Positions 1-64,000 of a DNA stretch of 64,000 nt are shown in pieces. A program made the position numbers and the translations under genes. The notes under the pieces are model-generated. The model saw nothing but the letters and a program-made list of their open reading frames with translations, was not told the DNA's origin and did no database searches. How positions within the stretch are numbered: position 1 is the stretch's first letter; each line of letters opens with the position of its first letter. The stretch spans positions 1,120,001-1,184,000 of the forward strand of contig OZ219866.1 in assembly GCA_964291675.2 (NCBI GenBank), given 5' to 3'. This DNA comes from Alphaproteobacteria bacterium. GTDB lineage: Bacteria > Pseudomonadota > Alphaproteobacteria > MPNO01.

Positions 1-1
1 T

Positions 2-325
2 GCGGTCGAGTTCTTCGTCGCCCGCGACGGCGCCGTGCTCGCCAACGAGCTCGCCCCGCGGGTGCACAACTCGGGCCACTGGACGCTCGATGCCTGCGCC
101 GCCAGCCAGTTCGAGCAGGCGGTGCGCGCGGTCTGCGGCCTGCCGCTCGCCGATCCCGCGCGCCATTCCGACGCCGAGATGACCAACCTGCTCGGCACCG
201 AGATCGAGGACTGGCCGCGCCTGCTCGCCGAGCCCGGCGCGCGCCTCCACCTCTACGGCAAGAACGAGGCCCGCCCCGGGCGCAAGATGGGCCACGTGAC
301 GCGGCTGTCGCCGCGCACGCGCTAG
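2..325 (+). CDS. purK: N5-carboxyaminoimidazole ribonucleotide synthase, C-terminal part (5' truncated by window)
   Basis: [14 protein letters not shown] and [14 protein letters not shown] motifs. Confidence 0.95.
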
Positions 326-330
326 CCTAA

Positions 331-346
331 TGTTTCACGTGAAACA
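331..346. promoter_or_regulatory. parS: parS centromere site (ParB binding)
   Basis: Exact TGTTTCACGTGAAACA palindrome, about 3.4 kb from dnaA. Confidence 0.92.
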
Positions 347-367
347 ATGGTCAGCATTGTTGACCTG

Positions 368-383
368 TTTTTCGCGCGAAACC
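368..383. promoter_or_regulatory. Possible degenerate second parS
   Basis: TTTTTCGCGCGAAACC, 12/16 match to consensus with palindromic core, 21 nt from the perfect site. Confidence 0.35.
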
Positions 384-523
384 TGCCCCGAAACGGTAAA
401 CGCTCTGTCCCCCGGGGACAGCGGCGTCATGCGACACCCCCGCCTTGGGGCGGTTTGTCCGGGCTCGGTCGGGGGGTTGCCGGGCGCTCCCGGGAAACCG
501 GTTCGGACGCGCCGCTCGGCGGA

Positions 524-1180
524 CTACAGCGCGCGGCGGCGTCCCCGCTGGAAGGCCGATGGCCGGCGCGCCAGCCCGGAGAGGCCGCCCGCGAGCCGCC
601 CCGCGCGGGCGCGGAGCCGGCCGATGCGGGCCACGTCGGCGAGCCGGCGCCGCAGGAACCCGCGCGTCGCCGCGCCGTCCGCGGAGCGGTCCTCCAGCCA
701 CACCAGCGTGGTCGCCGCGAGAATGCCGGCCAGCAGCGCGCGCTTGGTATAAAAGCTGAAATCGTGCGACCGGTCGCCGGAAGCGCGCCACATGCGGTCG
801 ACCGTCCGGCAATGGCAGGCGAAGCCGAGGCCCGCGTTCTGCGGCATCGCGGCGAACGCAACGCCTCGCGCGACCGCCTCGCGGTGGGGCTGGAGCGCAT
901 CGAAGCGGGCCAGCACTGCGGCCTCGACCCGCTCGTGGAGCCGCCGCCGCGAAGCCCCGCCGACCGCCGCCGCCATGCGCTCGTCGGCCCAGTCGTTGAG
1001 CGCCCGGAACAGGGCGCGCGAGCCGCCGCGCAGGATGCGCTCGGCGTCGACCGCGTCGATGCCGAGCTCGGCCGCGCCGGCGCGGATCGCCGCCCCGGTC
1101 CAGCCCTCGGACGCGGCATGGCGGACCGCGGCGAGGACCAGCCGGTCCCGCAATTCGCGCTCGGCGCCGCCGCCGCTCAC
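524..1180 (-). CDS. COQ9 family (RpsU-divergent) ubiquinone biosynthesis-associated protein
   Basis: VDRMWRASGDRSHDFSFYTKRALL motif; GTG start overlaps def stop (GTGA). Confidence 0.9.
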   Translation of the reverse strand: MSGGGAERELRDRLVLAAVRHAASEGWTGAAIRAGAAELGIDAVDAERILRGGSRALFRALNDWADERMAAAVGGASRRRLHERVEAAVLARFDALQPHREAVARGVAFAAMPQNAGLGFACHCRTVDRMWRASGDRSHDFSFYTKRALLAGILAATTLVWLEDRSADGAATRGFLRRRLADVARIGRLRARAGRLAGGLSGLARRPSAFQRGRRRAL

Positions 1181-1737
1181 CCCGCCGCCCTCGCCCGGTC
1201 GCGCGCCGCCTCGGCGAAATGGTGCATCTCGTCGGAGAAGCACAGCATGCCGAGATCGTCCATCCGCATGGTGTAGAGAATGCCGTCGAGATGGTCGATC
1301 TCGTGCTGCACGACGCGCGCGTGGAAGCCCTCTGCCTCGCGCTCGACCGCCCGCCCGTCGGGCGCGGTGCCGCGATAGCGGATGCGGGCGTGGCGCGGCA
1401 CCGCGCCGGTGAGGCCGGGGATCGACAGGCAGCCCTCCCAGCCGAGCTCGATGTCGTCGCCGACGGGCTCGAATTCCGGGTTGACCAGGGCGGTCAGCGG
1501 CGCCTCCTGCCCGTCCGCCCCGTCCGCCCCGTCCCGTTCGGCGGGCGCCTTGAACACGATGACGCGCCGGCCGACATGGACCTGCGGCGCGGCGAGCCCG
1601 ACGCCGCGGGCGTCCTCCATGGTCTCGACCATGTCGGCGATCAGGCGGCGGATCTCGCGCGATGTCGGATCGGCGACCGGCTCGGCCCGCTCCAGCAGCA
1701 CGGGGTGGCCCATGCGGGCGATCTTCAACAGCGTCAT
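1177..1737 (-). CDS. def: Peptide deformylase
   Basis: GVGLAAPQV, EGCLS, HEIDHLDG motifs. Confidence 0.97.
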   Translation of the reverse strand: MTLLKIARMGHPVLLERAEPVADPTSREIRRLIADMVETMEDARGVGLAAPQVHVGRRVIVFKAPAERDGADGADGQEAPLTALVNPEFEPVGDDIELGWEGCLSIPGLTGAVPRHARIRYRGTAPDGRAVEREAEGFHARVVQHEIDHLDGILYTMRMDDLGMLCFSDEMHHFAEAARDRARAAG

Positions 1738-1893
1738 GCGCCTAATATCGTTCTCCGGCGGGGCCGGTCAAACCACTCCGTGTCCCGCAGGGTTTCGGAA
1801 ACGGCGGCGGCCGTCGCGGGCGCTATCCGCGGGTCCGCGCAAACCCGGCCAGCAGCGGATGCCTGTTCATGCCCTTGAAATATAGGCACGAAT

Positions 1894-2133
1894 CTACTCT
1901 TCGTGCATCTTCTTCAGTTCATTTAGGGACTGCGGGGACAGTCCCATGATGAAGGCCCTTACAGGTCCTTCCATGAACGAGTCGCGGTCTCCTTTCCTGT
2001 GATAGGTAAAGAAGAAGGGGACTCCCTCCGGGGATATCCAATACTCGGTTGTCGGATTGTTCGACCCCGGCCATACCTCATAACCGAGAAACCGCAGGAT
2101 TTCTCGTACGCGAAACGCGGGGACTGCTCCCAT
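1894..2133 (-). CDS. Small HicA-fold-like protein (79 aa), lacks GSH motif
   Basis: Helix-LGYEV-strand-SPEG-strand-H pattern resembles HicA; starts 2 nt after the HicB-like stop. Confidence 0.55.
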   Translation of the reverse strand: MGAVPAFRVREILRFLGYEVWPGSNNPTTEYWISPEGVPFFFTYHRKGDRDSFMEGPVRAFIMGLSPQSLNELKKMHEE

Positions 2134-2135
2134 GC

Positions 2136-2432
2136 TCAGGCAACGGCAGCCAGCAGAAGGCCGGGCCTTTCATGGTCGGATAGGGGAATCCCGACCTTGT
2201 GAGCTCGGTAGCTGACAGGCCCCATGGCAGCTCCGATGTCCGCGATCTCCGCATCGAGGTAGTGCGAGAGAAAGACGCGAAGCGGCTCCCGCAAGGCATC
2301 CACCGGGGCTTCGTCAGAGTCGATCACCGCGTGAAAACCCGTCAGGTCGGGGCTGGTGACATAGATTCGCCCGTCCGCCAGCTCCTCGAAGGCGATGCGA
2401 ACGGCGATCTGGTGCGATGGATAGTTCTGCAT
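2136..2432 (-). CDS. HicB-like (partial RNase H fold) antitoxin-like protein
   Basis: FEELADGRIYVTSPDLTGFH resembles the HicB N-terminal motif; ATG 2 nt after upstream TAG. Confidence 0.65.
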   Translation of the reverse strand: MQNYPSHQIAVRIAFEELADGRIYVTSPDLTGFHAVIDSDEAPVDALREPLRVFLSHYLDAEIADIGAAMGPVSYRAHKVGIPLSDHERPGLLLAAVA

Positions 2433-2434
2433 TC

Positions 2435-2644
2435 CTAGTTCCCTTGCCATCGGGCATCGGCCGCGATACTTGCGATCCGCCTCCTCCTTTCCGCTTGGGG
2501 AGACGCGGCACGTGCCCGACCTCCCGCGATGTCGCTCTTGCGCTTCGCGGGGCGCTCCAACCTGGTATCCTGGATTTCGCCGACGGCGACCGCGCAGCCG
2601 AGGGCGTCGGCCGGGCGACTCTCGCCCCGGGGGCCTTTCGGCAT
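2435..2644 (-). CDS. Small basic MPKGP-family protein (69 aa; often annotated RNA-binding or histone-H1-like)
   Basis: MPKGPRGESRPAD...AGGRARAAS..ERRRRIASIAADARW matches a recalled small-protein family. Confidence 0.7.
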   Translation of the reverse strand: MPKGPRGESRPADALGCAVAVGEIQDTRLERPAKRKSDIAGGRARAASPQAERRRRIASIAADARWQGN

Positions 2645-2930
2645 GGCTACCGACCTGCGGCCACAGCCACCCTGTCGTTTGAGTGCATGACCGAGGCTCC
2701 CTCCGTTGTTTCCGGCCCGCACACCGCGGACCATGCCGCTCGACGCTTGCACCGTTTTGGTGCTCGACGGCCATACCATGGTAGTGCTCCCCACCAGGGT
2801 CAAGTTCTTCTGCGATGCCGGTGTGGCATGCGGCGCTTCACCGCATGCCCAGCTTCCAATGCCCCGACCGCTCCGATCGCCGCCAGTCCCTTGCATCTTC
2901 GGACCGCGACGACCGCCCCCGGCGGCTCGG

Positions 2931-2959
2931 TTGACGCGCCACGACGGGCGGGTTAAAAG
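2931..2959 (+). promoter_or_regulatory. sigma70-type promoter for rpsT
   Basis: TTGACG-N17-TAAAAG. Confidence 0.55.
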
Positions 2960-2995
2960 CGCCTCCCCTTGCGAAGCTGGTGACGGACGGCACCG

Positions 2996-3259
2996 ATGGC
3001 GAACATCAAATCGGCCAAGAAGCGGACGCGCCGCAACGCCCGCCGCACGGCGGTCAACGGCGCGAGGCGCGGCCGTATCCGCACCTACATGAAGAAGGTC
3101 GAGGCGGCGCTCGCGGACAATGAGAAGACCGCCGCGGCGGAGGCCCTGAAGGCCGCGCAACCCGAGCTGATGCGCGGCGTGACCAGGGGCGTGCTGCACC
3201 GCAACACCGCCGCGCGCACCATCGCGCGGCTGAACGCCCGCATCAAGGCTCTGGACTAG
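2996..3259 (+). CDS. rpsT: 30S ribosomal protein S20
   Basis: [10 protein letters not shown]...LHRNTAAR; upstream of dnaA as is typical of Alphaproteobacteria. Confidence 0.98.
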
Positions 3260-3559
3260 GGGCGCCGCCCCCCGTCGTCGCTCGCCGCCCGGCACCCCTC
3301 GTCGTCGACACCCGAGCGCCCGCCCTGCGGGCCGTTCCCGGTCGAAATGACGGGGCGGAGACCGTCCTTGGAAACGCCCCGGATCGAGTCCGGGGCTGCC
3401 CGGGATGAGGGGTAGGGTGCCGGGTCAAGGCAATTTCATCCCGAGTAGCGGCGCGGCCGCGTATCGAGGGACGGCCCGTCCAGTCCCGCGTTTTGCGGCT
3501 TGGCTGCAACACCCGCCAAAGCATTTTTGTAAGACGGTGCCGACCCGGACACGACGGCA

Positions 3560-3588
3560 TTGCAAGTTCCGCCGGGGCGGGCTAACGT
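3560..3588 (+). promoter_or_regulatory. Putative sigma70 promoter for dnaA
   Basis: TTGCAA-N17-TAACGT. Confidence 0.45.
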
Positions 3589-3816
3589 TCTCCGACAGGG
3601 CAGCGCGGGGTTGTCCTCGACAAAATAATAATCGCTCGGGACTTGCCCTGTATTATCCCAGTTCTACCCAATTCTAGCGCCACAAACGCGGATATTTGTA
3701 TTCCGCAAGAATAAATCTGTATGCGGGCGGGGAATGGCCAGCTTCAAGAAGAAAGCCAACGCGCAGAGAGTCCGGCTAGGGGAAGGCTGGGGGTTCGGTC
3801 CGGGGACCGACGCTTC

Positions 3817-5244
3817 GTGACCGCGGGGGAGACCAGGATCGACTCGCGGATCTCCGCGCAATGGGCGCGGGTGCGGGGCGTGCTGCGGGCCGAGGTCGGC
3901 GATTCCTCCTATCGCAGCTGGCTCAAACCCCTGACCCTGCTGGCGGTGGACGGCGATGTGGTGCGCATCGCCACGCCGACGCGCTTCATGCGCGACTATG
4001 TCAGCGAGAACTTCGCCGGGCGCATATTGGAGCTGTGGACCGACGAGGACGCGGCGATCACCGCGCTCGACGTGCAGATCCAGGCCGAGCCCGCCAGGCG
4101 CGAACGCAAGCGGCTGGCGCCGGCGCAGCCCCGCAAGAAGCCGGCCGCACCGGCCGGCGGGGCGGCCGGCAACGGCGCCGCCGCCGCCCAACCGGTCGCG
4201 CCGGCGAGCAACGAGGGGGAGATCGGCGGGCCCCTCGATCCGCGCTTCCGCTTCGAGAATTTCGTCGTCGGCAAGCCCAACGAGCTCGCCTTCGCGGCGG
4301 CGCGGCGTGTCGCGGAGTCGCCCACGGCGACCTACAACCCGCTCTTCCTCTATGGCGGCGTCGGGCTCGGCAAGACCCATCTGATGCACGCGATCGGATG
4401 GCACATCCGCAACCGCCATTCGAACCGCCGGGTGGTCTATCTGTCGGCCGAGAAGTTCATGTACCAGTTCATCCGGGCGCTGCGCTTCCAGGACACGATG
4501 GCGTTCAAGGAGCAGTTCCGGTCGGTCGACGTGCTGATGATCGACGATGTGCAGTTCATCAACGGCAAGGAAAACACGCAAGAGGAATTCTTCCATACTT
4601 TCAACGACCTGGTCGGCAACAACCGGCAGGTGGTGGTGTCGGCGGACAAGTCTCCCTCCGACCTCGAGGGGATGGAGGAACGCCTGCGGTCCCGCCTCGG
4701 CTGGGGGTTGGTGGCCGACATCCACGCCACCACCTGCGAGCTGCGGGTCGGCATCCTGCAATCCAAGGCGGAGCAGCTCGGCGTCGACGTCTCCGACAGG
4801 GTGCTGGAATTCCTCGCCCACAAGATCACCGCCTCGGTGCGCGAGCTGGAAGGCGCGCTCAACCGCATCGTCGCGCATTCGACGCTGGTCGGGCGCGACA
4901 TCTCGCTGGAAACCTGCCAGGAGGTGCTGCAGGACCTGCTGCGCGCGCATGAGCGCCGGGTGACGATCGAGGAGATCCAGAAGCGGGTGGCGGAACACTT
5001 CAACATCCGCTTCGCCGACATGCATTCGGCCCGGCGCTCGCGCGCCGTGGCGCGGCCGCGCCAGGTGGCGATGTACCTGTCCAAGCAGCTCACCTCGCGG
5101 TCCCTGCCCGAGATCGGCCGCAAGTTCGGCGGGCGCGACCACACGACGGTCATGCACGCGGTGCGCAAGGTCGAGGAGCTGCGCCAGTCCGACGCCAGCT
5201 TCGACGAGGATGTCGAGCTCCTGAGGCGGATGCTCGAAGCCTGA
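3817..5244 (+). CDS. dnaA: Chromosomal replication initiator DnaA (start uncertain; ORF open from 3721)
   Basis: YNPLFLYGGVGLGKTHL, DDVQF, FGGRDHTTV. Confidence 0.98.
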   Translation: MTAGETRIDSRISAQWARVRGVLRAEVGDSSYRSWLKPLTLLAVDGDVVRIATPTRFMRDYVSENFAGRILELWTDEDAAITALDVQIQAEPARRERKRLAPAQPRKKPAAPAGGAAGNGAAAAQPVAPASNEGEIGGPLDPRFRFENFVVGKPNELAFAAARRVAESPTATYNPLFLYGGVGLGKTHLMHAIGWHIRNRHSNRRVVYLSAEKFMYQFIRALRFQDTMAFKEQFRSVDVLMIDDVQFINGKENTQEEFFHTFNDLVGNNRQVVVSADKSPSDLEGMEERLRSRLGWGLVADIHATTCELRVGILQSKAEQLGVDVSDRVLEFLAHKITASVRELEGALNRIVAHSTLVGRDISLETCQEVLQDLLRAHERRVTIEEIQKRVAEHFNIRFADMHSARRSRAVARPRQVAMYLSKQLTSRSLPEIGRKFGGRDHTTVMHAVRKVEELRQSDASFDEDVELLRRMLEA

Positions 5245-5440
5245 GCGAGCGGCCCCGCGCGGGATCGCGCGGCGCCGCATCGGGCGGTCGGTTCTTCCCA
5301 TCGCGCCAAAGGGTTGTGTTATAATGATCGCGCTTCGCGCGGGGTTTCGCCCAAGGCGGCGCGCGCGCGTCGAATGCCGCCCGCCGGAGCCGTCGGACGC
5401 GCCGCGGCGGAGACTATCCTCAGACGGGGTTCCGGGGACG

Positions 5441-6562
5441 ATGAAGCTCACGATCGAACGCGCAGCGCTCTTGCGGTCGCTGCAGCACGCGCAAGGCGTG
5501 ATCGAGCGTCGAACGACGATACCGATCCTGTCGAACGTGCTGCTCAGGGCGGATGGCGGGACGCTGGCGCTGACCGCGACCGACATGGATATCGCCATCG
5601 TCGAACGGGTGGAGTGCGCGGTGGCGCAGCCCGGCGCGACCACGGTGCCGGCGCAGACGCTGTTCGACGTGGTCCGCAAGCTGCCGGAGGGCGCCGAGCT
5701 CGAGATCGCCAGCGGCGGCGAGCAGAACCAGCTCGTGGTGCGCTGCGGGCGGTCGCGGATCTCGCTTGCCACCCTGCCGAGCGAGGACTTCCCGGCGATG
5801 AGCGAGGGCGAGCTGCCGCACGGCTTCGCCATGGGCGCGAAGTCGCTGTGCGAGATCATCGACCGCACCCGCTTCGCGATGTCGTCGGAGGAGACCCGAT
5901 ACTATCTCAACGGCATCTACATCCACCCCGCCAGGGACGAGGACGAGCCCAAGCTTCGCATCGTCGCCACCGACGGCCACCGCCTGGCGCGGGTCGAGCT
6001 CAAGCTGCCCGACGGGGCCGACGACATGCCCGGCGTCATCGTCCCGCGCAAGACGGTGGGCGAGATCCGCAAGCTGATCGACGACGCCGGCGAGGAAGAG
6101 GTCGCGATCGCCCTGTCGGACACCAAGATCCGCGTCGAGATCGCCACCACCGTGCTGACGTCGAAGCTGATCGACGGCACCTTCCCGGATTACGACCGGG
6201 TGATCCCGTTCGCCAACGACAAGACGCTGCAGGTCGATCCGAGAAACTTCGCCAAGGCGGTCGACCTGGTCTCGACCATCGCGACGGAGAAGACCCGGGC
6301 GATCAAGCTCAGCCTCGACGACGGCTCGCTGGTGCTCTCGGCATCCAGCCCGGAGGCCGGCAGCGCCGAGGAACAGCTCGAGGTGGAGTATGCCGACGGG
6401 CCGCTCGAGATCGGCTTCAACTCGCGCTATCTGCTCGACATCGCGCAGCTCATCGGCGAAGACGGCGCGCGGTTCATGCTGTCCGACGGGACCTCGCCGA
6501 CCCTGGTGCGCGACAACGCGGACCCCGGCGCGCTGTACGTCCTGATGCCGATGCGCGTTTGA
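5441..6562 (+). CDS. dnaN: DNA polymerase III beta clamp
   Basis: TIPILSNVLL, ETRYYLNG, ATDGHRL, YVLMPMRV. Confidence 0.98.
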   Translation: MKLTIERAALLRSLQHAQGVIERRTTIPILSNVLLRADGGTLALTATDMDIAIVERVECAVAQPGATTVPAQTLFDVVRKLPEGAELEIASGGEQNQLVVRCGRSRISLATLPSEDFPAMSEGELPHGFAMGAKSLCEIIDRTRFAMSSEETRYYLNGIYIHPARDEDEPKLRIVATDGHRLARVELKLPDGADDMPGVIVPRKTVGEIRKLIDDAGEEEVAIALSDTKIRVEIATTVLTSKLIDGTFPDYDRVIPFANDKTLQVDPRNFAKAVDLVSTIATEKTRAIKLSLDDGSLVLSASSPEAGSAEEQLEVEYADGPLEIGFNSRYLLDIAQLIGEDGARFMLSDGTSPTLVRDNADPGALYVLMPMRV

Positions 6563-6612
6563 CCCTTCGCGCGCGGCACCGGCGGGAGTTTTCCGACACG
6601 GGGGCGGCGGCG

Positions 6613-10706
<4,094 letters not shown>

Positions 10707-10743
10707 CCCGGCTCTCCGCCATGGCAGCCTCATGCCGCGCCCC

Positions 10744-12615
<1,872 letters not shown>

Positions 12616-12708
12616 GGCTGGCTTGTCGTAGAGACGCCTCCGCCTGAGTGCAACCGCCCCCGCCGAACCGCTTGGCGATTCCGCGCCGCCGGCAGTACAT
12701 GGTGCGGC

Positions 12709-14541
12709 ATGGCACGGCGCCGAACCAGGGAGCGTGGTGGCAAGGCCGGCCCGGCGAAGCCCGCCGCGCGGCGCAAGCGTCGAATATGGGGGCGGCTCGC
12801 CCGCTGGGCGCTGGTGGCCGGGATCTGGGTCGCGGTCGCGGCGGCGGGCGCGATTGGCTGGTATGCCTGGGACCTGCCCGAGCTGTCCCGGCTGGAGACG
12901 CCGACGCGCCAGCCGGCGGCGCTGCTCAGGACCGCCGACGGGGCGGCGCTCGCGCGCTACGGCGAGCTCTATGGCGGCGCGGTGCGCTTCGACGAGCTGC
13001 CGGGATATTTCGTCCAGGCGGTGAGCGCGATCGAGGACCGGCGCTTCTTCGAGCATCCCGGAATCGATGTTTGGGGCATATTGCGCGCGGCCGTCGCCAA
13101 TATCCGCGCCGGCCGGGTGCGCCAGGGCGGCAGCACGCTCACCCAGCAGCTCGCCAAGAACCTCTTTCTCTCGCCGGAGCGGACCGTGCGGCGCAAGATC
13201 CAGGAGGCGATCGTGGCGCTCTGGCTGGAGGCCAGGTTCTCCAAGCGCCAGATCTTCGAGATCTACGTCAACCGGGTCTATTTCGGCTCCGGCGCCTATG
13301 GCGTCGCCGCCGCCGCCAGGCGCTATTTCGGCGGCACGGTGCGCGACCTCTCGCTGTTCGAGGCCGCGGTGCTGGCCGGGCTGCTCAAGGCGCCGTCGCG
13401 CTATTCCCCGGTGCGCGATGCCGACGCGGCGCGGGCGCGGGGAACCCGGGTGCTGCGGGCGATGGTCGACACCGGGGCGCTGACGGAGGCCGAGGCGAAG
13501 GCGGCCGAGCGCACCCCGCTCCGCCTGCGCGCCGAGAGCGGAGCCGGCGCGCGCTATTTCGCCGACTGGGCGCTGCAACGCGCGCTCGGCCATGTCGGGC
13601 GGGGCACGCGCGACATCGAGATCCGCACCACCCTCGATTCCCGGCTGCAACGCATCGCCGAGCGCCACGCCCGGGCCCTGCTGGCGAAGCAGGGCGGGGC
13701 CGGCCGGGTGTCGCAGGTCGCCCTGGTCGCGATGTCGGGCGCGGGCGCGATCCGCGCCATGGTCGGCGGGCGGGTCTATTCCGCGAGCCAGTTCAACCGC
13801 GCCACCCAGGCCTGGCGCCAGCCGGGCTCGGCGTTCAAGCTGTTCGTCTATCTCGCCGGGCTGGAGGCGGGGCTCGCGCCGGACGACGTGTTCGTCGACA
13901 GGCCGGTGAGCGTCGCCGGCTGGCGCCCGCGCAACTATGACGGGCGCTACCACGGCGCGATGCCGCTGATCCGCGCCTTCGCCCGGTCGATCAACACCGT
14001 CGCCGTCCAGGTCAGCGAGCGCGCCGGGCGGCGCCGGGTGATCGATGCCGCCAGGCGCCTCGGCATCACCACGCCGATCGCGCCCCACCCCTCGCTCGCG
14101 CTCGGCACCAGCGAGGTGACGCTGATCGAGCTCACCGCTTCCTATGCCGCGGTCGCCAATGGCGGGATCGCGGTCTGGCCCTACGGCGTCACCGCGATCG
14201 ACGCGGCCGGCGGCGAGCGCCTCTACCGGCGCAGCGGCGCGCCGGCGGCACGGGTGATCCGCGAGGACCGGGCGCGGGCGCTCCGGCGCATGCTGCGCGC
14301 GGCGGTGGCCAGCGGCACCGGGCGGGCGGCGCGGCTCGGCGGGTCGGAAGCCGGCAAGACCGGCACCAGCCAGAGCTTCCGCGACGCCTGGTTCGTCGGC
14401 TTCGCCAACGGGCTTGTGGCCGGCGTCTGGGTCGGCAACGACGACGACCGGCCGATGGCCAAGGTCACCGGCGGCGGGCTGCCGGCGCGCATCTGGCGGG
14501 GTTTCATGCGCGACGCCGAGGCGGCGCGCCGGGGGGCGTAG
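12709..14541 (+). CDS. Class A penicillin-binding protein (PBP1A family)
   Basis: N-terminal TM, EDRRFFEH, QGGSTLTQQLAKN, SAFK, SIN, GKTGT. Confidence 0.95.
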   Translation: MARRRTRERGGKAGPAKPAARRKRRIWGRLARWALVAGIWVAVAAAGAIGWYAWDLPELSRLETPTRQPAALLRTADGAALARYGELYGGAVRFDELPGYFVQAVSAIEDRRFFEHPGIDVWGILRAAVANIRAGRVRQGGSTLTQQLAKNLFLSPERTVRRKIQEAIVALWLEARFSKRQIFEIYVNRVYFGSGAYGVAAAARRYFGGTVRDLSLFEAAVLAGLLKAPSRYSPVRDADAARARGTRVLRAMVDTGALTEAEAKAAERTPLRLRAESGAGARYFADWALQRALGHVGRGTRDIEIRTTLDSRLQRIAERHARALLAKQGGAGRVSQVALVAMSGAGAIRAMVGGRVYSASQFNRATQAWRQPGSAFKLFVYLAGLEAGLAPDDVFVDRPVSVAGWRPRNYDGRYHGAMPLIRAFARSINTVAVQVSERAGRRRVIDAARRLGITTPIAPHPSLALGTSEVTLIELTASYAAVANGGIAVWPYGVTAIDAAGGERLYRRSGAPAARVIREDRARALRRMLRAAVASGTGRAARLGGSEAGKTGTSQSFRDAWFVGFANGLVAGVWVGNDDDRPMAKVTGGGLPARIWRGFMRDAEAARRGA

Positions 14542-14648
14542 CGGGGTGCGGCGGCGGGGACGCGCGCCGGCTTCCCATCGCGCGGCGCAGACCCCATTTT
14601 AGGGGCGAAACCAGGGGCCGGGCGGGGCAGCCGTCCGGAGCGCGTTGC

Positions 14649-17600
14649 ATGGAACTGGCTGAGGTCACGCTCGACGACAAATACGCGCTGGAGTCGGGCC
14701 GGGTCTACATGACCGGGACCCAGGCGCTGGTCCGCCTGCCGCTGATGCAGCGCCGCCGCGACCTCGCGGCGGGGCTCGACACGGCGGGGTTCATCTCGGG
14801 CTATCGCGGCTCGCCGCTCGCCGGCTACGACACCGCGCTGTGGCGCGCCAAAGGCTTCCTGGAGGACAACCACGTCCATTTCGAGCCCGGCGTCAACGAG
14901 GACCTCGCGGCGACCGCCGTCTGGGGCTCGCAGCAGGTGAACCTGTTCCTCGGCGGGCGCTATGACGGGGTGTTCGCGATCTGGTACGGCAAGGGCCCGG
15001 GGCTCGACCGGTCGATGGACGCGATGCGCCACGCGTCTGCCGCCGGGACCTCGCTCCATGGCGGCGTCCTCGCTCTGGTGGGCGACGACCACGGCGCGGT
15101 CTCCTCGACCCTGCCGACCCAGTCCGAGCACAACTTCGCGGCGATGATGATGCCCGTCCTGCACCCCGCCTCGGTGCAGGAATATCTCGATTTCGGGCTG
15201 ATCGGCTGGGCCATGTCGCGCTACTCGGGCAGCTGGATCGGCTTCAAGTGCCTGACCGAGACGGTCGAGAGCTCGGCCAGCGTCGCCGTGGACGAAGCCC
15301 GGGTCGCGATCGCGATCCCGGCCGACGAGCCGCCGTCGGATGTCGCGATCCGGCTCGGCGAGGATCGCCTCCAGGTCGAGGCCAGGCTGCAGGAGGACAA
15401 GGTCTATGCCGCGCTCCGCTTCGCCCGGGCGAACCGCATCGACCGGCTGGTGTGGGACAGCCCGAAGCCGCGCTTCGGCATCCTGACCGCCGGCAAGTCC
15501 TATCTCGACGTGCGCCAGGCGCTCGACGATCTCGGCATCGACGAGCAGGGCGCGGCGGCGCTCGGCATCCGCATCTACAAGGCGGGGATGGTGTGGCCGC
15601 TGGAGCGCTCGGGCGTGCGCGACTTCGCCGACGGGCTGGAAGAGGTGCTGGTCGTCGAGGAAAAGCGCGCGGTGATGGAGAACCAGCTCCGCGCCGAGCT
15701 CTACAACTGGAAGGAAAGCGCCAGGCCGCGCATCGTCGGCAAGTTCGACGAGGAGGGGAGCTGGCTGCTGCCGGCGGCGGGCGAGCTCACCCCGGCCATG
15801 GTCGCGAGGACCATCGCCCGGCGCATCGGGCGCTACCACACGAGCCCCCGGATCGCCGACCGCTTGGACGAGATCGAGGCCAAGGAGCGCGCGCTCTCGG
15901 GCTACGCGCCGGAGCTCCAGCGGAGCCCCTATTTCTGCTCCGGCTGCCCGCACAACCGCTCGACCAGGATCCCCGAGGGGAGCCGCGCCGAGGCGGGAAT
16001 CGGCTGCCACTGGATGGCGCTGCTGATGAACCGGGGGGCGGCGACCTTCTCCCACATGGGGGGCGAGGGGGCGAACTGGATCGGCCAGGCGCCGTTTACC
16101 GAGCAGAACCACGTCTTCGTCAATCTGGGCGACGGCACCTACCACCATTCCGGCATCCTCGCGATCCGCGCGGCGGTGAATGCCGGGGTCAACGTGACCT
16201 ACAAGGTGCTCTACAACGACGCCGTGGCGATGACCGGCGGCCAGCCCCAGCCGGTCGCCCCGCAGCAGATCGCGGCCCAGGTGCTGGCCGAGGGCGCCGC
16301 CCGTGTGGCGGTGGTCGCCGACCATCCGGGCAAGTACAACGGCCGGCCGCCCTTCCCCGGCGGGCTCAAGATCCACCATCGCGACGAGCTCGACCGCGTG
16401 CAGCGCGCACTCCGCGATGTCGCGGGCGTGACGGTGCTGATCTACGACCAGACCTGCGCCGCCGAGCTGCGCCGCCGGCGCAAGCGCGGCACCGCCCCCG
16501 ACCCCGACATCCGCGCCTTCATCAACGAGGCGGTGTGCGAGGGCTGCGGCGACTGCTCGGTCAAGTCGAACTGCGTCTCGATCGAGCCGCTGGAGACCAG
16601 ATACGGGCGCAAGCGGCGGATCAACCAGTCGGCCTGCAACAAGGACCTCTCCTGCGTCGACGGCTTCTGCCCGAGCTTCGTGACGCTCTCCGGCGCCCGC
16701 ATCCGCCGGGCGCGCGCGGGCGGCGATGCGCTGCCCGCACTGCTCGCCGGCCTGCCCGAGCCCGACCGGCCCCCGCTCGACGAGCCCTGGGACATCCTGG
16801 TGACCGGGATCGGCGGCACCGGCGTGGTCACCATCGGGGCGATCCTCGGCATGGCCGCCCATCTGGAGGGCAAGGGCGTGACCGTGCTCGACCAGTCGGG
16901 GCTCGCCCAGAAGAACGGCGCGGTGGTGAGCCATGTCCGTATCGCCGCCGCGCCGGAGGATTTGCACGCGGTGCGCATCGCGGCGGGGAAGGCGCGGCTG
17001 CTGCTGGGCTGCGACGCGGTGACGGCGGGCAGCTTCGATGCGCTGGCCAAGCTCGGACGCGGGCGCACGCGGGCGGTGGTCAACAGCGATGTCGCCCCGA
17101 CCGCGGCGTTCACGCTGGACGGCGATGCCCCGTTCGACACAGGCGCGCTGTTCGACGCGATCCGCGACGCGGCGGGCCACAACCTGACCGAGCCGGTCGC
17201 CGCCACGCGGACCGCCACCGCGCTCTTGGGCGACGCCATCGCGACCAACATGTTCATGGTGGGCTATGCCGCCCAGCGCGGGCTGATCCCGGTCTCGCTG
17301 GCTGCGCTCGACCGCGCGATCGAGCTCAACGGCGTGGCCGTCGAGGCGAACCGGGAGGCGCTGGGCTGGGGCCGCGTGCAGGCGGCCCGGCCGGAGGCGG
17401 TGGCCGACGCGCTCGCCGAGGCCGGCATCGCACCGGAGGAGGACCGGCGCCCGGAGACTCTGGAGGAGATCGTCGAGGACCGGGCCGCGCTGCTCACCGC
17501 CTGGCAGGACGCGGCCTACGCCGAACGCTACCGCGCGCTGGTGGCGCGCGCCGGGGCGGCGGATGATCCCTCGGGCGACGGCTCCGGGGCGTTCGCTCTC

Positions 17601-18140
17601 GCGGTCGCGCGCAACGCCGCCAAGGTGATGGCCTACAAGGACGAGTACGAGGTCGCCCGGCTCTATGTCGACCCCGGCTTCATGGCGAAGCTGAGGGCGC
17701 AGTTCGAGGGCGATTTCCGGCTCTCCTTCCACCTCGCCTTGCCGCTCTTGCGCCGCCCCGACCCGACGACCGGGGAGCCCGGGAAGCGCAGCTTCGGGCC
17801 GTGGACGCTGACCGCCTTCCGCCTGCTCGCGCGGATGAAGGGTTTGCGCGGCGGGCCGTTCGATCCCTTCGCGCGCAGCCCCGACCGGCGCCTGGAGCGG
17901 GAGTTGGTGGACTGGTATCTCGCCCTGGCGGACGAGCTCGCGGGCGGGCTCGACCGGGGGAACTACGAGACCGCGCTCGCGCTCGCCTCCCTGCCGGAGA
18001 AGATCCGGGGCTACGGCCCGGTCAAGGCGCGGAGCGTCGAGGAAGCGAGGCGCCGCGAGGCCGAGCTCCGACGTTCCTGGCCGCGGGCGGAGGCGCGGGT
18101 GACGGGCGCGGAAGAGGCGGAGCTCATTCCGGCCAGGTGA
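14649..18140 (+). CDS. Indolepyruvate ferredoxin oxidoreductase, fused alpha/beta type
   Basis: [50 protein letters not shown]. Confidence 0.93.
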
Positions 18141-18558
18141 CGATGCGCTCCTCGGGATCGTCGCCGCGGCGTTCCGGCACCACGCGGCCGCGCACCGAGA
18201 TGCCGGCCCGGTGCACGGTCTCCGGGTCGCCCGAGACCAGCGGGTGCCACCAGGCGAGCTCCCGCCCCTCGGCGAGCAGCCGGTAGGCGCAGGTCGACGG
18301 CAGCCAGCCCAGCTTGCGCACCCGTTCCGGCGTGAGGTCGACGCAATCGGGCACCAGACGCAGCCGCTGGCGGTAGCGCGTGCAGCGGCAGGTCCCGGGA
18401 TCGAGCAGGCGGCAGGCGATGTCGGTATAGGCGATCTCGCCGGTATCGGCGTCTTCCAGCTTCACCAGGCAGCAGCGCGCGCAGCCGTCGCAGAGCGCCT
18501 CCCACTCCTCGCGCGTCATCTCCTCCAGCGTCTTGGTCCGCCAGTAGGGCTCGCCCAT
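18124..18558 (-). CDS. YcgN family cysteine cluster protein
   Basis: [22 protein letters not shown]. Confidence 0.93.
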
Positions 18559-18568
18559 CGCGCGCGCC

Positions 18569-19159
18569 TCAGGACACCAGCTCGCGCAGCCGCTTCGCCA
18601 TCGTCTCGGGCGCGGTGCCGTGGCTGAAATGGGTGAGGTAGCGCCCGTCGGGGTCCATCAGGTAGATCACCGAGGAGTGGTCCATCAGGTAGTTCTCGCC
18701 CGCCTTGGGGTCCTCGACCTTGGCGTAGTAGACCCGGTAGACGCGGGCCGCCTTGCTCACCTGGGCGGGCGAGCCGGAGAGCCCGACCAGCCGCGGGTGG
18801 AAGTTGGCGACATAGTCCTTCAGCACCCTGGGCGTGTCGCGGTCCGGGTCGATGGTGATGAACAAGGGCTGCACCCGGGCCGCGTCGGGGCCGAGCTCGT
18901 CGAGCGCGATCAGCATGTCGGCGAGCGCCGTCGGGCACACGTCGGGGCAGAAGCTGTAGCCGAAATAGATCAGCGCGTGGCGGCCCCTGAAATCCGCCTC
19001 GGTGCGTTCCTGCCCGGTGTGGTCGACCAGGGTGAACGCCCCGCCGATGCGCGCGATCCCGCCGCCGTCCTCGCGCCACACATAGACCGCGACGATGGCC
19101 GCCAGCGCGACCGCCATGAACACGGTTGCGAGGATGATCGTGACCTTGCGATCGGACAT
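18569..19159 (-). CDS. SCO1/SenC copper chaperone
   Basis: [22 protein letters not shown]; N-terminal TM. Confidence 0.95.
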
Positions 19160-19446
19160 CGGGCGCTCGCCTTGGGGCAGGGGCTGGTAGGAATTTAGGG
19201 CGGTGAGGGCGGGTTGGCTACGGGCCAGGCGATCGCGCCGAGGGCGAGCAGCGCAGCCGGGGCAATCGCTGGGCTGCGCCAGAGATGGGTTCGGCATCGT
19301 CGGTTTGTCGAGCCCACATTCCAGACAGCCTCGGCTCACAGGATGGAGATGCCGGCGATCGGGGTCCCGGCCAACGACACAACCGACGACCGGCTGACGG
19401 GCGGGACTTCCCTTTCGACCCCGCCGGGGTAATTCTTTCAGGCATC

Positions 19447-19827
19447 ATGCCTGTCCTCGGCCGAATCCTGCTCTACGTCCGCGACATCGACGCCGTGTCC
19501 GAATTCTACGAATGCCATTTCGGTTTCCGAATTCACCGGGAACGGGGCGATCGCGTCGTGGAGCTGCAGAGCCCCGCCGGCGCCGGCAGCGATATCGTGC
19601 TTCATCCCCTTGGCCGTGGGCGCAAAGCCGGTCAGTCCGTCGCCAAGCTGGTCTTCGATGTCGCCGACGTCGAAGCGTTTTGCGCCCGCGCTGCCGAACG
19701 CGGGCTCCAATTCGGCACCGTACACAAGGCCGACGGTTATGTTTTCGCCAATGCCAAGGACCCTGCGGGCAACGCCATATCCGTATCGAGCCGCGCCTAC
19801 CGGCACGGCACGTCCGGAGACGACTGA
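19447..19827 (+). CDS. VOC/glyoxalase family protein
   Basis: ILLYVRDI..FY..HFG, KDPAGN. Confidence 0.8.
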   Translation: MPVLGRILLYVRDIDAVSEFYECHFGFRIHRERGDRVVELQSPAGAGSDIVLHPLGRGRKAGQSVAKLVFDVADVEAFCARAAERGLQFGTVHKADGYVFANAKDPAGNAISVSSRAYRHGTSGDD

Positions 19828-19849
19828 CGATATCGGGCCATGGCGGCCC

Positions 19850-21040
19850 TTACCGATCGAGCGCGGCGACGCCGGGCAGGGTCTTGCCCTCCAGCCATTC
19901 GAGGAACGCCCCGCCGGCGGTGGACAGGTAGCTGAAATCCTCCGCCACCCCGGCGTGGGAGAGCGCGGCGAGGGTATCGCCGCCGCCGGCGACGCTGCGC
20001 AGCGACCCCGCCCTGGTAAGCGTCGCGGCGGCCCGCGCAACCGCGACCGTCGCCGCGTCGAAGGGCGGCATCTCGAAGGCGCCGAGCGGGCCGTTCCACA
20101 CCAGGGTCCGGCAGTCCCCGAGCCGGTCGGCGAGCGCGCTCGCGGTGGCCGGGCCGAGGTCGAGGATCATCGCATCATCGGGCACCGCGGCGACCGGCAC
20201 CGTGTCCGCCGGCGCGCCGGCTTCGAGCGCGCGGGCGACGACGACATCGGACGGCAGCGCCACCTCGCACCCGGCGTCGTCCGCACCGGCAAGGATGGCG
20301 CGGGCGGCGCCCGCCATGCCGGGTTCGCAGAGCGATGCGCCGACATCGGTGCCGAGCGCATGCAGGAAGGTGTTGGCCATCGCGCCGCCGATGGCCAGGA
20401 TATCGACCCTGGCCGCGAGATTGCCCAGCAGGTCGAGCTTGGTCGAGACCTTGGCGCCGCCGACGATGGCCGCCAGCGGCCGGTCCGGCGTCGTCAGCGC
20501 CCCCTCCAGCGCCTTGAGTTCGGCCTCCATCGACCGCCCCGCGGCGGCGGGCAGCAGGCGGGCGAGGCCGGTCGTCGAGGCGTGCGCGCGGTGGGCGGCG
20601 GAGAAGGCGTCGTTGACGTAGACGTCGCCGAGCGCGGCGAGCGCCGCGGCGAAGCCGGGATCGTTCTCCTCCTCTCCCGCATGAAAGCGGAGGTTCTCCA
20701 GCAGCAGCACCTCGCCCGGGCCGAGCGCCGCCGCCGCCTGTTCGGCGAGCGGGCCCACGCAGTCCCCGGCGAAGGCGACGCGCCGCCCGCCGAGCGCCCG
20801 GCTCAGCGGCTCGGCGAGCGCATCGAGCGACAGCGCGGCCACGCGCTCTCCGCCGGGCCGGCCGAAATGCGACAGCAGGACGACCGAGGCGCCGCTCGCG
20901 CAGATCTCCTCGACGGTGGGCGCGAGGCGGTCGAGGCGGGCGCTGTCGGCGACCGCGCCGTCCTTCATGGGGACGTTGAGGTCGCCGCGCAGCAGCACCC
21001 GCTTCCCGGCGAGGTCGAGCCCGTCCAGCGAGCGCGGCAT
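19850..21040 (-). CDS. pgk: Phosphoglycerate kinase
   Basis: [29 protein letters not shown]. Confidence 0.98.
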
Positions 21041-21053
21041 CGCCCGCGCCGGC

Positions 21054-22064
21054 TCAGCCGAGCCGGCCGAGCGCGGCGGCCACGTCGATCATCCGGTTGG
21101 AGAAGCCCCACTCGTTGTCGTACCAGCTCAGCACCCGGACCAGGGTTCCGTCGATCACCTGGGTCTGGGTGAGGTCGAACACCGAGCTCGCCGCGTTGTG
21201 GTTGAAGTCGGCCGAGACCAGCGGCGCGTCGTTGGTCGCGAGCACGCCCTTGAGCCGCCTCGACTTCGCCGCCTTCTGGATCGCCGCGTTGATTTCGTCG
21301 GCGGTCGTCCTGCGCCGGGCGACGAACTTGAAGTCGATCATCGAGACGTTTTGGGTAGGCACCCGGATCGCGGTGCCGTCGAGCTTGCCGTCGAGCTCGG
21401 GCAGGACCCGCCCCACCGCCTTGGCGGCGCCGGTCGAGGTCGGGATCAGCGACTGGCCCGCCGCGCGGGCGCGCCGCAAATCGCTGTGCAGGGTGTCCAG
21501 GATGCGCTGGTCGCCGGTATAGGCGTGGACCGTCGTCATATAGCCCTTCGAGACGCCCACCGCCCTGTCGAGCACCGCGGCGACCGGGGCGAGGCAGTTG
21601 GTGGTGCAGGAGGCGTTGGACACCACCCGGTGCGACTTGCGCAGCCGGTTGTCGTTCACCCCGTAGACGACGGTGATGTCCTCGTCGGTCGCGGGCGCCG
21701 AGATCAGCACGCGCCCGGCGCCGGCGGCGAGGTGCTTCTCCGCATCCGCGCGCCTGGTGAACAGCCCGGTGCACTCCAGCGCCACGTCGACGCCGAGCTT
21801 CGCCCAGGGGAGGTTCGCCGGGTCGCGCTCGGCGAACACCCGGATGGCATCGCCGTTCACGTTGAACCCGGTCCTGGCGACCCTGATACGGGCGTCGAAT
21901 CGCCCGTGGCTCGAATCGTATTCCAGCAGATGGGCATTGACCTCGGGCGAGCCGAGATCGTTGATCGCAACCACCCGGATGTCGTCGCGTCCCGATTCGT
22001 AGAGCGCGCGCAGCACCAGCCGCCCGATGCGTCCGAACCCGTTGATCGCGACCTGTACCGCCAT
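21054..22064 (-). CDS. gap: Glyceraldehyde-3-phosphate dehydrogenase type I
   Basis: [26 protein letters not shown]. Confidence 0.98.
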
Positions 22065-22080
22065 GTCGTCTCCTCCCGGA

Positions 22081-24108
22081 TTACGCTGTTAGCCGCGCCC
22101 GCGCCGCGTCCGCCACCGCGCCCGGCGTCAACCCGAAATGCCGGTAGAGGTCGCCATGCGGGGCGGACGCGCCGAACCCCGTCATGCCGACGAACCCGCC
22201 ATCCGGGCCGAGATAGCGTTCCCAGCCGAGCCGGCAGGCGGCCTCCACCCCGACGCGCACGGCATCCCCGCCGAGCACCGCCTCGCGCCACGCGGCCGGC
22301 TGCTCGTCGAAGAGCTCCCAGCAGGGGAGCGAGCTCACCTGCGTCGGGATTCCCTCGCCTTCGAGGATCTTTCCGGCTTCGACCGCGATCGAGACCTCCG
22401 ATCCGGTGGCGAGCAGCGCCACGCGTGGCGCGCCGCCGCTCGCCGGAACCAGCACGTAGCCGCCCTTGGCGCCGAGACCCTTGTCGTGGTCCGGGCCGCG
22501 CAGCGCCGGCAGCGCCTGGCGCGTCAGCGCGAGCACCGAGGGCCCGCCGCGATGCGCCAGCGCGGCGGCCCAGCACTCGGCCGTCTCCACCGCGTCGGCG
22601 GGGCGGAAGACGCAGAGATTGGGCATCGCCCGCAGGCTCGCCAGATGCTCGACCGGCTGGTGGGTCGGGCCGTCCTCGCCGAGCCCGATCGAATCGTGGG
22701 TCAGCACGTAGATCGCCTGCTTGCCCATCAGCGCGGCGAGGCGGAGCGCCGGCCTGAGATAGTCGGAGAAGATCAGGAAGGTCCCGGCATAGGGGAGGAT
22801 GCCGCCATGCAGCGCCATCCCGTTCATCGCCGCGGCCATGCCGTGCTCGCGCACGCCGTAGTGGATGTAGCGGCCGGAGAAATCGTCGCCGGTGACGATG
22901 CCGACGCCCTCGAACAGCGTGTTGTTCGACCCCGTGAGGTCGGCCGAACCGCCGACCAGCTCGGGCAGCAGCGGCGCGACGACGTTGAGCACCGCGCCGG
23001 AAGACTGGCGCGTGGCGCGCCTGGGCGCGGCTTCGATCAGCTCGTCGACATGCGCGTCGAGCGCCGCCTTCCAGACATCCGCCGGCTCGCCCGCCATCGC
23101 GCGGTTGAACGCCGCCCTCCGGTCCGCGGGCAGGGCGTCGATGCGCGCGCGCCAGGCCGCGCGCGCCGGTCCCGACCGCGCCCCCGCCGCGCGCCAGGCG
23201 GCGAGCACGTCGTCGGGCACGGCAAACGGCGGCAGGTCCCAGCCGAGCGCCTCGCGCGCGCCGGCGATCTCTTCGGCGCCGAGCGGCGCGCCGTGCGCGC
23301 CGGCGGTGCCCGCCTTGTTCGGCGCGCCGAAGCCGATCACCGTCCGGCAGGCGATCAGCGACGGGCGCTCGTCGGCGAGCGCGGTGTCGATGGCGGCGGC
23401 GACGGAGTCCATGTCGTGGCCGTCGGCCGCGACCGTATGCCAGCCATAGGCCCGGAACCGCGCCGGCACGTCGTCGCCGACGGAAAGCGCGGTCGGGCCG
23501 TCGATCGAGATCGAATTGTCGTCGAACAGCACGATCAGCTTGCCGAGGCCGAGATGGCCGGCGAGCGAGGCGGCCTCGTGGCTCACCCCCTCCATCAAAT
23601 CGCCGTCCGAGGCGATCGCCCAGGTCCGGTGGTCGACCGCCGCGTCGCCGAAGCGGGCGGCCAGCATGCGCTCCGCCAGCGCCATGCCGACCGCTGCCGC
23701 GATCCCCTGTCCGAGCGGCCCCGTCGTGGTCTCGATTCCCGCCGCGTGGCCGTATTCCGGGTGGCCCGCGGTGCGGCTGCCGAGTTGGCGGAACCGGCGG
23801 ATCTCGTCCATCGTCATGTCGGGATAGCCGGTCAGGTGGAGCAGCGCGTAGAGCAGCATCGAGCCGTGGCCGGCCGACAGGACGAAACGGTCGCGGTCGG
23901 GCCAGTCGGGCGCGGAAGCGTCGAATTTCAGATAGCGCGTGAACAGCACCGTCGCCGCGTCGGCCATTCCCATCGGCATTCCGGGATGGCCGGACCGGGC
24001 CGCTTCCACCGCGTCCATGGCGAGCGCGCGGATCGCGTTGGCCATGCGCTCCGGGGCGACGCGGGCGGCGCAACCCTCGGTCGATGCTGGTTGGGTCCTG
24101 GTCGGCAT
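22081..24108 (-). CDS. tkt: Transketolase
   Basis: [34 protein letters not shown]. Confidence 0.98.
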
Positions 24109-24243
24109 GACGGTCTCACACTGAGGAGCGAGGGCGTGCGGTTTCGCGCGATGAAAGGTAATCGAATCGGGACCCGTTGGGGCGCCGCAATGTGTCTCCG
24201 ACGCGGCGGCGATGCAAGCCCGTCGGGTGTCTGCGGGGCGTAT

Positions 24244-25770
24244 TCAGCGCGCCAGGGTGGCGAGCTTCACGCCGAGCCTCGCGCGGCGGGTGAGCCACGG
24301 GCTCGGGCGGTAGCGCGGATCGCGGTAGAAGTCGTGCAGCGCGTCCAGGATGGCGAGCACCTTGGCCGGGCCGAGATAATCGCCCCAGGCGATCGGCCCG
24401 CGCGGATAGGCGAGGCCGAGCTCGACCGCCGCGTCGATATCGGCCGGGGTGGCGATGCCCTGCTGGGCGATGTCGCAGCCGATATTGACGATGGTCGCGA
24501 TCACCCGCTGGGCGACGAAGCCCGGGCTGTCGGTGATCGCGGTGACCGGCGTGCCGTCGGCGGCGAGCAGCGCATGCGCCAGGTCGCGCCAGCGCGGCTC
24601 GGTTACCGGTGTGGTCATCAGCGTGCGCCTTCCGTCGAGCCCGAACGCGGTGTCGACCGCCACCGTGCGCTCCGCCGGCAGGCCCTGATCGAGCGCGGTC
24701 GTGGTCGCGTCCGTTCCCGTCGGGGTGACGATGCAGAGCGACCCCGGGCCGGGGCTCGCGCCGCTCTCGACGGTCGCCGCGTCGGCGATGGCGGCGATCA
24801 CCGCCTGCTGGCCCTCGGGATCGGCCGGGCTCACCCAGACCGGGGCGGGCGCGGCTTCCGGCACCGGCGCGGTCTCCGCCGCGGTCTTCCTGCCATCCTC
24901 ATAGGCGTAGAAGCCGCGCCCCGTCTTGCGCCCGTAGAGCCCCGCCGCCATGCGCTGGCGGGCGATCGGCACTGGGCGGAAGCGCGGCTCCTCGTAGAAC
25001 TGGCGGTAGATCGATTCCATCACCACGCCGGATACGTCGAGCCCGGTGATGTCCATCAGCTCGAAGGGACCCATGCGGAACCGCGTGCCGCCCTCGCGCA
25101 GCACGTCGTCGACGTCGCCGGGCGCGGCGATGCCTTCCTGGACGATCCTGAGCCCCTCGGTGCCGAACCCACGCCCGGCATGGTTGACCAGGAAGCCGGG
25201 CGAATCCTTGGCGCGCACCGGGCGGTGGCCGCAGCGCCGCGCGATGCCGTCCAGCACGTCGCCGACCCAGGGCGCGGTCAACAGCCCGTCGACCACCTCG
25301 ACCACCTTGAGCAGCGGCACCGGGTTGAAGAAGTGCCAGCCGGCCACGCGCTCCGGCCGGTCGCAATCCGCGGCGATCGCCGTGACCGAGAGCGAGGAGG
25401 TGTTGGAGGCGAGGATGCAGTCCGCCGCCACGATCTCCTCCAGCTCCGCGAACAGCCGCTGCTTGGCCTCCAGATCCTCGACGATCGCCTCCACCACGAC
25501 AGCGGCGCCGGCCATGGCGCCGAGCCCGTCGACGACTTCTAGCCGGCCGACCGCCGCTTCGGCCGCCGCCTCGGTCATGCCGCCCTTCTCCGCCGCCCGG
25601 CGCAGCATCCGCGAGACGAAGGCCACCGCTTCGGCCGCCGCGCCGGCGCGCGTGTCGAAAAGCCTGACGGCGATACCGCCCGCCGCCGCGATCTGGGCGA
25701 TGCCGCGGCCCATCGTCCCGGTGCCGACGACCCCGAGCGCGAGGGAGGGCGATTGCGGGTCGGTCGTCAT
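24244..25770 (-). CDS. 3-hydroxyacyl-CoA dehydrogenase (PaaH-like)
   Basis: GTGTMGRGIAQ, SNTSS, HFFNPVP, duplicated C-terminal domain. Confidence 0.93.
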   Translation of the reverse strand: MTTDPQSPSLALGVVGTGTMGRGIAQIAAAGGIAVRLFDTRAGAAAEAVAFVSRMLRRAAEKGGMTEAAAEAAVGRLEVVDGLGAMAGAAVVVEAIVEDLEAKQRLFAELEEIVAADCILASNTSSLSVTAIAADCDRPERVAGWHFFNPVPLLKVVEVVDGLLTAPWVGDVLDGIARRCGHRPVRAKDSPGFLVNHAGRGFGTEGLRIVQEGIAAPGDVDDVLREGGTRFRMGPFELMDITGLDVSGVVMESIYRQFYEEPRFRPVPIARQRMAAGLYGRKTGRGFYAYEDGRKTAAETAPVPEAAPAPVWVSPADPEGQQAVIAAIADAATVESGASPGPGSLCIVTPTGTDATTTALDQGLPAERTVAVDTAFGLDGRRTLMTTPVTEPRWRDLAHALLAADGTPVTAITDSPGFVAQRVIATIVNIGCDIAQQGIATPADIDAAVELGLAYPRGPIAWGDYLGPAKVLAILDALHDFYRDPRYRPSPWLTRRARLGVKLATLAR

Positions 25771-25783
25771 GGCGGTCCCCCTG

Positions 25784-26566
25784 TCAACGCCGGAAGTCCG
25801 GCGCGCGCTTCTCGCGGAACGCCGCCCGCCCTTCCGCGAAATCGGCGGTGGTGAAGTTGGAGGCCTGGCCGAGGGCTTCCATCTCGAGCGCCGCCTCGAG
25901 GCTCGTGGGCGCGAGGCCGAGCTGCTGCTTGGCGAGCGCGAAGGCGAGCGCCGGCATGGCGGCGAGCTCCCGCGCGCGCTCCAGCGCGACGGCCTCGGCC
26001 CCGCCTGCCGGGGCGAGCTCGTCGGCGAGCCCCGCCTCGACGGCTTCGGCGCCCCGCAGCATCCGGGCGTAGAGCAGGATCTGGCGCGCCCTGGCGGCGC
26101 CGACGCGTCGCGGCAGGGTATGGAGGATCGCGTAGTCGGGGATCAGCCCGACCTTGAAGAAGGGAAAGCCGATGGCGCCGGTCTCGGCGAGCACGATGGT
26201 ATCCGCCAGCAACGCGATCCCGGCGCCGGCGCCGACGGCATAGCCCTCGACGGCGGCGACGATGGGCTTCTCCGCCTCGGCGATCAGCCGCACCATGCGA
26301 TGGTTGGACTTCATGCGCGCCCGGCCCGCCCCGGCGTCGAGCCCCTCCATCGAGGCGATGTCGCCGCCGGCGCAGAAGTGCCCGCCATTGCCGGCCAGCA
26401 CCAGGGCGCGCACCGCCTTGTCCTGCAGCGCCGCGTCGATGCCCTCGATCAGCGCCAGCCTGAGCTCGGGGTCGAGCGCGTTGCGCTTCTCCGGCCGGTT
26501 GAGCCCGACCCGGGCGATCCCCTCGTCCGGCCGGTCGACGGTCAGCACGGGCAGCTCTGCGTTCAT
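25784..26566 (-). CDS. Enoyl-CoA hydratase/isomerase family
   Basis: LNRPEKRNAL, FCAGGD, DFAEGRAAFREKR. Confidence 0.93.
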   Translation of the reverse strand: MNAELPVLTVDRPDEGIARVGLNRPEKRNALDPELRLALIEGIDAALQDKAVRALVLAGNGGHFCAGGDIASMEGLDAGAGRARMKSNHRMVRLIAEAEKPIVAAVEGYAVGAGAGIALLADTIVLAETGAIGFPFFKVGLIPDYAILHTLPRRVGAARARQILLYARMLRGAEAVEAGLADELAPAGGAEAVALERARELAAMPALAFALAKQQLGLAPTSLEAALEMEALGQASNFTTADFAEGRAAFREKRAPDFRR

Positions 26567-26647
26567 GTCCTGAGCCTCGGTAGCGGGTCGGCGCGACTAT
26601 CCCGATTCGCGCGCGCGGCGACAAGGCGGGCGAGTTCGCAGCCGTCC

Positions 26648-27091
26648 TCAACTCGCGGCTTGCACCAGGAAGGGGTTTCTAACCGTCACCGTCCCGTACA
26701 TGCGGCCATGCTGAAAATCCTCGGACAGCAGCTCTTCGATCCCGTTGACTTCCGCGTAGGCCCAGAGGTGTGCGTCGAACCAGGACAGGCGGTACGCTGC
26801 CGCGCCCCGCAGCGCCGTCCGCAACACGGCTTCGTTGGGATAGAGGATCGGGCACTGCACCATGAATTCTTCGGCCTCCCGTCGCGCCACCGCAGGATCG
26901 AGCAGCCGGTCTTCCGGCCGGCCTCGGGTCGTTGCCGCGACGAACTCGACGATCGCCTGATGGGGGATGCGCAAGGTTCCCTTGTCCAGGCCGTCGCGCA
27001 GGACATCGGCGGCGATCGCCCGCTTGTCCGGGAATCGCTTGTCGTATCGATAGACGAGTATATTGGTGTCAATCAGCGTCCTGGAGGCCAC
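26648..27091 (-). CDS. PIN domain (VapC-like) toxin
   Basis: LIDTNILVY, SWFDAHL, LLSEDFQHG, NPF; GTG start overlaps antitoxin end. Confidence 0.9.
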   Translation of the reverse strand: MASRTLIDTNILVYRYDKRFPDKRAIAADVLRDGLDKGTLRIPHQAIVEFVAATTRGRPEDRLLDPAVARREAEEFMVQCPILYPNEAVLRTALRGAAAYRLSWFDAHLWAYAEVNGIEELLSEDFQHGRMYGTVTVRNPFLVQAAS

Positions 27092-27365
27092 GCTCGTAGA
27101 GCTCCTCGCGAGTCCAGCCGCGCGTTTCGGCGCGGCGTGCGGGCCGGCCTGCATCGCGCAGTCGCTGGCGTTCGGTCGCAGCGTCGAACAGGCGCAAGCG
27201 CGCCTCCCTGTCGAGGACGGCGGTCGTCGTGGCGACATTGCCGGGCACAAGGCGGATGACCTCGCCCGCCGCCTCGAAACGGATTTCGTCGCCGGGCTCG
27301 ATTCCGTAGCGCTTGGCTAGCGCCTTGGGCAGCGTGACCTGGAGCTTGCTGGTGACTTTGCTCAT
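27069..27365 (-). CDS. AbrB/MazE-fold antitoxin
   Basis: MSKVTSKLQVTLPK...GIEPGDEIRF. Confidence 0.9.
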   Translation of the reverse strand: MSKVTSKLQVTLPKALAKRYGIEPGDEIRFEAAGEVIRLVPGNVATTTAVLDREARLRLFDAATERQRLRDAGRPARRAETRGWTREELYERGLQDAD

Positions 27366-27802
27366 ATCCTTGTATTAGCAAGGACATGTTCCTTGTCAAG
27401 CGTGATCGATGCCAGGGCGTCAACAAGGCTCGGATCGACGGTCAGCAGATGCGCCTCGCAGGTCCGGCAGTCGGATGCGCCGAAGCGGGGCACGGGTACC
27501 CGGGCGCCGTGGGCGAGGGCGAAATCCGCGATGGTGCATTCCCGCCCGCCGGGATAGGCGACGACATCCTCGACCTGCGCCGCCTCCGTCAGGCGGTCGA
27601 CGTGCCAGACGGCCGCCTTGGGCTGTCTCAAGTGCCGGCCGACGCGGGCGCGGATGCCGCCGGGACCCCGGGCGCTGCCGGCGTACAGATAGAGCCCGGC
27701 GGGCAGCACGGGCCGGCCGAGGGTTTGGATGTCGAGGCGGGTGTCGCGGGCGAGCCGGAGGATCAGCGCATACGCGCCCGGCGCATCGGGCGTGGGGCTC
27801 AT
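27362..27802 (-). CDS. DUF123 / GIY-YIG (Uri) superfamily protein
   Basis: GAYALIL, GLYLYAGSA.GPGG..RV.RH, WHVD.L, FGASDCRTCEAHL. Confidence 0.88.
   Translation of the reverse strand: MSPTPDAPGAYALILRLARDTRLDIQTLGRPVLPAGLYLYAGSARGPGGIRARVGRHLRQPKAAVWHVDRLTEAAQVEDVVAYPGGRECTIADFALAHGARVPVPRFGASDCRTCEAHLLTVDPSLVDALASITLDKEHVLANTRI
27367..27399 (-). promoter_or_regulatory. Promoter/operator of the abrB-PIN module inside the 3' end of the upstream CDS
   Basis: TTGACA-N16-TAATAC-N6-ATG with three alternating CAAGGA/TCCTTG half-sites. Confidence 0.6.
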
Positions 27803-28910
27803 GACGGGCCGTTCCACGGATGCAGCCCGGCGAGCGCGGCTTCGAGCGCGACCATCAGGTCGTCCTCCCCGATGCCCGCGAACTCCACGTCCTCGCGGGC
27901 AAGGAAGGTCTGGACGGCCCGGCGCAGGGCGGCCGGCTCGGCGGGCGCGCCCGCCAGCGCGCGCTCCAGCCAGTCGACGGAGTCCAGCGGGCGCGGGTGC
28001 CAGTCGCCGTTGACGATGGCGCAGACCACGCGCCCCTCCCGCACCGCGAGCGTCGCGCGGATCATCCCGCCCATCGCCTTCTCGCGGCCCCGCCCGACCG
28101 TATCCCCGAAGCGAGCAGGCCGGCGAAGCGGATTCGCTCGGACTTGCCGAACAGCCAGCTTTCGGTGTCGAGCTCGGCCCGGAAGGCATCGGCATAGCCC
28201 CGCTCCGCCGGTTCGAGGGTCCCGCGCGCGAGCCCGGACTCGCCGAAGGCGCGCTCGGTACAGGCGACGGCGAACGCGGCGAGCTCCGCCTCGTCGATCG
28301 CCCTTCTCGCCTCCCGCTCCAGCCAGGTGAAGCGCGATTCCAGCGTCTTCAGCGCCTTGTCGCGCACCTTCTCCGGCGGCATCGGCATCGCCCTGCCGGC
28401 AAGCCCGGTGTCGATCGGCTTGACGTTGATGACGATGCGGAGCGTCATCACCCCGTCCTCGATCTTGAGCGAGGTGGGGACCAGCTTGCGCCCCTCGACC
28501 TGGATGTCGTTGAGCGGGCGGTACTCGGCCGCGAACCCGTAGCGGTCGCGGAACACGCCGGCCACCGCCGTCAGAATCTTGCGGAACGCCGCTTCGGTGG
28601 TGGCCGGCACCTGCTTGTGGGAGACCGGCAGGAAATAGATCAGGAAGGCCGACCCGGCGCCGGCATAGACCGGCCCGCCGCCATTGACCCGGCGGCGGAA
28701 ATCGATGCCGCGGGCGCGGCAGAACTTCAGGTCGAGCACCTGTTCGGGGTCCTCGTTGACGCCGATGGTGATCGAGTCGGAATCGAAGACGTAGAGAAAC
28801 ACCGTCGGCGGCGCCTCGCCGAGCGTGACCGCCTTCTCCACCGCGGGCGAGACGGAGACGGAAAAATCCGCATACGAGCCGCGGTCGACGAGCAGGCGCC
28901 AGACGCTCAT
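27799..28910 (-). pseudogene. Lipoate-protein ligase A family, split by a 1-nt frameshift near 28105 (pseudogene or assembly error)
   Basis: RRVNGGGPVY, NDIQVEGRKL in 28062..28910; C-terminal domain (GRGREKAMGGMIRA...NGDW) continues in another frame. Confidence 0.75.
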
Positions 28911-30082
28911 GCCTTGCCCCTGCGGTCGACGGCCAGCGGGCCGTCCTCGAGCGATTCGGCGACCTCGATCCGGTCGGCGCCGATCAGGGTCTGGCTGCGG
29001 AACCGCCGGGCGACCTCCTCCAGCGCATCGTCGCCGGCGCTTCCCTCCAGCGCGAGGGCGAGCCGGTCGCGCCCCCGCTCGCTGTCGACGGTGAGGCGGT
29101 ACTTGCCGGTCAGCCCGTCGATGCCGAGCAGGACGGCGCGGATCTCGGACGGGTAGAGCTTGACCCCCTTCACCTTCACCATCTCGTCGGTGCGGCCGAA
29201 GACGACGCGGGGCAGGCTCACCGTTCTTCCGTGCACGGGCGCGGCGATCCGCCGGACGGTGAGGTCGCCGGTGCGGTAGCGCACAAGCGGCTGCGCTTCC
29301 TTGACCAGGTGGGTCAGGACGAGCTCGCCGCGTTCCCCGTCCTCGACCGGCGCCGCGGTCTCGGGGTCGATGACCTCGGCATGGACCAGCTCGTCGAACA
29401 CGTGGACCCCCTCGCCGCCCGGAAAGGTCCGCGCGACGGGCAGGAACTCCGACAGCGAGAACGAGTCGACCAGCACGGTATCCGGCATCGCCGCCCGCAC
29501 CCGGGCGTACAGCGCCCGGTTGCCGGTGAACGCCTCGCCGCCGGCGAAGAACGCGCGGGGCGGGGCGAGCCCGGCCTCGATCAGCCTGAGCGAGAAGCTC
29601 GGATTGCCGGCAAGCACCGTCACGCCGTGGCGGTTGCAGATCTCGACCGCGCGTTCGGCCTCGCCGGGGCCGAGCGGGATGCAGGCTACGCCATGCGCCT
29701 CCATCTGCGACTGGTAGAACAGCCCGGCGACGAACAGGTGATAGCCGAAGGTCACCGCGCAGACATCGCCCTCGCCGATGCCGCAGGCGGCGAGATGGGT
29801 GCCCGCGGCGGCGATCATCCGCTGGAGGTCGCCGGCGGTCTGGAACACCGGCACCAGCGACGCCCCCATGGGCGTCAGGTTGACCCGGACCGGCCGCGCC
29901 CCGCCGAACCCGCCATAGTCCGGCTTCGCCATCTCGGCGACGAAATCCGCCCGCGTCGTCAGCGGCACCGAGGCGGCGAAGTCGTCCGCGTCGGCGATCT
30001 CGCGCGGCAGGCGGCCGCGATAGAACTTGTGGTCGCCGAGACGGTCCAGCGCCCGGTTGATGGCCTCCTTAGAAAAACCCAT
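28907..30082 (-). CDS. Phenylacetate-CoA ligase-like ANL family protein (divergent)
   Basis: GEGELVLT-like GERGELVLT, RYRTGDLT, GRTDEMVKVKGVKLYPS. Confidence 0.85.
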   Translation of the reverse strand: MGFSKEAINRALDRLGDHKFYRGRLPREIADADDFAASVPLTTRADFVAEMAKPDYGGFGGARPVRVNLTPMGASLVPVFQTAGDLQRMIAAAGTHLAACGIGEGDVCAVTFGYHLFVAGLFYQSQMEAHGVACIPLGPGEAERAVEICNRHGVTVLAGNPSFSLRLIEAGLAPPRAFFAGGEAFTGNRALYARVRAAMPDTVLVDSFSLSEFLPVARTFPGGEGVHVFDELVHAEVIDPETAAPVEDGERGELVLTHLVKEAQPLVRYRTGDLTVRRIAAPVHGRTVSLPRVVFGRTDEMVKVKGVKLYPSEIRAVLLGIDGLTGKYRLTVDSERGRDRLALALEGSAGDDALEEVARRFRSQTLIGADRIEVAESLEDGPLAVDRRGKA

Positions 30083-31821
30083 CAGCGCCGGGAATCGGCG
30101 AGCGCCGCCGAGTCGTCGTAGGCCGTCCGGACGTTGAGCACCGCCTGGCGCCGGTCCACCTCGACCGCCTCGATGGCACGCTCCAGCGCGCCCGGCAGCG
30201 CGTCCGGGGTCTCGACTTCCTCGCCATAGCCGTCCGAGGCCTCGACGACCTTGTGATAGGCGGGCGAGGGTTCGAGATAGGTGAGCGGCGCCCGGTTGGC
30301 GCGCGAGGCGGCGCCGTCGGGATGCAGCCCCAGCGTCGCCTTGCGCACCGAGCCCCACATCCGGTTGTTGAGGATCACGGTCACCACCGGCAGGTCGTTG
30401 GCGGCGGAGACGAAATGCGCCGGCGTCGGGTTGCCGAACATGTAGGAGCCGTCGCCGACGACGCAGAACACCCGGCGGTCGCCATAGCCCAGCTTGGCGC
30501 CGAGCGACGCGCCCACCCCCCAGCCGAGACCGCCGGCCGGGCTGGTGGCGAAGAAGGTGCCGGGCTTGCGGAAATCGATATTGCCGAGTGCGAGCTGGGA
30601 CTCGCTCACCATCACGTCGTCGTCGTCCTTGATCCCGTCGATGCAGTGGGCGATCCAGGCGGCGTCGGCGGCGCCCGCCCGCCGCGCCGCGTCGATGCGC
30701 GCCGCGCGGGCCTCGGCCATCGCCGCCTTGCGCTCGGCGGCGCGCGCCCTGCGTGCGTCGATCCGCCCGTTCGCCGCGCCGTCGAGCGCGTCGGCGAGCG
30801 CGGCGAGCCCGAGGCTCGATTCCGCGGTGATCGCGAGGTCGCAAGGATAGCCGCGCACCGGATAGCTGCTGTAGAGCGGGTCGACCCCCATGTGGATCAC
30901 CCGGGCGTCGGGGTTGGGGCTGTGCAGGCTGGGGATCCAGGGCACGTCGCAATCGACCACCAGGATCAGATCGGCGTTCGGGAGCAGCCCGCCCGGTTCG
31001 AACCCCATATGCATGGCATGGTCGGTGGGGAGCGATACGTAGCGCGGCCGGTAGGCGACCACCGGCAGGGCGAAGCGCTCGGCAAGCGCGGTCAGCGCCT
31101 CGGCCGAGGCGGCGTTCCTTCCCGCGCTCGCGGTGATGACCAGCGGGTTCTCGGCCGCGCGGATCCACTGGGCGGCCTGGTCGATCGCGTTGGGGTCGGG
31201 CGCCGGGCTCGACGCGGCGAGCCGGCGCGACGGGCTCTCATAGGCGAAATCGCCCGGCTTCTCGGCCAGCACCTCGCGCGGCAAGGTGAGATAGACCGGC
31301 CCGCGCGGCTCGTTCATCGCCACGTTCACCGCGCGGTCGACGATGGTCTCCAGCTGGCGCGCGTTGCGCAGCTCGTAATCCCACTTGACCATCTCGCGGA
31401 CCATGCCCGCCTGGTCGAACATCTCCTGGCCCCAGTGGATGTAGATCGAGCGCGCGCCCGGCGCGCCGGTCTCGGTCAGCGGCGTGCGCCCCGAGGTGAA
31501 GATGATCGGCACGTTCTCGCGCGCCGCGTTGGTGATGCCGCAGATCGCGTTGGCGGTCCCCACATTGACGTGCACCATCACCGCCTGCGGCCGGCCGGTG
31601 GCGAGGAAATAGCCATGCGCCATCGCCACCGCGAGGTTCTCGTGCGGCACGGTCATCGGGGTGGGCGCGCTTGTCCCCTCGGTGGCCGATTTGGCGAGCG
31701 CCTCGATGACCGAAGCGAAATCGGTGCCCGCATTGCCGAACAGGTAGTCGACGCCCCTGTCCTTCAAAAGCGCGAGATAGGCTTCCGCCAGGCTGTCGAC
31801 CTGGATCCGTTGCTCGGGCAT
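30082..31821 (-). CDS. Thiamine diphosphate-dependent enzyme (acetolactate synthase-like)
   Basis: LFGNAGTDF, PHENLAVAMAHG, GDGSYMF...LNN. Confidence 0.92.
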   Translation of the reverse strand: MPEQRIQVDSLAEAYLALLKDRGVDYLFGNAGTDFASVIEALAKSATEGTSAPTPMTVPHENLAVAMAHGYFLATGRPQAVMVHVNVGTANAICGITNAARENVPIIFTSGRTPLTETGAPGARSIYIHWGQEMFDQAGMVREMVKWDYELRNARQLETIVDRAVNVAMNEPRGPVYLTLPREVLAEKPGDFAYESPSRRLAASSPAPDPNAIDQAAQWIRAAENPLVITASAGRNAASAEALTALAERFALPVVAYRPRYVSLPTDHAMHMGFEPGGLLPNADLILVVDCDVPWIPSLHSPNPDARVIHMGVDPLYSSYPVRGYPCDLAITAESSLGLAALADALDGAANGRIDARRARAAERKAAMAEARAARIDAARRAGAADAAWIAHCIDGIKDDDDVMVSESQLALGNIDFRKPGTFFATSPAGGLGWGVGASLGAKLGYGDRRVFCVVGDGSYMFGNPTPAHFVSAANDLPVVTVILNNRMWGSVRKATLGLHPDGAASRANRAPLTYLEPSPAYHKVVEASDGYGEEVETPDALPGALERAIEAVEVDRRQAVLNVRTAYDDSAALADSRR

Positions 31822-31895
31822 GCGGGGTCTCCCTTCGCGGCGGGTGCGGCTTGGCCCACTATAGGAGTTCGGCCGGCGCGGGTGAATTCGGGGCG

Positions 31896-33059
31896 ATGGG
31901 ATCGGCGGTGGCGATACGGCTCGCACTGTTCTACGCGGCGGTCTTCCTGTTCGTCGGCGTGGCGCTGCCGTTCTGGCCGGTCTGGCTGACCGCGAAGGGG
32001 TTGAGCGCGACCGAAATCGGGCTGACCATCACCGCCGCCGCCTGGGTGCGGATCGCGGCGCCCGCGCTCGCCGCCCATGTCGCCGACCGCAGGGGGCGCC
32101 GGCGCTCCGTCCTGATCCTGCTCGCCGCAGCCTCGCTGGCCGCGCATCTCCTGTTCCTCGTCGCCGAGGGGTTCGCGGCGCTGCTCGCCGTCAGCATCCT
32201 CGCCGCCATCGCATTCACCCCGATCATCCCGATGGGCGAGAACATGACCCTGCTGGCCAGCCGCGCCCGCCGGTTCGACTACGGAAGGGTGAGGCTGTGG
32301 GGCTCGATCGCCTTCATCGCCGGCGCGGTCCTGGGCGGAAGGGCGGTCGGCGGCGCCGGGGAAGACGCGATCCTCTGGCTGGTGCTCGGCACGCTCGCGC
32401 TCACCGTGCTGGCGGCGCTGGCGATGCCCGAGACCGGCTCGCCGCCGGCGCGCCGCCGGGTGCCGGTCGCCGCCCTGCTGTCGGACCCGGGCATGGTCGT
32501 GTTCCTGGTCACCGCCTCGCTGATCCAGGCGAGCCATGCCGCGGCCTACGGCTTCGCGACGCTGGCGTGGCAGGCCTCCGGCATCGACGACGACGTGATC
32601 GGCCTGCTCTGGGCCGAGGGCGTGCTCGCCGAGATCGTCCTGTTCGCGCTCGGCGGCGGGCTTGCCGCCAGGCTCGGCCCCGCCCGGATGCTCGCCATCG
32701 CCGCGATCGCCGGGATCGTGCGCTGGGTCGGGCTCGCGGTCGAGCCCGGTCTCGGCTGGCTGGTCGCGCTCCAGGCGCTGCACGCGCTGACCTTCGGGGC
32801 GGCGCATCTCGGCGCCATGCTCTACCTCGTCCGCGCCATCCCGCCGGAGCACTCGGCGAGCGCCCAGGCGCTCTATTCCGGGGCGTCGATGGGGCTGGTG
32901 ATGGGCGGGGCCACGATCCTCGCCGGCGCGCTCTACGACGATGTCGGCGCGGGCGCGTTCTACGCCATGGCGGCGATGTCGGCGGGCGGGCTGGCCGGCG
33001 CGGCGCTGCTCGCCCGGATCACGCCGAGCGTTGCCCGGAGCGCAGGAAGTCGCGCCTGA
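31896..33059 (+). CDS. MFS transporter, HcaT/3-phenylpropionate-like
   Basis: Multiple TM segments; DYGRVRLWGS, IQASHA.Y.F, LHALTFG. Confidence 0.88.
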   Translation: MGSAVAIRLALFYAAVFLFVGVALPFWPVWLTAKGLSATEIGLTITAAAWVRIAAPALAAHVADRRGRRRSVLILLAAASLAAHLLFLVAEGFAALLAVSILAAIAFTPIIPMGENMTLLASRARRFDYGRVRLWGSIAFIAGAVLGGRAVGGAGEDAILWLVLGTLALTVLAALAMPETGSPPARRRVPVAALLSDPGMVVFLVTASLIQASHAAAYGFATLAWQASGIDDDVIGLLWAEGVLAEIVLFALGGGLAARLGPARMLAIAAIAGIVRWVGLAVEPGLGWLVALQALHALTFGAAHLGAMLYLVRAIPPEHSASAQALYSGASMGLVMGGATILAGALYDDVGAGAFYAMAAMSAGGLAGAALLARITPSVARSAGSRA

Positions 33060-33402
33060 CCTCGTAATACCCGCCGAGCCAGAGCGGGTAGTAGACGTGG
33101 TCGTCATGGGCGTCGTCGCCCTCCGGATGGACCAGCACCACCAGCCCGTCGCGGTTGTACATCAGCCAGGGCACGAACTCGGCGAACAGCGTCTTGTCGA
33201 ACGCGACCTGGAACATCGGCTCCGGGTGCGGCCCGACCGGGCGGTCGCGGAACCGGCCCATGACGATGTCGAACCCCCATCTCTCCCAGATCCGCCCGCG
33301 CAGCCGGGCCGCGGTCTCGCGCGTCTCGTCGTCATAATAGATATGGGCGTGGTAGCCGGTGACCTTCGTGTGGTCTCCGGGCGGAAAATCGGTGTCTTTC
33401 AC
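33019..33402 (-). CDS. DOPA 4,5-dioxygenase family protein
   Basis: YHAHIYY, PVGPHPEPMFQ, WLMYNR.GL.VLVHP, DH...WLG. Confidence 0.9.
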   Translation of the reverse strand: MKDTDFPPGDHTKVTGYHAHIYYDDETRETAARLRGRIWERWGFDIVMGRFRDRPVGPHPEPMFQVAFDKTLFAEFVPWLMYNRDGLVVLVHPEGDDAHDDHVYYPLWLGGYYEVRRDFLRSGQRSA

Positions 33403-33421
33403 GATCCTGTCCTCGCCTTCG

Positions 33422-34819
33422 TCAGCCGCGCTCGTCGCGCACGCGCTTGGCCTTGAACTCGGTCTTGGGGAGGGTATCGGGCGGCAGCACCTCGACGCCC
33501 ACGCGGACTTCGCAGCGGCTGCGCACCGCCACGCCGACCGCCCCGGCGACATCCGCCGAAGCATGCTCCACCCTCAACTCCATCACGTCGAGCCCGTCCG
33601 CGTTGGTGCCGAGCACGATCTCGAACTCGTCGCCGATCCCCTCGATGGAGCGCACCGCCTGCTCGACCTGGCTCGGGAAGAATTTTACCCCGCGCAGGTT
33701 GATCAAGTCGTCGGCGCGGCCGGTGAACGATCCCATGGCGCGGACATGGGTGCGCCCGCAGGCGCAGCGCCCGGTGTCGTAGACCGTGTAGTCGCCGACC
33801 AGGAAGCGAAGCTGGGGCGAGCTCTCCGAGTTCAGCGAGGTGCAGACGGTGAGCCCGCGCTCGCCCTCGGCCACAGGAGCATGGCTGTCGGGGTCGACCA
33901 GCTCCCAGATCTGCACGTCCTCCTTGAGGTGGGTGAAGGTGGTCTCGCCCGGCCGCACCGAGGCCTCGCAGGAATAGCCCCCGACATGCGGCGAGACCTC
34001 GGTGCAGCCGTAGAACTCGACCACCCGGCAGCCCCAGAGCTCCTCCAGCCGCTCGCGCGTGCGGTCGATCCCCATCGCCGGCTCGCCGCCGGTGAACAGG
34101 GTGCGGACCGCGCTCGCGCGCGGGTCGAGCCCGAGCCGTTGCATGGTGCGCCCGAGATAGAGCGCGTAGGACGGCGTGCCGGCGATCACCGTCGGCCGGA
34201 AACGGGCGATCACCCGGGCGCGCGCCTCGGCATCCATGCCGCCGCCCGGAATGACTGCAATTCCCATCCGCGCGAACGCATACATCGCCCCCCAGATCCA
34301 CACATGCGGGCCGAAGCCGACCATCGGGAACACGCTGTCGCCGCGCCTGATGCCCATGGAATAGAGCGCCCGGGCGTTGGCCCACTCCCAGTAGGAGCGG
34401 TCGATATGGGTGTAGCGGAAGACCCGCGGCACGCCGGTGCTGCCGGAGGACGAGAACAGCATCCAGCCGCGATCGGCCCATTCCGCCTCGCCGATCGTCG
34501 AATAGGTGCCGTAGGGCGGGTTCCCGGTCGCGTCCTCCATCATCTCCGACTTGTCGACCACCGGCCATTTCCCGAGATCGTCGACCGTCCGGATGTCGGT
34601 CGGCGCGAGACCGAGCCGGTCGAAGCGCCGGCGGTAGAAGGCGCTGTTCTCGTAGAGGAAGGGGGTGAGCGCCTGGAGCTTGTCGTTCTGGATGGCGATG
34701 AGCTCGTCGCGCGAGCAGGTCTCCAGCGCCTCCGACCAGTATCTCTCGCTCGCCGGCGCGTCCGTATCGCGCCGGTGGCGTTCGAGGGTTTCGAGCCAGA
34801 TCCGGCGGGTCCTGTCCAT
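33422..34819 (-). CDS. Phenylacetate-CoA ligase family protein
   Basis: SSSGSTGVPR P-loop, YGCTE, RFLVGD, GRADDLINLRG. Confidence 0.92.
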   Translation of the reverse strand: MDRTRRIWLETLERHRRDTDAPASERYWSEALETCSRDELIAIQNDKLQALTPFLYENSAFYRRRFDRLGLAPTDIRTVDDLGKWPVVDKSEMMEDATGNPPYGTYSTIGEAEWADRGWMLFSSSGSTGVPRVFRYTHIDRSYWEWANARALYSMGIRRGDSVFPMVGFGPHVWIWGAMYAFARMGIAVIPGGGMDAEARARVIARFRPTVIAGTPSYALYLGRTMQRLGLDPRASAVRTLFTGGEPAMGIDRTRERLEELWGCRVVEFYGCTEVSPHVGGYSCEASVRPGETTFTHLKEDVQIWELVDPDSHAPVAEGERGLTVCTSLNSESSPQLRFLVGDYTVYDTGRCACGRTHVRAMGSFTGRADDLINLRGVKFFPSQVEQAVRSIEGIGDEFEIVLGTNADGLDVMELRVEHASADVAGAVGVAVRSRCEVRVGVEVLPPDTLPKTEFKAKRVRDERG

Positions 34820-35877
34820 TACGCCTTGCGCCGGTTGCCGTCGAGCCAGCTATCGACAAGGCGAACGGTCTCGTCGACGGTGTCGTTGCGCATCCCCTTC
34901 TGGGCGGCGAGCGCCTGCACCAGCCGGTCGGCGCGCTCGATATTGACCGCCCCGCCATCGAGCGCCCGAGCCGCCGAGGACGGCCGGATCAGCCCGTCCG
35001 CGGCGGCGGCGTATTTCTCGAACGGCACCAGATCGCCGACGCCCGCGCCGAGCGCGCGGCACACATCGCAGACCCAGCCGTAGACGCTTCGCGACAGCGC
35101 GAGGTCGTCGTGCACCGCCTCGCGGATCGGCCGCATGCCGTCCTTCTCGACGCAGCGATAGTTGCCGGTCAGCAGCATCGCCCATTTGGCGAGCGGCACG
35201 AAGATCGAGTCGTGCACCTTGAGCTTCACCGGCAGCGCGATCTCGCCCTCGCCGTCGTCGAAGGTAGCGGCCTCGATGTCGGCCTGGAGGCCGCGCAACA
35301 GCGCCGTCGAGTCCTCCGAATCGAACCGCGCCGCCTTGAAATTGGTCGGCAGGGTGACCTGCAGCACGTTGGTCTTCTCGTCCGGCGGCCGGAAGGCCTG
35401 CGGGTCGGGGCTGCACAGCGTGATGCGCGGCGGCTCGAAGCCGTCCCACACCGATGCGTCGGTGTAGCAATCGGCGAGCGCGCCGGCGTCGATGCCCGGA
35501 ATCCGCCTGACATAGGCGAGCGGCGGCATGTTCATGATCGACATCACCGGCTTTTTCGATGTCGCCACCTTGTCGAGCAGCTCGCGGACGCCGGGCGCGC
35601 GGTATTGCGGCTCCTGCATGGCGAGCACGATCAGGTCGTACTCGGCGGGGTCGATTTCGGCCGGCGTCGCCGCCGAGAGCCTGCCCGGGAGCTTGCCCGA
35701 ATGCACCTCGACAAGTCCGTCGCGGCCCTTCGCCGGCATGCGGACAAGCTGCCCCTCGCCGTTGATCAGCGCCGCCTCGTCCGGCAGGCAGACCAGCTTC
35801 GCGTCGTGCCCGGCGAGCAGCAGCTTGATCGCGAGCAGGGAGCCGTAGGACGCTCCCATGATCATCGTGGCGGTCAT
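34819..35877 (-). CDS. Conserved hypothetical Rossmann-fold protein (ketopantoate reductase-like)
   Basis: N-terminal IMGASYGSLL nucleotide-binding-like motif; RBS GGGAGGAGG; coupled to the next gene. Confidence 0.7.
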   Translation of the reverse strand: MTATMIMGASYGSLLAIKLLLAGHDAKLVCLPDEAALINGEGQLVRMPAKGRDGLVEVHSGKLPGRLSAATPAEIDPAEYDLIVLAMQEPQYRAPGVRELLDKVATSKKPVMSIMNMPPLAYVRRIPGIDAGALADCYTDASVWDGFEPPRITLCSPDPQAFRPPDEKTNVLQVTLPTNFKAARFDSEDSTALLRGLQADIEAATFDDGEGEIALPVKLKVHDSIFVPLAKWAMLLTGNYRCVEKDGMRPIREAVHDDLALSRSVYGWVCDVCRALGAGVGDLVPFEKYAAAADGLIRPSSAARALDGGAVNIERADRLVQALAAQKGMRNDTVDETVRLVDSWLDGNRRKA

Positions 35878-35894
35878 CGGCGCCTCCTCCCGGT

Positions 35895-36886
35895 TCAGTA
35901 TTCCAGCACCGGATCGACGCGGTTCTCCAGCGGCTCGCCGGCGAGGAAGCGGCGCATGTTCTCGAAGAACAGATCGAGCGTGCGCGGGATGTAGAGCTCG
36001 CTGTCGTCCGACGAGCAGTGCGGCGTGACGATCAGGTTGGGGGTCCGCCAGAGCGGCGAGTCGGCGGGCAGCGGCTCGGGGTCGAACACGTCGAGCACGG
36101 CGCTGATCTCGCGCCGCTCCAGCCGCCGGCGCAGCGCCTCGTAGTCGACCACCCGGGCGCGGCCGTAATTGACGATGCCGCCGCCCGGCCGGATCGCCGC
36201 GATCTCCGCCGCGCCGATCAGGTGGCGGGTGTGCGCCGTGGCCGGCGCGGTGGCGATGATGTAGTCGGCGCGCGGGATCAGCTCCGCGAGCGCCTCCGGG
36301 CCGTGCATCTCGTCGACCGCCGGGTGCGGTTGCGCGGTCCGGCGCACGCCGAGCACCCGCATGCCGAAACGCCTGGCCCATTCGGCGACGCTGCCGCCGA
36401 CGCTCCCCACCCCCACCACCAGCAGGGTCTTGCCGGCGATGCCGGTGTTGAAGGTCTGCTGCCAGCGCCCGGCGCGCTGATGGGTGACCATCTCCGGCAC
36501 CCGGTTGTTCAGCATCAGCACCGCCATGATGGCGTATTCGGCCGCCCGCGCGCCGTGCACGCCGCGGTTGTTGGTGAAGGTCACGTGTTCGGGCAGCCAG
36601 TCGAAGGGCGTGAATGCTCGACGCCGGCGCCGGTCGCGTGGATCCAGCGCAGCCTCGGCGCCCGCTCGGCGATGTTGCGGTGGTCGATGTCCCAGCACAC
36701 CAGCGCGTCCGCATCGGCGATCTGGCGGTCGAAATCGGCGTTGTCGTAGCCGATGCTGCAATCGAGCCTGTCGGCGAGGTCGGGAAAGCGGGTGAACGCG
36801 GCCTGGAGCCGGTCCTCGGTCACCTCGAAGACGGCGCCGAGGCTCGAATCGTTCTCGATGTGCAGGCGGGTGCGGGCGGGATGCAT
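35895..36886 (-). pseudogene. D-2-hydroxyacid dehydrogenase split by a 1-nt frameshift near 36613 (pseudogene or assembly error)
   Basis: LRWIHATGAGVEH in 36581..36886; NNRGVH, VGVGSVG, NYGR, LDVFDPEPL, TPH in 35895..36612. Confidence 0.8.
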
Positions 36887-36896
36887 GAAGACGCCT

Positions 36897-38036
36897 CTAC
36901 CGGACGGTGCGTTCGACCCACCACCGGGCGAGCTCAGGCACCAGCGGTTCGAGATGGGAGAACCGGCCGCGCGGGGCGAGCGGCGATCTGAGCCCGCGCT
37001 GCTGCAAGGCGGCGACGGCGTTGTCTTCCGCGAGCGTGGTGTCCCAGCGCTTGTAGTAATAGGCCACCTTCTCCTCGAAATCGGGCCGCGCGACGGTCGT
37101 CTTCGGGAAGCAGGCGCCGTGGATCACCCGCGTCCGGTTGGGGCCCTGCGGCTGGAGCTCCAGATACCAGATCGAATCGAGCGTCATGCCGAGCATGGTC
37201 GAGGGGTTGAGGCAGACGTAGTTGGTGCCCATCGCGGCGCGGCCCTCCAGCCCCTCGATATGCGGCAGCTCGTGCTGCAAATCCTCGATCAGCAGCGAGC
37301 GGGTGTGCGCGTCGTGGTGCTCGCGGATGTCGAGCCAGGCGCCCTCGGTGGGCGCGGCCGAGTGCTCCATCTCCTTGGGGTTGAGCGTCGCGCCGTGGAC
37401 CATCGGCAGGTGGTACTCCTCCATCGCGTTCTCGATATGCACCTTCCAGTTGCAGTCGACCTCGTGTACCCGCTTGCGCACCAGGGCGAGCTCGTCGAGG
37501 CGGTAGGACGCCATCAGCTCCGGAAAGTTGCCGAGATAGTCGGCGAGCGGCGGCGCGTCGTCGTCGAAGTTGACGAAGACGAAGCAGCCGCAAATCTCCA
37601 GCCGCAGCCGGCGCAGCCCGTAGCGGGCGGGATCGAAATCGCGCGCCCGCTCCATCCCGGGCGCGCTGTGCAGCCCGCCGTCGAGGTCGTAGACCCAGCC
37701 GTGATAGGGGCAGGTGAAGGCGCGGCAATTGCCCTCGCCGTCGGCCACCGGGGTGCCGCGGTGGCGGCAGTTGTTGGCGAACGCCCGGATCTCCCCGTCC
37801 CCGCCGCGCACCACGAGTATCGGGACGCCGACATAGTCGACCGCGATGTAGTCGCCGGGCGCCGCCACCTGGTCGACATGGCCGAAGAAGTTCCAGGTCT
37901 GCGAGAACAGGTTCTGGACTTCGAGCCGGTAGTACTCCTCGGAGGTGTAGCACCACGCCGGCAGGGACTCGGCCTCCTCGACCGGCCTGAAGACGCCGTC
38001 GAAGGTGGAACGGTCGATCGTCGGGGTCTCGAACAT
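36897..38036 (-). CDS. Rieske non-heme iron oxygenase alpha subunit (choline monooxygenase/CntA-like group)
   Basis: NCRHRG..CPYHGW Rieske motif; NWK..ENAMEEYH..VH. Confidence 0.92.
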   Translation of the reverse strand: MFETPTIDRSTFDGVFRPVEEAESLPAWCYTSEEYYRLEVQNLFSQTWNFFGHVDQVAAPGDYIAVDYVGVPILVVRGGDGEIRAFANNCRHRGTPVADGEGNCRAFTCPYHGWVYDLDGGLHSAPGMERARDFDPARYGLRRLRLEICGCFVFVNFDDDAPPLADYLGNFPELMASYRLDELALVRKRVHEVDCNWKVHIENAMEEYHLPMVHGATLNPKEMEHSAAPTEGAWLDIREHHDAHTRSLLIEDLQHELPHIEGLEGRAAMGTNYVCLNPSTMLGMTLDSIWYLELQPQGPNRTRVIHGACFPKTTVARPDFEEKVAYYYKRWDTTLAEDNAVAALQQRGLRSPLAPRGRFSHLEPLVPELARWWVERTVR

Positions 38037-38140
38037 CGACTTCTTTCCTCGATGTGCGGAACTTTCCCGGAAAGGCTAGCCAAATCCCCCTCTCCGGTCC
38101 AATGATGCGCATCGAGAGGCTTCTTCGCGGGAGGGAAGAG

Positions 38141-38896
38141 ATGGCGACCTTCGTCCTGGTGCACGGCGCATGGCATGGCGGCTGGTGCTGGCGCGACGTG
38201 CGCGCGATCCTGCGCGCGCGGGGGCACGAGGTGTTCACCCCGACGCTGACCGGGCTCGGCGAGCGCTCGCATCTGCTGTCCCGCGACATCGGCATGGACA
38301 CCCACGTCGCCGACGTGGCCAACGTGATCGTCTGGGAGGAGCTCGACGGCGTCGTGCTGGTCGGCCACTCCTATGGCGGCAGCGTGATCACCGGGGTCGC
38401 CGACCGCATGAAGGACCGGCTGGCGCATGCGGTCTATCTCGATGCCTTCGTGCCCGAGGACGGCGACAGCTCCGCCTCGATGGCGGTAACCGTCGCCAAC
38501 CGCGACGCGACCGAGGCGGATATCGGCGCCGAGATCAAGCGCCGCCTCGACATGACCGACGAGCGCGGCGGTTCGGCGACGCATTACACCAACATGTTCG
38601 ACATCCCCAAACACCCGCCCGAGCCCTATCGCTGGGTCGAACGGCGCATCACGCGGCATCCGGTGCGCACCCAGATCGAGCCGATCCGGCTCAAGAACGG
38701 CGGCTCGGACGGGCTGCCGCGGACCTATATCCTGTGTGCCGGCTCGGAGGGGCCGGCACCGTTCAGGATCCTCGCCGAGCGGTTCCGGGACGACCCGACC
38801 TGGCGCTGCCGCGAGCTGCCCACCGGCCACGACGCGATGGTGACCATGCCGCGGGAAACCGCGGAGCTGCTGATCGAGGCGGCGGAGGCTTCCTGA
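38141..38896 (+). CDS. Alpha/beta hydrolase (esterase)
   Basis: FVLVHGAWHGGWCW, GHSYGG, TGHD. Confidence 0.92.
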   Translation: MATFVLVHGAWHGGWCWRDVRAILRARGHEVFTPTLTGLGERSHLLSRDIGMDTHVADVANVIVWEELDGVVLVGHSYGGSVITGVADRMKDRLAHAVYLDAFVPEDGDSSASMAVTVANRDATEADIGAEIKRRLDMTDERGGSATHYTNMFDIPKHPPEPYRWVERRITRHPVRTQIEPIRLKNGGSDGLPRTYILCAGSEGPAPFRILAERFRDDPTWRCRELPTGHDAMVTMPRETAELLIEAAEAS

Positions 38897-39412
38897 ATGG
38901 GGGCCGACGACACCCCGCTCGGCAGCGAGATCGTCGATGCGCTGAAGGCGGCCGGGGTCGGGCATGTGGCGGCGCTGCCCGACATCGTCACCAGCGCCGG
39001 CATATTGTGGCGGCTCGCGGACGATCCCGACATCCGCCTGATCCGGCTCTGCAAGGAGGACGAGGGGGTGTCGATCTGCGCCGCGCTGTCCTATTGCGAC
39101 AAGCGGGCGGCGCTGCTGATGCAGCAGACCGGGCTGATGGATTCGCTGAACGCGATCCGCGCCACTGCGGTCGAGTACGGGCTGCCGGTCTGCATGGTGG
39201 TCGGGCTGCTCGGCAAGGAGCCCGACCGCCCGGCGTCGGACTCGGCGAGCTACGGGGTGCGGATCGTCGAGCCGGTGTTGGACGCGATGGGGATCGACCG
39301 CATCTCCATCGAGACCTCTTCCGATGTCGCCGGGCTCGCGCCCGCGATCGAGAGGGCCTATGCCCAATCCCGCCCGGTGGTCGCGCTGATCGGACGGAGG
39401 ATCGAGCGTTGA
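38897..39412 (+). CDS. Split ThDP decarboxylase alpha subunit (ComD/phosphonopyruvate decarboxylase-like)
   Basis: ALPD, CKEDEGVSICA, LMQQTG..SLNA. Confidence 0.82.
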   Translation: MGADDTPLGSEIVDALKAAGVGHVAALPDIVTSAGILWRLADDPDIRLIRLCKEDEGVSICAALSYCDKRAALLMQQTGLMDSLNAIRATAVEYGLPVCMVVGLLGKEPDRPASDSASYGVRIVEPVLDAMGIDRISIETSSDVAGLAPAIERAYAQSRPVVALIGRRIER

Positions 39413-39999
39413 TGCGCCGCGACGAATGCTTCCGCAAGCTCGCCGAGCACCGTGGCGAGGCCATCGTGGTCGCGGCCTATACGTCCGCCTTCGAGTGGGT
39501 GGCGATCGACCCGAGCCCGCTCAACTACGTCAGCGTGGGCGCGATGGGCCAGGCCTCGTCGCACGCGCTCGGCCTCGCCATCGGGCTGCCCGACCGCAGG
39601 ATCGTCGTGCTCGACGGCGACGGCTCGCTCCTGATGAATCTCGGCAGCCTGGTCACCATCGCCGAGGCGGGGCCGGAGAACCTGGTCCATTTCGTGGTCG
39701 AGAACGGCACCTACGAGGCCAATGGCGGCCACCCGATCCCCGGCCGGGGGCGGGTCGACTTCGCCGGCTTCGCGCGCGATGCCGGCTACCGGGAGGTGCA
39801 CCGCTTCGACGGGCTCAACCGGTTCTCGGCGATGCTCCCCGATCTCCTCGCCGCCAAGGGTCCGGTCTTCGGCTGCCTCAAGGTGGAGCCCGGCCCGCCG
39901 CCCCAATACGACTACGACATGCTCCACAGCGCCCGCATGCGCGAAGCCTTCCGGGACGCGATCCGCCCGTTCCGCGGCGGCGGGGCGCGGACGGGGTAG
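39412..39999 (+). CDS. Split ThDP decarboxylase beta subunit (ComE-like)
   Basis: GAMGQASS.ALG, DGDGSLLMNLG, ENGTY. Confidence 0.85.
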   Translation: MRRDECFRKLAEHRGEAIVVAAYTSAFEWVAIDPSPLNYVSVGAMGQASSHALGLAIGLPDRRIVVLDGDGSLLMNLGSLVTIAEAGPENLVHFVVENGTYEANGGHPIPGRGRVDFAGFARDAGYREVHRFDGLNRFSAMLPDLLAAKGPVFGCLKVEPGPPPQYDYDMLHSARMREAFRDAIRPFRGGGARTG

Positions 40000-40001
40000 A
40001 G

Positions 40002-40430
40002 TCAGGCGAGCGGGTTGGTCCACCTGAGACCGGGAAACCGCGCCATGTCCGCATCGGTGGAGTGAAGCTCGGCCTGATGCTCGATCGCCAGGGCCGCGAG
40101 GTGGGCGTCCGTCGTCAGGTTGCCGGCCGAGCCCACCGCCTCGAGAAGAGCGAACAGAATGTCCGCATGGCGGTCTCCCGGGTGAACGATTACCGTCTGC
40201 GGTCTGCCGAGCCAGGCTCGAACGCGCGCGCAGGCGCTACCGACGGCGAGCGGCTGGTCGAGAATCCTCGGGTTCGTGGCGATGCGGATGAACCCCAGGA
40301 TTGCCACCCAGGGAAGACCGACGCTGCCGGCCCCGTTCATCAGGCCTTCCCACCATAGTCGCGCCGCCTCGTGCCGAGGGGACTGCGAATCGTGGGCATG
40401 CAGCAACAGGTTTACGTCGGGAACGATCAC
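40002..40430 (-). CDS. VapC PIN toxin (Rv3131/TIGR00028-like)
   Basis: IVPDVNLLL.A, F.RIATNPRI, DAHLAALAIEH, STDADMARFPGL. Confidence 0.92.
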   Translation of the reverse strand: MIVPDVNLLLHAHDSQSPRHEAARLWWEGLMNGAGSVGLPWVAILGFIRIATNPRILDQPLAVGSACARVRAWLGRPQTVIVHPGDRHADILFALLEAVGSAGNLTTDAHLAALAIEHQAELHSTDADMARFPGLRWTNPLA

Positions 40431-40687
40431 CGACCGTACCGGCCCGCTATCCCGTCGGCCTCCATCTCGTCGAGCAACTGGTTGAGCCGGTCCCTGTCAA
40501 CGCCCGGCTTCAGGCCGAACGCGTGGGGCTCCACCCTGTAGCGAGGCGACCGCGGCGGCTTCCCCCGAACGCCGAGCCCAAGACGCAAGGCGTCGTTGAC
40601 GACCGCCTTCATGCTCCTGTCGCTGCGCCGCATTTCGTGCCGGAGAACCTGCGCGACATCCGGATCGAGCGTCAATGTGGTCCGCAT
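40427..40687 (-). CDS. VapB-like ribbon-helix-helix antitoxin
   Basis: MRTTLTLDPDV...VVNDALRLGL; GTGA overlap with toxin. Confidence 0.9.
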   Translation of the reverse strand: MRTTLTLDPDVAQVLRHEMRRSDRSMKAVVNDALRLGLGVRGKPPRSPRYRVEPHAFGLKPGVDRDRLNQLLDEMEADGIAGRYGR

Positions 40688-40694
40688 GGATGGC

Positions 40695-40723
40695 AGCATG
40701 ATGCACTCATCTGCTGATGTCAA
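40695..40723 (-). promoter_or_regulatory. Promoter for vapBC, probably leaderless
   Basis: TTGACA-N17-CATGCT-N7-ATG with repeated GATG/CATC motifs. Confidence 0.55.
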
Positions 40724-40772
40724 GATGCTAGAGTTTCCGCTTCCGGCAAACCGCCCGGACGCCAGCCGCGGC

Positions 40773-41822
40773 TCAGCCCAGCCCGTAGAGCGCCCTGGCG
40801 TTGTCGTCGAGGATCTTGTCGACCACGCGCGGCTCGACCCGCCCGTCCTGCTTCAGGAGACGCAGCGCCTCGATCTCGGTCGCCGTGTCGGCATGGCCGT
40901 AATCGGTGCCGATCACCAGATGGTCCTCGCCGGCATAGCCCAGCACATAGGGCAGGTCGTCGGTCACCTGGCAGGCGACCCAGATGTTGTGGCGCCGCAG
41001 CACGTCTTGGCCGAGCTCCTTGCCCTTCCGCCTGAAGCGGATCGAGAGGTCGTTGATCACATAGGGCACCCACTGGCTCGACACCTCGATGAAGCCCCAG
41101 CGCACGCCGGGGAAGCGGTCCGGGATCGCGTGATAGACCAGGGTGTGGAAGGCGCCGATGGTCGCCAGCTTGAACTTCGAGAACCCGGAATCGTCGAGGA
41201 AGAAGCGGTGCATCGTCGGGCTGTTGGTCGCCGAGTGGATGCAGACCGGCAGGTCGCGCGCCTCGGCCGCCTCGTAGACCGGGAAGAAATAGGGGTCGTT
41301 CAGCGTGCGGTCGCATTCGAGGCCGCGCAGGAAGATGCCGACGGCCCCGTTCTCCTGCGCGAAGTCGAGCTCCTCGTCGAGCCTGTCCATCGCCAAGAGC
41401 GGCGGCGACATCACCCAGCGCAGCCGGTCGGGCGCCTGGCGCCAGATATCGGCGAGCCAGCGATTGTAGCTCCGGCTCAGCGCGAGCTCGACGCCGGCCT
41501 TCATGGTGATCGGCCTGAGGAACAGCGTCGGATACAGCACCTGGATGTCGACCCCGAGCCGGTCCATATGGGCGAGCCTGCCCGGAATGTCGCGCATCTC
41601 GCGCGTATCCACCGTGGTGTCGCTGCCGACATTGTCCTCCTTGGGCAGGATCGAGCCGTCGATCACCCAGTATTCCTCGATCGCCTGGCCTTCGAGCCCG
41701 CGGTCCTGCGCGCCGGAGGCGCGGGTGACGACCATCGGGGTGCAGCCCCGCTCGTCGTCGCGCAGATAGCGCCAGGTGTCCGGCGTCTCCAGGACATGGG
41801 CATCGGCATCGATCGTCGTCAT
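40773..41822 (-). CDS. Amidohydrolase_2 family (LigW/ACMSD-like decarboxylase or hydratase)
   Basis: IDADAHV, IQVLYPT, YNRWLAD, CIH, GTDYGH. Confidence 0.88.
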   Translation of the reverse strand: MTTIDADAHVLETPDTWRYLRDDERGCTPMVVTRASGAQDRGLEGQAIEEYWVIDGSILPKEDNVGSDTTVDTREMRDIPGRLAHMDRLGVDIQVLYPTLFLRPITMKAGVELALSRSYNRWLADIWRQAPDRLRWVMSPPLLAMDRLDEELDFAQENGAVGIFLRGLECDRTLNDPYFFPVYEAAEARDLPVCIHSATNSPTMHRFFLDDSGFSKFKLATIGAFHTLVYHAIPDRFPGVRWGFIEVSSQWVPYVINDLSIRFRRKGKELGQDVLRRHNIWVACQVTDDLPYVLGYAGEDHLVIGTDYGHADTATEIEALRLLKQDGRVEPRVVDKILDDNARALYGLG

Positions 41823-41911
41823 CGCCAACCTCGCGCTTGCTCGTCCGGACGCCATCTTGCGTCCTCCGCCGGGGTCTGGCAACGCGCCGGCGCGGACGCC
41901 ACAATCGGCGC

Positions 41912-42784
41912 ATGGAACCGAGCGCCTGTGGCCCCTACCCCTACGAAGCGATCGTCGACCGGCCGCCGCTCGTCTGGCCGGGCGGGGCGCGGATCGCGTT
42001 CTGGGTCATCCCCAACATCGAGGTCTTCGCGCTGAACGAGCGGATGCCGGACGGGCCGGGGCTCATCCCCGACGTGTCGGCCTGGGGCAGGCGGGATTAC
42101 GGCAACCGGGTCGGCGTGTTCCGCATGATGGAGGCGATGGAGCGCCACGGCGTGCGCGGAACGGTCGCGCTCAACAGCGAGGTTTGCGACGCAGCCCCGC
42201 GCGTGGTCGAGGAATGCGTGCGCCTCGGCTGGGAGCTGATGGGCCATTGCGAGAGCAACACGCGCCGGCTCAACGAGGCGGGCTCGGAAGAGGAGGCCGG
42301 GCGCATCGTCCAGCGCACCCTCGCGCGCATCGAGCGCGCCACCGGCCGCCGCCCGACCGGCTGGCTCGGCGCCGGGCGGCAGGAGACCTGGGGGACGCTC
42401 GACCGGCTGGTGGCCGAGGGCTGCCGCTACGTGGCCGACTGGGACTCCGACGACCAGCCGGTGCTGATGGAGGTCGCCGGCAGGCCGCTGGTCTCGATGC
42501 CCTACGGCGCCGGGGTCTCCGACAAGCAGGCCTTCGAGGGGAGCGGCTTCACCGCCGACGATTTCGAGCGCATGATATGCCGCGCCTTCGACGTGCTCTA
42601 TGCCGAGAGCGCGACCTCGGGCCGCGTCGCCTCGGTCTCGCTCCACCCCTATATCGTCGGCGTCCCGCACCGCATCGGCGCGCTGGACAGGGCGCTCGCC
42701 CATATAAGAGGCCACGACGACGTCTGGTTCGCCACCGGCGAGGAGATCGTCGCCCATTTCCTGGCATGGAAGGCGCAAGGCTAG
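41912..42784 (+). CDS. Polysaccharide deacetylase / PuuE allantoinase-like
   Basis: WPGGARIAFWV, DYGNRVG, ELMGH, DDQP, SLHPYIVGVPHR. Confidence 0.88.
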   Translation: MEPSACGPYPYEAIVDRPPLVWPGGARIAFWVIPNIEVFALNERMPDGPGLIPDVSAWGRRDYGNRVGVFRMMEAMERHGVRGTVALNSEVCDAAPRVVEECVRLGWELMGHCESNTRRLNEAGSEEEAGRIVQRTLARIERATGRRPTGWLGAGRQETWGTLDRLVAEGCRYVADWDSDDQPVLMEVAGRPLVSMPYGAGVSDKQAFEGSGFTADDFERMICRAFDVLYAESATSGRVASVSLHPYIVGVPHRIGALDRALAHIRGHDDVWFATGEEIVAHFLAWKAQG

Positions 42785-42800
42785 ACGGGGAGGGCCCGCG

Positions 42801-44507
42801 ATGTTTCCCGAACACGATCTGATCCTGCACGGCGGCAAGGCGATCACGCTCGACGGCGGGTCGCGCCTGGCGCGCGCCGTGGGCGCCTCGGCGGGGCGCA
42901 TTTCGGCGGTTGGCGGCGACGCGGAGGTGCTGGCCGGGCGCGGCCGCCACACGCGGATCGTCGACCTCGGCGGAAGGGTGGTGTGTCCGGGCTTCATCGA
43001 CACCCACGCCCATATGGACCGCGAGGGGCTGAAGGCGCGCGGCGGCTACTCGCTCGCCGGGCGTCACTCGGTGGCGGCGATCGTCGATGCGGTGGCCGGC
43101 GCCTGCGCCCGCACGCCGAAGGGCGAGTGGGTGGTCTGCATGCCCATGGGCACGCCCAAGCTCTCCTATATCAGCCGGCCGGATCAGCTCGAGGAAGGCC
43201 GCTTCCCGACCCGCCACGACCTCGATGCGGTCTCGCCCGACAACCCGGTCTATATCCGCGTGCCCTGGGGCTGGTGGGTGCACCGCCCCTTCGTCGCGGT
43301 CGCCAACTCGGCGGCGCTCAGGCTCTGCGGCATCGACCGCGACACGCCGGCGCCCTACAACGTCGAGATCCTCGCCGACGGCGACGGCGAGCCCAACGGC
43401 GTGTTCCTCGACCGCTCCTACGCCCCGGTGATCGAGTACACGCTGATGCGCAAGGCGCCGAGGATCGCCTTCGAGGACCGCGTGGCGGGCTGCCGGCTGG
43501 GCGCCGTGGCCTACGCCGCCGCCGGCACGACGAGCATCTACGAGGGACACGGGCTGACGCCGGCGATCCTGGAGGCCTATCGCCGGGTGCGGGAGGACGG
43601 CGACCTCGTCGTGCGCGCCCATTTGCCGCTCAGCGTCCCGGGCGCCTCGGTCGACGACCGCAGGCTGGCCGGCATACTCGACGAATGGGCGGGGCGGCTG
43701 GCCGGGCGCGGCAGCGGCGACGACATGCTGCGCTTCGAGGGCGTGTGCGTCGACGTGGCAAACGAGCAGGCCGCGGCGATCATCGGCGAGCACTACCCAT
43801 ACGAGGCCTGGGCCGGGCATTTCTACCACTCGCTGTCGCACGACCGCTTCGTCGAGCTCGGCGTCCACGCCGCGAAGCTCGGCATCAGGCTGAGCTGCCT
43901 GATCTGCTACGACCTCGAACGGGTGCTCAGGGCCTATGAGGCGATCGACGCAAAGGTGTCGATCCGCGACCGGCGCTGGGTGATGATCCACGTGATCGAG
44001 GCGAGCGCCGACCAGATCCGCCGCATGAAGGCGCTCGGCGTGATCGCGACCGTGACGCCCAACTTCATGTACATGGCGTCCGACCGCTTCAACCTGCACG
44101 AGATCGGCGAGCGCGCGATGCCGATCCGCGCGCTGATCGATGCCGGGGTGCCGGTCGCGCTGTCGTCGGACAACGTGCCCTACTCCATGTTGTGGACCAT
44201 GTGGGAGGCGCTCGCCCGCTACGACGCCGATTCCGGGCGCAAGCTCGGCCAAAGCAACCTCACCCGCGAGGAGGCGCTGCGCATGATCTGCCAGACCGGC
44301 GCCGCGGTGACCTGGGAAGAGGACGCGAAGGGCGCGCTGGAGGTGGGCAAGCTGGCCGACATGGTCGTGCTGGACGGCGACCCGCTGAGCTGCGCCGAGG
44401 ACGCGATCAAGCACATTCGCGTCGAGCGCACCTTCCTCGGCGGCCGCGAGGTGTTCGGCCCCGGCATGACCGACCCCGGCCCGGTCGACGGCATGGACCC
44501 GCTCTGA
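42801..44507 (+). CDS. Amidohydrolase_3 (YtcJ-like)
   Basis: DLGGR...PGFIDTHAH, SSDN, GALEVGKLADMVVLD. Confidence 0.9.
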   Translation: MFPEHDLILHGGKAITLDGGSRLARAVGASAGRISAVGGDAEVLAGRGRHTRIVDLGGRVVCPGFIDTHAHMDREGLKARGGYSLAGRHSVAAIVDAVAGACARTPKGEWVVCMPMGTPKLSYISRPDQLEEGRFPTRHDLDAVSPDNPVYIRVPWGWWVHRPFVAVANSAALRLCGIDRDTPAPYNVEILADGDGEPNGVFLDRSYAPVIEYTLMRKAPRIAFEDRVAGCRLGAVAYAAAGTTSIYEGHGLTPAILEAYRRVREDGDLVVRAHLPLSVPGASVDDRRLAGILDEWAGRLAGRGSGDDMLRFEGVCVDVANEQAAAIIGEHYPYEAWAGHFYHSLSHDRFVELGVHAAKLGIRLSCLICYDLERVLRAYEAIDAKVSIRDRRWVMIHVIEASADQIRRMKALGVIATVTPNFMYMASDRFNLHEIGERAMPIRALIDAGVPVALSSDNVPYSMLWTMWEALARYDADSGRKLGQSNLTREEALRMICQTGAAVTWEEDAKGALEVGKLADMVVLDGDPLSCAEDAIKHIRVERTFLGGREVFGPGMTDPGPVDGMDPL

Positions 44508-44657
44508 CCGTGTCCGTCGACGGGGCTCCGCCATGCGGGCCGGGCATGGGCACGGCGCCAATCGGCATTTCCGGTTTGGGCGGCCCCGTGCTAGCCGGTT
44601 CCTCGAGGCGGGCGGCACCGGCTTGAGCGAGCGACAGGACCGCGGACTGTGCGAGGC

Positions 44658-47048
44658 ATGAAGGCGCTCCACGAGTTCGAGTCGCGCTTCGGCGGCTGGG
44701 TCATCGCGCTGCGCTGGCCGATCGTCGCCGTCGCCCTGGTGCTGACCGGGATCGCGGCGGCCGGCACGGCATTTCTCGAATTCTCGGCCGACGACCGCAT
44801 CTACTTCGCCAAGGACAATCCCCAGCTCCTCGCAAGCGAGGCGATGGAGAACACCTACGGCAAGACCAACAACGTGCTCTTCGCCGTCGTGCCGGAGGAC
44901 CGCGACGCCACCTCGGCCGTCGCGCTCGAAGCCATCGCCTGGCTCACCGAACGGTCCTGGCAGATTCCCCATGCCACCCGCGTCGACTCGCTGACCAACT
45001 TCCAGCACTCAACGGCGGACGGCGACGACATCCTGGTCCGCGACCTCCTGGAGGTCGCCGCCGACGGCGATGGCGGCGGGCGGTCCAGGATCCGCGCGAT
45101 CGCCCTGGCCGAACCGCTGCTTGCGGGGCGGCTGATCGCGCGCGACGGCGCGGTCGGCGGCGTCAACGTCACCATCGCCCTGCCCGGCGGGGACGAGATG
45201 CGCGAAAGGGGGCGGGTGGCCGCGTTCTCCTACGGGCTCGCGGACCGGGTTCGCGAGCGCTTTCCCGGCACCGACGTGCGCGTGACCGGCCAGGTGATTT
45301 TCAACCAGGCCTTCATGGAGGTCTCGCTGCGCGACCTCCAGACGCTGGTTCCGGCGAGCTTCGCGGCGATGACGCTGATGCTGGTGCTGCTGACCGGCGG
45401 GCTGGGCGGGACCTTCGCGATCATGCTCGTGGTCGCGCTGTCGGTGATGACCGCGGTGGGTCTCGGCGGATGGGTGGGGCTGCCGATGACGACGCCCTCC
45501 GCCATCGCGCCGGTCGTCGTGCTCACGGTCGCCATCGCCAGCTGCGTGCACATATTCTCGAGCGTCGTCCACCACATGCAGAGCGATGCGTCACGCGCGC
45601 CCGCGGATCGGGGTAGCGGCGAGCGCAAGCGGAACGCGATCGTGGAATCGGTGCGGGTCAATCTTCAACCAGTGTTCCTCGCCTGCCTGACCACCGCGTT
45701 CGGCTTCCTCAGCATGAACTTCTCCGAGGTGCCGCCGCTCCGCCATCTCGGCACCTTCGTCGCGTTCGGGGTCGGCGCGGCCTTCCTGCTCTCGGTGAGC
45801 GTTCTGCCGGCGCTGCTCTCGCTGCTGCCGGTCCGGGTGCGCCAGGCCGGATACCGCCGCGATGCCGCGATGGCCGCGCTCGGGGAGTTCGTCATCCGCC
45901 GGCGCCGCGCATTGCTGTGGGGGTTCGGAGCGGTCGCGGTAGTGCTCGTCGCCTCGATTCCCCGCAACGAGCTGAACGACGTCTTCCTCCACTATTTCGA
46001 CCGGAGCATCGAGTTCCGGCGCGACGCGGATTTCACCGTCGAGCACCTCACCGGCATCTATACGATGGAGTACGCGCTCGCCTCGGGCGAGCGGGGCGGG
46101 ATCGCCGACCCCGCCTACCTCGCCGACCTCGCCGCGTTCGCCGGGTGGTACAGGGAGCAGCCCGAGACGATCCACGTCAACGTCGTCACCGATACCTTCC
46201 GGCGGCTCAACATGAGCCTGCATGGCGACGATCCGGCCGAGTACCGCCTGCCCGCGAGCCGCGAGCTGGCCGCGCAGTACCTGCTGCTCTACGAGCTGTC
46301 ACTTCCCGCCGGGCTCGATCTCAACAACCAGATCGACGTCGACAAGTCGGCGACCCGCATGACGGTGGCGACGAGGACGCTGTCGTCGAACGAGGTGATC
46401 GCGCTCGACCGGCGCGCGCTGCGATGGCTGGCCGACCGCGCGCCCCACATCGCCCGCGCCGAGAGCGCCGGCGGCACGTTGATGTTCGCCTATCTCGGTC
46501 GGCGCAACATCATCGCGATGCTGCTCGGCACCACCGTCGCCCTGATCGGGATTTCCCTCGTGCTCGTGCTCGCCCTGCGGTCGTTGCGGCTCGGCCTCGC
46601 GAGCCTGGTCCCCAACCTGGTTCCCGGCGCGATGGGGTTCGGCATCTGGGGTTGGGCGGTCGGAGAGGTCGGGGTCTCGCTGTCGATGGTGACGGCCATG
46701 ACGCTCGGCATCGTGGTCGACGACACGGTGCACTTCCTGAGCAAGTACCAGCGCGCCCGGCGCGAGCTCGGTTGCGCGCCCCCCGACGCGGTGCGCGTCG
46801 CGTTTCGCACCGTGGGCCGCGCGCTGCTCACGACGTCTGTCGTGCTGGTCGCCGGATTCGTGGTGGTGAGCCTCTCCAGCTTCGAGCTCAACTCCGGCAT
46901 GGGCAGGCTCACCGCGATGGTCATCGCGCTCGCGCTCGTGGCCGATCTCTTTCTCCTGCCGCCGCTGCTCATGCGGATCGACCGGTCACGGGGCGCGGCG
47001 GGCGACCCGGGCGATTCGGCGAGCCGGACCGTCGGTTCGCATCGCTGA
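44658..47048 (+). CDS. MMPL/RND family transporter
   Basis: Two MMPL halves; TLGIVVDDTVHFL, many TM segments. Confidence 0.9.
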   Translation: MKALHEFESRFGGWVIALRWPIVAVALVLTGIAAAGTAFLEFSADDRIYFAKDNPQLLASEAMENTYGKTNNVLFAVVPEDRDATSAVALEAIAWLTERSWQIPHATRVDSLTNFQHSTADGDDILVRDLLEVAADGDGGGRSRIRAIALAEPLLAGRLIARDGAVGGVNVTIALPGGDEMRERGRVAAFSYGLADRVRERFPGTDVRVTGQVIFNQAFMEVSLRDLQTLVPASFAAMTLMLVLLTGGLGGTFAIMLVVALSVMTAVGLGGWVGLPMTTPSAIAPVVVLTVAIASCVHIFSSVVHHMQSDASRAPADRGSGERKRNAIVESVRVNLQPVFLACLTTAFGFLSMNFSEVPPLRHLGTFVAFGVGAAFLLSVSVLPALLSLLPVRVRQAGYRRDAAMAALGEFVIRRRRALLWGFGAVAVVLVASIPRNELNDVFLHYFDRSIEFRRDADFTVEHLTGIYTMEYALASGERGGIADPAYLADLAAFAGWYREQPETIHVNVVTDTFRRLNMSLHGDDPAEYRLPASRELAAQYLLLYELSLPAGLDLNNQIDVDKSATRMTVATRTLSSNEVIALDRRALRWLADRAPHIARAESAGGTLMFAYLGRRNIIAMLLGTTVALIGISLVLVLALRSLRLGLASLVPNLVPGAMGFGIWGWAVGEVGVSLSMVTAMTLGIVVDDTVHFLSKYQRARRELGCAPPDAVRVAFRTVGRALLTTSVVLVAGFVVVSLSSFELNSGMGRLTAMVIALALVADLFLLPPLLMRIDRSRGAAGDPGDSASRTVGSHR

Positions 47049-47193
47049 CAAATAAAAATATACTTAAAGCTGATATTAATATTCCTTGGTTTTTGGCGCC
47101 CGAGGATGCACCATCCCCCGGTGGGAAAGAACCAGACGAGAACCGGCGACCGGGTCGCGCATCGGGTTAACCGGGCCACGGGACGTCGAGACG

Positions 47194-47532
47194 ATGGAAG
47201 TCACGGTCGAACGAAATGACGACGTCCTGTCGCTTGGCGTAAAGGGGCGCATCGACTACACCACCGCCCCCGCCTTCGACGAGGCGGTCGAACGCGCGAT
47301 GACGGAAACCGACCGCGCCCTGATCCTGGACTTCGAGGAGGTCGCCTTCATCGGCAGCGCGGGTCTCCGCGTCATTCTGCTCAAGGGGAAGGCGCTGCGG
47401 GATCGGGGTGTCGAACTGGCGCTTTGCGCGCTCTCCGATCCGGTTCGCGGGGTCTTCCAGGTTACCGGCTTCGACCAGCTGTTTCCGATTCACGCGACCG
47501 CGGCGGACGCACGCGCATCGCTCGGCGCCTGA
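47194..47532 (+). CDS. STAS domain anti-sigma factor antagonist
   Basis: GRID..TAP.F, LILDF.EV.FIGSAGLRVIL, VFQVTGF. Confidence 0.92.
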   Translation: MEVTVERNDDVLSLGVKGRIDYTTAPAFDEAVERAMTETDRALILDFEEVAFIGSAGLRVILLKGKALRDRGVELALCALSDPVRGVFQVTGFDQLFPIHATAADARASLGA

Positions 47533-47672
47533 GTCGCCGGGAAGGACCCGCCGTCGGCTATCGGGCGCGACGGTGAAGCCGATCGACCGGCAGGACAGCC
47601 CGGTGGAAGACGTCTGGCGAAGCTTCGAGCGGAGCCGGGGGAGCCCCGCTTCCTGACGGGACGCCCGGCCCG

Positions 47673-48242
47673 CTACCCCGCCCCCGGCGCCGTCCCGCCG
47701 ATCCCCAGCCGCTCCGCGAAGCGGGCGCGCCAGCGCTCGACCGGTTCCGTCGTCGGGTCGGATTCGAGCATCCGCCAGGTGCGCTCGGCGATCTCCGCGT
47801 CGCTCATCGAGAGGTCGAGGTCGCCGGAATAATAGGGCTGGTCGACATGCCAGGGGGTGTCGACGAAGACCTCGGTGCGGTTGCCCTCCGGGTCGTCGCA
47901 ATAGACCGACCATGCGACGCCGTGGTTGACGGTGAGCAGGTTGGCGACCCCGGGCCAGTCCTCGAGCGCCCGGTGGATCTCCCGCAGCCGGTCGAGGTCG
48001 CCCACCTCGAAAGACACGTGGTTGTGGTGGACGCCGTCCCGCGCCGTCCGCCCCTGGTACAGCACGAGCTGATGGTGGTCGCGCGGGTCGGCGCCGAGAA
48101 AGGCGATCTCGCCCCGCCCCTCCAGCGTGCCCCGGTCGGTGACCTCGAGCCCGTAGACGGCGGTGAAGAAGTCCACCATCCGGTCGAGGTCGAAGACGTG
48201 GAACCCGGCATGGCTGAGACGGATCGCCGGTCTTGCGCTCAT
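47673..48242 (-). CDS. VOC family (catechol 2,3-dioxygenase-like) protein
   Basis: SHAGFHV.D, DHHQL, HVSFEV, NHG..WSVY..DPEGN.TE. Confidence 0.88.
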   Translation of the reverse strand: MSARPAIRLSHAGFHVFDLDRMVDFFTAVYGLEVTDRGTLEGRGEIAFLGADPRDHHQLVLYQGRTARDGVHHNHVSFEVGDLDRLREIHRALEDWPGVANLLTVNHGVAWSVYCDDPEGNRTEVFVDTPWHVDQPYYSGDLDLSMSDAEIAERTWRMLESDPTTEPVERWRARFAERLGIGGTAPGAG

Positions 48243-48385
48243 CGGAACCTCCTGTCGTGGCTCGGGCGGATTATCGCGCATCGGGGATGCATCCTCCCAT
48301 GGCCGTTTTGCGGGAGCCCGCCGCGGGGTTGCGCGTCGCCATGTACCGGGCGCGACGCGGCGGTCAACGAACCCGCGCGCCCCGG

Positions 48386-49342
48386 TCAGGACGCGACCAG
48401 GGCGTCGCCGACCATCTCCCGCGCCTCCTCGACGAGCGCCAGCCCCGCGTCGGTCGCGTTCTCGGCCAGGATGTCGATCCATAGCTGACCCTGATAGACC
48501 GCGCGGTGGACGAGGCCGATGCGCCGCGACGGCTCGGGATCGGAGAACCTGAGCAAGCGCAGCTCGGGCGCGGCGGTGCTCTCGCACAGCGCGGCGGTCT
48601 CCGGGATCAGCGTGAGCCCCGCGCCGTTCGCCACCAGCTTCGCCAGGGTCGTCAGCGACCCCGCGCCGCGGCGGACTTCCTGGATGCGCCACATCGAGCA
48701 GGCTCCGAGAACCTGGTCCGCCAGGCAATGGCCCTCCCCGAGCGTCAGCAACGGGCCGATATCGGCTCGCGCCAGATCCGCCGGGTGCGGGTCGCCGTCC
48801 AGCGCGCGCACCGCGGAGAGCCGCCTGGCGCGGCCGGCGAGCAGGAACCGGTCCTCGAACAGCTCCCGTTCCGGCAGCTCCAGCAGTCCGAGCGGCAGCG
48901 AGACGATCGCCGCGTCGAGCCGCCCGGCCAGCAGATGGGTGATCAGATTCTGGCCGGGCCCCTCGGTAACGTTGAGCTCGACGCGCGGCGCGGAGCGTTC
49001 CAGCCGGGCCAGCAGACCCGGCAGCAGATAGGGCGCGAGAGTGGACAGGATACCGACCGAAAACCGCAAGGGGCCCTCTTCGAAGCGCTTGCCCATGGTC
49101 TCCAGCAGCAGCGTTTCGTCGAGGATCCGCAGGGTCTGTTCATGGGCTTCGCGGCCCAGCCGGGTGAGCTGGATGCCGCGGCTCTCGCGCTCCACCACGG
49201 GCCCGCCGAGCGTGGCTTCGAGCTCCCGGATCTGCAGCGACAGGGCGGGCTGCGACACGTGAACGCTCTCGGCCGCGCGGCTGAACGAGCCATGCTCGAT
49301 CAAAGCCCGAAAGTAGCGCAGTTGACGTAAGGTAACCGGCAT
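48386..49342 (-). CDS. oxyR: LysR regulator, OxyR-like
   Basis: LRQLRYF..HVSQPALS HTH; GEGHCLADQVLGAC with Cx8C redox pair. Confidence 0.8.
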   Translation of the reverse strand: MPVTLRQLRYFRALIEHGSFSRAAESVHVSQPALSLQIRELEATLGGPVVERESRGIQLTRLGREAHEQTLRILDETLLLETMGKRFEEGPLRFSVGILSTLAPYLLPGLLARLERSAPRVELNVTEGPGQNLITHLLAGRLDAAIVSLPLGLLELPERELFEDRFLLAGRARRLSAVRALDGDPHPADLARADIGPLLTLGEGHCLADQVLGACSMWRIQEVRRGAGSLTTLAKLVANGAGLTLIPETAALCESTAAPELRLLRFSDPEPSRRIGLVHRAVYQGQLWIDILAENATDAGLALVEEAREMVGDALVAS

Positions 49343-49464
49343 AGCTCCTCTCCTGTGGCGCCTTCGCGCCGCCTTGCTTTCCCGTTCCGGTCCCGGGAGC
49401 CCCCGGACGGGGCTCCCGGTCGCGGATGCGCCTATCAAGGCACCTCATGGATATACGCCGGACG

Positions 49465-49515
49465 ATAAATAAAAAATAATACCGATTTCTTGGAAACTTT
49501 ATAAGAAAATATAAT
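49465..49515. promoter_or_regulatory. AT-rich LysR operator with + strand promoter
   Basis: TTTCTT-N11-AAGAAA dyad (49486-49508); TATAAT at 49510-49515. Confidence 0.6.
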
Positions 49516-49617
49516 GCACCAGCCATTGCGCCCGACGCCGCGGCTCGCGCCGCCCGGTGCGGCGTGGTAAGACCGGCGCCAGGCATCGATCCGCGGCAAG
49601 GCAGAGGGGGTTCCGGC

Positions 49618-50334
49618 ATGAGCGATGTGCTTCAGGCGATGCGCGACGTGGTGGTCGCCAACCGCATCCTGGCCCGCGAGGGGGTGGTCGATGCCTACGG
49701 CCATGTCAGCGTGCGCCATCCCGACAACCCGGGACGCTATCTGATGTCGTGCTCGCGCTCGCCGGAGCTGGTCACCCTCGACGACATCATGGAGTTCACC
49801 CTGGACGGCGAGCCGGTGGACGACTCGGGCCGGGTGCCCTACGCCGAGCGCTTCATCCACGGCGCGATCTTCGAGAACCGGCCCGACGTCAATTCCGTGG
49901 TCCACAACCACTCGCACGCGGTCATCCCCTTCGGGGTGACCGGGGTCAAGCTCAGGCCGATCATCCATGTCGGCTCGGCGATCGGCGCCGACATCCCGGT
50001 CTGGGACATTCGCGACCGGTTCGGCGACACCAACCTGCTGGTGGTCGACATGGAACAGGGGCGCGACCTCGCCGACTGTCTCGGCGACAACCGGGTGGCG
50101 CTGATGCGTGGCCATGGCTGCGCGGTGGCGGGCGGCTCGCACCAGCAATCGGTGATGACGTCGGTCTACCTCCAGGTCGCGGCCGAGCTGCAGGCCGCGG
50201 CGATGCGGATGGGCGAGGTGACCTATCTGTCGGATGCCGAGATCGAGCACTGCTCGGCCACCTTCACCAGCGAGATATCGGTCAACCGGGCGTGGCAGTA
50301 TCTCCGCCACCGCGCCGGCGTGACCGATTTCTAG
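49618..50334 (+). CDS. Class II aldolase/adducin family protein
   Basis: DAYGHVSVRHP, ERFIHG.I, VVHNHS, LMRGHG. Confidence 0.92.
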   Translation: MSDVLQAMRDVVVANRILAREGVVDAYGHVSVRHPDNPGRYLMSCSRSPELVTLDDIMEFTLDGEPVDDSGRVPYAERFIHGAIFENRPDVNSVVHNHSHAVIPFGVTGVKLRPIIHVGSAIGADIPVWDIRDRFGDTNLLVVDMEQGRDLADCLGDNRVALMRGHGCAVAGGSHQQSVMTSVYLQVAAELQAAAMRMGEVTYLSDAEIEHCSATFTSEISVNRAWQYLRHRAGVTDF

Positions 50335-50343
50335 GAGGCCTCG

Positions 50344-50862
50344 ATGGCCGGGCCGAGCCGCGAGATCGCCGCCGCGATCGCCGAGCAGGCGGCGCAGTCG
50401 GGGATCGAGCTGGTCGCCAGCCTGCCGGACGGCTGGATCGCCGCGCTGATCGAGGCATTCGAGGCCGACCCGCGGTTCGACCACATCCCGGTCAACCGCG
50501 AGGAATCGGCGATCGGGCTGTGCTCGGGCGCGTTCTTCGGCGGCAAGGGCTCGCTCGCCCTGATGGGCGCGTCCGGGCTGATGACCTGCATCTACGCGAT
50601 CACCAAGATCAACTACACCTACATGGTGCCGATGACGATCTTCATAACCATGCGGGGGCGGCTCGGCGACCGCGCCAAGTTCCACGTCTCGAACGGGCTC
50701 TATCTGGAGCCCGTCATGCGCTCGATCGACCTGCCCTACACGGTGATCGAGCGGCCGGACCAGCTCGGCGAGATCCGCCGCGCCGAGGCCCATTCGCGGA
50801 CCATCTCGCGCCCCGTGGTGGTGGGCTTCACCCGCGACCTGCTGTACGGGGAGAGCGGCTGA
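50344..50862 (+). CDS. Split ThDP decarboxylase alpha subunit (ComD-like), second copy
   Basis: SLPDGW, VNREESAIGLCSG, MRG. Confidence 0.82.
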   Translation: MAGPSREIAAAIAEQAAQSGIELVASLPDGWIAALIEAFEADPRFDHIPVNREESAIGLCSGAFFGGKGSLALMGASGLMTCIYAITKINYTYMVPMTIFITMRGRLGDRAKFHVSNGLYLEPVMRSIDLPYTVIERPDQLGEIRRAEAHSRTISRPVVVGFTRDLLYGESG

Positions 50863-51464
50863 TGGCGATGCAGATGGAGGCCTGTTTCGCCCATCTGGTC
50901 GAGCGCTGGACCGACGAAGTCGTGGTCACCTCGGCCGGCAACGCCTCCGAGATGTGGTGGAAGCTCACCGGCGAAACGGAGAAGGTGTTTTACCTCGAAG
51001 CCTCGATGAGCCTCGCCTCGCTGTTCGCCGCCGGCATCGCCTACGGCATCCCGCGGGCCAATGTGTGGGCGTTCTCGGGCGACGGGGCGTTCCTGATGAA
51101 CCCCGGCATGCTGACGGTGGAGCGCCGGCTGGGGCTGCCCAACCTGACGCATTTCCTTCTCGACAACGGGGTCTACGGCGCGACCTTCGAGATCGGCATG
51201 TCGGATGCGGGCGAGACCGACTACGCCGCGCTGGCGCGCGCCTGCGGGCTTCAGAACGTGTTCCGTTTCGGAACGCTCGGCGAGCTGAGCGACGGCATGG
51301 ACGAGGTCGAGCGGGTCAACGGCGAGGCCTTCGTGGTGCTCGACGTCGAGCCGCACGGCTCCGCCCTGCCGGACCCGCCGATGGACGGCCCGGAATGCAA
51401 GTTCCGCTTCGGCCGCCATCTCGAGCGCACCTACGGCGTGAGGATCTTCGACGCCCGGGTCTGA
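50862..51464 (+). CDS. Split ThDP decarboxylase beta subunit (ComE-like), second copy
   Basis: ASMSLAS, SGDGAFLMN, LDNGVY. Confidence 0.82.
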   Translation: MAMQMEACFAHLVERWTDEVVVTSAGNASEMWWKLTGETEKVFYLEASMSLASLFAAGIAYGIPRANVWAFSGDGAFLMNPGMLTVERRLGLPNLTHFLLDNGVYGATFEIGMSDAGETDYAALARACGLQNVFRFGTLGELSDGMDEVERVNGEAFVVLDVEPHGSALPDPPMDGPECKFRFGRHLERTYGVRIFDARV

Positions 51465-51473
51465 GGCGGACGC

Positions 51474-52592
51474 ATGAAGATCGCCCGTATCGAGGCCATC
51501 CCGCTCGCAATCCCGCACGACCATGGCGGGCCGCCGCCCTCCTGGGGCGGGCAGGAATGGGACGGGCTCACCATCCTGCTGGTGCGCATCGACACCGAGG
51601 ACGGGGCGACCGGCTGGGGCGAGGCGTTCAGCTACAATTGCATGCCGGCCGTCAAGGCGGTCGTCGAGGCGACGGTGGCGCCGATACTCATCGGGCGCGA
51701 CGCGAGCGACATCGCGGCGATCAACCGCGACCTCCAGCAGGCGCTGCATCTCTTCGGGCGCTACGGCATCACCCTGTTCGGCATCTCGGCGGTCGACATC
51801 GCGCTCTGGGACCTCGCCGGCAAGCGGGCGGGGCTGCCGCTCGGCCGGCTGCTCGGCGGGCCCGCCGAACCGCCTTTGGTGCCGGGCTATGCCAGCCTGT
51901 TCAGGTACCGCGACCGGGAGCTGGTCGCGGAGACCGCGCGCGCGGCGCTCGCCGAAGGCTATCCTGCGATCAAGCTGCACGAGACCGAAGAGCCCGAGAT
52001 CGCCGCGGCGCGGGCGGCGATGGGGGGCGGCGTGCCGCTCTCGGTCGACGTGAACTGCCCCTGGACGCCAGGCGAGGCGCGGGCGATGGCCGCCCGGCTC
52101 AAGCCCTACCACCTGCACTGGCTGGAGGAGCCGATCTTCCCGCCCGAGGATTTTTCCGCCCTCGCCCGGCTCCAGCGCGAATCCGGGATCGACCTCGCCT
52201 GCGGCGAGAACGCGTCGACGTCCTTCGAGTTCCAGAGCCTGCTGGAAGCGGGGGCGGCGCGCTACGTCCAGCCGAGCGTTACCAAGCTCGGCGGGGCGAC
52301 CGAGTTCCTCAAGGTGCTGGCGCTCGCCGAGGCCCACGGCGCGGCCGTCATGCCGCACTCCCCCTATTTCGGGCCGGGCTGGCTCGCCACCCTCCAACTC
52401 GTCGGCGCCATGCCGCTCACCGGCCGCCCCGGCGGTGCCTGGATCGAGCGCTTCTACACGAAGCTGGAGGCGACGCTCTACCCGGGCCTGGTCTCGCCGG
52501 TCGAGGGCGGCAAGTTCCGCATCCCCACCGGCCCCGGCCTCGGCGCCGAGCCCGACCCGGACGCGATCCGCGACTACCGGGTGGCGGGGTAG
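51474..52592 (+). CDS. Mandelate racemase/muconate lactonizing enzyme family
   Basis: GWGEA, SAVDIALWD, KLH, VDVN, WLEEP, GEN, MPH. Confidence 0.92.
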   Translation: MKIARIEAIPLAIPHDHGGPPPSWGGQEWDGLTILLVRIDTEDGATGWGEAFSYNCMPAVKAVVEATVAPILIGRDASDIAAINRDLQQALHLFGRYGITLFGISAVDIALWDLAGKRAGLPLGRLLGGPAEPPLVPGYASLFRYRDRELVAETARAALAEGYPAIKLHETEEPEIAAARAAMGGGVPLSVDVNCPWTPGEARAMAARLKPYHLHWLEEPIFPPEDFSALARLQRESGIDLACGENASTSFEFQSLLEAGAARYVQPSVTKLGGATEFLKVLALAEAHGAAVMPHSPYFGPGWLATLQLVGAMPLTGRPGGAWIERFYTKLEATLYPGLVSPVEGGKFRIPTGPGLGAEPDPDAIRDYRVAG

Positions 52593-52630
52593 GGCAGGGC
52601 CGTCCGGGACGGAACCGATGCGGCGTGGCG

Positions 52631-52726
52631 CCCCTCGATACGGCGCTCCCGCGCCTACTCGGGATGAGGCTTTTTTCCTCACCTTCCTCATCCTGAGTCG
52701 CCGCACAGCCGCGTATCGGAGGACGC
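52631..52726. repeat. Inverted doublet of REP-like element (CTCATCCTGAG...TATCGAAGG family), copy 1
   Basis: Left arm 52631-52669 and right arm 52686-52726 are reverse complements and similar to 61478-61586. Confidence 0.8.
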
Positions 52727-52895
52727 ACCTCCGCCGCTTCGGCCCTTCCAAGCAAGATGGACAGGCTCCCGGGAAGCAGTGCCGGAGGCCCTTCACCTGC
52801 GACGATGCGACGCATTGCGGGTCCGGCCCGAACCGGTCAACGCTGCGCATCGTCACGACCCGAACCGGCGGCTGTTTCGGGTCTCGGAGTGTCGG

Positions 52896-53453
52896 ATGGC
52901 CGAGAGCAACGGCGAGGCGAAGACCGACAGCGCCGTGGACGTTCGGTCCCATTCAACCCGTGCGGCCCGCCGCGATCGCGCCGGCTGGATCGTGTTCGGC
53001 GCGGTGTCGGTCCTTTGGCTGCCCGCCACCTTCGCTCTGCTCGGTAACGAATGGTATGGCGGTCCGCGGGTCGATCCCGCCGGTCAACTCAAGGTCGTGG
53101 CACTCTTCACCCTCGCGGGCCTCCCGCTGGCTCTTGCTTGCGGTTTGATTTGCTGGGCAGGCTCTCCCGGCGGCGCGTGGGCGCTGCTGGCCACTCTTGG
53201 GACCTTTGTCTTCATCTGGAGTGTGGGCGTACTCGTCGCCTTCAGCAAAGACGGTCATGCGCCATTGGGGCGCACCGCGTTGGCCGTTGGCTTGGGTACG
53301 GCGGCCATCAGCCTGCCGATCTGGCTCGGATACGCCATTTGGCGCGTCGCTCGGTATTGGGAGCGCCGGGCGGCGGATGCCGGTTCCGGCAAGCATAGCG
53401 GGCTCGGATGGGAGCCGCGGAACCGGTCGGGCGATCCCGGTGAAGGCGCCTAG
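52896..53453 (+). CDS. Hypothetical membrane protein (about 4 TM)
   Basis: Several hydrophobic stretches; possible RBS GGAG; less GC-biased codons. Confidence 0.55.
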   Translation: MAESNGEAKTDSAVDVRSHSTRAARRDRAGWIVFGAVSVLWLPATFALLGNEWYGGPRVDPAGQLKVVALFTLAGLPLALACGLICWAGSPGGAWALLATLGTFVFIWSVGVLVAFSKDGHAPLGRTALAVGLGTAAISLPIWLGYAIWRVARYWERRAADAGSGKHSGLGWEPRNRSGDPGEGA

Positions 53454-53482
53454 CCGCGATCTCTCAACAGGTTATCCCCAAC

Positions 53483-53514
53483 GTCATGGCCGGACTCGTT
53501 CCGGCCATCCACGC
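53483..53514. repeat. REP-like element GTCATGGCCGG...CCGGCCATCCAC
   Basis: Hairpin ATGGCCGGA-ctcgt-TCCGGCCAT; same GTCATG/CATGAC family as 63734-63810. Confidence 0.7.
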
Positions 53515-53624
53515 GGTTGCCCGGCGGCGGGCGGGCTCCGACGACAGAGCTATCTGAAACAAGTCTGGAAATGGCGGGGGAAGGGACGCCGCATCGCTCG
53601 GCAGAGAACTTCGGAACCGGGACC

Positions 53625-54143
53625 CTAAACCGGAAATACCAGGCAGTTGTTGATCACCACCGAGTCGTAGACGCAGCGGCGCTCGGCGAGCAGGAGGCGG
53701 CCGTCGACGCGCTCGAAGAGGTCGTAGTACTTGCCGACCTGCTGGATGCGGCTCGGCTCCTCGACCAGAGTCTCCAGCAGCAGGTAGTTGGCCTCGGCGC
53801 GGATGGTCTGCCCCGACACCTCGTGCACCCGGACGTTGTTGATCTGCAAGTTCAGGTAGCGCGGGGCGTACATCTCGGTGTTGCGCAGCGCGAACGCGCG
53901 GTCCTTGAGCATGCCCTTGCCCTCGCAATAGACGAGGCCCAAGGGCAGGCCCGACTCATGGTTGTCGCGCGCGACGATGCAGTAGAACGCGTCGTCGGTG
54001 AAGAACTCGCACCACTGCTCGACCTCGCCGCGCTCCAGCGCGTCGGCGTAGTCGAAGTGGAACTCCTCGATCTCCAGCCTGAGGTCGCGGAACGCGGTGC
54101 GGTCGGCCCGCGCCGCGCGCACCCCCGCCGCGGTCTCGCTCAC
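53625..54143 (-). CDS. Aromatic ring-hydroxylating oxygenase small subunit (NagH/AndAd-like)
   Basis: YCEGKGMLKDR, CVYDS.VI..CLVFPV; GTG overlaps large-subunit stop. Confidence 0.9.
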   Translation of the reverse strand: MSETAAGVRAARADRTAFRDLRLEIEEFHFDYADALERGEVEQWCEFFTDDAFYCIVARDNHESGLPLGLVYCEGKGMLKDRAFALRNTEMYAPRYLNLQINNVRVHEVSGQTIRAEANYLLLETLVEEPSRIQQVGKYYDLFERVDGRLLLAERRCVYDSVVINNCLVFPV

Positions 54144-55411
54144 AGCGCCATCGCCTCGCGGTAGTAGCGGTACATGGCGCGGATCGCGCGCTCGGTGATG
54201 ATGGTGTCCGTCTCCTCCGCGTCGTCGCCCAACAGCGCGAGCCCGACCCGAGGCATCGAGCGCCTGAGCCCGTCCTGGACGAATTTGAGCGCCTCGTTGT
54301 CCTCGATCCCCAGGAACCCGCCGGGGCCGAAGATGTTGTTCTGGCGCAGCCGGTGCCGCGTCATCGCCTCGTCGTCCGTCGCGCGGCCGAACACCGCCCA
54401 GATCATCATCAGCTCGTTCGGCCCGCGCGGCACGATGAGCCGGGTGTTCAAGATGTTGGTCTGGCGCAGCGCCGTCATATTGGGCCAGATCGTCATCGCC
54501 GCGCCGGACCACGAGGAGTCGAACTCGCGGACGAAGTCGAGCACGCTCTCGTCGTTGAGCCTGAGCCCTTCGCGATAGGCCTGGATCTGCGCCTGGTCCT
54601 CCTCGCTCACGTCGGGGCGGCCCTGCGGGCGGCGCGAGAGCAGCGCGCTGTGGCGCCCGACGGGATCGACCAGGATGTCGGACTCGTTGCTGGTCACGAA
54701 CAGCCCGAAGGTCGTGAGGTAGGTGTGCAGCAGCGTCGCGTGGTAGGGGTCCTTGAGGTTCTCCTGGTACAGCTTCCAGTTGCCCGGCAGGATGTTGCGG
54801 TGGAGCCCGAGCAGCACCTGCTCGGTGCCGTCGAAGATGATGTCGAACTGTTCGCGGATCTCGGGGCCGAGATAGTCCTCGACCGGCTCCATGTCCTCGC
54901 AGGCGGTGGCGAAGATCACGCCGCGATAGGCCGACGCCTTGAACTTCCTGAGCCCGTGCTCGGCCATGTCGAAGCCGGGCGGCATGCCCCCCTTGCCCTT
55001 CACCCCGCGGCGGAACGGCACCGCCACCAGATCGCCCGCGAGGTCGTAGGTCCAGTTGTGGTAGGGGCAGACGAAGCGCTCGGTATTGCCGCGGTATTCG
55101 CGGCAGTACTCGGCGCCGCGATGGGCGCAGCGGTTCTCGAACACGTGGACTCCGCGGTCGGCGTCGCGGGTGACCACCACCGGCACCTCGCCGACATAGG
55201 AGCGGATGTAGTCGCCCGGCTTCGGCACCTCGCATTCGAGGCCGACGAAGTTCCAGTGCCGGCCGAAGAAGATGCGCTCCTGCTCGCGGGCATAGATCCA
55301 CGCGTCGGTATAGACCCAGTCCGGCACCTGCGTTTCGTCATTCGGCCAGGCCAGCTCGGCCGGCGCCGTGGCGCCGTTGCCGTTGGCCGGAAAACGGTTC
55401 GTTCCGTCCAT
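54140..55411 (-). CDS. Aromatic ring-hydroxylating oxygenase large subunit (salicylate 5-hydroxylase NagG-like group)
   Basis: NRCAHRG..CPYHNWTY; GNWKLYQENLKDPYHATLLH; FGPGG...ED. Confidence 0.9.
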   Translation of the reverse strand: MDGTNRFPANGNGATAPAELAWPNDETQVPDWVYTDAWIYAREQERIFFGRHWNFVGLECEVPKPGDYIRSYVGEVPVVVTRDADRGVHVFENRCAHRGAEYCREYRGNTERFVCPYHNWTYDLAGDLVAVPFRRGVKGKGGMPPGFDMAEHGLRKFKASAYRGVIFATACEDMEPVEDYLGPEIREQFDIIFDGTEQVLLGLHRNILPGNWKLYQENLKDPYHATLLHTYLTTFGLFVTSNESDILVDPVGRHSALLSRRPQGRPDVSEEDQAQIQAYREGLRLNDESVLDFVREFDSSWSGAAMTIWPNMTALRQTNILNTRLIVPRGPNELMMIWAVFGRATDDEAMTRHRLRQNNIFGPGGFLGIEDNEALKFVQDGLRRSMPRVGLALLGDDAEETDTIITERAIRAMYRYYREAMAL

Positions 55412-55537
55412 GCCCCGTCTCCTGCTTGCGGGTTGGAGTATCCGCCGGATGGGGCGCGCTCGCAAGCCGCGGGCGAAAGGGTGTCCCTGCCCGGATCGAA
55501 GCGACGGAACGCCGTGTCGGCGGGTTCGCTCCGCCGG

Positions 55538-55672
55538 TCAGTTCTTCCTGGGCGGTGGTGGCGGAGGGGGCGGAGGTTTGGCGGCGCCCGGCGGCTTGGG
55601 CGATACGCCTTTCTCCAATGGTACGGAACCCGGACCTCGTCTTGAAGGCGGGGGCGTGGGCTCCTTGGCCAT
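55538..55672 (-). CDS. 44-aa proline-rich peptide MAKEPTPPPSRRGPGSVPLEKGVSPKPPGAAKPPPPPPPPPRKN (not in ORF track)
   Basis: AAGGAG RBS 6 nt before ATG; nine consecutive Pro using all four CCN codons; GC hairpin after TGA. Confidence 0.65.
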   Translation of the reverse strand: MAKEPTPPPSRRGPGSVPLEKGVSPKPPGAAKPPPPPPPPPRKN

Positions 55673-55714
55673 GACTTGCTCCTTGTGCTGCCCGTTGGAT
55701 TCCGGTTCTTCGGT

Positions 55715-56311
55715 CTAACTATGGCGTACTTCCAGAAACTCGACCATTTCAACTTCCCCGGCGGGAATGAGAATGCTGGCGACTCCTTCGATGGGCTCCC
55801 GTCTGTCGTCATACAACCATTCACCCTCCGCGATGCGGAAATGTCCGTCGGCGGGATGGCTGGGCCACTCTTCCGGCCAGCCGAGAAGGCGCCGCTGCCC
55901 GTCCAGGTGCAAGACGACATAGGAGTCTCGGTGCCGGGAGAATGCCGAGTACCATTCGGACGGGTAAGAAGTCTCCTTGGTGATGCCGGCTCGGCGTAGA
56001 AACTTGTGCAAGGAGTCCGTGTTGGAGAAATAGGAGGCGAGCAGTCCCAGCACGACTGCGACAACGATGGAAAGTGCGGCCTCCCACGTCCCGGCCGCCG
56101 CGAGCTTCTCTTGCGCGCTAGACAGGGCCAGCAGGCAGTATTTCGTTATTGTCTGCCCGACCACAGTGAATATCAGCGCCACAACGACACGATCGAATGT
56201 GCCGGGCCTAGGATGGGATGTCAGAGAATAGAAGACGGCAGCGGCAACGAATCCCGGTAGGAGAAAGGTCAGGACGCCGACGAATTCACCGGATGCCCAG
56301 TCGATATCCAT
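55715..56311 (-). CDS. DUF6338-like membrane protein (N-terminal TMs plus C-terminal beta domain)
   Basis: LTFLLPGFVA, SEWYSAF, YVVLHL..RRL.GWPEEWPS, ILIP..EVEMVEF; lower GC than flanks. Confidence 0.8.
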   Translation of the reverse strand: MDIDWASGEFVGVLTFLLPGFVAAAVFYSLTSHPRPGTFDRVVVALIFTVVGQTITKYCLLALSSAQEKLAAAGTWEAALSIVVAVVLGLLASYFSNTDSLHKFLRRAGITKETSYPSEWYSAFSRHRDSYVVLHLDGQRRLLGWPEEWPSHPADGHFRIAEGEWLYDDRREPIEGVASILIPAGEVEMVEFLEVRHS

Positions 56312-56352
56312 CGCCCACAGCCCCACGCAGATTCACGATTTGTTCCAACCCC

Positions 56353-56380
56353 AGGATACCGACCCGTTGGATTGCGTCAA
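56353..56380 (-). promoter_or_regulatory. sigma70-type promoter for the DUF6338-like gene
   Basis: TTGACG-N16-TATCCT. Confidence 0.5.
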
Positions 56381-56431
56381 GCCCTTCCGTTTCTCGAATT
56401 TCCCGCCGGCCCTCGGCCGCGCGAGGTCCGG

Positions 56432-57256
56432 CTACGCGTCCCGGTTCGCCTCCTGCACCACCGCGCGGTCGTTGTAGCCGGCGAGGCTCCGCTCCATGGC
56501 GGCGACGCAAACCGGGTCGAGGTCGAAGCGCGGCTCGGGGTCCGGGTCCCAGTGGCCGTAGCGGTCCTCGCCGCGCACCAGCAGCGCCGAGCGGCGGCCG
56601 ATCGCCGAGCGCACCCGGGTCGGGATGTAGATGAAGGAGATCCCCATCCGGCGCCACGCGCTCCGGTTCGGCTCCGAGCCGTGGATCAGCCGCTCGTGGT
56701 GGATCGAGAACTGCCCCGCCCTGAGCACCAGGTCGACCGCGCCCGCATCGTCAATCCCCTCCAGCGTCTGGCCGCGCGACAGCAGATTGTCCGCGGCGTA
56801 GGTCTCGACATGGACCAGCTCCGCGCCGCGATGGCTGCCCGGGATCACCCGCACGCAGCCGCTCTCGGGCGTGGAATCGCTGAAGGCGAACCACACCGTC
56901 GCCTCCTCGTGCGGGTCGAGCCCGTAATAGGCCGAATCCTGGTGCCACGAGACATAGGACGGATCGCCCGCCCCCTTGAACCAGAAGGTCGACAGGTAGA
57001 CCAGCAGATCGGGGCCGAGCAAATCCTCCACCGCGTCGAGGATCGCCGGGTGGCGCGCCAGCCCGACCAGCCAGGGGAAGACGAGGTGGCCCTTGACGCG
57101 GAGCTCCTTCGTCGCGTCGACCCCGCTCGCGCGTTCGTAGTCCTCGATCCGGCGGCCGAGCGCCCGCGCCTCGTCCGCCCCCATCGCCTCGACCGGGCAG
57201 ACATAGCCGTCGCGTTCGAAGGCGGCGACCTGCGCCGCGCTCAGGATCTTGCCCAT
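56432..57256 (-). CDS. Phytanoyl-CoA dioxygenase (PhyH) family
   Basis: WHQD, GCVRVIPGSH, IHGSEPN..R. Confidence 0.92.
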   Translation of the reverse strand: MGKILSAAQVAAFERDGYVCPVEAMGADEARALGRRIEDYERASGVDATKELRVKGHLVFPWLVGLARHPAILDAVEDLLGPDLLVYLSTFWFKGAGDPSYVSWHQDSAYYGLDPHEEATVWFAFSDSTPESGCVRVIPGSHRGAELVHVETYAADNLLSRGQTLEGIDDAGAVDLVLRAGQFSIHHERLIHGSEPNRSAWRRMGISFIYIPTRVRSAIGRRSALLVRGEDRYGHWDPDPEPRFDLDPVCVAAMERSLAGYNDRAVVQEANRDA

Positions 57257-57266
57257 GGCGTCCTCC

Positions 57267-58127
57267 TCACACCCCCATCAGGCCGCGGACCGCGCGGGTC
57301 AGGCGTCCCTCCGGGTTCTGGTAGTCGAACACGATGTCGAAATGGTTGGTCTCCGCCATGTCGACATAATCGGCCGAGAACCCCTTCGCGCGCCATGCCG
57401 CGGCGTAGTCGTCGGTCTGGCGCTTGAACTCCGAGGTCTCGTTGCCGCCATAGGAGACGACCAGCGGGCAGCCCGCCTCCGGCAGATGGTGGATCGGGCT
57501 GTTACGCCGCGCCGCCGCCTCGTCGAGCCGGGCCCATTCGTTGACCTCCGAGAGCCGGATCGGCTCCAGGTCGAAGATGCCGGAGATCGCGCACGCCCCC
57601 TTGACGATGTCTTCCGGCACGCCGAGCTCCGCGTGCCAGCCGCCCGAGATCATCGCCCCGGTGAGATGCCCGCCGGCCGAGCTACCGGTGACGAAGATGC
57701 GCTCCGGATCGCCGCCGAACGAGCCCGCCTCGGCCCGGGTCCAGGCGAGTGCGCGGCGGCATTGCGCGACGATGACATCGAGGCTCGCTTCCGGCGCCAG
57801 GCTGTAATTGACCGTCACCACGGCGGCGCCGAGGCCCGCGAAGCACTCCGCCATGAAGGCGCTCTCCTTCTGGCTCAGCATGCGCCAGTAGCCGCCATGG
57901 ATGTAGAACAGCACCGGCGCGCCGCCGCGGGCGGGGAAGATGTCGACCACCTCGTCGGCGGTCTCGCCGTAGCGCACGTCCTCGCGGCAGTCGAGGGCCT
58001 CGCGCGCCCGCGCGCTGTCGGCGGCGTAGCGCGCGACCGCCGCCTCGAACACCTCGACCGGCACGGTGCCCCGCGCCCGGTATTCCGCATCCAGCGTCTC
58101 CTGGTCGAAGCCGCGATAGACCGCCAT
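57267..58127 (-). CDS. Alpha/beta hydrolase (kynurenine formamidase-like)
   Basis: IHGGYWR, GSSAGGHL, SGIFDLEP, NHFD. Confidence 0.9.
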   Translation of the reverse strand: MAVYRGFDQETLDAEYRARGTVPVEVFEAAVARYAADSARAREALDCREDVRYGETADEVVDIFPARGGAPVLFYIHGGYWRMLSQKESAFMAECFAGLGAAVVTVNYSLAPEASLDVIVAQCRRALAWTRAEAGSFGGDPERIFVTGSSAGGHLTGAMISGGWHAELGVPEDIVKGACAISGIFDLEPIRLSEVNEWARLDEAAARRNSPIHHLPEAGCPLVVSYGGNETSEFKRQTDDYAAAWRAKGFSADYVDMAETNHFDIVFDYQNPEGRLTRAVRGLMGV

Positions 58128-58143
58128 TGCCGTTCTCCTCTGT

Positions 58144-58899
58144 CTATCCGTGCCGGGCGGGGGCCGGGTCGCGCGGGATTCCGAGCCAATCCGCCAGCCG
58201 GTCCATCGTCCCGTCGAGCCGCCCGCGCGCGACGATCGCGCCATGGGTGTACCAGGCGAGCGCGATCATCAACACGGCGGCGAAGAACACGTCGCTCAGG
58301 AAATGCGCGCCCATCGCCATGCGCAGCGCCCCCACCGCCGAGCCGAAGCCCATCGCCGCCCAGAATACCCGCCGGCGCAGGCCGAGCGGCACCAGAAACG
58401 CAAGCGCCACGTAGGCGAAGCCGTAGGCCGCCTCGCCGGAGACGAAGGAGCAGTTGCGCTCGCACTGGTCGGCGACGACCAGCGGCGGGCTAAAAGCCTT
58501 GTCGCCGCCGAACTCGGCGATCTCGCGCGGCCGCGCCCGGTCCCAGTGGTCCTTGAGCACGTTGTTGACGATCAGCCCCGGCCCGAGGAGCGAGAACACG
58601 ACGAGGAAGCAGATCGACCGCCGGGTGAGCCCGAACAGGTAGCGGCCCCAGAGATGGCGGCAGACCACCGAGAGCGCGAGCCCGGCGAAGACGACATAGC
58701 CGATCCGGATGAACCCCCGGCGCAGGGTCTGGAGGTCGGGGTCGCGCGCCGCCGGGAACCCGGCACCGGGGTCGTGGAACAGCCCGGCGAAGAACAGGTC
58801 GATCTCGGGAAACCGGTAGAGGATCGCGCCGGCGATCGCCGAGACCGCGCAGAACGCGAGCAGGCTTCGCCGTCCGTCCATCGGGCTCCGTTCGTCCAT
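58144..58899 (-). CDS. PAP2 phosphatase, lipid A 4'-phosphatase (LpxF)-like
   Basis: LKDHWDRARP, CERNCSFVSGE, RMAMGAHFLSDV. Confidence 0.85.
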   Translation of the reverse strand: MDERSPMDGRRSLLAFCAVSAIAGAILYRFPEIDLFFAGLFHDPGAGFPAARDPDLQTLRRGFIRIGYVVFAGLALSVVCRHLWGRYLFGLTRRSICFLVVFSLLGPGLIVNNVLKDHWDRARPREIAEFGGDKAFSPPLVVADQCERNCSFVSGEAAYGFAYVALAFLVPLGLRRRVFWAAMGFGSAVGALRMAMGAHFLSDVFFAAVLMIALAWYTHGAIVARGRLDGTMDRLADWLGIPRDPAPARHG

Positions 58900-59002
58900 C
58901 GCGGCCTGCCGGGTGGCGTCGTGGCGCAGGGTATCGCCCGCCGGCGGCGATTGCATCAACCCCCTGCCCTCCTATGATGGGCCGCCGTTCGAGGAGGGTT
59001 GC

Positions 59003-59592
59003 GTGTCCACAGGGCGTTCGCTTGCCGCCGCGTTGTCGCTGATCGCCGGACTAGCAGCCATTCCCTCCGGGGCGGCGCGCGCCGACAAGGCGACCATGGG
59101 GCTGATCTCCGCCGGCACCGCCTTCCTCGCCTACAGCGCGGCGTTCAACCGGACGGAGGGCGAAGAGCCCGATTCGCTGTCCGTCGGCACCGGCGTGTCG
59201 GACCCGATCGACCGGGAACACACCGCGGGCATGTTCCAGGTCGAGTACCGGCCCGCGCTGTGGGGTCTGCGCACCGGGCCGGTGGCCGGGCTCGCGGCCA
59301 CGCTCGACGGCCGCTTCATCGGCTATGCCGGGCTGCGCCACGACATCCTGTTCGCCGGGCGCTTCCTGGTGTCCTTCAACCTTGCCGCGGCCGCCTACCG
59401 CATCGAGGGCGACACCGACGAGGTCCGCGGGCTGCCCCAGTTCCGCACCGGTTTCGACATCCAGTACAAGCTGCCCGGCGGGTCCAAGGTCGGGGTCGCG
59501 CTGCAGCACTACTCGAACGCCGAGGTGTTCGAGAAGAGCAACCCGGGCACCGAGACCCTCGCCTTCACCTTCACCATGCCGCTCAGCCTGTT

Positions 59593-59596
<4 letters not shown>
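59003..59596 (+). CDS. Lipid A 3-O-deacylase (PagL)/acyloxyacyl hydrolase family outer-membrane protein
   Basis: Signal peptide; QFR, QHYSNA..NPGTE catalytic motif; terminal F. Confidence 0.8.
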
Positions 59597-60408
<812 letters not shown>

Positions 60409-60495
60409 GGGTCTCGGTCGCTCCTCTGGCGGCTCTGGACGGTCGGGCGAAGCTACCCTAGAAGATCCGCCAGCGACACGGGAACGGGGACGGGA

Positions 60496-61473
60496 ATGGC
60501 GCTCAGACTCAGCTTCGCCTGCGGCAACTACGACCGCATGGACGCGCTCAAATCGGGCGAGGTCGCGCCCGAGGGCATCGACCTCGACTTCATCGGCATC
60601 GACGCGCCGCGCGAGATCTTCGACCGCATGATGGGGGAGAGCGCCTTCGACGTCTCGGAGCTGTCGTCCTCGGAGTTCGTCTCGATGACCGCCTCGGGCG
60701 ACCGCCGCTTCGTCGCACTCCCGGTCTTCCCCTCCAAGGCCTACCGCCACGGCTTCTTCTGCATCAACCGCAGGGCCGGGATCGCGGCTCCCAAGGACCT
60801 GGCGGGCAAGCGCATCGGCGTGCCGCTCTACACACAGACCGCCGCGGTCTGGTGCCGCGGCCATCTGGCCGAGGATTACGGCGTCGACCTGTCCGGCGTC
60901 GAGTGGGTCGAGGGCGCGGTCGAGAAGGGCGGCACCCACGGCACGCCGTCGGCGCCGCCGCTGTTGAAGCCGGCGCGCATCGTGCGGAACGAGACCGGGC
61001 GCTCGCTCAGCGAATTGCTGGCGGAAGGCGGGATCGACGCGCTGCTCGGCTCCCGGCTGCCGGACTCGCTGCGCACCCATCCGGACGTGGTCCGCCTGTT
61101 CCCCGACTTCCGCGAGGTCGAGAAGGCGCTCTACCGCACGCGGCGCATCCACCCGATCATGCACTTGGTGGCGATCAGGCGGGAGCTGCACGAGGCCGAC
61201 CCGTGGATCGCCCAATCCCTCTACGACGCCTTCGAGGCGTCCAGGGCGCTGGCGCTCGAACGCATGCGCAACTCGGCCGCCCAGCGCTACATGCTGCCCT
61301 TCCTGGTCTCCGACCTCGAGGAGATCGACGAGGTGTTCGGCGGCGACCCCTGGCGCTACGGCGTCGAGCCCAACCGCCCGACGCTGGAGGCGCTCGTGCG
61401 CTACCTGAAGGACCAGCACTTCATCGCCGAGGCGATGCCGGTCGACAGCCTGTTCGTTCCCGTGGAGGGGTGA
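60496..61473 (+). CDS. 4,5-dihydroxyphthalate decarboxylase-like / periplasmic-binding-fold protein
   Basis: ACGNYDR, FDVSELS, LPVFPS..RH, Y.QTAAVW.RG, IHPIMH, DPWRYG..NR. Confidence 0.85.
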
Positions 61474-61477
61474 AGGG

Positions 61478-61586
61478 CCCTTCGATACGCGGCTTCGCCG
61501 CTACTCAGGATGAGGGTTGGGGAGCTTCCCGCAGGACTACCCCTCATCCTGAGTAGCCCCCCGCAGGGGGGCGTATCGAAGGACGC
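61478..61586. repeat. Inverted doublet of REP-like element, copy 2
   Basis: CCTTCGATACGC..CTACTCAGGATGAGGG / CCCTCATCCTGAGTAG..GCGTATCGAAGG. Confidence 0.85.
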
Positions 61587-61674
61587 AGCGGGGTCCGCAA
61601 CGCTTCAACCCGAACCCCGCATGCTCTAGTTTGCCGACCACGACCATGCCTGTTCGAGCCGGGGAGGGGCCGCC

Positions 61675-62880
<1,206 letters not shown>

Positions 62881-62915
62881 GGGCGGGTCCGGGCGGGGCG
62901 CGGTCTCTCCACTCC

Positions 62916-62936
62916 GCCCCGGATCAGGTCCGGGGC
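62916..62936. repeat. REP-like hairpin GCCCCGGATCAGGTCCGGGGC between convergent genes (possible terminator)
   Basis: Perfect stem; same core as 63746-63765. Confidence 0.6.
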
Positions 62937-62962
62937 TCCGCGCCGCGCGCCCCGGTCGACGG

Positions 62963-63397
62963 TCAGGCGGCCTCTTCCACGGTGACCACCAGGCGCTTCC
63001 TGAAGCGGGCCAGGGCTTCCTCCAGCCTGCCGATCTTGGTGGCGTGGCGGGGATCGAGCATGCGGCGAACCTCGCTCTCCTGAATGCCCATGGCCGCCGC
63101 GAAGGCGCTGTTGGACAGCCGTCGTTCGCGCAGTGCCTCGTAGAGCGCCGCCTTGGCGGCCAGCACCGCGCCGGGCACCGCCGCAGGCCGGCCCCTGGCC
63201 GGGCTCGGCGTCGGGATATCCTCGCGCCGCGCGATGCGGCCCGCGAGCGCTTCTTCCAGGCAGTCCCCGGCTTCCGCGACCGCCTCGGCGAACGTGTCGC
63301 CGTCCGTGAACGCCTCCTCGAAGTCCGGGAAGGTGACCGAATAGCCGCCTTCGCGTTCCTTGTGAAGGTCGATGGGATAGCTGTACCGGGTTGCCAT
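62963..63397 (-). CDS. hicB: HicB antitoxin with C-terminal HTH
   Basis: GYSVTFPDF..AFTDGDT..EA; EVRRMLDP.H.TK. Confidence 0.92.
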   Translation of the reverse strand: MATRYSYPIDLHKEREGGYSVTFPDFEEAFTDGDTFAEAVAEAGDCLEEALAGRIARREDIPTPSPARGRPAAVPGAVLAAKAALYEALRERRLSNSAFAAAMGIQESEVRRMLDPRHATKIGRLEEALARFRKRLVVTVEEAA

Positions 63398-63409
63398 GGT
63401 CGAAACTCC

Positions 63410-63622
63410 CTAAAGATCGTTCGGGTCGATGCCGAGCTGCCTGCACATGCCGAAAAGCGTGCCCGTCTTGAGCGGCTTGCTGCGGTCCTTCACCACGGTA
63501 TGGCGGTCGCCGTAGTACAGGGTGCCGTGACTCCCTTTGCCCCTTGCCCGGTCGAACCTGACCGCGATCCCATTCCTGCGCGCCGGCTTTCTCACCCTCG
63601 CTATGAATTCACGCCCGTTCAC
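63410..63622 (-). CDS. hicA: HicA mRNase toxin
   Basis: RGKGSHGTLYYG, GTL..MCRQLGI; GTG start. Confidence 0.9.
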   Translation of the reverse strand: MNGREFIARVRKPARRNGIAVRFDRARGKGSHGTLYYGDRHTVVKDRSKPLKTGTLFGMCRQLGIDPNDL

Positions 63623-63633
63623 GGGTCGATAAG

Positions 63634-63685
63634 TCGCACAAAAATGCGCGAATGGACAATCGTTGTCTCGAACAATTTTGCGCGA
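63634..63685. promoter_or_regulatory. Two imperfect palindromic HicB operators
   Basis: TCGCACAAAAATGCGCGA (63634-63651) and TCGAACAATTTTGCGCGA (63668-63685). Confidence 0.6.
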
Positions 63686-63733
63686 GCCGGTGACGAAGAG
63701 GCGCGGGGAGAACCCCCTCCCTGCTACCCCCCT

Positions 63734-63810
63734 CGTCATGCCCGGCCCCCGGATCAAGTCCGGGGGTGATCCGGGGGCCGGCCATGACGGGAGCGGGGCC
63801 GGCCATGACG
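63734..63810. repeat. Composite REP-like element (GTCATG...CCGGATCAAGTCCGG...CATGAC) with duplicated GGGGCCGGCCATGACG
   Basis: Nested hairpins and tandem duplication of the right end. Confidence 0.7.
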
Positions 63811-63926
63811 GTGAGGGCGAGGGAAGGAACGCTTCCGGCCCGGCCGGGCGGTCACGCCAACCGGGGCTTTCGCCCCGGCCGGTTCGGCGGCACAATGGGC
63901 GCGCCAACCGTGCCGGGAGGGGCGCC

Positions 63927-64000
63927 ATGCCCAAGGTGCTGACAGAGGCCGAGGTCTCGCAGTTCTGGAACGAGGGGTACTGCTTTCCCTTCGATTGCCT
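63927..64000 (+). CDS. Start of a probable second PhyH-family dioxygenase (3' truncated)
   Basis: MPKVLTEAEVSQFWNEGYCFP resembles the N-terminus of 56432..57256; GGGAGG RBS. Confidence 0.6.
   Translation, partial: MPKVLTEAEVSQFWNEGYCFPFDC

Follow-up and report, generated by a model that had tools for sequence, protein, structure and literature searches.

Introduction

Several described systems resemble the locus presented here in part of their organization. In MscS-type channels, which are heptamers, three transmembrane (TM) helices are followed by a cytoplasmic Sm-like beta domain. The spanins Rz/Rz1 of phage lambda pair a gene for a membrane protein with one for a small Pro-rich protein that overlaps or adjoins it; Rz1 is a lipoprotein whose sequence has a signal peptide and a lipobox Cys. 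The family DUF6338 is mentioned in one paper only among the searchable literature, and no toxicity, binding or phage results for any of its members were found in the papers searched. In Pseudomonas stutzeri ATCC 14405, the DUF6338 gene Pstu14405_RS12030 forms an operon with SEP1, SEP5 and SEP2 (PMC10433244). The three Pro-rich peptides of this species were seen by digest-free mass spectrometry (MS) with 98-100% coverage and 44-114 PSMs; they were abundant under ordinary growth, and in cell extracts they turned up at full length, lacking only Met (PMC10433244). The authors labelled them not conserved and raised an antimicrobial role (PMC10433244).

In this study, we analyzed a window of 64,000 nucleotides from an alphaproteobacterial genome (assembly GCA_964291675.2, contig OZ219866.1, positions 1,120,001 to 1,184,000), in which a DUF6338 gene is followed by a small open reading frame (sORF) for a Pro-rich peptide. 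Like MscS, the DUF6338 protein is predicted to have three TM helices and then an Sm-like beta domain, but it is much smaller, lacks the C-terminal alpha/beta domain and has no match to the MscS family in Pfam. The gene pair shares with Rz/Rz1 the arrangement of a membrane-protein gene and an adjacent or overlapping gene for a Pro-rich small protein; the DUF6338 partner peptides, however, carry neither a signal peptide nor a lipobox Cys, and the membrane protein is built of three helices and an Sm-like domain, not of a periplasmic coiled coil. Finally, the pair is organized as type II toxin-antitoxin (TA) modules are, in a co-oriented two-gene operon with one small partner. With these modules and with abortive-infection systems that use membrane toxins it has in common a compact, apparently co-transcribed and mobile cassette, a small partner that is disordered, a sporadic distribution, and relatives in a prophage, on a plasmid and beside restriction genes. 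In contrast to type II TA systems, it shows no homology to a known toxin or antitoxin and its small partner has no DNA-binding domain.

Results

The pair resides in an inserted cassette of approximately 0.96 kb on the reverse strand (55471..56431, boundaries to about +/-20 nt), located between a PhyH-family gene and the gene for a Rieske oxygenase alpha subunit and delimited by comparison of filled and empty sites. Its GC content is 0.59-0.61 versus 0.68-0.72 in the flanks. Among the assessable loci within the genus, six sites are empty versus three filled; in the six empty loci, all from genus-mates, the Rieske gene comes directly after PhyH, at a distance of about 70-280 nt. Both the GC contrast and the empty sites bear out the self-contained low-GC insert of a preliminary description of this DNA. 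The native leader of the Rieske gene (CTTGCGA...GATACT...AGGAGA...ATG; 55412..55470, reverse strand) is kept at filled and empty sites alike in the alignment and lies outside the cassette. A second low-GC copy of the cassette is found between nuoF and nuoG. In the host operons the cassette is co-oriented with its neighbors, and the operons are not disrupted.

The junctions of the insert were also compared. The left and right junctions in the window resemble each other less than shuffles do on average, with 476 of 500 shuffles reaching at least the same score, and a flanking duplication of the next gene's start was rejected on the ground that the junctions are no more similar than shuffles. At the empty sites, one of four gave a marginal match (7/500 shuffles, uncorrected), and no convincing direct repeats flank the second copy between nuoF and nuoG.

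A sigma-70-like match, TTGACG-N16-TATCCT, is present 5' of the DUF6338 gene where a promoter had been proposed, reading from 56380 to 56353 (56353..56380, reverse strand); it is a consensus match only, with one site versus 0.1 expected in 50 shuffles. The hairpin that had been placed downstream of the sORF was not confirmed as special: the folding of the 76 nt 3' of the sORF is not distinguishable from that of shuffles (z -1.58; 16 of 200 shuffles fold at least equally well), and no terminator-like site was called there. In the metatranscriptome run X1 (labelled sponge metagenome), two contigs with a depth of about 3 lie on the DUF6338 gene, at 55992-56165 and 56223-56391, in an RNA library that may contain DNA; none lies on the sORF, a gap that carries no information.

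The DUF6338 gene (55715..56311, reverse strand) encodes a protein of 198 amino acids, and its assignment to the family, made earlier from the sequence, was confirmed by HMM search against Pfam (PF19865, E 7.7e-17, 62 bits at a cut-off of 26.5, covering positions 8-203 of the 205 in the profile), with which a whole-genome scan agrees. A GTG five codons upstream of the ATG is a possible alternative start, yet homologues begin at the ATG position. In the AlphaFold2 model (pLDDT 79.7) three long helices (residues 8-30, 38-66 and 73-97) precede a beta-rich C-terminal domain, in accordance with the roughly three TM segments and the aromatic, Sm-like C-terminal beta domain of the preliminary description. 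This domain (residues ~114-197) has a helix at residues 119-126 followed by strands across 131-193, i.e., the N-terminal helix and strongly bent five-stranded antiparallel sheet of Sm/LSm/Hfq proteins. Its best structural matches are heptameric archaeal Sm proteins, both by Foldseek (E 9e-5, TM 0.78-0.82 relative to target length) and by VIA-align (1loj_A, Z 9.7, rmsd 3.1 over 76 residues), and both searches support the fold. Differences to Sm/LSm/Hfq proteins are the anchoring by three TM helices, an identity to Sm proteins of 9-21% and the lack of a Pfam match to any Sm or Hfq family; MS_channel was not matched in Pfam either, and there is no MscS chain among the structural matches listed. 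A resemblance of the helical part to PTS IIC was discarded (Z 6.3, under the level that the tool regards as meaningful for helices). The DUF6338 protein is thus predicted by modeling to carry a membrane-anchored Sm-like domain.

One search retrieved 1199 DUF6338 homologues. Relatives share 45-80% identity across phyla, which at the sequence level indicates strong purifying selection on the protein, as would suit a useful cellular function and a toxin equally. W145, P146, E148, W149 and P150 are invariant or nearly so, as are the motifs LLPGF and ALIFT in the membrane helices, and the median net charge over the last 100 residues is -5 (range -15 to 0). A search for longer members retrieved one 467-residue protein with DUF6338 and a transposase domain, probably a product of faulty gene calling and not a true fusion. 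Likewise, the long C-termini of some homologues are only apparent and represent read-through in the frame overlapping the sORF. In 4 of 80 cases the DUF6338 gene is frameshifted and its own sORF intact; we discarded this asymmetric decay as evidence, since the DUF6338 gene offers a 4.6-fold larger target, which by itself can account for it.

The sORF of the window (55538..55672, reverse strand) encodes a basic Pro-rich protein of 44 amino acids, MAKEPTPPPSRRGPGSVPLEKGVSPKPPGAAKPPPPPPPPPRKN. It starts 42 nt after the DUF6338 gene and is preceded by the ribosome-binding site AAGGAG (55679..55684, reverse strand), read from the sequence, 6 nt before its ATG. The size, the ribosome-binding site and the run of nine prolines in mixed CCN codons (CCT CCG CCC CCT CCG CCA CCA CCG CCC) had been described correctly, but the peptide contains 18 prolines instead of the 17 reported. 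Three blocks are conserved among its homologues: MAKEPxPPPS(R/K)R, G(V/I)SPKP and KPPPPPxPPPKK. A word-index search of a collection of 5.8 billion proteins gave no candidate homologue.

At the level of DNA, such companions are widespread. In 81 loci from nine phyla, selected by DUF6338 peptide patterns only, a Pro-rich sORF lies just 3' of the DUF6338 stop codon in 79, the outcome that the preliminary description had proposed to look for in the flanks of homologues. By the same criterion, 87 Pro-rich sORFs occur in the 680-nt downstream zone versus 6 in the other 1.29 Mb of strand-bases. Given this scarcity elsewhere and the 79 paired loci, the pairing is not due to chance. The sORF most often starts 3 nt after the stop codon, overlaps of 4 or 8 nt are seen in many loci, and an SD-like motif precedes 69 of the 79 sORFs. 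Codon positions 1 and 2 are near-invariant; in the MAKEP block and along the Pro run, 0.75-1.96 bits fall on position 3, and third positions vary in non-Pro codons as well. This concentration of variation at third positions substantiates the selection at the protein level that had been deduced from the mixed Pro codons.

The partner peptides have a median net charge of +7 (range +1 to +13), 74 of 79 finish with a P-rich run followed by K/R, and both termini are the most conserved parts. A hydrophobic N-terminus, signal peptide or lipobox was found neither in the window peptide nor in the first peptides listed for 78 other loci, and Cys is limited to L077 and L078, where it has no lipobox context. 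Tandem arrays of two to four peptide genes are present in nine of the 81 loci. In the more distant DUF6338 loci, 15 of 16 have a disordered sORF of 52-72 amino acids at the stop codon, encoding a Gly/Ser-rich product with only PP or PPP, and a disordered partner sORF is also found at the relatives in an E. coli prophage and on a Paludisphaera plasmid. Nearly every DUF6338 member examined has an unannotated small disordered partner gene.

The P. stutzeri operon has the same layout, a DUF6338 gene followed by same-strand sORFs of 36-47 amino acids for basic Pro-rich peptides ending in PPPP(P)K(K/R), and its peptides share the core G-x-N/S-...-(V/I)(R/K)P...PPPP-KK with loci L074, L075, L092 and L108. 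It differs in having three tandem peptides with shorter Pro runs, whereas the window has a single peptide with nine prolines and the MAKEP N-terminus. Judged by sequence, the pairing across loci contradicts the published non-conservation of the P. stutzeri peptides.

Members of the DUF6338 family are present in 24 of 401 genomes of the phylum. One relative is located in an E. coli prophage between replication and nin-like genes, another on the plasmid of the planctomycete Paludisphaera beside an integrase and ParDE. Within 50,697 records of isolated phages, neither the window protein nor a relative from a viral contig found a match. The downstream neighbors (n=78) include 11 of restriction, defense or toxin type and 4 of mobile-element type, as raw counts; upstream, one of 79 is clearly of defense type. 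Most flanking genes are metabolic or housekeeping genes. All-against-all BLAST of the ORFs within +/-4 kb yielded no universal third gene and no conserved transporter, protease or modifying enzyme adjoining the pair, but lineage-specific synteny (Binatia) and a cluster of Type ISP-like enzymes in 11 loci. Neither protein matches any family in PADLOC-DB 2.0.0 at E <= 1, the best E in PHROGs is 0.12, NCBIfam gave no match and Pfam nothing beyond DUF6338. Consequently, these databases do not tie the pair by homology to any toxin, antitoxin or defense protein that is known.

Discussion

We tentatively propose that the locus is a horizontally mobile two-gene cassette, in which an Sm-like membrane protein and its cognate Pro-rich partner act as a toxin-antidote or phage-exclusion module, a reading to which we give somewhat less than an even chance. 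The first gene would encode an inner-membrane protein with three TM helices and a cytoplasmic, acidic, Trp-rich Sm/LSm-fold domain, which by analogy with other Sm proteins probably forms a ring. The second gene, presumably translationally coupled to the first, would provide the cognate partner of this protein, a soluble, strongly basic and intrinsically disordered Pro-rich small protein. The peptide may dock on the Sm-like domain or insert into it, stretched out as a polyproline-II rod and fixed by its flanking Lys/Arg residues, and once docked would keep a membrane-active effector silent. As a whole, the pair would be a selfish toxin-antidote or phage-exclusion module riding in host operons, prophages and plasmids.

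The charges of the basic peptide and the acidic Sm-like domain are complementary, which supports the proposal, as do the mobility and the conflict-type context (presence/absence, prophage, plasmid and restriction neighbors). Counting against it are the lack of a match to the defense and TA models searched and to isolated phages, the mostly metabolic or housekeeping neighbors, the strong purifying selection on the membrane protein, which suits a useful cellular function equally, and the tandem peptide arrays, an uncommon arrangement among antitoxins that is seen more typically with exported peptides. Co-folding of the C-terminal domain (residues 98-198) with the peptide gave an ipSAE of 0.02, which is no evidence on binding in either direction.

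A benign accessory membrane complex with a role in the envelope or in membrane homeostasis, spread as a useful or neutral and not as a toxic or defensive element, is a less probable explanation that nevertheless has to be taken seriously. It would fit the metabolic or housekeeping nature of most flanking genes, the co-oriented insertion into operons that stay intact, the strong conservation of the membrane helices (LLPGF, ALIFT) and the abundance of the P. stutzeri peptides in ordinary growth (PMC10433244). It accounts less well for the sporadic distribution (24/401 genomes), the presence/absence within one genus together with the low GC content, the occurrence in a prophage and on a plasmid, and the appreciable share of restriction/defense neighbors. 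Such features are typical of conflict-related accessory genes.

The peptides might instead be exported as basic Pro-rich antimicrobials or signals, with DUF6338 as a dedicated exporter or immunity protein. Tandem paralogous peptide genes (9/81 loci, up to four copies; three in P. stutzeri), the strongly cationic and Pro-rich composition and the antimicrobial role considered by the P. stutzeri authors (PMC10433244) agree with this idea, and a 3-TM protein with a ring-forming domain could be a pore. We nonetheless deem it unlikely. Signal peptides, leaders and lipoboxes are missing from the peptides, as is Cys except in L077 and L078, they are most conserved at both termini, unlike leader-core precursors, and no conserved transporter, protease or modifying enzyme adjoins the pair. 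Moreover, the P. stutzeri peptides occur in cell extracts in full length, minus Met only.

Runs of at least three prolines need EF-P for efficient translation. The preliminary description had suggested that EF-P-dependent translation of the Pro run senses translational stress and releases a membrane effector, a principle that is suggested by the nine consecutive Pro codons of the window peptide and the terminal P-rich run followed by K/R in 74 of 79 peptides. The more distant partners, however, are Gly/Ser-rich with only PP or PPP, so the family-wide pairing cannot depend on polyproline stalling, and the P. stutzeri peptides reach high spectral counts with PPPP or PPPPP. EF-P sensing is therefore weakened to a very improbable core mechanism and is at best an add-on in the polyproline subfamily.

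That the sORF is no gene at all, but open by chance, a mirror image of a Gly-rich frame on the antisense strand or a regulatory RNA element rich in C, can practically be dismissed. A CCN run does leave GGN open on the other strand, where an ORF of 116 aa with a Gly run is present in the window, and the peptide was not found in the 5.8-billion-protein collection. Yet of 79 loci, 69-79 conserve its position, start codon and SD motif, third positions vary beyond the Pro codons, every other reading frame is open in at most 41 of the 79 (antisense frames in just 16-41), and homologous peptides have been sequenced by MS (PMC10433244).

The toxin-antidote or phage-exclusion reading can be taken further, to a doubtful but consequential model in which the whole family is a two-component membrane module. 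An Sm-ring channel or effector of the inner membrane would be kept shut by the ribosomally made peptide as a polycationic polyproline-II 'plug', and a failing supply of this short-lived peptide, as upon phage takeover or translation collapse, would open the ring and depolarize the cell. If true, this would be a new type of toxin-antidote or abortive-infection system in at least nine phyla, prophages and plasmids, overlooked up to now since the peptide escapes gene callers. The supply of peptide would then also be tied to EF-P capacity in the polyproline subfamily.

In summary, an anonymous DUF becomes a defined and testable two-component system, and the comparison of loci suggests that the two genes travel together as one cassette that enters operons, prophages and plasmids. 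The published view of the P. stutzeri peptides as species-specific new genes is corrected, and the E. coli prophage and P. stutzeri offer tractable versions of the system. More generally, the family illustrates that conserved small proteins, low-complexity ones especially, are systematically overlooked by annotation.

The gene pair and its conservation

Based on its Pfam match (62 bits vs. a cut-off of 26.5), the 198-aa membrane protein encoded from an ATG at 55715-56311 (-) is a DUF6338 protein, in agreement with the preliminary description. The Pro-rich small open reading frame (sORF; 55538-55672, -) lies 42 nt past it and encodes the 44-aa peptide MAKEPTPPPSRRGPGSVPLEKGVSPKPPGAAKPPPPPPPPPRKN. 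The flanking genes, for a PhyH-family dioxygenase and for the alpha and beta subunits of a Rieske oxygenase, are on the same strand. The nine-proline run reported for the peptide is present, in mixed codons as described (CCT CCG CCC CCT CCG CCA CCA CCG CCC), but the total is 18 prolines and not 17. An AAGGAG ribosome-binding site was likewise found 6 nt 5' of the sORF ATG, as was the promoter-like element TTGACG-N16-TATCCT at 56380-56353 (-), the sole such site in 1.3 kb (0.1 expected), and the GC content is lower inside the insert (0.59-0.61) than outside (0.68-0.72). The hairpin proposed downstream of the sORF is not confirmed: its folding does not stand out from that of shuffled controls (z -1.58).

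A word-index search yielded 1199 DUF6338 relatives, the best 120 of which share 58-100% identity with the window protein. The best 80 of 143 confirmed loci were fetched by DUF6338-protein patterns only and, together with the window, were searched for sORFs of ≤80 aa with ≥20% Pro and ≥6 Pro per 8-residue window near the C-terminus, located on the same strand and starting -40 to +640 nt from the match end. By this fixed criterion, a Pro-rich sORF is present in 79 of the 81 loci, which are not independent, since many were binned from metagenomes of related habitats and belong to related lineages; the adjacency that the preliminary description had put forward as a check is borne out. In one remaining locus (L040) the contig stops 110 nt past the DUF6338 gene, and in the other (L080) two tandem copies have both lost the Pro run. 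The zone holds 87 qualifying sORFs vs. six in the other 1.29 million strand-bases, a background of 0.003 per zone-sized stretch. The sORF most often begins +3 nt from the DUF6338 stop, overlaps of 4 or 8 nt with this stop are frequent, a Shine-Dalgarno-like motif precedes the sORF in 69/79, and nine loci carry two to four tandem copies. The two genes form a mobile, translationally coupled pair, and we are highly confident that the module is real. L061 and L068, from independent assemblies (one labelled Deltaproteobacteria, the other Binatia), have a common frameshift at codons ~37-39 of the DUF6338 gene with an intact Pro-rich sORF; the gene may have been inherited as a pseudogene, or the site itself may be unusual.

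Coding nature of the sORF

Three blocks are common to the peptides: MAKEPxPPPS(R/K)R, G(V/I)SPKP and KPPPPPxPPPKK. Variation in the MAKEP block (42 of the 79 first sORFs) and across 74 aligned C-terminal runs is concentrated at codon position 3 (0.75-1.96 bits), with hardly any at positions 1 and 2; all four proline codons are used (CCG 534, CCA 229, CCT 184, CCC 183). Read from the opposite strand, a CCN run gives GGN and stays open, but none of the other five frames over the sORF is open in more than 41/79 loci. The sORF codes for protein and the Pro-rich partner is under selection, so that the reading of the sORF as a non-gene is hardly tenable. A search of a 5.8-billion-protein collection gave no counterpart to the window peptide, which fits gene callers skipping such sORFs. 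A 116-aa antisense ORF with a nine-Gly run (window 55368-55718, +) mirrors the Pro run and was rejected as an artefact of CCN/GGN symmetry.

Mobility and genomic context

The orthologous PhyH gene occurs in 11 genus-mates. At the PhyH-Rieske site, nine genus-mate loci were compared with that of the window: besides the window, two carry the cassette and six lack it, with the Rieske gene directly following PhyH; the ninth is undecidable as the contig ends. Junction comparison places the insert at ~55471-56431. The Rieske gene leader (CTTGCGA...GATACT...AGGAGA; window 55412-55470, -) is conserved in genus-mates with or without the cassette, suggesting that a promoter-like element belonging to this gene has been retained between it and the insert. 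PhyH-family paralogues (E <= 1e-40) number seven in the window's genome and 9-10 per genus-mate: this genus has greatly expanded its 2-oxoglutarate oxygenases.

Between nuoF and nuoG, and in their orientation, the window's genome has another DUF6338 cassette, of a more typical kind (G000:C1:425673-426230, locus L001 1480-2245); its DUF6338 gene scores 129 bits and is accompanied by a 58-62 aa sORF. Since the GC content of this cassette drops to 0.36-0.42 vs. 0.69 in the flanks, it is a foreign insert in the complex I operon. Convincing flanking repeats were found neither around this copy nor at the junctions of the window insert. Elsewhere, an E. coli copy resides in a lambdoid prophage between methyltransferase and nin-like genes, and another is carried by a Paludisphaera plasmid, with integrase and ParDE genes nearby. 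There (L117 1451-4938) the genes for an ATPase (ATP-binding protein), an S8 peptidase and, directly after them, DUF6338 lie on one strand and may form a larger functional unit.

Around the 80 loci, with neighbours called by a greedy choice of ORFs in GC-rich DNA, 11/78 nearest downstream ORFs are of restriction, defence or toxin type (Type ISP/IIG x4, MmeI, HsdR, SIR2-STAND, ApeA-HEPN, DNA methylase, Zeta toxin, AAA_21), a raw count. Another 4/78 are of mobile-element type, only 1/79 nearest upstream ORFs is clearly of defence type, and the remaining neighbours on both sides are metabolic or housekeeping genes. In one Pseudohongiella genome (L013 292-7526) the cassette is flanked by genes for a ThiF/E2/JAB/patatin fusion and a SIR2-STAND NTPase, clearly a defence island; the gene directly upstream in an unclassified bacterium (L025 2596-3300, -) encodes an ankyrin-repeat protein. 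A tree of 77 DUF6338 sequences from nine phyla, with four frameshifted rows left out, requires 14 phylum-label changes (minimum 8; shuffles 35.9), and DUF6338 has therefore been passed on mainly within lineages and to some extent between phyla.

Partner peptides across the family

Of 401 sampled genomes of the phylum, 24 contain PF19865, 17 with scores above the cut-off. In 15 of 16 distant DUF6338 loci, a separate sORF of 52-72 aa starts at or overlaps the stop codon and encodes a disordered peptide rich in Pro, Gly and Ser, with motifs including GYQPxKS..NP..PPKGGSGVP and EGYVxKGG..PPAP..KK. The sixteenth has this peptide start too, joined in frame to a longer ORF; in L097 (~1912 onward) the partner frame (MAKLRKGSNPP...) continues stop-less into the next gene as a 413-aa ORF, owing either to loss of the stop codon or to misassembly. 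In the prophage of E. coli strain 44, a 45-aa Pro-rich sORF absent from the annotation (L118 6595-6732) overlaps the stop of the annotated DUF6338 gene, in a 555-nt stretch free of annotated features, the Paludisphaera plasmid copy has one of 49 aa, and 3/9 viral-contig relatives carry one.

In the searchable literature, DUF6338 is mentioned once (PMC10433244) and PF19865 not at all. That paper describes a DUF6338 gene of P. stutzeri followed by genes for three new Pro-rich proteins (36, 47 and 41 aa), all with a PPPP(P)K(K/R) terminus, which were sequenced by digest-free MS (98-100% coverage, 44-114 PSMs). They are similar to the peptides of four of our loci (L074, L075, L092, L108), and homologues of the Pro-rich partner are thus made in vivo. 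The authors' statement that these peptides are confined to P. stutzeri and possibly new genes is contradicted by the sORFs in 79/81 and 15/16 loci.

Structure and proposed function

The AlphaFold2 model of the DUF6338 protein (84 sequences, pLDDT 79.7) has long helices at 8-30, 38-66 and 73-97, shorter ones at 100-108 and 119-126, and then strands reaching residue 193, matching the three transmembrane segments and C-terminal beta domain described from the sequence. Residues ~114-197 resemble archaeal and eukaryotic Sm/LSm proteins (Foldseek E 9e-5, TM 0.78-0.82 relative to target; VIA-align Z 9.7, rmsd 3.1 over 76 residues with 1loj_A; Z ~7.9 with Hfq), and DUF6338 is a membrane protein with an Sm-like domain, as anticipated, but by sequence it falls outside the Sm/Hfq families of Pfam. 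A three-helix membrane part with an Sm-like domain is also the layout of MscS, of which DUF6338 is reminiscent but to which no homology was detected in Pfam or among the structural matches listed. The loop charge pattern suggests an N-out, C-in topology; the Sm-like domain would therefore face the cytoplasm. The last 100 DUF6338 residues are acidic (median net charge -5) and include an invariant or nearly invariant WPEEWP loop, and the partner is a selected, basic (median +7), disordered Pro-rich peptide.

The peptide could dock as a polyproline-II rod on the acidic, aromatic Sm-like domain, and we consider the chances of such direct binding about even. Neither protein matches toxin, antitoxin or defence models (PADLOC, PHROG, NCBIfam). 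A benign accessory membrane complex is an unlikely alternative. That the peptide is exported, with DUF6338 as exporter or immunity protein, is rather improbable; an analogy to spanins was rejected, as the partner peptides have no lipobox. Sensing through EF-P-dependent translation, as suggested in the preliminary description, is weakened by distant partner peptides without Pro runs and is now very improbable as the core mechanism.

The window pair is a polyproline variant of the P. stutzeri operon, the closest described case. For the family, we tentatively propose, at somewhat less than even chances for the whole, a mobile pair in which the peptide binds the Sm-like domain, this domain assembles into a ring as in Sm proteins, and the two would act as a toxin-antidote or phage-exclusion module.
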